Of a stretch of DNA of 15,113 nucleotides, positions 1-15,113 are shown piece after piece; positions within the stretch are counted from its first letter, which is position 1, and each line of letters begins with the position of its first letter. The stretch comes from Promethearchaeota archaeon. Lineage in GTDB: Archaea > Asgardarchaeota > Lokiarchaeia > Sigyniarchaeales > SOKP01. The stretch covers positions 1 to 15,113 of the forward strand of contig SDNY01000089.1 in the NCBI GenBank assembly GCA_004524535.1, read 5' to 3'. The translations under genes and the position numbers were made by a program. The notes below the pieces were generated by a model. It was not told where the DNA came from, searched no databases, and was given only the letters and a program-made list of their open reading frames with translations.

Positions 1-314
1 AATTTAAAGGAAAATTAAAAGGAATAAGTGAGGTTATCCAATGGAAAATCGGTGACGATATCGCATATTACACTGAAATAAAAGATCAGACAATAAAAGC
101 ATCTGATGGAACGGCATCAAATCCAACAATAACCTTTGAGGTCCCTGATGTCTCTGATGCATTAGGTCTATTTACACAAAGAGGGGATACGGATATAATT
201 AAAATAATATCGGCAGGAAAACTTAAAATTAATGGAGATGCCGCAACAGTCCAGAAACTTGGTTTTATATTAGAGACTGTAGGAGAATATATGCAAGGTA
301 TGGGAGGTGGCTGA
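1..314 (+). CDS. SCP2 (sterol carrier protein 2)-domain protein, 5'-truncated by the window edge
   Basis: Not in the ORF track. Open frame from nt 3 to TGA 312-314 (FKGKLKGISEVIQWKIG...NPTITFEV...IISAGKLKINGDA...MGGG*). IQWKI and GKLKINGD match the SCP2 pattern and the downstream paralog. Confidence 0.8.
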   Translation, partial: FKGKLKGISEVIQWKIGDDIAYYTEIKDQTIKASDGTASNPTITFEVPDVSDALGLFTQRGDTDIIKIISAGKLKINGDAATVQKLGFILETVGEYMQGMGGG

Positions 315-318
315 TTTT

Positions 319-705
319 ATGGATAAAGTTGAGTTTCAGGCAAAAATGATGTTTTTCATAATGTGTAAAAGTCTAGAGGAGATTGCAAAGGTTGACGAGG
401 ATTTACAAGAAGAATTGGAAGATTTTGATGGAAAAATACAATGGAAAATCGCGAGTTTTAAAGGGTATCAAGTCATTGAAGAAGGCAAATATTCTTTTAA
501 GATGGATGAAGAAATTGACGATGCAGACCTCACTATGATAATTGAGGAGGCTGAAGTGGCCAGAGGCTTTTTCAATGGAGAAGTGGATGCCACGTCGGCC
601 TATATGTCTGGAGACTTAAAGATCGAAGGCGATTTACAATTGGCTATGGGCTTTGGTTCGCTGGCAGAATTTATCCAAGATTATTTAGAACCAATTAGAG
701 GGTAA
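319..705 (+). CDS. SCP2-domain lipid-binding protein
   Basis: ADLTMII...FFNGEVDATSAYMSGDLKIEGDLQLAM is typical of SCP2. ATG 319 is preferred over GTG 307 because GGAGGTG (303-309) sits at Shine-Dalgarno spacing from it. Confidence 0.85.
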   Translation: MDKVEFQAKMMFFIMCKSLEEIAKVDEDLQEELEDFDGKIQWKIASFKGYQVIEEGKYSFKMDEEIDDADLTMIIEEAEVARGFFNGEVDATSAYMSGDLKIEGDLQLAMGFGSLAEFIQDYLEPIRG

Positions 706-773
706 GCAAGAAAGCACATTTATAATCTTAAAATCAAATAATTTTTATTTTTCTTAGTTTTTTAATCAATATC

Positions 774-1718
774 TTGAATAACGAAAATTATGTAAAAGGG
801 ATTATTTTCGCATTAATTGCGCTCTTTTTAGTGTCTTTGCAGCCAATTGTAGCGATTGCGAGGCCAATGGTTATAGACTTTTACATTTTTGCTGCTATGA
901 CTTGTCTAATCCAGGCAATAATCTTCTTGCCATTAATGCTAATTGAGAGAAAAAAAATAAAATCGTCAATTCAAATTGAACCACTTAATTCTCAAGATTT
1001 TGAATTGATTTTAAACGGATGGAAAAAAAATAAAAAGTTCTTGATTTACTTAGGGATAAATTTTGCCATTGCTCAAGCATTGTTTTTTATAGCCTATCAA
1101 CTTGCGGGGGCTATAAATGGTTCTCTTGCTCAACAAACAACTATAATTTTTGGGCTTTTCTTTGGGTATATCATAAATCATGATAAAATTTCAAAGATTC
1201 AGATTTTCTTTGTATTTGTCTTATTTTTTGGACTATTTCTTGCGATTACTCAAGGTTCTTTTAATTTACTTGAATTTAACATAGGCGTAATAATAATGAT
1301 TGCAATAGCTGCATTATGGATGCTGGCTCATACGTTAACTAAACCAATATTAGATCGAAATGAAATGACACCCACTCAAATAGTTTTTGCAAGGAATATT
1401 CTAAGCGGATTAATCTTAATCTCTACATATTTCATCTTCTTTCCAGTAGGTAATATAAAAATGTTATTTGACCCTATAAACCTGTTTTTTTTCATCAGTA
1501 TGGGTGTATTATATGGATTTGACGTATTATTTTGGTATAAATGTCTCAACAATATTGAAGTAAGTAAGGCAACAATTCTCGTATCTCCTATGCCAATATT
1601 AGTAGCTTTTTTCGCTTTTATTTTTTTAGGTGAGATCTTCACGATTTTTCATCTCATTGGTACATTTATAATAATCTTTTCGATTGCGATTATCGTAAGA
1701 GAAAAAAAAGAGGATTAA
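774..1718 (+). CDS. DMT/EamA family transporter (paralog 1)
   Basis: 314 aa with about 10 hydrophobic segments and an EamA-like C-terminus (PILVAFFAFIFLGEIFTIFHLIG); TTG start. Confidence 0.88.
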   Translation: MNNENYVKGIIFALIALFLVSLQPIVAIARPMVIDFYIFAAMTCLIQAIIFLPLMLIERKKIKSSIQIEPLNSQDFELILNGWKKNKKFLIYLGINFAIAQALFFIAYQLAGAINGSLAQQTTIIFGLFFGYIINHDKISKIQIFFVFVLFFGLFLAITQGSFNLLEFNIGVIIMIAIAALWMLAHTLTKPILDRNEMTPTQIVFARNILSGLILISTYFIFFPVGNIKMLFDPINLFFFISMGVLYGFDVLFWYKCLNNIEVSKATILVSPMPILVAFFAFIFLGEIFTIFHLIGTFIIIFSIAIIVREKKED

Positions 1719-1766
1719 ATTCATATAACAAAATTTTTTATATCTCAGCGCTTTTTATTTTCTATC

Positions 1767-2717
1767 TTGAATAACGAAAATTATGAAAAAGGGATTATTT
1801 TCGCATTAGGTGCGCTCTTTTTAGTAGGATTACAACCTATTATCGCAAATTCAAGACCTCTTTCACTAGATCCTTATTTTTTTGCAGCAACGACATGTAT
1901 AGTTGAGGCCATTATCTTTTTTCCTTTAATGCTCATCGAAAGAAAAAGAATTAGATTATCTCACGAGAAAGACTTAATCACTAATGAAGATATCTCGACT
2001 CTTTTAAATGGCTGGAAAGACAATAAAATTCTACTTATCTACATAGGGATAAATTTTGGAATAGCTCAGGTTCTATTTTTCTGGGGTTATCAACTAGCTG
2101 GCGCAATTAATGGTTCTCTTAGTCAGAAAACGGTTGTAATTTTTGGTCTTCTGTTTGGATACTTGATAAATAAGGAAAAAGTAAGATATCCTCAAATTAT
2201 ATTTTCACTATTGTTATTTTTTGGACTCGTCTTAGCAGTAACAGCGGGAAAATTTAATTTATTAGAATTTAATATAGGTGTTTTATTAATTATTATTACT
2301 GCGACGCTATGGATGCTCGCTCACTCATTAACAAAACCAATTTTAGATAAGAATGAGGCAACTCCAGTTCAATTAGTATTTATTAGAAATTTTTTAAGCG
2401 GATTATTTTTAATCTCTACATATTTCATCTTTTTTCCAATTGAAAACATTTTTTTAATCTTCGACTCAATCAGTTTATTTTTTATTATATTAATGGGGTT
2501 AGCTTACGGTTTAGGATTATTCTGCTGGTATAAAGTCTTGACTTATTTAGGTACATCAAAAGGTAGTGCTATTACCTCTGGAACGCCAATCGTTACCATT
2601 ATTTTTGCAACAATTATATTAGGTGAAATATTTACAATTTTTCATATTATTGGAACTTTATTGGTCATTTTCTCCGTTCTAATGATAGTTAGACCAAGAA
2701 AGGACGAAAATAAATAA
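1767..2717 (+). CDS. DMT/EamA family transporter (paralog 2)
   Basis: 316 aa, colinear with 774-1718 (shared YQLAGAINGSL, FNLLEFNIGV, LWMLAH, LGEIFTIFH); TTG start. Confidence 0.88.
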   Translation: MNNENYEKGIIFALGALFLVGLQPIIANSRPLSLDPYFFAATTCIVEAIIFFPLMLIERKRIRLSHEKDLITNEDISTLLNGWKDNKILLIYIGINFGIAQVLFFWGYQLAGAINGSLSQKTVVIFGLLFGYLINKEKVRYPQIIFSLLLFFGLVLAVTAGKFNLLEFNIGVLLIIITATLWMLAHSLTKPILDKNEATPVQLVFIRNFLSGLFLISTYFIFFPIENIFLIFDSISLFFIILMGLAYGLGLFCWYKVLTYLGTSKGSAITSGTPIVTIIFATIILGEIFTIFHIIGTLLVIFSVLMIVRPRKDENK

Positions 2718-2849
2718 TAAAAAAGGGAGTTAATTGAATTCTTAAATTTACTCTAATATATTTAAAAGGATTTATTTAATTTCTTTAATTTATTAATCAA
2801 AATTACTTAAAATCAATTTGAAAATTACTAAAATGTGAGGTAATAGTAG

Positions 2850-3679
2850 ATGGTACAAATTTCAGGCGACTGGGGATTCAGAAATCGCCTCAATAGGATA
2901 ATCAAGCCTAAATCTGGACGATGTGTGATGTTAGCAATAGATCACGGCTATTTTGGAAACGTGCCCGGTCAATTAAAATGTTTTGAAGAGATGTCACCCC
3001 TATTTAAGTATGCCGATGCCTTGATGTTAACACGGGGAATGTTGAGAAATTGTGTCCCCTCAGAGGTTGAGGCCCCTATAGTATTAAGAGTCTCAGCAGG
3101 AGCAAGTATGTTAAAAGAACTTTCTAATGAGGAAATCAATGTAGCTGTGGATGATGCCATTAGATTAAATGTTTCAGCAATAACATGCTCAATATTTGTT
3201 GGAGGAGAATATGAAAAACAATCTCTCATGAACTTATCGAAACTAGTAAATTGGGGTCAGCAATATGGCATTCCAACGTTAGCCGTGACAGCGGTAGGGC
3301 GTGAAATGGTGAGGGATGCTCGTTATTTAGGTATGGCAAGTAGAATGGCTGCTGAAATGGGAGCAACTTTCGTGAAAACATATTATTGCGAGAATTTTGA
3401 GGAAGTTACAAGTATCTGTCCTGCGCCAATTGTTATTGCTGGCGGTAAAAAAATTCCTGAAAAAGACGCTTTACAAATGGCGAAAAATGCCGTCGATAAA
3501 GGTGCTGTCGGCGTAGACTATAGCTATTTAGCTTAGTTATAGGCGCAAATATGGGAAGAAATATCTTTCAATCTGATAGCCCGATTGGCATGATAAAAGC
3601 TGTACGAAGAATAGTCCATGAGAATGTCTCGGCTGATGAAGCATTCGAAATTTACAAGAATGGTCCAAAAGGATTATAA
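2850..3679 (+). CDS. lsrF: LsrF/DhnA-family class I aldolase/thiolase, split by a 32-nt intron: join(2850..3516,3549..3679), 265 aa
   Basis: Motifs [26 protein letters not shown]. The track ORF stops at TAG 3534-3536, but the missing C-terminus [24 protein letters not shown]...GPKGL* follows at 3551-3679 in another frame. SD-like GAGGT at 2838-2842. Confidence 0.88.
3517..3548 (+). other. Putative archaeal BHB-type mRNA intron (32 nt)
   Basis: 4-bp central helix GCGU(3511-14)/GCGC(3543-46); 3-nt bulges AGA(3515-17) and AAA(3547-49); 9-bp intron stem CUAUAGCUA(3518-26)/UAGUUAUAG(3534-42) with a 7-nt loop. Cleavage after the 2nd base of each bulge gives GTA G|AT ATG = V-D-M. Confidence 0.85.
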
Positions 3680-3702
3680 TTTTTTTTTTCTATTTTTTTT
3701 TA
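3680..3702 (+). terminator. T-rich archaeal-type terminator after the spliced lsrF
   Basis: Long oligo-T runs directly after TAA 3679, consistent with 3679 being the real gene end. Confidence 0.5.
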
Positions 3703-3814
3703 TTATTATTATAATTTTCTTTTAAATATGATTTTCAAAGAATTTAATTTAATTACAAAAATTTCTGCTCTCCTTCTTTATAAATATATATGAAGTTATT
3801 AAATATATATTACA

Positions 3815-4948
3815 ATGGAAAAAAATAAATATTCAGCAACAAAATTAATAGAAGATTTAAGGAGAGAAATTTTTAAAATAATTCCAACTAGTTTTTTCAT
3901 TAATAATCTTAAAGTAAAAATGATTCGAAATGGAATTCTATCTGATAAAAAGTTAAGCCTTATCCTATGTGGTTATGAAGGTCGCCTTAAAAGGATTAAA
4001 AGGAATATTAGAGCTAATCCAGATTTTAAAATAGCTCAAGATGAATTAATGGATTGGAGCAATAGTATTAATGATTACTTCGGTTCTAAGAGTGACAAGA
4101 TAATTAATTTTATTAAGCAATATCGAGAATTAAACGAAAATTTGCCGATATCCAGAAAAAAAGGATTAAAAGTTTTAAATTATCATCCTAAATTAAAATT
4201 AGATTTTTTTGAAATAATTAATACAAAAGAAAAAGCATATTGGCTAGGACTAATATGGGCAGAAATATACCTAGGGAAAAGAGGTGAAATAAGCCTTGAA
4301 TTAAATAATAAAGATGAAATTCTAATAGATAGATATTGTAAAACCTTAGGTTTAAACCCAAAATATAAAAAATACCAAGTAAAAATGAGAAAAAAAAGTC
4401 CAAGAACATATGTTAGAATTAGATTTAAAAGCAGTAAAATTCAAAAGGATCTATACAAATTAGGGTATATAAAAAGCAGTAAAAAGTCTACAATATTTCC
4501 TAAATTAGATATTCGAGAATTAGATTTAGCGTTTCTACTTGGATTTTTCGATGGTGACGGAAAGGAAGGTACAAATACACTTCATATAGGTAGTAGGAAA
4601 ATTCTTGAACACATTAAGGAAAAATTTAATGTTCCTCATGAAATTCTGCCTGATAAGAAAGGATATTATTACTTTAGTCTAGGTGGAAAATTATTTAATG
4701 AAATGATGACAAATTATAGAAATAGCCTAGAAAGAAAAAGAAGATTCTTTAGAGTTCCAATTAAAGAAAAATTAAAAGAACTAATCTCAAGAGAAAAACT
4801 TAGAGAATTAGTATGGAAATTAACCCTCAAGGAAATAGCTGAAAGATATAATGCTTACCCAAGAGCCATTTCTGAATTATGTATTGAGTGGGGGATAAAA
4901 AGACCTCCTACTCATTATTGGCATCAAAATTTAAGTGAGCAAAAATAG
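3815..4948 (+). CDS. Free-standing double-motif LAGLIDADG homing-endonuclease-like protein with C-terminal HTH
   Basis: Motif 1 AYWLGLIWAEI (degenerate), motif 2 AFLLGFFDGDG; very Lys/Arg-rich; HTH-like tail LTLKEIAERYNAYPRAISELCIEWGIKRP. No intein splice residues or host-protein fusion seen. Confidence 0.85.
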   Translation: MEKNKYSATKLIEDLRREIFKIIPTSFFINNLKVKMIRNGILSDKKLSLILCGYEGRLKRIKRNIRANPDFKIAQDELMDWSNSINDYFGSKSDKIINFIKQYRELNENLPISRKKGLKVLNYHPKLKLDFFEIINTKEKAYWLGLIWAEIYLGKRGEISLELNNKDEILIDRYCKTLGLNPKYKKYQVKMRKKSPRTYVRIRFKSSKIQKDLYKLGYIKSSKKSTIFPKLDIRELDLAFLLGFFDGDGKEGTNTLHIGSRKILEHIKEKFNVPHEILPDKKGYYYFSLGGKLFNEMMTNYRNSLERKRRFFRVPIKEKLKELISREKLRELVWKLTLKEIAERYNAYPRAISELCIEWGIKRPPTHYWHQNLSEQK

Positions 4949-4992
4949 AATAATAAGTAAGGTTATTAACTTAATTAATATTTATGATTAGC

Positions 4993-5421
4993 TTACTTTT
5001 CAGATTCATTCCAATTTTTATATACAGATTTATGCTCATATTTTAAATAATGAATGATATCCAATATTCCACCAATAAATGACAATATACCAATTATAAT
5101 CCATATACTATCAGAAGTAAAGTAAAACAAGATTATGTATAAAAAATTGTAGAAAATCCCTATGAACCAAGGATTAAAAGAACCCATATATCTACCATAA
5201 GGTCGTATCCCTATATAAGAATAATAAATAGTTGTTCCATATACAAAGTAGAACATTATAATTACAATTAAGAAATACAGAGAATTTGACATTACGATAT
5301 AGTAGTAACCCCGAATTGTTATTAAAACTAACACTATTAGAAATAGAACACAAATAATATATGAAAATATTGTATTCCTTTCCTTTAAATCTCTTAATCT
5401 GATTGGTTTATTGTTTTTCAT
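4993..5421 (-). CDS. Hypothetical membrane protein (about 4 TM segments)
   Basis: 142-aa ORF with ATG start and four hydrophobic, Tyr/Ile-rich stretches; fills the gap convergent with the LAGLIDADG gene; no family recognised. Confidence 0.6.
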   Translation of the reverse strand: MKNNKPIRLRDLKERNTIFSYIICVLFLIVLVLITIRGYYYIVMSNSLYFLIVIIMFYFVYGTTIYYSYIGIRPYGRYMGSFNPWFIGIFYNFLYIILFYFTSDSIWIIIGILSFIGGILDIIHYLKYEHKSVYKNWNESEK

Positions 5422-5520
5422 TGAAAGTGGATTTTTAATTATGAAAAATTAATTCAAGAAAATTATTATTCTTATTTTTTTAATAAAATTATGTTTTTCA
5501 GAGTAATTATTGATTGGTAT

Positions 5521-5637
5521 ATTTTTCAATCAGATAAACCAATTGGAATGATTAAAGCTGTTAGAGCAATTGTGCATGAAAATGCTTCGGTGGATGAAGC
5601 TTACGAAATATATCAGAGTGGTCCAGTAGGATTGTGA
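5521..5637 (+). pseudogene. Orphan duplicate of the lsrF 3' end (38 codons + stop)
   Basis: Translates to [38 protein letters not shown], 30/38 aa identical to 3563-3679; similarity to lsrF stops at about 5519. Confidence 0.92.
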
Positions 5638-5644
5638 AATAGCC

Positions 5645-5682
5645 TTTATTTTTTCTTTTTTCTTATTATTTTATTTTTATTT
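5645..5682 (+). terminator. T-rich terminator-like tract after the orphan lsrF 3' end
   Basis: Repeated oligo-T runs after TGA 5637. Confidence 0.4.
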
Positions 5683-5744
5683 GGTTAATTTAATAAATCT
5701 TAATTTATTTTTTTCTACAATACACATATTAAGAATATATTACA

Positions 5745-6722
5745 ATGGAAATACCTAAGATAAAGAATCTCGAAATTAAAGAAGTTATAAAAGATAATAT
5801 CTTAATAGCGCATCAGAATAAGGTGCCTAGTGATTTTTCTTGCTGTGATGGATTAATCATTTTACCTAGAAAAGGGCGAAATTCTGAGACTGTTATTCTT
5901 GATTTGAATATTCAACCTAAATATTCAATAGAACTCTATAAGGATATTGGTCCTATTTTAAATTATGTCTGTACTCATGGGCACTTGGATCACATGGCTC
6001 ATGTATATGGATGGGAAGCATTAGAGGCAACTATCCACGCACCTAATCCTGAAGCAAATTATCTACTTGATTTAAAAAATTTTCATAAAGATAATTTCGA
6101 TGCGAGAGTGAGTTTTAGCGATGTTAAAAAATTTGCTGAATTAAATGAATATTTTACCTGCAATAATGTGGAAGCATTTGAACCAGGAGATACATTAAAA
6201 TTTGAAAATTTGATTATAGAAACGATTCCATTTCCGGGACATGGCAATGGGCATGTTGGCCTTTATATTCCTTCCGAAAAAGTATTACATATAAGTTGTA
6301 TGGGATTTGACCAACCTGAACCGGGAATCGATGGATTTGGTCCATGGTATGGTTTTCAAGATTGTTCAATTGAACAATATTTAGAGGATATTGATAAAGC
6401 AGAGAAACTTTTCCTTGAAAAAGCTAAATTTTTAACTTCTAGTCATGGCTACATTGTGAAAAATCCAGATAAAACACCCTTTGAATATATGAGGAGAAAA
6501 TTAAAAGAACGGCAAAACTTAGTCAATATGGCAGCAATAAAGTCAGAATTAAGTTTAAATTTAGAGGAAAGTGTAAATCTCTTATTAGAACAAGACTTAA
6601 TTTTTCAAAAAAAGAAAATGAAATCCTTTCTTAAGAAGATATATACTTTTTGGGAATATTGGATAATTAAAAAGCATCTTCAACATACTTATAAAACCTT
6701 AGAAATAGAAGAACAAGATTAA
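5745..6722 (+). CDS. Metallo-beta-lactamase-fold hydrolase
   Basis: HxHxDH motif (THGHLDHM), PGHGNGH and SSHG; 325 aa. Confidence 0.9.
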   Translation: MEIPKIKNLEIKEVIKDNILIAHQNKVPSDFSCCDGLIILPRKGRNSETVILDLNIQPKYSIELYKDIGPILNYVCTHGHLDHMAHVYGWEALEATIHAPNPEANYLLDLKNFHKDNFDARVSFSDVKKFAELNEYFTCNNVEAFEPGDTLKFENLIIETIPFPGHGNGHVGLYIPSEKVLHISCMGFDQPEPGIDGFGPWYGFQDCSIEQYLEDIDKAEKLFLEKAKFLTSSHGYIVKNPDKTPFEYMRRKLKERQNLVNMAAIKSELSLNLEESVNLLLEQDLIFQKKKMKSFLKKIYTFWEYWIIKKHLQHTYKTLEIEEQD

Positions 6723-6847
6723 TCTTCTTCTGGTTCTAAAATTACTTTCATCGATTCGTTGGCTTCACAGACAACTTTAAATGCCGCTCCAGCCTTACTA
6801 AGCGGAAATCGATGTGATATTAACTTCACTATTTCAAATTTCTTGGA
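6719..6847 (-). pseudogene. Orphan duplicate of the Zn-dehydrogenase 3' end (42 codons + stop)
   Basis: Minus strand reads SKKFEIVKLISHRFPLSKAGAAFKVVCEANESMKVILEPEED*, an ungapped 21/42 aa match to the end of 8444-9493 (SKKLSIVNLISHRYSIEKVQEAFNTVCDADNSLKVIIDFEMG*); preceded in frame by TGA. Confidence 0.9.
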
Positions 6848-8572
6848 TCATTATCTTTCTATAAATCTTTAATTTATGATACTATTGAGATTTATATATA
6901 TTTATTTCTTAAATATAGAAAAAGCTGTTTATTATGGAGAAATTGAATAGATATAATCTTAATAAAATAAAAGAATTAGTTGAGGATTTGAGTATAAGGA
7001 AATCCGGAATAAAAGGTGTAATTTTAAATCCGAAAAATGAAGAAGAATTCAAAAATTTAAAAAATATTTCCGGTCAAATTCCAAGCAAAACTAAGATTAA
7101 AGTAAAATGTGGTGTTCCAGAACATCCGGCGTGGATAACAACAGCAGATCGCTTGCAACAAGGACATTGGTGTAAGGTTTGTGCGTATAATATTTTTACA
7201 TTTGAAAAAGCAAAAAAATTAGTTAAAAAACTTGGTCTCAAAAAATATGGAATTGAAGGACAAATAATTAAACCAGAAAATTCTTTAGAATTCATTAAAT
7301 TAACTGGAACATATCAACCTAGTTATGTACCATTGTTAGTCTCTTGCGGAATTTCAAATCACCAAAATTGGATCACAAATGGGAGAGCTTTATCTAGAGG
7401 TAATTGGTGTAGAGAATGTTATATAGAAAGTATGAAATTAACATTTAATGATATTAAGAATATAGTCAAGGATGCAGGTCGTAATAAAATTGGTAAAGAT
7501 GGTATTTTGCTTGAACCTATTAATCTGCAAGATTTTGAAAAACTAAAGATAGCTCCTAGTAAAATCCCTTTAAAGATTAAATGTGGAGTTCCAGAACATC
7601 CAGAATGGATTACTGATGCTTCCCATTTAATAAGAGGTAATTGGTGCAAATTTTGTGCTCAAAATATTTTTACTTATAAATCTATAAAGAATTTAGTAAA
7701 AGATGTTGGATTAAAAAAGTCTGGTGTAAAAGGACATCTTATTAAACCAAGATAGAATTTAAAAAAATAAATAAAAATATTAAACCTAGTGAAATTCAAT
7801 TATTAGTTAAATGTGGAATTGTGGATCATGGAACTTGGAATACAAATGCGCATCGATTACAACAAGGATATTGGTGTTCAGTTTGTTCTCAAGGTGAAAA
7901 TGAACAGATATGTCGTTGGTATTTTGAACAAATTTTTAATAAATCCTTTCCAAAAACTCAATTAAGTAAGGTAATTAGAATAGTAAATGAAAAAATGTAT
8001 AATGAAACAGAACTAGATATATTAAACAGATTAATTAAATATGGTCATTTTGATGGATATGCTGAATTAAAATTAAATAGAAAATCAATAAAATTAGCTT
8101 TTGAATATAATGGCCCTCAACATTATAGATTTCCCAATCATGTACATAAAACCAAGGAGAAATTCAATTATCAAAGATTTCTTGATCAAATGAAGCAAAA
8201 AGTATGTGATGCAGAAGAAAATAAAATAGTTCTAATAGTATTCCCGTTTTTTATTGACGAAAGGATGGATAATCCAGAAATTATTCAAAATTACATAGTA
8301 AAGGAATTCAATATTAAAACCGGTATCGATTTAGTCGATTTACCAAAATTTAATCATAAAACATACGTTTTTGGTCAATATAAGCTAGATAAATATCTCA
8401 AATGATAAATTTCTAAAAAATATTAATTGAATTTAGATAATTTTCATCCCATTTCAAAATCAATTATTACTTTTAATGAATTATCAGCATCACATACAGT
8501 ATTGAATGCTTCTTGTACTTTCTCAATTGAATAGCGATGGGATATTAAATTAACAATAGATAATTTCTTGGA
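6848..8572. mobile_element. Putative endonuclease cassette 2: replacement dehydrogenase 3' end + Zn-ribbon/Vsr-like nuclease gene
   Basis: Bounded by two diverged copies of the dehydrogenase 3' end (8444-8572 and 6719-6847), both starting with TCCAAGAAATT on the minus strand. The right boundary is uncertain. Confidence 0.62.
6934..8405 (+). pseudogene. Zn-ribbon-repeat protein with C-terminal Vsr/DUF559-like PD-(D/E)XK endonuclease domain, frameshifted near 7753
   Basis: Track ORFs 6934-7755 and 7821-8405 are one gene: four CGxxxHxxW...GxWCxxC repeats, then E(QICR)...FDGY...LAFEYNGPQHY...DQMKQKVC...LIVFPF. The second frame is open from 7755 (EFKKINKNIKPSEIQLLVKCG). Confidence 0.8.
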
Positions 8573-9493
8573 ACTAATGATACTATAAGCGTCATCTAAA
8601 TCTTGAGGGGCCGCACCATATGAAGTCATAATTGTGATCTCATTTCTCCAATAGTCGTTTATAGGTACTTCAAGGTTAATTCCGGGTTTGGGAACTGCAA
8701 AAAAGATGATTGTACTACCAGGACCAGCACAATCTAAAGCTTGCCTTGCTGCCGATAAAGCACCAGTGCACACAATTACAACATCAGGGGATCTTCCCTC
8801 GTTATTTTTTTTTACTTCTGAGATACTTTCATCATTTGCGTGAATTGCCTCATCAGCACCAAACTGTTTTGCTTTTTCTAATCGATAGTCGCTTATATCT
8901 GTAGTGATAACTTTTTCTACACCTTTAGCTTTTGCCAGCATAAGATGCAATAATCCCGAGACTCCACTACCTAGTATCAAGAGGGTTTGCCCTTTTTTGA
9001 TATTGGCTAATCTTTGAGCACGACATACACACCCCAAAGGTTCAATAAACACACCCTCTTCATATGAAACATCATCATCAAGAATATATACTCCTTTTTT
9101 TTCTATATTAACTGTTGGAACTCTAAGATATTCAGCAAAGCCACCAGGATCGAAATTTGTATTATGAAGCAAATTGCAAGCGGTATGATGCCCTAGTTCA
9201 CAGTAATGACAATCAAAACAAGGAACATGATGTGATACAAAGACTCGGTCTCCAACTTTAAAATCTTTTACTCCTTCCCCGATCTCAACAATATCACCAG
9301 CAATTTCATGCCCCAAAATAAGATTATCAACGCCGAGTTTTTTCATTTTTGCTAATCGATAATACTCCAAAATATCGGATCCACAGATTCCAGATTTCTT
9401 CACTTTTACTAAGAGTTCTCCAGGACCAATTTTAGGTCTGGGTATCTCATCAAGTCTAATATCGTTGTTATTATAATATCTTGCGATTTTCAT
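8444..9493 (-). CDS. Zn-dependent medium-chain alcohol/polyol dehydrogenase (L-iditol/threonine dehydrogenase-like)
   Basis: GICGSD, LGHEIAG, structural Zn site CFDCHYC-x7-C, EPLGC and Rossmann GSGVSG. Confidence 0.93.
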   Translation of the reverse strand: MKIARYYNNNDIRLDEIPRPKIGPGELLVKVKKSGICGSDILEYYRLAKMKKLGVDNLILGHEIAGDIVEIGEGVKDFKVGDRVFVSHHVPCFDCHYCELGHHTACNLLHNTNFDPGGFAEYLRVPTVNIEKKGVYILDDDVSYEEGVFIEPLGCVCRAQRLANIKKGQTLLILGSGVSGLLHLMLAKAKGVEKVITTDISDYRLEKAKQFGADEAIHANDESISEVKKNNEGRSPDVVIVCTGALSAARQALDCAGPGSTIIFFAVPKPGINLEVPINDYWRNEITIMTSYGAAPQDLDDAYSIISSKKLSIVNLISHRYSIEKVQEAFNTVCDADNSLKVIIDFEMG

Positions 9494-9618
9494 AATTAAA
9501 TATTAAAATGTAGTTGATTTTAAATTTATAATTATAAATTAAAAAAGAAATGAATTTATTTGAGTTATTAGTATAATTTATTCATAGTTGATATTTAAAA
9601 TAAGGCGGATAATTCAGT

Positions 9619-9957
9619 ATGATATTTAATTTGAGAGAAAAATGTCACGATTCGCCCAAAAAAGAGTTCTTTTATGGCGCAAAAATTAATCGTGAAATAA
9701 AAGATGTGTATTTAGGACTTTGTTTTTTAGAACCGGGAGAAGTAAAGAGAAAAGTGGGACCGGGAAAAGGACATGAGGAACTTTTATATTTGATGAATGG
9801 TCAAATTCGAGTTAATACAAAAGATAAAGAGATCACGTTGAACGAAGGTGAAGTATTTTTTATACCGGATAGAGTAAATGTGTTTCTGAAAAATTTAACT
9901 GAAGAAAGAAGTTATTTTATGATAGCAGGAGGGCACACTAAACATCATAAACATTAG
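9619..9957 (+). CDS. Cupin-domain protein
   Basis: HEELLYLMNGQI...ITLNEGEVFFIP cupin pattern; 112 aa; divergent from the dehydrogenase. Confidence 0.8.
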   Translation: MIFNLREKCHDSPKKEFFYGAKINREIKDVYLGLCFLEPGEVKRKVGPGKGHEELLYLMNGQIRVNTKDKEITLNEGEVFFIPDRVNVFLKNLTEERSYFMIAGGHTKHHKH

Positions 9958-10119
9958 GTTTTTATAAAAATTAGTTATACACACTACAAAAATGAAGAAA
10001 TAAGAGATTCTCAACAATATTGTAAAAATATTTAATTTAAATCAAATAGAAAACATTTATATTAGTTTTCAATCAATGTTATCATAATTCGTTTCTAATT
10101 TAAAAAAGAGGTTTTAATT

Positions 10120-10389
10120 ATGGGAAAGAGTTTTTCAGTCTCAGATTTACTTGGAATAGTAGCTATAATTTTAGCAATAGTAGGGTTGATCTTTGCAGGT
10201 TTAACAGGGATAGTTTTAGGAATAATTGCGATACTTTTAGCATTTATAGGCATGCGTGGATTTAGCGGTGAGAGAAAAAATATTTTTTGCATGTTAGGAT
10301 TAATTCTAGGTATAATTTGTGTGATTGTTGGGTTAATTGTAGTTTTAATTCATGCAGCTCATGTACCTCCAGGTCTAGCAAAAAAATAA
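10120..10389 (+). CDS. Small membrane protein (DUF4190-like appearance)
   Basis: 89 aa with three hydrophobic segments (GIVAIILAIVGL...GIIAILLAFIG...LGLILGII); SD-like GAGGT at 10108-10112; T-run after the stop. Confidence 0.72.
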   Translation: MGKSFSVSDLLGIVAIILAIVGLIFAGLTGIVLGIIAILLAFIGMRGFSGERKNIFCMLGLILGIICVIVGLIVVLIHAAHVPPGLAKK

Positions 10390-10742
10390 TTTTTTTTGTG
10401 CCTTGGTAATTATACCTAATCTTTTTTTTTATCATTCAATTAGGTGTCCTATTTTTTTCTTTTTTCATTATAAATATGTGATCAGTAATTAAAAAAAAAT
10501 AACATTAAGTCTTAAATTCGAAACTATAGGAAAGCCAATTATTAAATTCTCATTCAGTATTCATTTAAAAATCTTGATTTCTATGGTTTTATTATGAAAA
10601 AGCTAAAAGAATTTTTATGTAAAATTATTATTAAAAATGAAGAGTTTTGAGACCAGAAGACATATATAAAGAAGTGAAAAATGAATCCATAAGTAAAGAG
10701 AGTGGTTGTAACAAATTAAATGAGATAATTTTTAGAAGCAAA

Positions 10743-10869
10743 GAATATATTAGATAATTACTTCGAATTGATTAAAAGAAGAGAGAGAATACCCATGGAT
10801 ATCAACGAATATATTAGATAATTACTTCGAATTGATTAAAAGAAGAGAGAGAATACCCATGGATATCAA
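10743..10869 (+). repeat. Perfect 63-nt tandem direct repeat (10743-10805 and 10807-10869)
   Basis: gaatatattagataattacttcgaattgattaaaagaagagagagaatacccatggatatcaa occurs twice, separated by one C. Confidence 0.95.
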
Positions 10870-11383
10870 AGCATTTTGGAAAATTATTGAAAGCACACGG
10901 AAAGAAAGCGATTATAATACAAAACGACAAAAGGAATTAATAATTGACAAATTAATCACATATTCTATTGAAGATATTGTTGTCTTTAAAGAAATTTTTA
11001 ATTTCTTTACATCTAAATTAGAAGATAATGATGGTTTGGCACATTTACTTGTAGAGAACTTCGATATGTTTTTATCAGATGATGGATGGTATTATTTCTG
11101 CTTAGGAACAGTCGCACTAGGAAAAGATTTGTATACAATGGCTTTATTTGATTCTCCAAAATTTATCAAACTGTTGGAAAAAGGAGATTATGGACATCCA
11201 CGAAGTATTGAGCAAGAATTATATGTAATCTATCCTAAAGTTATGGAAAGATTAACGGGGTCATACAAGATAGAAGATATTTATGATTTGGAGAAGAATA
11301 ATAAAAATATCAGAAAAGTAAAGAATGAGATTAGGAGTGAATTAGATTCTTGGTATCTTGAAGAGTTAAAAAAATATATTTAA
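10859..11383 (+). CDS. DUF4240-like hypothetical protein
   Basis: MDIKAFWKIIE N-terminus and SDDGWYYFCLGTVALGK resemble DUF4240 as I recall it; ATG 10859 preferred over TTG 10832. Confidence 0.7.
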   Translation: MDIKAFWKIIESTRKESDYNTKRQKELIIDKLITYSIEDIVVFKEIFNFFTSKLEDNDGLAHLLVENFDMFLSDDGWYYFCLGTVALGKDLYTMALFDSPKFIKLLEKGDYGHPRSIEQELYVIYPKVMERLTGSYKIEDIYDLEKNNKNIRKVKNEIRSELDSWYLEELKKYI

Positions 11384-11413
11384 AAAAGGAATATATATAT
11401 TGAAAAAAAAGAA

Positions 11414-11908
11414 TTGAAAGAAAAAATAATTATGAGATTCAGTACAAGTATAATGGGCGGCGATGATGAGTGCGATCTTGAAGGCAAAATAATTGATGTC
11501 TGTGAAGTAGACCATCGTAAATTTATGATAAATCCTAACATATTTACCAAAGAAATCTTCGAGAAGAATTTTGACAGAATAATAGAAAAGATTGATGAAT
11601 ACGCTAATTTGAGAAATAAATTCCCCATCGCTTATAAAGTACTTGGAAGATTTGTCCTACTGACAGGAATTGACATTTCTGAAGAAATAAGAGATTTAAT
11701 TATTAAAGCAACAAATTGGTCTTATGAAAAGGATATTTGGATTGGGAAAGAAAATATAGCGGAGAGCAAACGTAATCTTAAAGAATTGAGAGATAAAATC
11801 ATCAGATATAAACCAGGAATACCCGATCCTCTAAAGGCGGATTTAAGAAGCCCTTGTTCATTAAGGGAGTATGAATCATTGTTTAATTCTCTTTCGAGAA
11901 GAAATTAA
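11414..11908 (+). CDS. Hypothetical protein
   Basis: 164-aa ORF (alternative ATG at 11432) with plausible helical, charged composition; no family recognised with confidence. Confidence 0.65.
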   Translation: MKEKIIMRFSTSIMGGDDECDLEGKIIDVCEVDHRKFMINPNIFTKEIFEKNFDRIIEKIDEYANLRNKFPIAYKVLGRFVLLTGIDISEEIRDLIIKATNWSYEKDIWIGKENIAESKRNLKELRDKIIRYKPGIPDPLKADLRSPCSLREYESLFNSLSRRN

Positions 11909-12121
11909 TCTCTTACGAATTAAGTTTGATTTTTTTTAAAAACCTTGTAAGCTTGCCTTCTATGAAGAGATAGATATATGTTTGAATCCGATATATTTTT
12001 ATTTTTTGTTTTATTTTCCAATTTAATATTTTATTTACAAAAAACTTTAACAATAACAGGTTTAAATTTTGTTTAAGGTAGACCTAATATTGTTTAATAA
12101 TAAAAAAATTTAACTAAAAAA

Positions 12122-12772
12122 ATGACACAAAACAACGATATTAATAAAATTGAAAATATAGTGGATTCCTTTGATAATGCGATGAAAAAGGGTTTCGTTA
12201 GTGGACTAATCTTAGTAGTTTTAGAGAAAGAAAGAGGTCACGGATACAAAATTGCCGAAGAAATCGATGAGCTCACTGATCACGTATTCCAACCAACTGT
12301 GTCAACCCTATATCCTTTGCTAAGATCACTAAACGAAAAAGGTTTAATAGATTGTATTGAAGTAGATGATTCAGGTCGTCAAAAGAAAGTATACGAGATA
12401 ACATCGAAAGGAAAAGAAACACTAAAGATGATAATTCAAAAGCATCAAATAATGACAGAATCTATCAAATCAATAATACTATCTGCTCTTGATATAACCG
12501 ATGTGACTGAACCGTCATTTTTAGAAGAAATAGAGAGATTAATTTCTTATCCTGGAATGGAATTAATTAAATCACAATCTACAGAATCTAAAAAGGAAAT
12601 AATGGAATATCACAAAGAATTACTTGAGAGACGAATCGAAATACTGCAAAAAAATCTTGAAACTGTTAAAGGTATTTTAATAAAACTAGAGAAAAAGCGC
12701 GAAAATGGTGATATTGACCATTCATCAAATAACTCGTTAATCATCAATAATAAATATAGCGGAGGGAAATAA
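12122..12772 (+). CDS. PadR-family transcriptional regulator
   Basis: HGYKIAEEI...STLYPLLRSLNEKGLI...RQKKVYEITSKGKE winged-helix signature. Confidence 0.92.
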   Translation: MTQNNDINKIENIVDSFDNAMKKGFVSGLILVVLEKERGHGYKIAEEIDELTDHVFQPTVSTLYPLLRSLNEKGLIDCIEVDDSGRQKKVYEITSKGKETLKMIIQKHQIMTESIKSIILSALDITDVTEPSFLEEIERLISYPGMELIKSQSTESKKEIMEYHKELLERRIEILQKNLETVKGILIKLEKKRENGDIDHSSNNSLIINNKYSGGK

Positions 12773-12774
12773 AA

Positions 12775-15113
12775 GTGGGAATAATATCTAAGCTTGCTAT
12801 AAGAAATATGAAGAGGCGTAAAGCAAGATATATTCTTACTACGGTAACACTCGTAATAGGTGTTGCGCTCTTTGGTGGTATCTTGATAGCCAGAGATTCT
12901 TTTAAAGTTATGTTTGTGAAAGACATTGATAATCGTATGGGGACAGCAGATATTCTTGTTCGTGAAAGTGAAACGCAAGACGGTTGGTTTAGACAGAGAG
13001 ATGTTGAAGATATTGAAGATTTAGCACATGTCGAATATGTTTCATATAGAATTGCAGGTTTTTCTGTATATACTAGTTCAGTTAAAGGAGGAAATCAGCT
13101 TGAGGATAGTACGAGAACTGCGGTATACGGGATTGATATCGATTCCAGCGATGAGGATGAACTTGGGAGCAGCCCTTACATAATAGAATCTGATGTGAAT
13201 GGAGATACAATTGAAGAACTGCTTGATCATGGGAGAAATGATATTGTAATAACAGAATCTTTAAAAATAAAGTTAGGGAAGCATTTTGATGCAGGTGATG
13301 AAGTAATGGTATTGCCTATAGATTATCATTTAAAAAAAGGGAAGGATCAAGATGTAGTATCAGCAAATACTAGTTTATGGCCTACATATAGAGTTGTAGC
13401 AATCATACGAGATCTTGGTGAGGCGCGTGATTTTGATCCAGAAACACCTTCATCATTTGAAAGTCCATCATCAGGACCTTGTTTGTTTGTAAGTATCGAT
13501 ACTGCTCATGAACTTGTAGACGGAGCTGTTAGTCATGTCGGTGAATATAATCTAGTAGCTGTTGGCATAGATGATGTTAATAACGCTGCAGATGTTACTG
13601 ATGATATTGAGGATGAACTGGGCAAAGATGAATGGAGCGTAGCAGACCTAAAGACCGATACAGTTGATCAGATTAACGATACTGTTGACATGATGATGAC
13701 GATATTATTAATGTTTGGCGTCATTGCTCTTATTCTTTCAATTATTCTTATCTTAAACATTTTTAACATAATAAAGGAAGAGCAAGAATATGAGACTGGA
13801 ATGCTCCAAGCAGTTGGAGCGTCAAAATCAGAAACATTCAAGTTGTTTTTGACTCAAGGAGTTATAATGGGAATTATAGGAGCAATAATAGGAACAATTT
13901 GCTCGTTTTTCATGTCATATTTTATTTTTTATATCACAGTAGAATCTCTTAAGAATATGCCAGGTCAAGTTGGTGAAATGTTTGCTGACATGGAGTTTGA
14001 GATTATTTTATATCCACAAACCATAGCAATAATTTTAGGTGTTGGTGTTCTTTCATGTATTTTAGCTGCTATTTATCCTAGCTGGAAAGCAAGTCGTAAA
14101 CCTCTTATTGAGTGCCTAAATCCTCTTGCACATAAAGCTGAAAGGGAGAAAAAACATCATAAACGAAAGATTTTGTATATTCTTCTATCCATCTTTTTAA
14201 TTGTTTATGGTTCTTGGCTTTTATACACAGTAGTTGGAGCTAGTGCTGGTCCTAGTCGTAGACCTAGTGGCAATGAAGGATTATCTGAATCAACAACATC
14301 GATTATTGCTCCAACACTTATTTTATTTGGTATAATTGCGCTCTCAGCTATTTTTGTTGGTCCTATTACAAAAGTATTTATTAAAATATTTGGTCCATAT
14401 TTAAAACAAACGAAATTACTCACAAGAAAAAACGTTTTGAGACATCGTAAAAGAACAGTGCTTACATATACAATGATTGCTATAACAGTAAGTTATCTTG
14501 TTAGTATTAGCGTAATAATGGGTTCTGTTAGAGAAGGAGTACACACTACAGTCAATAATGTAATGGGGTGTGATATTCGAGTATTTGCCCAAAATACGCC
14601 TCGTTCGTTTGAAGATGAACTTGAAGATATCGATGGAATCGATGATGTAATGGGAGTGACTTTTAGAAATGCGCGGATATTTGATGAAGATAGGAATAAA
14701 TGGATTGGACATGGACAATTAGAAAAGGATTGGGATAAATCTGTTACAGTACACGTATTAGATCCCGATAAGGTTAAAACCCATATGACCGAAACTGAAG
14801 TACTTGAACCCAGTGATATGACGCTTGAAGATATGATGGATGAGATAGAAGACGAAAATACCATGATTATTACTGAGGATGAAGCAGACTACTTTGATTT
14901 AGAAGTAGACGATGAGATATTAGTATCATTTTCCCTTGGAATCATTTTTCCATCTTTTAATGCAATGCAAGCATATGATACGGATTCTGCTAAAGAGGTC
15001 ATATATGAAGAGGAAATGAAAGTAATAGCAATTGTTGAAAAGTTTCAAGGTTTTGCTACAGGAGAAATAATAGGTCAAGAAGAAGGCTCATATAATATAT
15101 TTATCTCATGGGA
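12775..15113 (+). CDS. ABC transporter permease, FtsX/MacB-like, 3'-truncated by the window edge
   Basis: Not in the ORF track. GTG start after GGAGGG (12761-66): MGIISKLAIRNMKRRKARYILTTVTLVIGVA...; EQEYETGMLQAVGAS; AAIYPSWKASR; second half KNVLRHRKRTVLT; frame reads open to the window end. Confidence 0.9.
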   Translation, partial: MGIISKLAIRNMKRRKARYILTTVTLVIGVALFGGILIARDSFKVMFVKDIDNRMGTADILVRESETQDGWFRQRDVEDIEDLAHVEYVSYRIAGFSVYTSSVKGGNQLEDSTRTAVYGIDIDSSDEDELGSSPYIIESDVNGDTIEELLDHGRNDIVITESLKIKLGKHFDAGDEVMVLPIDYHLKKGKDQDVVSANTSLWPTYRVVAIIRDLGEARDFDPETPSSFESPSSGPCLFVSIDTAHELVDGAVSHVGEYNLVAVGIDDVNNAADVTDDIEDELGKDEWSVADLKTDTVDQINDTVDMMMTILLMFGVIALILSIILILNIFNIIKEEQEYETGMLQAVGASKSETFKLFLTQGVIMGIIGAIIGTICSFFMSYFIFYITVESLKNMPGQVGEMFADMEFEIILYPQTIAIILGVGVLSCILAAIYPSWKASRKPLIECLNPLAHKAEREKKHHKRKILYILLSIFLIVYGSWLLYTVVGASAGPSRRPSGNEGLSESTTSIIAPTLILFGIIALSAIFVGPITKVFIKIFGPYLKQTKLLTRKNVLRHRKRTVLTYTMIAITVSYLVSISVIMGSVREGVHTTVNNVMGCDIRVFAQNTPRSFEDELEDIDGIDDVMGVTFRNARIFDEDRNKWIGHGQLEKDWDKSVTVHVLDPDKVKTHMTETEVLEPSDMTLEDMMDEIEDENTMIITEDEADYFDLEVDDEILVSFSLGIIFPSFNAMQAYDTDSAKEVIYEEEMKVIAIVEKFQGFATGEIIGQEEGSYNIFISW

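Follow-up and report, generated by a model that had tools for sequence, protein, structure and literature searches.

Can a free-standing homing endonuclease move a short, ORF-less archaeal intron that lies in the gene next to it? This question is raised by a locus of a Promethearchaeota archaeon (Asgard; contig SDNY01000089.1, genome G000), in which the lsrF gene is interrupted by 32 nt and is followed by a LAGLIDADG-like gene. The whole stretch of 15,113 nt that was analyzed is referred to as the window.

Organization of the lsrF Locus

The split lsrF gene spans positions 2850-3680 of the forward strand. Exon 1 (2850..3516), native up to about position 3506, encodes a 3-hydroxy-5-phosphonooxypentane-2,4-dione thiolase with the DeoC/LacD aldolase fold (NCBIfam, Pfam PF01791). 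It matches the NCBIfam equivalog NF006081 with 327.9 bits (cut-off 297) over profile positions 32-251 of 291, and the gene body is 95% identical to that of the closest relative, G008, over the 575 positions compared. The 32-nt insert (3517..3548) is followed by a second exon (3549..3680, stop codon at 3678-3680), which appears to have arrived with the cassette described below and is called the replacement exon 2, or exon 2'.

Further downstream, the spacer at 3681..3814 contains T runs, which may be terminator-like for lsrF, and then an A+T-rich, TATA-like stretch ahead of the nuclease gene (3815..4948, forward strand). A cargo ORF on the reverse strand (4993..5421) encodes a predicted small membrane protein of 142 aa with a weak DUF2070 match below the cut-off; for this ORF and the two spacers, neither the genome nor any fetched locus yielded a relative by tblastn. 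The native 3′ end of lsrF is displaced; this orphan, as it is called here, starts from the codons IFQ and occupies 5521..5637 on the forward strand, with its stop codon at 5635-5637. It is followed by the native downstream neighbor of lsrF, a metallo-beta-lactamase-fold gene (5745..6722, forward strand; Pfam PF00753), which occupies the same place, behind lsrF or the cassette, in G121 and G100. Neither Rfam nor tRNA searches gave a match in the window.

The 32-nt Insert as a Candidate Mini-Intron

The lsrF frame opened at position 2850 ends in a stop codon at 3534-3536, and the conserved C-terminal part of the protein (MGRNIFQS...) picks up at 3551 in a different frame. Dropping the 32 nt at 3517-3548 fuses both frames into GVD|MGRN, which matches the intron-less orthologs. 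In the minimum-energy fold, a central helix of 4 bp (3511-3514 with 3543-3546) is followed by a 3-nt bulge (3515-3517) and by an inner helix of 9 bp (3518-3526 with 3534-3542) that closes a loop at 3527-3533. In bulge-helix-bulge (BHB) motifs, the cuts are located inside the bulges, as in the tRNA 37/38 case. With one cut after the second base of the bulge and the other two bases past the 4-bp helix, the sites fall at 3516/3517 and 3548/3549. These are the splice sites proposed in the initial annotation, and both the fold and the restored frame agree with them.

The archaeal BHB geometry, a 4-bp central helix with a 3-nt bulge on the 3′ side, is retained in all 12 alleles that carry the insert. 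The canonical hBHBh′ form is not reached, because the flanks, ahead of 3511 and past 3549, lack the complementarity for an outer helix. The motif (3511..3546, forward strand), defined by the fold and by covariation in the 12 alleles, is thus of the relaxed HBh′ form, with the 3′ splice site in an unpaired stretch. The fold of the window sequence taken singly is not significant (z −1.45). Across the 12 alleles, 95.5% of the cells are paired and 7 of the 13 pairs have been altered on both sides; none of 500 shuffles was as good, and controls with slid positions reached 27-42%. The 32 nt would therefore constitute an archaeal relaxed BHB mini-intron, presumably spliced from the lsrF mRNA, a reading drawn from sequence comparison. 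Asgard archaea are described as having an (alpha-beta)2 splicing endonuclease, and its L1 loop is tied to relaxed motifs in the same description (PMC5829648). The G000 genome contains two EndA genes of 201 aa each, which match the catalytic and the structural half of the fused forms.

The Neighboring Nuclease Gene

The free-standing ORF at 3815-4948 (P0003, 377 aa) resembles a two-motif LAGLIDADG homing endonuclease. It matches PHROG 4645, annotated as "endonuclease", with an E-value of 1.6e-28. A profile built from 20 homologs retrieves solved LAGLIDADG enzymes at 4.6e-6 to 8.6e-3, with PDB 2dch_X at 4.6e-6 and the I-DmoI/I-CreI chimera at 2.6e-5. The two motifs, YWLGLIWAE and LLGFFDGDG, each contain an acidic residue and are intact in the five aligned genome-borne copies linked to lsrF, as well as in the alignment of 20 sequences. 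The protein itself scores 11.3 bits against Pfam PF14528 (LAGLIDADG_3), under the cut-off of 22.5, and homologs at 32-35% identity clear this cut-off with 25-39 bits. The structural neighbors of an Atlas model all belong to LAGLIDADG_3 clusters at a TM of about 0.5, which is taken as a lead only. A helix-turn-helix-like tail forms the C-terminus. The two motifs and the profile matches bear out the LAGLIDADG identity that had been assigned to this ORF from the sequence.

Members of this nuclease family occur in many contexts, in 30 of 60 genomes and with up to five matches per genome. A second paralog in G000 (C26, 38% identity) is located beside an ORF named by eye as DNA methylase-like, and adjoins neither lsrF nor a duplicated gene end.

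A Foreign Tract Replaces 24 Native Nucleotides

The orphan is 95.7% identical to the native 3′ end of G008 over 162 nt, from position 5521 of the window on. This position is the ATT codon of N|IFQ and is equivalent to 3563; the orphan hence begins 14 nt past the 3′ splice site, as close to the intron as the initial annotation had noticed. Empty sites are present in contigs from three other metagenomes belonging to three studies (runs X2, X3 and X4; DNA contigs only). In these, the sequence up to 3502 or 3506 is joined straight to 5521, with 24-28 other letters between that read as the intron-less ...GVDMGRN. One of these contigs is nearly identical to the window upstream (three differences in 174 nt). 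A filled form was found, at 94% identity, in the metagenome of another study.

Compared with the empty sites, 2014 nt of foreign sequence (3507..5520, forward strand) have been swapped for 24 native nt. The tract consists of 10 nt of exon 1, the intron, the replacement exon 2, the LAGLIDADG gene and the small cargo ORF. The replaced 24 bases extend from 10 nt before to 14 nt after the intron site, i.e., they are roughly centered on it. Beyond +30, the replacement exon 2 differs from G008 at 27 of 92 positions, compared with 29 of 575 in the gene body, and it differs from native alleles at several bases near the right junction of the window (+14). The sequences compared thus support a joint arrival of the intron, the replacement exon 2 and the nuclease gene in the window, as parts of a single foreign tract (3507-5520).

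The breakpoint is close to the intron in four other cassettes as well, where the orphan starts range between a point at or ahead of the intron site and one about 66 nt past it. The cassette of G116 shows no orphan, because its contig ends 95 nt past the nuclease gene. The orphan of G052, the most complete one, retains sequence to the left and right of the intron site and has an insertion of 3 nt exactly there; its upstream match was equaled by 4 of 2000 shuffles. Once the intron is removed, the junction of carriers would resemble an ordinary intron-less site.

The initial annotation had also suggested that the locus could be a stage before or after a BHB intron containing its endonuclease. This idea finds no support, as the bases before the orphan of G052, read by eye, are unable to supply the 3′ half of the motif. 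A single large BHB intron spanning the whole cassette was likewise considered and rejected, since the same bases cannot pair with the 5′ helix strand (also by eye).

Distribution of Intron and Nuclease

The allele set comprises 110 orthologous lsrF alleles from the Promethearchaeia family; the genomes are related and do not represent independent samples. Rows of G140, G053 and G103 (partial matches short of the site) and of G148 (match ending before the site) were excluded. The alignment and the tree contain 107 of the 110 alleles, three loci being too short. An insert is present at the identical site in 12 of the 110 alleles, and on the gene tree of 107 alleles the intron requires 11 gains or losses for its 12 carriers. 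Carriers differ from near-identical sisters mostly around the intron and in exon 2. For example, G081 and G067 differ at 8 of 575 positions in the gene body and at 6 of 41, 5 of 30, 3 of 30 and 12 of 92 around the site. On this sequence record, the intron appears to spread horizontally into intron-less alleles.

Homologs of the nuclease (53-100% identity) are encoded directly downstream of lsrF in G000, G052, G146, G121 and G116, all of which are intron-bearing. A sixth linked element, metagenomic L173 (= L172), was found among the best 80 nuclease matches and is also intron-bearing. Hence, in the genomes and the best 80 metagenome matches, the intron is present at each of the six nuclease loci linked to lsrF whose site is readable, and an orphan exon 2 is visible at five of them. 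These six loci belong to at least four genera, and the other nucleases are 53-64% identical to that of the window. Beside the 98 intron-less alleles, 91 of which could be read for at least 1300 nt downstream, no close nuclease homolog was found. A distant relative (28% identity) lies just past the intron-less lsrF of G100. In L204, a nuclease relative is located about 550 nt downstream of a paralogous aldolase gene; this adjacency is taken as chance, because L204 has neither insert nor orphan.

No nuclease gene was found near six of the 12 intron-bearing alleles (G005, G022, G011, G056, G061 and G137), and in G005, G011, G022 and G061 a genome-wide search with the window nuclease as query revealed no homolog. 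The contig of G081 ends, so that nuclease presence is unreadable there. The co-occurrence expected by the initial annotation is therefore seen from the side of the nuclease (six of six linked loci, none of the 98 intron-less alleles) and is incomplete from the side of the intron, as half of the carriers have no nuclease gene nearby.

Mini-Introns at Other Sites and in Other Genes

At three further positions, lsrF alleles contain mini-introns that share the geometry described above, and no nuclease gene is located nearby. At one of these, site A, six carriers fall in about three clades (tree read by eye). Mini-introns of this kind also split rpoA1 and cdhD in G000, and probably elp3 and a moxR-like gene, none of which has a nuclease gene as a neighbor. 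For rpoA1, the Pfam coordinates on both sides of the split are contiguous (34-73, then 74-153), and the insert (G000:C17:309-338) is present or absent among relatives. Since these mini-introns have no neighboring nuclease, such introns exist and vary without that partner. Inserts of 30 nt with in-frame stop codons are present at the same lsrF site and at other sites.

A scan of the G000 genome for the motif combined with ORF continuity gave, at loose settings, 148 hits versus 149 and 143 in controls with a shifted 3′ site; further loose settings gave 84 versus 78 and 78, and 19 versus 22 and 20. A modest excess appeared when at least 100 open codons were required on both sides (46 versus 29, 34 and 29 in the shifted controls). 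The scan supports no intron count per genome, and single cases were checked individually.

A Proposed Homing Mechanism and Its Alternatives

The foreign tract, the covariation, the linkage and the patchy spread together make collaborative homing well supported by comparison, and we lean towards the view that the mini-intron and the LAGLIDADG nuclease form a collaborative homing unit. The intron would be the left end of a mobile unit made of the intron, the replacement exon 2, the nuclease gene and, here, also the cargo ORF. The nuclease would cut both strands of intron-less lsrF within the GVD|MGRN codons, at the insertion site or very close to it, and the break would be repaired using a cassette-bearing allele as the template. 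Pairing of the right-hand end with the orphan copy would transfer the entire unit and turn the exon 2 of the recipient into the new orphan, whereas pairing with the replacement exon 2 would transfer no more than the intron and its flanks. In a carrier, the intron would push the halves of the target 32 bp apart, leaving the allele uncut and the protein unchanged. The tRNA-splicing endonuclease would excise the intron and an RNA ligase would join the exons, resulting in the active-site motif GVDMGRN. The replaced 24 nt and the 3-nt scar in the G052 orphan hint at a cut near the intron insertion site, and the intron could then confer immunity. Alternatively, the enzyme could cut within exon 2, perhaps at the +14 junction of the window, in which case immunity would result from the base differences of the replacement exon and not from the intron.

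Such a cut leads to the possible, though rather unlikely, situation in which the nuclease target lies wholly in exon 2 or at the cassette junction, and an ordinary lineage-wide intron, present by chance in the allele that gave rise to the cassette, is co-converted as a passenger without being protective. The mini-introns found without a nuclease in other genes and at other lsrF sites would agree with it, as would the right junction of the window, 14 nt into exon 2, and the base differences of the replacement exon near that junction. Tight linkage is expected for markers at a spacing of 150 nt: an intron that close to the nuclease gene would be co-converted whatever its role, so that the six-of-six association also fits plain linkage. 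However, the replacement exon 2 retains the whole GRNIFQ region, and a target there would persist in carriers. The scar in the G052 orphan coincides with the intron site, and in the window the foreign tract begins just 10 nt before the intron. On the tree, carriers of this intron are much more dispersed (11 changes for 12 carriers) than those of site A (about three clades for six carriers). It is very unlikely that the nuclease has no role, with ordinary homologous recombination moving the intron and exon 2 between species and the LAGLIDADG gene being inactive or an unrelated selfish insertion downstream of lsrF that has its target elsewhere. Half of the carriers do lack a nuclease gene nearby, the family is widespread in many contexts, and its distant relative in G100 adjoins an intron-less lsrF. 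This is outweighed by the shared architecture of the six linked copies beside the intron (five with a visible orphan, the contig of G116 ending), by their spread over at least four genera despite 53-64% nuclease identity, by the catalytic motifs intact in the five aligned genome-borne copies, and by the exactness of the exchange in the window, 24 nt for 2014 nt.

The remaining alternatives concern the insert itself. As its single-sequence fold is not significant, the 32 nt might be a disabling insertion, such as a repair scar, leaving carriers with an lsrF pseudogene or a truncated product of 228 aa; this is highly improbable. Past the frame-shifting insert, exon 2 has no stop codon in any of the 12 carriers, and it is as constrained as its counterpart in alleles without the intron: amino-acid differences in 39 are 4.1 for intron-bearing and 4.3 for intron-less alleles, with synonymous to non-synonymous codon differences of 888:439 and 971:420, respectively. 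Moreover, the structure is maintained by compensatory changes, and an insert of the same kind is located in the essential rpoA1. The chance that the ribosome crosses the 32 nt by bypass or frameshift, as in phage T4 gene 60, is close to negligible. The window has GGCG at 3510, repeated 32 nt later at 3542, which offers a possible glycine take-off/landing pair; however, the second GG is absent in G081, G137, G121 and others, the repeat is accounted for by the pairing of the 4-bp helix, and no stop codon follows the would-be take-off codon. The 30-nt inserts with in-frame stops also speak against recoding, and both gene 60-like bypass and frameshifting were rejected on account of these inserts and of the missing second GG.

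Comparison with Known Systems

In the papers searched, archaeal protein-coding introns of the splicing-endonuclease type are described only for cbf5 of Crenarchaeota, and a 2025 paper on splicing endonucleases cites just three cbf5 papers for archaeal mRNA introns (PMC12397907). The cbf5 introns (Watanabe 2002, Yoshinari 2006, Yokobori 2009; PMC2738675) resemble the lsrF intron in being short, ORF-less, located in a protein-coding gene, and gained or lost among relatives. According to the description in PMC2738675, they measure 16-44 bp and have a BHB-like motif thought to need a heteromeric splicing endonuclease; such an intron has no room for a nuclease gene, and no partner is named in that description. 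In contrast, the host here is an Asgard archaeon and the genes are lsrF, rpoA1, cdhD and others. The lsrF intron is also polymorphic among very close alleles and tied to a homing-endonuclease cassette.

A counterpart in arrangement, already pointed out in the initial annotation, is psbA of cyanophage S-PM2, where the free-standing F-CphI gene adjoins a gene with an ORF-less group I intron (Zeng, Bonocora and Shub 2009, as presented in PMC6083498). F-CphI is described there as specific for intron-less psbA at the insertion site, with the intron blocking self-cleavage, and its cleavage has been shown at the bench. The S-PM2 system consists of a self-splicing group I ribozyme and an Endo VII type nuclease in a phage (PMC6083498), whereas the lsrF system would combine a 32-nt protein-spliced BHB intron, a LAGLIDADG type nuclease, a cellular gene and a replacement exon.

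The BHB introns of archaeal rRNA genes that encode LAGLIDADG enzymes share the nuclease family and the RNA splicing system with the lsrF locus, and their enzymes include the closest solved relatives of its nuclease (I-DmoI; PDB 2dch, a putative homing endonuclease). ORF-less deletion derivatives of nuclease-encoding rRNA BHB introns are known, as mentioned in PMC2738675. In lsrF, unlike in these introns, the nuclease gene is located outside the intron, 267 nt downstream and behind a complete exon, and the host gene is protein-coding; no sign was seen that the lsrF cassette was once a single large intron. T4-like phages provide an example of intron-less homing, in which a free-standing gene lies between conserved genes and flanks are co-converted. 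There, the neighboring gene is cut in genomes without the free-standing endonuclease gene (both from the account in PMC6083498), and for mobE, trans homing of a defunct intron has been described (PMC2790892). The setting of lsrF differs in being cellular and archaeal, with a duplicated 3′ end that keeps the host gene whole.

In fungal mitochondria, the mobile elements of Allomyces atp6 bring a copy of the 3′ end of the gene and displace the original one. The order gene, foreign 3′ end, nuclease ORF and displaced native 3′ end is the same as in the window. In the atp6 element, the ORF is fused in frame to the gene and no intron is known to be involved.

Implications for Asgard Archaea

The lsrF locus offers a candidate mechanism for the gain of ORF-less BHB introns, and natural empty, intron-only and full alleles exist for comparison. 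We tentatively entertain, with somewhat less than even confidence, the broader idea that the protein-spliced mini-introns of Asgard archaea are mobile DNA, with a LAGLIDADG enzyme acting in trans to home an ORF-less 32-nt BHB intron together with a replacement exon, and the intron serving as the immunity device. If true, it would provide the first case of homing in trans for archaeal BHB introns. It would also give short introns a working route into and among protein-coding genes, that of RNA polymerase included, in the closest prokaryotic relatives of eukaryotes. Gene callers will divide such genes or cut them short, which may affect Asgard proteomes and completeness estimates. The presence of mini-introns in several core genes of an Asgard lineage bears on the debates about intron origins and about the uncoupling of transcription and translation before eukaryotes.

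Structure of the interrupted lsrF gene

The aldolase gene lsrF of the window, an entire 15,113-bp contig (parent genome G000 of 3.66 Mb, 30% G+C), is distributed over two reading frames. An ORF on the + strand (2850-3536) contains the first 223 codons of LsrF before the frame stops at 3534-3536. It matches NCBIfam NF006081 with 327.9 bits (cut-off 297; profile positions 32-251 of 291), as well as Pfam DeoC/LacD. The final 42 codons, MGRNIFQS...GL, start at 3551 in a different frame. When 32 nt (3517-3548) are excised, the protein reads identically to insert-less orthologues. Downstream of exon 2 follow a T-rich spacer, an ORF of 377 aa (3815-4948) encoding the putative nuclease P0003, a hydrophobic, membrane-protein-like ORF of 142 aa on the - strand inside the cassette (4993-5421), and, from 5521, the 3' end of lsrF once more, termed the orphan. 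The remaining contig looks ordinary, with two tandem EamA transporter genes (774-2717), an SCP2 gene (307-705) and a zinc alcohol dehydrogenase gene (8444-9493). Scans of the window for tRNA genes and Rfam families gave no matches.

The insert can be folded into a 4-bp helix pairing 3511-3514 with 3543-3546, whose 3' side bears a bulge of 3 nt (3515-3517), and an inner helix of 9 bp closed by a loop of 7 nt. The 3' splice site is located two bases past the 4-bp helix. An outer helix cannot form around the insert, a BHB intron of the relaxed HBh' form and not the canonical hBHBh'. Its single-sequence fold energy is unremarkable (z -1.45); the structure was decided by comparison across alleles. 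Among 134 genomes of the same family, an lsrF orthologue was found in 113, and the site was readable in 110 alleles. Twelve of these 110 carry an insert at exactly the same place, 32 nt long in ten and 30 nt in two. In their alignment, 95.5% of the cells are paired, and in 7 of 13 pairs both partners have changed; none of 500 shuffles matched this, and slid partners gave 27-42%.

Exon 2 shows 4.1 amino-acid differences in 39 in alleles with the insert versus 4.3 in those lacking it, and the ratio of synonymous to non-synonymous differences between codons is 888:439 versus 971:420. No stop codon was found behind the insert in any of the 12 alleles. As exon 2 is conserved equally with and without it, the insert must be either taken out of the message or skipped in it. 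Skipping by a gene 60-like bypass was ruled out, since the putative landing codon is lost in other alleles. The two EndA subunits encoded by G000, a catalytic and a structural one, agree in make-up with the (alpha-beta)2 splicing endonuclease that the available text of PMC5829648 describes, with a broad-specificity loop, for Asgard archaea. The insert is very probably spliced out.

In the literature searched, archaeal mRNA introns of the BHB type are represented only by cbf5 of Crenarchaeota (available text of PMC2738675), and the only sources given for archaeal mRNA introns in a 2025 article on the splicing enzymes (PMC12397907) are the cbf5 papers. This literature contained no report of mRNA introns in Asgard, Lokiarchaeal or Prometheoarchaeum sequences, and a recent preprint on Asgard tRNA introns mentions neither mRNA, homing nor LAGLIDADG in the available part of its main text.

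Breakpoints and content of the cassette

With the nearest relative, G008, the orphan shares 95.7% identity across that genome's native lsrF 3' end and the DNA beyond it. G008 has an exon 1 protein identity of 98% and carries neither insert nor cassette. The initial annotation had the orphan match begin 12-14 nt past the 3' splice site, which was confirmed: position 5521 is the equivalent of 3563, 14 nt past this site. The empty form is present in DNA contigs of three further sediment metagenomes from three studies. These contigs reach 3502 or 3506, continue with 24-28 letters encoding an unbroken ...GVDMGRN, and rejoin at 5521; one has only 3 differences across the upstream 174 nt. The segment 3507-5520 (2014 nt) is therefore a foreign tract in place of 24 nt; 10 of these 24 nt precede the intron site and 14 follow it. 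The filled form was also found, at 94% identity, on a 1150-nt contig of another study. There is good reason to regard this tract as a nuclease-driven mobile unit.

P0003 itself falls below the Pfam LAGLIDADG_3 cut-off (E 0.43), which is reached by its homologues, and matches PHROG 4645 'endonuclease' at 1.6e-28. A profile of 20 homologues recovered solved LAGLIDADG enzymes (2dch, 4.6e-6; the I-DmoI/I-CreI chimera, 2.6e-5; also I-HjeMI and I-AniI), and both motifs and the acidic residues are retained in the aligned lsrF-linked copies. Its Atlas neighbours, taken as a lead only, are LAGLIDADG clusters throughout. Beyond the missed Pfam cut-off, this evidence points one way, to a predicted LAGLIDADG-type enzyme.

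Relatives occur in 30 of 60 family genomes, with at most 5 matches per genome. The nuclease family (loci L028-L055, L153-L163) is expanded in Asgard genomes and extends to records of Helarchaeota, Thorarchaeota and Atabeyarchaeia. Long N-terminal extensions enlarge some copies to ORFs of 582-1036 aa, with LAGLIDADG_3 as the sole Pfam match above cut-off. A second G000 paralogue (L004, contig C26, 41675-42748; 38% identity) adjoins a DNA adenine methyltransferase-like ORF, named by eye from its DPPY motif, and a membrane protein gene; no duplicated gene end was found beside it.

The 142-aa ORF has no relatives in G000 or in any fetched locus. It is absent from other cassettes, and the metagenomic locus L174 holds a different cargo of ~2.4 kb. 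An identical stretch of 17 bases (ATATATTACAATGGAAA) at 3805-3821 and 5735-5751, start codon included, precedes and opens both the nuclease ORF and a native metallo-beta-lactamase-fold gene. A match of this length is not expected by chance between two stretches of 130 nt (rough estimate ~1e-5) and may be a trace of the first assembly of the cassette.

Linkage, transfer and the putative cleavage site

A close nuclease homologue (53-64% identity) lies directly downstream of lsrF in the genomes G052, G146, G121 and G116, inverted in the last, and each of these, like the window, has the intron. From the metagenome contigs, where the best 80 of 164 nuclease relatives were retained, one element was added (L173, identical to L172) with a 32-nt insert, a nuclease gene and an orphan; in L171 and L174 the contig matches stop short of the intron site, placing them outside the count. 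Near intron-less lsrF, no close homologue was found in 98 alleles; for 91 of them the reading covered 1300 nt or more downstream. In G100 (L061, contig C28), lsrF is intron-less and its stop codon is directly followed by a 2.8-kb insertion containing an inverted, distant nuclease relative of 428 aa (28% identity); the insertion is missing in the sister genome G095. The intron is thus present in all six lsrF-linked nuclease loci whose site is readable (metagenomic part: best 80 of 164 relatives). Among the 12 intron carriers, five have the cassette and six do not (G005, G022, G011, G056, G061, G137), with G081 counted neither way as its contig stops 433 nt past lsrF.

G137 corresponds to G121 without the cassette, the join falling within an 80-bp repeat, and G011 stands in the same relation to G052. 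On a tree of 107 alleles based on the exon-1 body, the 12 intron carriers require 11 changes and the five cassette carriers require 5. Differences between carriers and near-identical sisters are concentrated around the intron and exon 2. Near the site, G081 and G067 differ at 6/41, 5/30, 3/30 and 12/92 positions, compared with 8/575 in the body; G137 and G127 differ at 15/575 in the body and 22/92 in exon 2, and the window and G008 at 29/575 and 27/92, respectively. This is the pattern expected from repeated gene conversion by foreign donors.

The start of the orphan varies by cassette, from 14 nt past the 3' splice site in the window to ~48 nt in L173 and ~65 nt in G146 and G121. The G052 orphan (L151), directly past the nuclease stop codon, starts at or before the intron site and retains the recognizable last dozen bases of exon 1 (equalled by 4 of 2000 shuffles). 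Three extra nucleotides sit precisely at the intron site, with sequence from either side kept; there are also substitutions and a Gly-to-Glu change in GRN, and this orphan looks like a scarred target. In carriers, the half-sites are separated by 32 bp, and the junction minus the insert would resemble an ordinary intron-less site. These pointers fit, without proving it, a predicted LAGLIDADG target of ~22 bp centered on the intron site. A target spanning this site, with the intron conferring immunity, is slightly favored. Of the collaborative homing originally proposed, in which the nuclease cuts intron-less lsrF and the mini-intron breaks the target, mobility (empty and filled forms, foreign flanks) and linkage (6/6) stand, whereas cleavage site and immunity are its predicted part.

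Collaborative homing itself is already known: the available text of PMC6083498 describes it in cyanophage S-PM2, where the intron belongs to group I and the enzyme to the Endo VII type. Here, in contrast, a cellular Asgard gene is concerned, and what is new is that a BHB mini-intron, very probably protein-spliced, occurs together with a LAGLIDADG gene that is free-standing and with a replacement exon.

Mini-introns in other genes

The geometry of this intron, with its 4-bp helix, 3-nt bulge and inner stem and a 3' site placed two bases after the helix, recurs at three other lsrF sites in relatives (L022-L025, L090, L101, L142, L144, L150, L151). These lie after the DHG codons (30 nt; six genomes: G092, G042, G011, G052, G023, G016), after the AGG codons (30 or 36 nt; three genomes: G056, G011, G010) and near the N-terminus (30 nt; G073). 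The single lsrF gene of G011 contains three introns.

In G000, rpoA1 (RNA polymerase subunit A') is split between GHFGH and IEL by a 30-nt mini-intron of this geometry (L166, 309-338; contig C17), with Pfam Rpb1 domain 1 positions 34-73 ahead and 74-153 behind. This insert is present, with compensatory changes, in 3 of the 14 genomes compared (G000, G006, G010) and missing in 11 (comparison loci L251-L264). Further inserts, of 29-31 nt, concern three genes. The cdhD insert (L168; contig C8, 3057-3086) has the same geometry, with CdhD profile positions 7-135 ahead and 138-227 behind. Inserts of this geometry are probably also carried by elp3 (L167; contig C98, 11116-11146) and by a moxR-like ATPase gene, between LLEAMAE and KQVTIEG (contig C26, 5940-5968); a separate case in cdhA (L169; contig C100, ~12002-12034) is less certain. 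A motif scan gave no reliable count of such mini-introns. No nuclease gene was found beside those in rpoA1, cdhD, elp3, the moxR-like gene or the other lsrF sites. Such mini-introns are therefore a class spread across the lineage, and the one in lsrF does not exist solely as a device of the nuclease. Gene callers would break up cdhD, elp3, the moxR-like gene and similar insert-bearing genes.

Follow-up and report, generated by a model that had tools for sequence, protein, structure and literature searches.

The window analysed here is the whole 15,113-nt contig SDNY01000089.1 (assembly GCA_004524535.1) of a Promethearchaeota archaeon, in which an lsrF-like gene with two different 3′-ends, a LAGLIDADG endonuclease gene, a membrane-like ORF and a metallo-beta-lactamase-fold (MBL) gene follow one another (Table 1). 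A sequence-only reading of this region had listed a first lsrF 3′-end (A), the LAGLIDADG gene, the membrane ORF and a second lsrF 3′-end (B), and all of these ORFs were found at the places given. By alignment, A and B have 30 of 38 residues in common (tblastn E about 1e-17 to 1e-18), and the frame and stop of B are intact, as had been said. At the nucleotide level the repeat (3561-3701 against 5519-5659, 74% identity) runs on through the spacer to both start codons; the lsrF-MBL spacer, too, is copied in the left part of the cassette, along with an MBL-like start, both of them left out of the earlier list of cassette contents. No integrase or transposase was matched among the ORFs scanned, and convincing terminal inverted repeats are absent, every arm being AT-rich and at most 88% complementary; on both points the earlier reading was right. 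An Rfam scan of the window matched no family.

Table 1. Features of the lsrF locus (positions in the window)
Feature	Position	Strand	Basis
lsrF-like aldolase/thiolase exon 1	2850..3516	+	NF006081, PF01791, ORF; lsrF-like body 2850-3518
BHB-type (HBh′) intron, 32 nt, putative	3517..3548	+	fold, covariation, frame restoration
lsrF exon 2, imported 3′-end A (MGRNIFQ...KGL, stop)	3549..3679	+	A earlier listed as 3563-3679
Imported copy of lsrF-MBL spacer	3680..3814	+	alignment; repeats including 3797-3828 against 5727-5758, 84%
Free-standing two-motif LAGLIDADG endonuclease gene, 377 aa	3815..4948	+	motifs YWLGLIWAEIYLG and LAFLLGFFDGDG
Orphan membrane-like ORF, 142 aa	4993..5421	-	ORF only; DUF2070 match sub-threshold
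Cassette right end, AT-rich spacer	5422..5520	.	no detectable relatives, low-complexity matches only
Stranded resident lsrF 3′-end B	5521..5637	+	open frame, TGA stop; joined to no exon
Resident spacer and MBL-fold gene	5638..6722	+	PF00753
Whole replaced segment, 2014 nt	3507..5520	+	junctions in empty-allele contigs

A putative 32-nt intron in lsrF

The lsrF body scores 327.9 bits against NCBIfam NF006081 (LsrF thiolase, cut-off 297) and also matches PF01791. Its frame runs to a stop at 3534-3536; the frame of A (3524-3679) is a different one, shifted by +2, so that continuity requires 32 nt to be taken out. The body and A had been treated as one gene; that treatment passed over the separate frames and the 32-nt BHB-type insert between them. 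In BHB motifs the cut falls after the second nucleotide of each bulge, a rule that we checked against the logic of tRNA position 37/38 and against the rpoA′ and moxR inserts described below. Excision of 3517-3548 by this rule would join GVD to MGRNIFQ and give a 265-aa product, the length of the open frame in the related genome G008.

In the predicted fold, a central 4-bp helix (3511-3514/3543-3546) is accompanied by a 5′ bulge AGA (3515-3517), an inner 9-bp stem (3518-3526/3534-3542) and a second bulge AAA (3547-3549). Three elements of the motif are present and conserved, namely the central helix, the 3-nt 5′ bulge and the inner stem, but the 3′ bulge has no clear closing outer helix, which makes this the relaxed form, called HBh′ after PMC5829648, and not a canonical BHB; a relaxed motif of this kind needs a splicing endonuclease of broad specificity.

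Eleven related Promethearchaeota sequences have the same insert in this position. Over these 11 sequences and 13 pairs, 96.5% of cells are paired, against 26-43% when the pairing is slid; compensatory change affects five pairs, with 13 cells altered on both sides, and the covariation score was reached by none of 500 shuffles. An exon wobble base pairs with an intron base and covaries with it (CG in 7, AU in 2 and UA in 2 sequences). Of 19 orthologues, 5 have the site occupied, as do 5 of 43 named Promethearchaeota loci, counts taken from related genomes that are not independent samples, and at least four genomes (G005, G002, G022 and G011) have the intron with no endonuclease gene nearby.

If the insert stayed in the mRNA, lsrF would be a truncated pseudogene of 228 aa, or would have to be read by frameshifting or bypassing, and the missing outer helix of the canonical motif would agree with this. 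However, stops in the exon-1 frame lie within the insert, which also causes a frame shift of 2 and has covarying helices, and all 11 of the 11 insert-bearing genes keep an intact exon 2, with a pooled pN/pS of 0.17 at pS 0.63; exon 2 is under purifying selection. Moreover, a like insert lies in the essential gene rpoA′, where the predicted junction restores Pfam continuity exactly. Retention of the insert is very improbable, and we infer that it is removed from the lsrF mRNA as a BHB-type intron.

Similar inserts and splicing machinery

BHB-type inserts similar to that of lsrF interrupt rpoA′ and moxR of this genome, and their predicted junctions join Pfam profile positions 73 and 74 (rpoA′) and 88 and 89 (moxR). 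The rpoA′ insert, whose helix covaries, is found in 3 of 29 genomes, and a BHB mini-insert was seen also in a gene of the Prismane/CODH family. A loose genome-wide scan for the motif had returned 123 matches, mostly AT-rich, after which a stricter filter was applied and three of the matches that it kept were checked. Within lsrF itself further BHB inserts occupy two other sites, three sites in total. At site 2 in G010 (L019) the BHB rule could not be fitted cleanly by eye, and this candidate was set aside, as was a 30-nt insertion in L100, which looks like a tandem duplication instead.

The genome that contains the window has two ORFs of about 200 aa, at C100:31106 and C84:30615, matching PF01974 (EndA family, 107.9 and 70.7 bits) and one RtcB ligase (561 bits). 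Asgard EndA is reported to be an (alpha-beta)2-type enzyme with the L1 loop (PMC5829648).

Empty alleles and the stranded 3′-end

Exon 1 is identical to the lsrF gene of G008 at 605 of 636 nt (body, 98% at the amino acid level), and it is resident and G008-like as far as about 3502-3506; the next positions, 3507-3516, are to judge by the alignment co-converted donor sequence. B, from which the 12 nt that follow the intron site are missing, agrees with G008 at 110 of 114 nt (96.5%), and the contiguous lsrF gene of G008 ends in a sequence identical to B at 38 of 39 positions, stop codon counted. For A the agreement with G008 is 83 of 114 nt (72.8%), and with its best relative 93 of 114 nt (81.6%) among 18 genomes, in which no close donor was found. 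In separate trees, the body of this genome groups with that of G008 (SH-aLRT 99) and B is sister to the G008 3′-end (SH-aLRT 99), while A falls elsewhere.

The empty allele itself was found in contigs of three other sediment metagenomes (X2, X3 and X4). Here exon 1 continues into B, with 3506 joined to 5521 in X3 and X4 and 3502 to 5521 in X2, and with 24-28 nt between; one X4 contig (record 28) goes on from B through the spacer into the MBL start. Relatives without the cassette thus end like B and next to the MBL gene, as the sequence-only reading had predicted. In the window, the 24 nt that span the intron site have given way to 2014 nt, and the resident 3′-end now lies stranded downstream, the right junction being between 5520 and 5521. 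The replaced 24 nt are centred at most 2 nt from the intron site. Across the related loci the right-hand remnants start at about 0, +13, +39 and +72 nt from that site and are nested, as is expected of resection from a break there. The original claim, that an incoming cassette had replaced the 3′-end of lsrF, holds in that B is resident-like and A foreign, but A is not fused to the body in frame.

Two further origins had been raised as refutations, namely an assembly chimera of two strains and the relic of a complete second lsrF paralogue. In their favour, the assembly is a MAG of 198 contigs, its contamination estimated at 4.4%, and another sample, X3, holds both the empty and the filled allele. 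However, an independent assembler gave a single 10,944-nt Logan contig, from the probable source run, which spans 2800-5800 with 0 differences and an even depth of 53; a filled-allele contig was also recovered from the sample of another study (X3 record 19). A cassette with a stranded 3′-end, as in the window, occurs in G052, G110 and G141 as well, a second body has left no trace, and the remnants begin at the intron site. The single spanning contig and the recurrence in other genera argue against both origins, which are hardly credible.

The LAGLIDADG gene and its linkage to lsrF

The two motifs of the endonuclease ORF, WLGLIWAEI (E150) and LLGFFDGDG (D248), have an acidic residue at motif position 8, and their columns are conserved in 14 homologues, although the first motif of the window protein reads AEI and not ADG. 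Searches with this single sequence were uninformative (Pfam at 0.01, NCBIfam, PDB phmmer), and we turned to a profile of the family and to a fold search; the phmmer matches to prolyl hydroxylase in the PDB were rejected as chance. The family profile matches I-Tsp061I and I-DmoI/I-CreI (2dch, 1mow) at E 0.005, and all 14 of the 14 family members match PF14528 at E≤1, although the window's own protein gets no further than E 0.43, which is sub-threshold. With the AF2 model (pLDDT 88.1), the top Foldseek matches are I-Tsp061I, I-AniI, I-SceI and I-DmoI (probability 1.00, target TM 0.44-0.56). By motifs, profile and fold, the predicted product is a putative LAGLIDADG homing endonuclease. It has extra helical regions at both termini, and the C-terminal one resembles a helix-turn-helix by eye. 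The start of exon 2 (3548-3564) matches positions 4252-4268 inside the endonuclease ORF at 16 of 17 nt, probably by chance.

Among homologues of at least 53% identity, 4 of 5 adjoin lsrF, in other genera, against 0 of 25 at or below 43% identity. Where lsrF stands beside a close homologue, it carries the intron at the window's site (site 3) in 4 of 4 cases and a stranded old 3′-end in 3 of 4; in G104 the endonuclease gene is inverted. A metagenome scan added one 73%-identical endonuclease on a 1.46-kb contig.

Other parts of the replaced segment

An MBL-like promoter and start context, brought by the spacer copy, now precedes the LAGLIDADG ORF, which suggests that the endonuclease gene first landed at an MBL start and not at the intron site. 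The MBL gene is the ancestral downstream neighbour of lsrF, the order lsrF-MBL-ADH being found in G005, G002, G003 and many others.

The status of the membrane-like ORF as a gene is uncertain. No homologue turned up among 133 other genomes of the family, the remaining cassettes leave no space for such an ORF, and it is unrelated to the membrane ORF beside a paralogous LAGLIDADG gene on contig C26; for the lack of a homologue and the unrelated C26 ORF, a conserved two-gene cassette of endonuclease and membrane ORF was discarded. The right part of the cassette (4949-5520) has no match elsewhere in the genome or in the retrieved loci.

Proposed mechanism

We put at roughly 70% the probability that a homing-type element occupies the locus, comprising a BHB intron and a replacement 3′ exon together with a spacer copy and a free-standing endonuclease gene. 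The element would sit in a chromosomal lsrF-like gene, with its intron at a conserved site in the GVD-MGRNIFQ motif, its 3′ exon taken from another lineage and, in this genome, the orphan ORF also carried along. The LAGLIDADG enzyme would cleave lsrF alleles that lack the intron, at the intron site or close to it, and an allele bearing the element would serve as template for mending the break. On the left, this repair would proceed by homology within about 10-13 nt of the site; on the right, it would run through the endonuclease gene and then be joined to the slightly resected end, or alternatively pair with the donor's own remnant. As the intron splits the target, the host allele would be immune, and as the EndA-family endonuclease and RtcB would remove the intron from the mRNA, LsrF would stay functional. 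Several related events have taken place in the family, that in the window among them.

The same arrangement might have arisen by ordinary horizontal transfer with illegitimate recombination, in which the LAGLIDADG gene is a passenger or targets another site such as the spacer or MBL start, and both junctions would fall close to the intron site by coincidence or owing only to homology flanking the intron. The MBL-like start fused to the endonuclease ORF in the A-side spacer is in line with this, as is a metagenome contig (L154) in which the endonuclease gene lies directly before the MBL spacer with no remnant; the lsrF-MBL spacer, 0.7-1.7 kb in many relatives, also suggests a general insertion hot spot. 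Against it, linkage to lsrF is confined to the closest endonuclease clade, in four other genera-level lineages, every lsrF so linked has the site-3 intron, the replaced 24 nt are centred on the intron site to within 2 nt, and the remnants are nested from that site. Hence we consider this account unlikely and retain the homing-type element.

A broader proposition is that BHB mini-introns in Promethearchaeota protein genes are common and mobile, and that at least one forms with a LAGLIDADG enzyme a two-part homing element, in which the intron would shield the host allele and the enzyme would spread intron, replacement exon and its own gene across genera. We advance this tentatively, at slightly less than even odds.

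Comparison with known systems

The element is best read as combining features of fungal mitochondrial mORFs and of cyanophage collaborative homing. In the available text of PMC3630166, the mORFs of Allomyces macrogynus atp6 and of Glomus atp6, atp9, cox2 and nad3 comprise, as here, a LAGLIDADG gene with a foreign 3′-end, and leave the native 3′-end stranded downstream, near-identical to its counterpart in the closest relative and unlike the inserted copy, which is divergent; for Glomus it gives 91-98% for the native and 64-81% for the inserted end, to be compared with 96.5 and 72.8% in our locus. By the same partial account an mORF is in phase with its host gene, whereas the endonuclease ORF here is separate, 135 nt downstream and with its own start. 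Our locus differs further in lying on an archaeal chromosome with a metabolic gene as host, and in that the new 3′-end stands behind a 32-nt BHB intron and is not fused in frame.

Collaborative homing was reportedly first described by Zeng, Bonocora and Shub in 2009. In cyanophage S-PM2, as the available part of PMC6083498 describes, free-standing F-CphI lies beside an intron-containing psbA, and an allele without the intron is cleaved by the enzyme at the insertion site, the intron itself blocking self-cleavage. Both systems have an ORF-less intron within a gene and an adjacent free-standing endonuclease gene. In the same description the S-PM2 intron is a self-splicing group I intron and its enzyme Endo VII-like, whereas here the 32-nt intron is of the putatively protein-spliced BHB type and the enzyme a LAGLIDADG protein whose probable cleavage specificity follows from junction geometry. 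The replacement exon and the stranded remnant go beyond collaborative homing.

According to the available text of PMC2738675, archaeal pre-mRNA introns had been confirmed in cbf5 of Crenarchaeota only, where they are cut by a hetero-oligomeric splicing endonuclease. As in lsrF, those introns are short (16-44 bp), BHB-type, in a protein-coding gene, too short for a nuclease, and lineage-specific in presence and absence. In contrast, the inserts described here belong to Asgard archaea (Promethearchaeota) and to several genes and sites (three in lsrF, and rpoA′, moxR and the Prismane/CODH-family gene), one of them physically linked to an endonuclease gene, a linkage that the same text does not report for cbf5. 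Archaeal rRNA BHB introns encode LAGLIDADG enzymes such as I-DmoI and I-Tsp061I, as that text also states. They share with our locus the association of a BHB intron with a single-chain LAGLIDADG homing endonuclease, but there the gene lies inside a long intron, and here outside an mRNA mini-intron, downstream of the host stop.

Implications

Our literature search brought up no publication about BHB introns in protein-coding genes of Asgard archaea, nor on endonuclease-driven replacement of a 3′-end in an archaeal chromosome. If the proposed reading is true, homing elements and tRNA-type introns act on archaeal protein-coding genes too, and Asgard archaea would routinely splice mRNAs with the tRNA-splicing machinery, while gene callers would make systematic errors in such genes, among them that for RNA polymerase subunit A′, and annotate them as truncated or split. 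Homing with intron-mediated immunity would be a testable mechanism that explains the movement of introns between lineages, and homing at the DNA level would be an entry route of protein-spliced introns into the mRNAs of those archaea that are most closely related to eukaryotes. In addition, the element is a source of a natural LAGLIDADG enzyme whose predicted target is 24 nt long.

Gene order and the duplicated 3′ end of lsrF

The genome (G000, 3.66 Mb in 198 contigs) carries the locus on contig C16, of which the window is the entirety (15,113 nt). All parts named in the sequence-only reading were found, i.e. lsrF, a first copy of its 3′ end (A), a LAGLIDADG ORF, a membrane ORF and a second 3′ end (B) with intact frame and stop, and A and B share 30/38 residues as that reading gave. 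The lsrF body (exon 1) scored 327.9 bits against the NCBIfam LsrF thiolase model (cut-off 297). At the DNA level, the duplication (3561–3701 against 5519–5659, 74% identity) extends via the spacer to both start codons (3797–3828 against 5727–5758, 84%). Terminal inverted repeats had been reported as missing, and a repeat search of the window returned no convincing ones; Rfam families were not found in the window either. The membrane-like ORF, with a homologue in 0/133 related genomes and absent from other cassettes, is an orphan of uncertain status.

Features of the lsrF locus and candidate introns in lsrF and other genes
Feature	Location	Strand	Remarks
lsrF-like gene	start 2850	+	ORF; LsrF thiolase (NCBIfam)
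First lsrF 3′ end, A	3563–3679	+	ORF; read from frame 3524–3679
LAGLIDADG ORF, two motifs	3815–4948	+	377 aa
Membrane-like ORF	4993–5421	-	ORF
Second lsrF 3′ end, B	5521–5637	+	Frame open, stop present
lsrF site 1 inserts	after GATCATGG		G023, G016, G011, L096 (loci L017, L018, L020, L096)
lsrF site 2 inserts	after GCAGGxGG		G011, less clearly G010 (loci L019, L020)
rpoA′ (RNA polymerase A′) insert, BHB-type, 30 nt	C17 309–338	-	Locus L151; ...CMGHFGH/IELARPV...
MoxR-type AAA ATPase insert, BHB-type, 29 nt	C26 5940–5968	-	Locus L152
Prismane/CO-dehydrogenase-family insert, 30 nt, 10-bp stem	C100 12004–12033	-	Locus L150

A probable intron in lsrF

The locus is richer than the earlier reading described: that reading placed A correctly but overlooked a frame break and a 32-nt insert between the body and A. 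The body frame stops at 3536, and A lies in a different frame. GVDMGRNIFQ is unbroken in uninterrupted orthologues, whereas in the window 32 additional nucleotides separate GVD from MGRN (site 3). In the RNA fold of this region, a 4-bp helix (3511–3514 paired with 3543–3546) adjoins a 3-nt bulge AGA (3515–3517) and a 9-bp stem (3518–3526 with 3534–3542), with AAA (3547–3549) after the stem. The modelled fold of 3511–3549 corresponds to an archaeal bulge-helix-bulge (BHB) core and is best read as the relaxed HBh′ variant, given that the second bulge has no clear closing outer helix. BHB motifs are cleaved two nucleotides into each bulge, a rule that we compared against tRNA 37/38 geometry. Excision by this rule removes 3517–3548 and joins ...GTAG to ATATGG..., and the predicted spliced lsrF reads from GVD directly into MGRN and has 265 aa, the length of the open frame in G008, the closest relative.

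Comparative evidence makes it very probable that 3517–3548 is a spliced intron. The site-3 insert occurs in 5/19 orthologous loci of related genomes (G000, G005, G002, G022 and G011), in 5/43 named Promethearchaeota loci, a set overlapping the 19, and in all four lsrF genes that adjoin a close endonuclease homologue. When 11 distinct insert sequences were aligned, 96.5% of cells were paired, compared with 26–43% when partners were slid, both-side changes were seen in five pairs (13 cells), and the covariation score was reached by 0/500 shuffles. In one covarying pair (CG 7, AU 2, UA 2), the wobble position of a glycine codon in the exon is matched with a base in the intron. Exon 2 is intact in 11/11 insert-bearing genes with a pooled pN/pS of 0.17 at pS 0.63, and therefore appears to be translated despite the upstream stops and its other frame in the DNA. 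G000 encodes two proteins of the EndA splicing endonuclease family and the ligase RtcB; Asgard EndA is described as the broad-specificity (αβ)2 type with an L1 loop (PMC5829648).

Two further lsrF sites hold 30–36-nt inserts of similar structure in other relatives, and the lsrF gene of G011 has inserts at all three sites. A scan of G000 for BHB-like motifs whose excision joins two open frames found the lsrF insert again together with other candidates, three of which were examined. The exons of rpoA′ match Pfam RNA_pol_Rpb1_1 at positions 34–73 and 74–153; its insert is present in 3/29 related genomes, with the site also occupied in G010 and G006, and the central helix covaries (GGUC/GGCU, GGGC/GCCC, GGAC/GUCU). 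The moxR exons match AAA_3 at profile positions 1–88 and 89–131. The third insert, in L150, separates 73-codon and 713-codon open frames with Fe-S motifs in the downstream part, and is less certain because only exon 2, and not the 73-codon exon 1, has a Pfam match.

Replacement of the resident 3′ end

The interpretation that a cassette replaced the 3′ end of lsrF and stranded the original is supported by alleles lacking the cassette, by the likeness of B to G008 and by separate trees, and we put the probability of such a replacement at about 0.95. The body is 98% identical to that of G008 in protein and 95.1% in nucleotides (605/636). The G008 gene lacks the insert, and its 3′ end is identical to B at 110/114 nt (96.5%) but to A at just 83/114 (72.8%); among 18 genomes, the highest identity to A was 93/114. 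Separate trees place the G000 body next to G008 (SH-aLRT 99) and B next to the 3′ end of G008 (99), in each case as sisters; A branches elsewhere.

Cassette-free alleles were found in sediment metagenomes from other studies, where X2, X3 and X4 contigs join 3502/3506 to 5521 via 24–28 letters, and X4 record 28 runs from B on into the spacer and the start of the metallo-β-lactamase-fold (MBL) gene. The filled allele is also present in X3 (a 1150-nt contig over 3395–4549, ∼94% identity). Contiguity was examined with a 10,944-nt contig from another assembler, which spans 2800–5800 with 0 differences and even depth; it comes from the probable source run and is not independent, and within this limit gives no sign of the chimeric assembly of two strains that had been named as a possible refutation.

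Because of the empty alleles in X2–X4, 2014 nt (3507–5520) can be seen to occupy the place of an ancestral 24 nt, the centre of which is ≤2 nt from the intron site. The left-hand change from G008-like to foreign sequence falls 10–13 nt upstream of the 5′ splice site, so the exon bases pairing with the intron come in as well; on the right, B begins 12–13 nt downstream of the intron site. A composite segment thus replaced 24 nt at the intron site and left the resident 3′ end stranded.

The endonuclease and its cassettes in other genera

The divergence of the LAGLIDADG protein puts it beyond the reach of single-sequence searches. With a profile built from 14 homologues, both motifs were covered by matches to I-Tsp061I and to an I-DmoI/I-CreI chimera (E 0.005), and PF14528 was matched by 14/14 homologues at E ≤ 1 (best 1.8e-8; the window protein itself only 0.43). 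The AlphaFold model (pLDDT 88.1) has single-chain LAGLIDADG homing endonucleases as top structural matches, and both motif acidic residues, E150 and D248, are present. The family is matched in 75/133 other genomes. Homologues with 53–64% identity adjoin an lsrF orthologue in 4/5 cases (G052, G104, G141 and G110, from three other genera), against 0/25 of those with ≤43%; the link to lsrF is limited to the closest endonuclease clade.

In G052, G141 and G110 the order is that of the window, i.e. body, 30–32-nt insert, 3′ exon, endonuclease gene and second lsrF 3′ end, with the MBL gene next in G110; G104 has the endonuclease gene in inverted orientation, and no remnant was detected there. Measured from the intron site, remnants start at ∼0 (G052), +13 (G000), +39 (G141) and +72 nt (G110), and each extends to the native end. 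This nesting fits resection from a break at the intron site, and later decay could give the same pattern. In metagenome contig L154, a 73%-identical endonuclease directly precedes the lsrF–MBL spacer and MBL start, with no remnant. The intron occurs with no endonuclease gene nearby in at least four genomes (G005, G002, G022 and G011), as would be expected if conversion tracts had been short or the endonuclease gene had been lost.

On one side of the only G000 paralogue (L002, C26 40175–44248, 38% identity) is an unrelated membrane ORF, and on the other an ORF that its FDPPY motif marks, by eye, as a Dam-like DNA methyltransferase. Other homologues are often C-terminal in longer open frames, up to 1239 aa, behind recurring N-terminal regions (L040, L044, L047, L053, L054, L056, L059, L061); these represent in-frame invasions into the 3′ ends of genes or else genuine multi-domain proteins. 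At 4252–4268, in the part of the endonuclease ORF that encodes the first LAGLIDADG motif, 16/17 nt match 3548–3564, which covers the 3′ splice site and the beginning of exon 2; this is probably chance.

A model for the insertion

We lean towards the LAGLIDADG enzyme as the driver, targeting the intron site. It would cut intron-less lsrF at the highly conserved GVDMGRN-encoding site, and the break would be repaired from an element-bearing allele. The copied intron would split the target site and be removed from the mRNA, the copied 3′ exon would keep LsrF complete, and the endonuclease gene would be copied too. At the right end, there may have been a non-homologous join or pairing with the remnant of the donor itself, and in the latter case the duplicated 3′ end would be the element's right homology arm. 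A spacer copy and an MBL-like start precede the endonuclease ORF, which suggests an earlier insertion of the endonuclease gene at the MBL start in a donor.

Replacement of a 3′ end is known from fungal mitochondrial mORFs (Allomyces atp6; Glomus atp6, atp9, cox2 and nad3; PMC3630166), but here the new 3′ end is out of phase in the DNA and the endonuclease ORF is separate. An intron with a free-standing endonuclease gene recalls 'collaborative homing' in cyanophage psbA (PMC6083498), except that here a putative protein-spliced BHB mini-intron takes the place of a group I ribozyme and the cleavage specificity is a predicted one. The insert is similar to the pre-mRNA introns in crenarchaeal cbf5, which PMC2738675 gives as the only ones confirmed in archaeal mRNAs. 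Searches of article texts turned up neither BHB introns in protein genes of Asgard archaea nor an endonuclease element of this kind in an archaeal chromosome, and the words 'mRNA', 'homing' and 'LAGLIDADG' do not appear in the text of a 2026 preprint about tRNA introns in Asgard archaea.

Flanking regions

Downstream, 6934–7755 and 7821–8405 are apparently a single gene split by a 1-nt frameshift near 7750, whose product has repeated zinc-ribbon-like modules (...KCGVPEHPxWIT...GxWCxxC) and then a C-terminal part resembling, by eye only, a PD-(D/E)xK-type nuclease. This segment sits between MBL and the downstream ADH gene and, because these two are adjacent in G005, G002 and G003, may be a second nuclease-type insertion. 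Upstream of lsrF, two tandem EamA-family transporter paralogues occupy 774–2717. In G008, EamA and lsrF are separated by ∼2.6 kb of other sequence and there is no MBL gene within 2 kb downstream, hence that locus is rearranged on both sides. The lsrF–MBL spacer varies from ∼40 nt to ∼1.7 kb among relatives (L068–L074, L086, L090, L104 and others) and looks like a recurrent insertion site; in L070, the opposite strand of the spacer carries a distantly related LAGLIDADG-like ORF (29% identity).

Follow-up and report, generated by a model that had tools for sequence, protein, structure and literature searches.

The lsrF gene of a Lokiarchaeia archaeon is split by a 32-nt insert whose sequence is best explained as a messenger RNA intron removed by the host splicing endonuclease EndA, and we regard this reading as very probable. 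The evidence leans towards a broader picture in which some Lokiarchaeia carry tens of EndA-spliced mRNA introns per genome, many of them in essential genes. These introns would have been acquired separately in different lineages, with a bias towards a stop in the unspliced frame, and would have spread at least partly by free-standing LAGLIDADG endonucleases, for which the intron provides immunity at the cut site. An earlier sequence-only reading of this DNA had proposed the lsrF intron; the present analysis extends it to some 25 introns in the same genome, three intron sites within lsrF in the family, and an adjoining homing-endonuclease cassette.

The 32-nt insert in lsrF

The window, the whole stretch of DNA analysed, comprises 15,113 nt and is contig C16 of an assembly that we label G000 (3.66 Mb, 30% GC, 99% complete, in 198 contigs); it was compared with 134 genomes of the same Lokiarchaeia family, which carry labels of the same type. 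Exon 1 of lsrF (2850..3516, + strand; 222 codons plus 1 nt) encodes a class I aldolase/LsrF thiolase fold (Pfam DeoC) and is 87% identical to the orthologue in G032. That intronless orthologue exceeds the NF006081 LsrF cut-off of 297 bits, with a score of 397; the score belongs to the G032 protein, and the spliced G000 product would be LsrF by orthology. As the sequence-only reading had it, a 32-nt insert with an in-frame stop splits the gene: the unspliced frame ends at 3536 and yields 228 aa. Deletion of 3517–3548 (32 nt) joins exon 1 to exon 2 (3549..3679, +; MGRNIFQ... to the stop) with GVDMGRN across the junction, and gives a 265-aa LsrF; the intronless G008 orthologue is also 265 aa long, and is 98% identical across residues 1–222. 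Upstream of the gene, tandem EamA transporter duplicates (774–2717) are 70% identical across 734 nt.

The insert (site A; 3517..3548, +) shifts the frame, contains in-frame stops, and is predicted to form a bulge–helix–bulge (BHB) with the end of exon 1. The central 4-bp helix pairs GCGU on the exon strand (3511..3514, +) with GCGC on the intron strand (3543..3546, +), giving three Watson–Crick pairs and one G–U (G3511–U3514/G3543–C3546). Two bulges of 3 nt each lie 3' of the helix on their own strands—AGA at 3515..3517 (+), with a predicted cut after G3516, and AAA at 3547..3549 (+), with a predicted cut after A3548—and the inner stem (3518..3542, +) has 9 bp (3518–26/3534–42, one G–U) and a 7-nt loop. 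The coordinates given for helix, bulges, and stem in the sequence-only reading agree with both a check of the sequence and the centroid fold, which consists of exactly the central helix, 5' bulge, and inner stem, the outer helix being absent. Its further prediction, that cuts after the second nucleotide of each bulge restore the frame, is borne out by the 265-aa match to the intronless G008 allele. Its caveat that the outer helix is weak, and the motif a relaxed BHB, still stands: the outer helix (G3510–U3550; 3505–08/3551–54, C3509 bulged) can pair in 74 of 75 cells across 15 site A sequences, with zero covariation among them and with bases fixed by codons. Over its full length, the 71-nt segment does not exceed its shuffles in stability (z −1.12; 27/200 shuffles as good), and 0.05–0.2% of 2000 random coding draws pass the identical BHB test. 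The lsrF insert shows each BHB feature open to computation except a clear outer helix.

A DNA search of the 134 family genomes returned an lsrF match in 108; the best 30 loci and a second set of 29 loci were examined directly, and the remaining genomes were judged from the span of the match. An insert of 30 or 32 nt lies at the identical base in 13 of these 108 genomes (G000, G002, G005, G011, G022, G060, G064, G069, G105, G140, G145, G161, and G170), and also in some metagenome contigs. Across the 15 distinct site A sequences, 96.2% of 210 cells are paired, with two-sided changes at 7 of 14 pairs; none of 500 shuffles paired as highly and slid controls reached 25–45%, in a test whose shuffles ignore relatedness and whose structure is taken from the G000 sequence. 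Covariation of the stems, proposed in the sequence-only reading as a check, is seen as compensatory changes in both helices. The inner stem has two-sided changes at six of its nine pairs (94.8% of cells paired), and the central helix, with 98.3% of cells paired, has one pair with three compensatory types; the second base of the exon strand, the wobble position of a Gly codon, pairs with intron base 3545 as C–G in 10 sequences, U–A in three, and A–U in two (n = 15). The cut position is identical in all orthologous inserts, which supports the BHB-intron reading.

Relatives carry two further lsrF intron sites, one after the DHG motif (codon 33/34, 30 nt, five genomes) and one at AGG-KK (codon 200, 30 or 36 nt, three genomes), and every insert of at least 18 nt in 69 lsrF loci, some of them redundant, falls at one of the three sites and folds as a BHB. 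Locus L488 (G011) has three BHB introns within a single 800-nt lsrF and one more in LeuRS, and introns may be far more numerous in G011 than in G000. The L496 and L314 genes depart from the stop bias described below: their intron at lsrF site C is 30 nt long, keeps the frame, and contains no stop, and both additionally have a frameshifting site A intron. Pattern scans of large collections produced at least 240 loci, mostly chance matches, and 12 of the 240 listed are lsrF.

It is conceivable that a hairpin insertion simply inactivated lsrF and that its BHB shape is incidental. The in-frame stop and frameshift would be expected of a pseudogene, the intron is patchily distributed across the family, and three distant lsrF paralogues in G000 (27–31% identity) could cover the function. 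However, 13 genomes share the cut site, the two-sided covariation extends to the exon wobble base, and the only LeuRS and uS10 genes of G000 are interrupted by the same insert class. Exon 2 is also intact: over 33 codons its pN/pS is 0.138 in 13 intron-bearing alleles vs 0.138 in 25 intronless ones, some of the divergence perhaps being older than the intron. The exon appears to stay under purifying selection, a second point in favour of the BHB-intron reading, and we consider inactivation highly improbable. An assembly or sequencing artefact, for which the division of G000 into 198 contigs might speak, has a negligible probability, given that 12 other genomes, as well as metagenome contigs, have homologous but non-identical inserts at that very base. 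Because of this family-wide comparison of site A and the genome-wide class of inserts described below, both explanations are excluded for practical purposes.

A splicing endonuclease in the host, whose absence would have told against the sequence-only reading, is represented in G000 by two EndA paralogues above the TIGR00324 cut-off, alongside one copy of RtcB. One paralogue can be aligned over its full length to catalytic subunits of known structure, the VY...H...RKK region included; we take the Tyr, His, and Lys of this region to be the catalytic residues. Asgard EndA is described, in the available text of Kaneta 2018 (PMC5829648), as a two-subunit enzyme with a broad-specificity loop, of a type able to cut relaxed motifs. 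In the proposed mechanism, the 32-nt insert of the lsrF transcript would fold into a hairpin, and pairing between the final intron bases and the end of exon 1 would create the BHB. The two-subunit EndA would then cut after G3516 and A3548, and RtcB would ligate the exons to give full-length LsrF; unspliced messages would nearly always meet a stop within the intron. That the RNA is cleaved and ligated at lsrF is something we infer with high confidence.

A genome-wide class of short BHB inserts

A census free of any motif was made by aligning to G000 the ORFs found in 2.4 Mb, or roughly 64%, of the G032 genome, on a base of 564 pairs at ≥60% identity that comprise 481 kb of alignment. It returned 28 rows of G000 insertions of at least 9 nt, or 26 sites after two antisense duplicates were removed. 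At the boundary that restores the alignment, 12 of the 15 inserts of 29–33 nt pass the BHB test, vs none of the 11 inserts outside that length range (p = 5e-5). Of the three that failed, C26:5443, which passed a second scan, and C180:282, placed by eye, are weaker BHBs. The G032 side of the census holds 12 insertions, of which the single 31-nt one is a BHB; this amounts to one BHB insert in 515 kb of G032. That second scan compared BHB candidates with homologues, and at 15 loci the junction aligned without a gap. The resulting working list for G000 has 25 introns of 26–33 nt: 14 from the census, eight from the homologue scan, two supported by paralogues, and one whose removal gives back an SGGLDT motif in what we take to be argG (first intron base G000:C8:15447, −). 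Two inserts were left off, C26:33584 (29 nt), where there is no BHB, and C23:11774, which is in frame, lacks a stop, and has weak paralogue support alone. The 14 census sites in 481 kb scale to about 90 introns per genome; the estimate is kept at 25–90, since conserved genes were probably over-sampled.

The genes that carry these inserts were named by NCBIfam matches of their G032 orthologues. Hosts above the cut-off are LeuRS (first intron base G000:C185:15915, +), uS10 (G000:C135:24695, −), Sec61-beta (G000:C54:16227, −), CdhA (G000:C100:12033, −), CdhD (G000:C8:3086, −), acetate–CoA ligase, acetoacetate–CoA ligase, HdrB, a mutase B12 domain, and a small GTPase. Those below it are ACR3, the gamma subunit of a 2-oxoacid oxidoreductase, and an AAA ATPase, with two introns each, and an HMG-CoA synthase-like protein. 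LeuRS, uS10, CdhA, and CdhD each have a single locus in G000, and each is interrupted; the LeuRS insert is 29 nt long and shifts the frame, and G000 alone among 87 matched genomes has internal stops in uS10. Public sequencing runs were searched with the uS10 intron locus, chosen over lsrF for its higher expected expression, and no RNA run was among the matches, an outcome without bearing on expression. LeuRS and uS10 are indispensable to any cell, and their inserts must therefore be removed or skipped. The single LeuRS (G000:C185:14300-16791, C54:2-472) has a bacterial-type N-terminal part by NCBIfam and an archaeal-like C-terminus, and its end continues on the second contig with an overlapping, divergent stretch (residues 778–825).

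Relatives also carry such inserts. Three of 29 relatives examined have a BHB at a different LeuRS site (L206, L207, and L211, from G013, G028, and G011), near codon 89, with 29–31 nt, a TATG/CATA helix, and a weak inner stem; in cdhA, a 240-nt stretch has 30–34 or 60–63 extra bases in 14 of 109 relatives, judged by match spans only. The short-intron class appears from these sequences to be family-wide. Ab initio scans of G000 were less uniform in outcome. A frame-repair scan without an energy filter gave no excess (329 vs 290–318 in shifted-cut controls), and with an energy of ≤−7 and a strict helix it gave 19 vs 7 and 6; a sense vs antisense census gave 300 vs 190, and 32 vs 14 for A-rich bulges, which is modestly informative. 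Outside the homologue comparison, fold scans also found 12 strong candidates of 29–32 nt in G000 that are probably further introns: C56:20583 (+), C174:55724 (+), C174:2010 (−), C98:11146 (−), C32:3640 (+), C17:338 (−), C173:18392 (−), C100:23206 (+), C188:175 (+), C129:9460 (−), C126:25463 (+), and C195:3626 (+).

The 25 listed introns share a common build: a 3-nt bulge, a stem of about 9 bp, a short loop, a 4-nt helix strand matched to the host, and a 3' bulge led by A. The central helix forms 3.72 of 4 pairs with an intron's own exon vs 1.85 when exons are swapped, a fit that is partly due to how the set of 25 was selected; six of the 25, uS10 among them, have 3 of 4 central pairs only. The 3' bulge begins with A in all 25, and the scans applied no bulge filter. 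Outer pairing shows a modest excess (2.4 vs 1.76 of 4; p = 4e-4). An in-frame stop lies inside 23 of 25 introns; among those found without a stop filter the proportion is 20/22, and the two remaining frames give 29/50 (p = 9e-4). Selection thus seems to act against read-through that meets no stop. Two possible origins were considered and set aside. For one intron family copied around the genome, the best pairwise score was 19, vs 14–19 for shuffled sequences, and full-length second copies were absent from G000 and from the 2.4 Mb of G032; for tandem duplication of the flanking exon, there was no support outside the helix and bulge (p = 0.07, 0.15).

The only rescue of essential genes other than splicing is programmed ribosomal bypass, in which the ribosome jumps across the hairpin from one codon to a matching one and the RNA stays uncut, as known from T4 gene 60 and from yeast mitochondrial byp. 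The hairpins, nearby stops, and similar lengths of the inserts would suit such a mechanism; lsrF has GGC at 3510 and a second GGC exactly 32 nt further, and 14 of the 25 inserts have, at the required spacing, a codon that is identical or synonymous. The other 11, however, have no codon match, and the match in lsrF is lost in several orthologues (e.g., G022, G011, G105, and G069); no conserved pair of take-off and landing codons was found across the 25 inserts and the site A orthologues. Bypass would also turn the conserved Val-Asp of LsrF into variable residues, and it leaves unexplained the exon–intron covariation, the fixed 3-nt bulges, and the invariant A of the 3' bulge. We therefore judge bypass very unlikely. 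Splicing, in turn, would apply well beyond lsrF: because about two dozen BHB-shaped inserts were found, some of them in essential genes, it is very probable that many messenger RNAs of the G000 organism are spliced.

A LAGLIDADG cassette downstream of lsrF

Exon 2 of lsrF is followed by a free-standing gene of the LAGLIDADG family (3815..4948, +), whose 377-aa product has motifs at about residues 141–151 and 239–249. Many homologues of this protein carry PF14528; its own match is at 11 bits (cut-off 22.5) with an E of 0.43. The structural model has a pLDDT of 90.6, and its top Foldseek matches are LAGLIDADG structures, including I-SceI and I-DmoI; a single-sequence model was unusable (pLDDT 42.5), and a PDB sequence search with the nuclease returned nothing relevant. 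By its model, the protein has a LAGLIDADG fold with two motif helices and is a putative endonuclease. Also within the cassette is a hydrophobic ORF on the opposite strand (4993..5421, −; 142 aa) with no confident family. Further downstream lies what appears to be the displaced native 3' end of lsrF (5519..5637, +), starting about 12 nt past the intron insertion site. It is identical to the intronless G008 allele at 114 of 119 nt, and the exon 2 in use at 86 of 119 over the same span. This foreign exon 2 and the G008-like copy downstream of it indicate that the cassette brought the intron, a new 3' end, and the nuclease gene, and displaced the native lsrF end. The displaced copy in G060 starts at the intron site itself, and in G145 it holds the last 17 codons only, with a breakpoint further downstream.

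The nuclease gene lies directly downstream of lsrF in five of 13 intron-bearing genomes vs none of 34 others, a difference with p = 8e-4 if genomes are taken as independent, and of four to zero (p = 0.125) in independent tree pairs; it was not seen there in the other eight intron-bearing genomes, where two loci end early. The wider nuclease family is present in 48 of 134 genomes. A close subfamily (≥53% identity), sought in all 134, has six carrier genomes, and all six bear the intron; in one of them, G105, the gene sits on another contig, beside an lsrF 3' fragment. Because all six close-subfamily genomes carry the intron, collaborative homing suggests itself. The LAGLIDADG nuclease would cut intronless lsrF at or near the insertion site; repair would bring in the intron and a new 3' end, leaving the old 3' end downstream, and the intron would then shield the cut site from the nuclease. 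We consider it likely that the lsrF intron spread sideways in this way together with the LAGLIDADG gene, whose target site and role we infer. The claim is limited to the lsrF locus, and this nuclease is not a proven source of the whole intron class. A nuclease gene beside every intron was looked for and rejected, as 24 of the 25 G000 introns have no member of this family within 6 kb.

The spliced intron could instead be ancient and lost many times, the cassette being an unrelated neighbour that replaces 3' ends. Site A introns are homologous across five genera, most intron-bearing alleles have no nuclease gene nearby, the tree-corrected association of nuclease and intron is not significant, and related nucleases make 3' duplications elsewhere without introns. 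An exon-only lsrF tree of 46 genes, enriched for intron carriers and with two short metagenome rows left out, requires 10 changes for site A vs a mean of 10.6 for shuffled labels, and rejects site A as one clade (AU p = 3e-6). An ancient intron would thus need about 10 exact losses within this 46-gene sample; moreover, the close nuclease subfamily is confined to intron-bearing genomes, the displaced copy in G060 begins at the intron site, and the incoming 3' end in G000 is foreign. We regard an ancient intron with repeated loss as unlikely, though a serious alternative to lateral spread by homing.

Related elements occur elsewhere. Free-standing LAGLIDADG genes related to the lsrF nuclease lie in G000 at C26:41660-42883, C48:10757-12628, and C137:9386-9826, and also at L087:14801-16111, with duplications of 50–320 nt nearby; these four other cassettes of the family have such duplications and no BHB candidate of 26–34 nt. 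Stranded duplicate 3' ends follow the intron-bearing genes for acetoacetate–CoA ligase (two ends, G000:C74:8228-8118 and 6196-6068), ACR3 (C103:10635-10564), and HdrB (C162:15274-15321). There is no nuclease of the lsrF family near these ends, which are possible scars of other elements that replace 3' ends. Within the window, two adjoining ORFs (6934–8405) in the same frame, separated by a stop near 7755 and without a Pfam match, encode repeated Cys-x-His...W...HWCxxC units. The pair ends in FDG...LAFEYNG, which we take to be a nuclease-like motif, and is possibly a second, broken mobile endonuclease gene.

Relation to known introns and mobile elements

The BHB intron of cbf5 pre-mRNA, for which Watanabe 2002 is also cited, is the closest precedent, and by analogy the lsrF intron may work in the same way. 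In the available text of Yokobori 2009 (PMC2738675), the cbf5 intron of Desulfurococcales and Sulfolobales is, like that of lsrF, short, coding, and variable in its interior, with a relaxed BHB; a hetero-oligomeric EndA cuts it between the second and third bulge nucleotides, and the same cuts are predicted for lsrF. Unlike cbf5, a single gene with one ancestral gain and few losses by that account, G000 has about 25 such genes, and in this Lokiarchaeia family a gene can have several sites, the distribution is patchy, and a nuclease is linked. The sequence-only reading had singled out cbf5 as the established coding-mRNA example, and the literature searched likewise names cbf5 alone for coding BHB introns. 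The accessible text of Danan 2012 (PMC3326292) mentions cbf5 alone, and that of Schwarz 2020 (PMC7714728), on EndA processing of Haloferax HVO_1309 mRNA, gives cbf5 as the sole other mRNA example; the HVO_1309 substrate lies in the 5' UTR, whereas the lsrF intron is in coding sequence. In the accessible part of PMC12397907 the subject terms are present only among the references. A literature search, with most subscription journals outside its scope, did not find multiple BHB introns in Asgard coding genes.

The nearest case by organism is a preprint on non-canonical Asgard tRNA introns (bioRxiv 10.64898/2026.10.13.758758), the main text of which, in the portion available, does not contain 'mRNA' or 'cbf5'. 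The tRNA introns share with those described here the organism group, the BHB motif, and a two-subunit EndA of broad specificity, and in both cases there are repeated gains and no known route of arrival; however, they are reported from tRNA genes only, and the introns here lie in protein-coding genes.

Partner introns of phage collaborative homing are self-splicing group I introns; the lsrF insert is instead a 32-nt single-hairpin BHB on an archaeal chromosome. The arrangement itself, a free-standing endonuclease and an ORF-less intron co-acquired in a conserved gene, is that described in the available text of PMC10448857. For the replacement of 3' ends there are two fungal parallels, each as far as the accessible text goes. 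In the WHO elements of Torulaspora and Lachancea (Coughlan 2020, PMC7282813), a cassette supplies the target gene with a new 3' end while the old one stays downstream, as at lsrF, and the target, FBA1, is also an aldolase gene. WHO proteins, however, are intein–zinc-finger fusions and the lsrF nuclease is a plain LAGLIDADG protein, with no intein-like or zinc-finger Pfam match at E up to 1 and Foldseek matches to the LAGLIDADG part only; an intron sits at the lsrF breakpoint, and none is described at the WHO cut. Endonuclease insertions in fungal atp6 or rps3 (PMC4019555) similarly replace the 3' end of the target and leave the old end downstream.

What is new is the scale, with tens of introns per genome and essential genes among the hosts, together with the link to a LAGLIDADG cassette that replaces 3' ends. 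In the papers searched, as far as their text was available, coding introns in archaea have so far been treated as a one-gene exception, that of cbf5. If the reading advanced here is true, it would amount to a spliceosome-free proliferation of introns in the protein genes of a prokaryote, within the archaeal group closest to eukaryotes, and EndA and RtcB would form a general mRNA-splicing system in this Asgard lineage. Gene calls, pathway reconstructions, and marker-gene sets would then hold false pseudogenes and truncated proteins. The lsrF cassette also offers a testable route for the spread of introns, which the available text of the 2026 preprint on Asgard tRNA introns calls the central open problem, and the reading bears on whether cells tolerated intron-split genes before the spliceosome existed.

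Follow-up and report, generated by a model that had tools for sequence, protein, structure and literature searches.

A probable free-standing homing-endonuclease cassette with a replacement gene end in a dehydrogenase gene of a Loki-type Asgard archaeon

Free-standing phage homing endonucleases such as the Seg and Mob enzymes of T4 are associated with intronless homing and marker exclusion; to our knowledge, their genes are intergenic, and no gene end is duplicated by them. For fungal mitochondria, PMC3630166 describes mORF "gene hybrids" in atp6 of Allomyces macrogynus, in atp6, atp9, cox2 and nad3 of Glomus sp., in atp9 of Rhizopus oryzae and in cox2 of Mortierella verticillata. According to a 2025 study, phage group I and II introns hold a "large unrecognized outgroup" of homing endonuclease genes (HEGs), in which three to five CapR/DUF4379/DUF723-like domains are followed by an EDxHD/Vsr-like domain (PMC12350094). 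I-Bth0305I (PDB 3r3p) is an EDxHD/Vsr-like homing endonuclease, and Hef-type Vsr-like enzymes are treated as accepted free-standing members of the family in PMC3239194; therefore, the absence of an intron or intein does not exclude family membership. In the main texts searched, the combination of a stranded native gene end and an imported one was found for fungal mitochondria only so far; no prokaryotic report of this design and none on Asgard homing endonucleases was encountered.

The window, i.e. the whole stretch of DNA analysed here, comprises 15,113 nt and derives from a Loki-type Asgard archaeon with a genome of 3.66 Mb in 198 contigs and an estimated contamination of 4.4%. It contains an intact dehydrogenase gene (8444–9493, − strand) encoding 349 aa. 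The GroES-like domain ADH_N (PF08240, 1.7e-26) and the Rossmann domain ADH_zinc_N (PF00107, 1.8e-24) are both present and pass the Pfam cut-offs, identifying the product as a zinc-type medium-chain dehydrogenase/reductase. The same length of 349 aa was found in 14 of the 27 relatives with a complete end, the remaining ones having 346–352 aa. The native convergent neighbour of this gene encodes an MBL-fold hydrolase of 325 aa (5745–6722, + strand; Pfam Lactamase_B, 2.4e-08): the two genes are neighbours in 17 of the 27 loci of relatives, 15 of these 17 having −19 to +76 nt between them, and the MBL gene anchors the original junction. In the insert-free sister genome, G008, the dehydrogenase is 86% identical at the amino acid level and the MBL gene 94%; the core of the dehydrogenase gene (nt 106–810) is 93% identical.

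Directly beside the MBL gene, the 3' end of the dehydrogenase is found a second time (6719–6847, − strand; 42 codons and the stop), lacking a start codon and with stop codons ahead of it. Translation of 6719–6880 (−) gave, behind two stops, SKKFEIVKLISHRFPLSKAGAAFKVVCEANESMKVILEPEED followed by the terminal stop codon. Stub and present end are equal in length and share 21 of 42 aa (counted by eye) and 79 of 129 nt, and the stop codon of the stub (6719–6721, −) overlaps that of the MBL gene (6720–6722, +) in a TTAA motif at 6719–6722. Both the alternative end and the overlapping stops had been noticed in an earlier sequence-only reading, which took the fragment for the original gene end and predicted that an insert-free relative would end in ...KVILEPEED, with its stop codon overlapping the MBL stop. 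Precisely this was seen in G008, the nearest insert-free relative: its dehydrogenase ends in ...KVILEPEED, the stops overlap with the same TTAA geometry (gap −4), and its end matches the stub in 37 of 42 aa and 119 of 129 nt. Insert-free relatives ending in ...IIDFEMG were not found, and none of 28 relatives' loci contained a second end fragment. By these comparisons, the stub is the original end of the dehydrogenase gene, displaced by 1.7 kb, untranslatable and still abutting the MBL-fold gene.

The C-terminus of the dehydrogenase is now SKKLSIVNLISHRYSIEKVQEAFNTVCDADNSLKVIIDFEMG, i.e. ...KVIIDFEMG before the stop codon. Among the 27 complete relatives, an ending with ...VIIDF... occurs in three, all of which belong to another genus, g4. 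The present end matches G008 in 80 of 129 nt but the dehydrogenase genes of g4 in 93–94 of 129. Over nt 907–1050 of the gene, the imported end is 60–62% identical to three same-genus genes (56–66% across the six compared) and 69–70% to g4, whereas the ends of the genus-mates are 69–83% identical to one another, the near-identical pair G002/G005 being left out. The present end is foreign, as the stub resembles the sister species far more closely. Its duplicated part covers 8444–8572 (−), again 42 codons plus stop. The sequence-only reading had given the imported end this same extent, which holds for the duplicated part; the foreign tract is, however, ~12 nt longer and reaches to about 8584, positions 8573–8584 encoding SIIS, four more foreign codons in place of the EWIK or KWIK of native genes. 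The replacement 3' end is accordingly assigned to 8444–8584 (−). The comparison with G008 had suggested ~nt 850–873 as the start of the foreign tract; as the window is still matched by G002 and G005 up to nt 908, the start was placed at ~nt 909. The dehydrogenase is thus a hybrid in which a foreign end follows a native body, its full length being kept by the replacement. A donor search at the DNA level in 134 same-family genomes revealed no near-identical cassette or end; the best matches were 77% over 187 nt for the end (G011) and 68% for the nuclease gene.

The ~1.74-kb cassette is lodged in the dehydrogenase gene at its 3' end, from about 6849 to 8584 of the window. Its left end is an AT-rich spacer of 86 nt upstream of the start codon of a nuclease gene (6848–6933, +) and has no homologue in the insert-free allele; a spacer of 38 nt within the cassette (8406–8443) separates the stop codon of the nuclease gene from that of the dehydrogenase gene, the two genes being convergent. 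Alignment with G008 gave 94.5% DNA identity across 5646–6848, stopped at 6848 and resumed from 8466, and 108 nt of G008, the counterpart of the duplicated end, aligned twice to the window. Both allelic states were recovered from an independent metagenome (run X2). One contig with a depth of 10.4 represents the empty site and joins 6848 to 8585, with 11 other letters in between; others bridge both cassette junctions (6787–6899 with 0 differences, 7788–8666 with 1 difference). The insertion itself is shown by these data. Together with the nearness of the present end to g4 and its distance from G008, the empty-site and junction contigs also bear out the earlier proposal that this end came with the nuclease gene. 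In a third study (run X3), a contig covering 8071–8669 with 10 differences in 599 nt leads through other sequence to 6848; it is a variant cassette at the same site, of which about 560 letters are unaligned. A further X2 contig, which covers 7120–7794, differs from the window solely by 7 additional letters after position 7752. Empty and occupied sites coexist, as do intact and broken nuclease genes. The sequence TCCAAGAAATT, identical in both copies and different in G008, had been considered a mark of co-conversion; this reading was dropped because none of the differences listed for the X2 empty-site contig falls there.

Terminal inverted repeats pairing the two ends (6849 and 8572–8584) were not found, and the flanking repeat is a diverged gene segment of 129 nt, not a short exact target-site duplication; the element thus has neither of these two hallmarks of a DNA transposon or insertion sequence. 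No Rfam family was detected in the window at E ≤ 1, hence no intron RNA, and no tRNA was found. A scan for bacterial-type signals, which is unsuited to archaea, returned 8 promoter-like sites (14.6 expected) and 0 terminators. As a separate observation, a LAGLIDADG cassette lies beyond the MBL gene, 2 kb away; it likewise combines a native stub with an imported end, and this imported end contains a candidate bulge-helix-bulge (BHB) mini-intron of 32 nt at the presumptive target, in the region 3500–3560 of the window.

The nuclease gene is read in two frames. The first piece (6934–7755, +) encodes three complete modules of ~80 aa and the start of a fourth before a premature stop; the second piece (7746–8405, +) adds the fourth zinc finger, followed by a nuclease domain of the PD-(D/E)xK type that is Vsr/EDxHD-like. 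The split is due to a 7-nt deletion at 7752–7753 (+), since the 7 extra letters of the X2 contig rejoin both pieces in one frame. By this comparison, the nuclease gene would have been inactivated recently, as usually happens when such elements decay. The intact product would have ~490 aa, comprising four treble-clef zinc-finger modules and the C-terminal nuclease domain. Each module consists of a helical part and a treble-clef zinc finger, in which the residues C53, C74 and C77 are invariant. The first piece matched the PHROGs families phrog_681 ("endonuclease", 3.5e-12) and phrog_559 ("HNH endonuclease", 1.8e-10), while neither piece nor an intact homologue matched a family significantly in Pfam or NCBIfam. 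Of 30 aligned modules of the family, however, 21 matched PF14311, and 6 of 30 homologous modules matched CapR; module 2 of the window, reported individually, fell short of E 0.01 for the module families. When the model of the zinc-finger module (pLDDT 93) was compared with 48,161 chains, none scored above Z 3.2. These data place an array of small modular DNA-binding domains at the N-terminus.

The model of the nuclease domain (pLDDT 88) was aligned by VIA-align with Vsr (1cw0; Z 10.1, rmsd 3.0, 115 residues aligned), with the homing endonuclease I-Bth0305I (3r3p; Z 9.8, rmsd 3.1, 98 of 98 aligned), with a RAP domain (Z 10.5) and with 3hrl (Z 8.1). Foldseek gave no match to the PDB at E ≤ 0.001, and a profile of the domain found no sequence-level match among PDB chains (best E 0.72). 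Across 10 homologues, E, HxDG, ExNGxQH, D and K are invariant; E9, D59, N78, H82 and D103 among them follow the same order as E, D196, N208, H213 and D222 of I-Bth0305I, a correspondence of order. By its model and the structural alignments, the C-terminal domain has a Vsr-type PD-(D/E)xK fold. A search of genome contigs with the nuclease piece yielded 100 pattern matches, of which 0 were confirmed, and a protein homologue search with the nuclease returned 5 proteins only. Relatives of the nuclease domain, on the other hand, amount to >11,000 protein clusters of mixed architectures at E ≤ 0.001, and related domains also occur within giant proteins of 1495 and 1542 aa in the same genome.

Homologues of the nuclease (E ≤ 1e-8) were found in 16 of 35 same-family genomes. 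The closest one is 53% identical at the amino acid level and located beside another gene, and four of the 18 best relatives carry in-frame stops. At two further gene targets, a RibD_C-like and a CoxE-like gene, homologous cassettes combine a native stub with an imported piece, there at the starts of the genes. The stub is the native copy at both sites: it matches the cassette-free sister G071 in 62 of 63 nt, as opposed to 49 of 63 for the replacement, and G004 in 64 of 74 as opposed to 52 of 74. At the site compared with G071, the imported start is alike in 59–60 of 63 nt among nuclease-bearing genomes. In one homologous cassette in another gene, the replacement differs from the stub in 14 places, 13 of these changes being synonymous (codons read by eye). 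The layout of stub plus replacement thus recurs with this nuclease family at three different genes and seven loci, with the same polarity of native stub and imported end. The same insertion site is occupied in a RibD_C-like gene in two genera (G001, G094) and in a CoxE-like gene in four species. Between hosts, the nucleases are 82–87% identical at the CoxE site (flanking genes 77–80%) and 71% at the RibD_C site (flanks 67–68%); since the cassettes are just modestly more alike than their flanks, recent transfer between those hosts is not demonstrated. Duplication of a gene end is not universal in the nuclease family: tblastx (E ≤ 1e-3) detected none at four wider loci (L096–L099). A blastn test of the flanks of 27 loci gave 5 clear positives, 1 tandem duplication (L075), 1 marginal match of 25 nt (L057) and 20 negatives; this test has a low sensitivity, and neither the window nor L080 was detected by it.

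Could the two ends have arisen in place, by a local tandem duplication of the gene end, subsequent divergence and a chance landing of the nuclease gene between the copies? Their equal length, direct orientation and distance of 1.7 kb would fit. The copy near the orthologues, however, is the non-functional one (119/129 nt to G008), while the translated copy stands apart (80/129); decay in place would predict the opposite. Moreover, the translated copy is 56–66% identical to the genus-mates and closest to another genus, and the same polarity was found at two other genes with homologous nucleases. We regard this origin as very improbable. Hardly credible is a derivation of the fragment from a deleted second full-length dehydrogenase paralogue. 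Searching the whole genome with the dehydrogenase revealed, as the only extra pieces, the fragment (E = 4.1e-6) and, on a different contig, a single distant paralogue with 33% identity, which shows that a paralogue exists; but the fragment occupies the end position of the single-copy orthologue, stop to stop with the MBL gene in TTAA as in G008, none of the 28 relatives' loci has two copies or a second fragment, and in the empty-site contig the gene body continues straight into the fragment. A separate full-length paralogue as its source, which the sequence-only reading had named as the competing possibility, was found neither in the genome nor in these loci. Just as implausible is an assembly chimera in which alleles of two strains were stitched together. 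A metagenome-assembled genome of 198 contigs with 4.4% estimated contamination could contain such errors, and the matches in run X1, the probable source, were pieces of 22–32 nt only. Against it, both junctions are bridged in the independent run X2 (0 and 1 differences) and the junction at 6848 also in X3, and the copies, with 61% identity, are too unlike to mislead an assembler.

More weight, although we still consider it unlikely, is due to a one-off illegitimate insertion that the nuclease did not drive, the enzyme having another role, for example in defence or repair, and no homing taking place. Cleavage by the nuclease is argued by analogy, related domains are found in the proteins of 1495 and 1542 aa and in >11,000 clusters of mixed architectures, and the 134 same-family genomes contained no near-identical donor, all of which would suit such an event. 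It does not account well for the same layout with the same enzyme family at three genes and seven loci, for the occupancy of the same site across species and genera, or for the respelled, protein-preserving replacement at one of the three genes; in addition, the predicted fold matches that of a proven homing endonuclease, and the domain order matches that of intron-borne HEGs as given in PMC12350094.

Hence, we favour a free-standing homing-endonuclease cassette that carries the foreign last ~46 codons of the dehydrogenase gene with their own stop codon, an interpretation that we consider quite likely. Cleavage, the cut site and spread by repair are inferred by analogy. The nuclease would cut cassette-free alleles near codons 304–309, and the break would be repaired from a cassette-bearing copy with the gene body and the stub as homology arms; with these two arms, the nuclease gene and the substitute end would be copied in together. 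Splitting of the site and respelling of its right half are proposed to make occupied alleles immune, so that divergence of the replacement end may remove the cleavage site; the 13 synonymous differences out of 14 in the homologous cassette lend this indirect support. Homing endonucleases could in this way colonise chromosomal coding sequences of archaea by means of a substitute gene end, without intron or intein, which would open a route for gene parts, not whole genes, between lineages. It would produce hybrid enzymes and leave behind isolated gene stubs, which annotation pipelines overlook or label as pseudogenes. For the very large uncharacterised Vsr-like branch, codons about 304–309 offer a target-site hypothesis, and its members are possible long-site DNA cutters. 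Only tentatively do we extend this to Loki-type Asgard chromosomes in general, which might host a class of splicing-free "insert-and-rescue" homing cassettes. In these, unrelated nucleases (zinc-finger/Vsr-like or LAGLIDADG) would be combined with respelled spare gene ends or starts, and the stranded native piece would serve as a homology arm, driving piecemeal horizontal replacement of termini between genera; the neighbouring imported end with its BHB mini-intron would be included. If true, "collaborative homing" would have a counterpart in archaea, and Asgard archaea would have a protein-coding BHB intron.

Among the known systems, free-standing phage homing endonucleases resemble the element in having an intronless nuclease gene beside its target, with flanking sequence that, by analogy, would be co-converted on spread; unlike them, it lies inside a coding sequence and therefore needs a spare end. 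With the EDxHD/Vsr-like HEGs (PMC3239194, PMC12350094), it shares a C-terminal nuclease domain of ~100–150 aa with a predicted Vsr fold (Z 9.8–10.1) and the conserved residues E...D...N...H...D, compared by order. The small DNA-binding modules at the N-terminus, four in this case, with PF14311 and CapR matches in homologous modules, resemble the CapR/DUF4379-array outgroup. Unlike the intron-borne members described there, the element is free-standing in a cellular chromosome, without intron or intein, and the integrity of the host gene is ensured by a replacement end, not by splicing. The closest resemblance in design is to the fungal mORFs as presented in PMC3630166: an endonuclease ORF near the 3' end of a gene, a foreign in-frame C-terminal segment and the native C-terminus left downstream as a duplicate. 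The sequence features of a mORF-type insertion, i.e. an inserted ORF, a new in-frame terminus with the native copy beyond it and a native copy nearer to the sister species, were all found here; native and inserted copies are 91–98% and 64–81% identical to the sister species in Glomus, and 92% and 62% in the present case. In contrast to the mORFs, which are LAGLIDADG or GIY-YIG enzymes in frame or co-transcribed with the host gene, the nuclease is Vsr/EDxHD-like with zinc fingers; its gene is antisense and convergent to the host gene, which ends in a stop codon of its own before it. The insertion affects a metabolic gene on an archaeal chromosome, and the same enzyme family also replaces gene starts.

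The window, contig C16 of the host genome (3.66 Mb in 198 contigs), carries an MBL-fold hydrolase gene (5745-6722, plus strand), a nuclease gene in two pieces (6934-7755 and 7746-8405, plus strand) and a zinc-type dehydrogenase gene of 349 aa (8444-9493, minus strand). A 42-codon fragment on the minus strand (6719-6847) had been described in the sequence-only reading as an alternative C-terminus of the dehydrogenase, and this description stood: the fragment is identical to the last 42 codons of the dehydrogenase gene at 21 of 42 amino acids and 79 of 129 nucleotides and was, apart from one paralogue of 33% identity on another contig, the sole extra dehydrogenase-like piece (E 4.1e-6) when the whole host genome was searched with the dehydrogenase. 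Its stop codon shares TTAA with the MBL stop in the window sequence, as had been noted.

Orthologous dehydrogenase loci were gathered from 29 relatives, 27 of which had a complete gene end. The MBL gene was present in the same locus in 17 of these 27 and was convergent with the dehydrogenase gene, -19 to +76 nt apart, in 15 of the 17; in the other two, 504 and 1139 nt lay between the genes, the longer gap containing an epimerase-like gene. Abutting dehydrogenase and MBL genes thus represent the ancestral state. The nearest relative, G008, is of the same genus (86% amino acid identity for the dehydrogenase, 94% for the MBL protein) and lacks the insert. An insert-free relative had been predicted to end in ...KVILEPEED overlapping the MBL stop, and G008 does so, with both stops sharing TTAA (gap -4). 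Its gene end matched the fragment at 37/42 amino acids and 119/129 nucleotides, compared to 22/42 and 80/129 for the present end of the window gene, which bears out the earlier claim that the fragment is the original gene end. The DNA alignment of window and G008 (94.5%) ran up to 6848 and picked up again at 8466, and the 108 nt of G008 that match the duplicated end aligned twice to the window. A second dehydrogenase-end fragment was not found in the 28 loci of other relatives that were checked.

The present end has a different affiliation from the rest of the gene. The core (nt 106-810) was 93% identical to G008, 84-85% to G002 and G005 and 71-72% to genus g4, but the last part (nt 907-1050) was only 60% identical to G008 and 61-62% to G002 and G005, as compared to 69-70% to g4. 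In this last part, the window gene was 56-66% identical to the six genes of its own genus that were compared, and these were 69-83% identical to each other, the near-identical pair G002/G005 (99%) apart. Three of the 27 relatives with a complete end share the ending ...VIIDF..., and all three belong to genus g4; G065, a fourth genome of g4, matched the present-end query with 74% over 183 nt, and the best DNA match was G011 with 77% over 187 nt. The proximity to g4 and the modest best match point to an unsampled lineage closer to g4 as the donor. The foreign tract begins about four codons ahead of the duplicated part, with SIIS instead of the native EWIK or KWIK. The first 105 nt of the gene (9389-9493) were 71% identical to G008, compared to 93% in the core. 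Directly upstream of its dehydrogenase gene, G008 carries a 2.36-kb stretch, missing from the window, that encodes two paralogous membrane proteins of 378 and 361 aa. The dehydrogenase gene is mosaic at both ends. Further along the window, the region 10451-11939, with a DUF4240 gene at 10832-11383 and an ORF of 164 aa at 11414-11908, is replaced in G008 by ~550 nt, and a near-perfect 64-nt tandem repeat (98.5%) is found at 10739-10869.

The locus was also compared with assemblies from three further sequencing runs, X2 (another study), X3 (a third study) and X4, all as contigs, not reads. Contigs of X2 bridge both junctions, at 6787-6899 without a difference and at 7788-8666 with one, and an assembly chimera was thereby ruled out. 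X2 also contains an empty-site contig, in which 11 letters of different sequence link 6848 to 8585 and, on the dehydrogenase strand, correspond to the native EWIK codons. Its depth was 10.4 versus 5.4-6 for the occupied contigs and, since it differs at 13 positions in 168 nt of gene body, it belongs to a related population. A contig of X3 matched 8071-8669 with 10 differences in 599 and reached 6848 after a 1222-nt skip; ~560 letters of its own are unaccounted for, and its loose end resembles another version of the nuclease motif H-x-D-G-Y. It represents a variant cassette at the same insertion site. The host genes flanking the cassette diverge more in X3 (59 differences in 934 nt and 26 in 551). 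X4 contained two pieces of the nuclease with zero differences from the window.

An X2 contig over 7120-7794 differed from the window solely by 7 letters inserted behind 7752. As judged from the reading frames, these letters place both nuclease pieces in one frame, and in the translation the linker of the fourth module then conforms to those of modules 1-3. With the 7-nt gap bridged, both pieces together encode a single protein of ~490 aa, in agreement with the 450-509 aa of intact homologues. The first three quarters of the protein are made up of four ~80-aa modules, each with a terminal C..H...C..C zinc finger, of which three cysteines are invariant across 30 aligned modules of the family. 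Pfam PF14311 (treble-clef zinc finger) was matched by 21 of the 30 modules and CapR by six; module 2 of the window, the sole window module reported individually, had no Pfam match at E 0.01. Phage endonuclease families of PHROGs matched the module region with 3.5e-12 and 1.8e-10. The C-terminal 175 aa were modelled with a pLDDT of 88, and the model has the fold of a Vsr-type nuclease domain: it matched the RAP domain of FASTKD4 (Z 10.5), Vsr (Z 10.1), I-Bth0305I, a homing endonuclease (Z 9.8, with the whole 98-residue chain aligned), and NGO0050 (Z 8.1). Invariant residues are E9, H57-x-D59-G, E76-x-N78-G-x-Q-H82, D103 and K106; in the EDxHD family the order is E, D196, N208, H213 and D222 (PMC3239194), the likeness being one of order and not a residue-by-residue mapping. 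A profile of the domain matched 11,517 protein clusters at E<=0.001, with PF14311 in many of those checked. Related domains also lie in the host genome within open frames of 1542 aa (C153:3889-4476) and 1495 aa (C155:3913-4218), so that the fold serves in giant proteins as well.

Of 35 genomes belonging to the same family, 16 had nuclease homologues (E<=1e-8), as had 1 of 24 genomes from elsewhere; 4 of the 18 best relatives have in-frame stops. Two further insertion sites show the design of the window, at gene starts instead of ends. One, in four species of genus g11, lies between a MoxR-like and a CoxE/VWA-like gene. In G018, the stub beside the MoxR-like gene shared 62/63 nt with G071, a sister that lacks the cassette. 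The start attached to the CoxE-like gene shared 49/63 nt with G071 but 59-60/63 with the other three genomes that carry the nuclease. Stub and replacement differ at 14 positions, and as read from the codons 13 of these changes are synonymous. In G083 and G084 the CoxE-like gene start has the cassette-type spelling (57 and 59/63 nt) with no nuclease gene in the locus, consistent with either an invaded locus that later lost its nuclease or a donor lineage. The other site, in G001 (genus g1) and G094 (genus g11), lies between an amidohydrolase and a RibD_C-like gene, with a stub of ~22 codons in both; compared to its sister G004, the stub of G001 was 64/74 and the attached start 52/74 identical. 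A duplicated flank was not found at other family loci by a flank comparison which also missed the window itself, and therefore the spare end would accompany insertion inside coding sequence. Between hosts, the cassettes are only slightly more alike than their flanks.

The opposite flank of the MBL gene bears a first cassette (3542-5682), which contains a LAGLIDADG-like gene (3815-4948; phrog_4645, 1.6e-28), unrelated to the zinc-finger nuclease, and an ORF on the minus strand (4993-5421), and follows the same logic of stub and replacement. The native 3' end of a DeoC/FbaB-like aldolase gene is stranded at ~5524-5637, just upstream of the MBL start (110/114 nt to G008), and the end attached to the aldolase gene (3551-3679) was 83/114 identical to G008 and 92-94/114 to G005 and G002. 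The MBL gene thus lies between two gene-end-replacing cassettes. The aldolase body is split from its C-terminal 42 codons (from ATG 3551) by a frame-shifting stretch of 32 nt (~3517-3548), unique in the host genome, and once it is removed the gene reads GVD-MGRN, like its uninterrupted orthologues. In the predicted RNA structure, a 4-bp helix (3511-3514/3543-3546) is flanked by 3-nt bulges (3515-3517 and 3547-3549) around a 9-bp hairpin (3518-3526/3534-3542), the layout of a bulge-helix-bulge (BHB). The host, G002 and G005 have the insert, one pair being changed from G-U to A-U. It is absent from G008 and G007 as judged by sequence, from G003 and G004 as judged by their open frames (261-265 aa), and from nine loci of other genera. 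It is a candidate BHB intron in a protein-coding Asgard gene, possibly shielding the LAGLIDADG target; a split gene is the alternative candidate.

For the dehydrogenase cassette, the best-supported model is the cut-and-repair model proposed for mobile endonuclease ORFs (mORFs) of fungal mitochondria (PMC3630166), its cleavage steps being proposed by analogy. The enzyme would cut an allele that lacks the cassette, at the point of insertion, and the break would be repaired from a cassette-bearing copy, with the gene body as one arm and the stub as the other; occupied alleles would be immune because their site is split and respelled. Such a model would explain the host-like stub, the imported end travelling with the nuclease and the decay of the nuclease after fixation, here by a 7-nt deletion. 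The architecture of the enzyme also has a precedent: a 2025 paper describes intron-borne homing endonuclease genes of phages in which three to five CapR/DUF4379/DUF723-like domains precede an EDxHD/Vsr-like one, the domain order of the window nuclease, and terms them a large unrecognised outgroup of EDxHD/Vsr homing endonuclease genes (PMC12350094). A prokaryotic description of the gene-end-replacing design was not found in the literature searched. In sum, this design is already known from fungal mitochondria and the enzyme architecture from phage introns; what is new is that the two occur together on an archaeal chromosome, with the nuclease gene antisense to its host gene, with examples from gene starts as well as gene ends and with a set of coexisting alleles.
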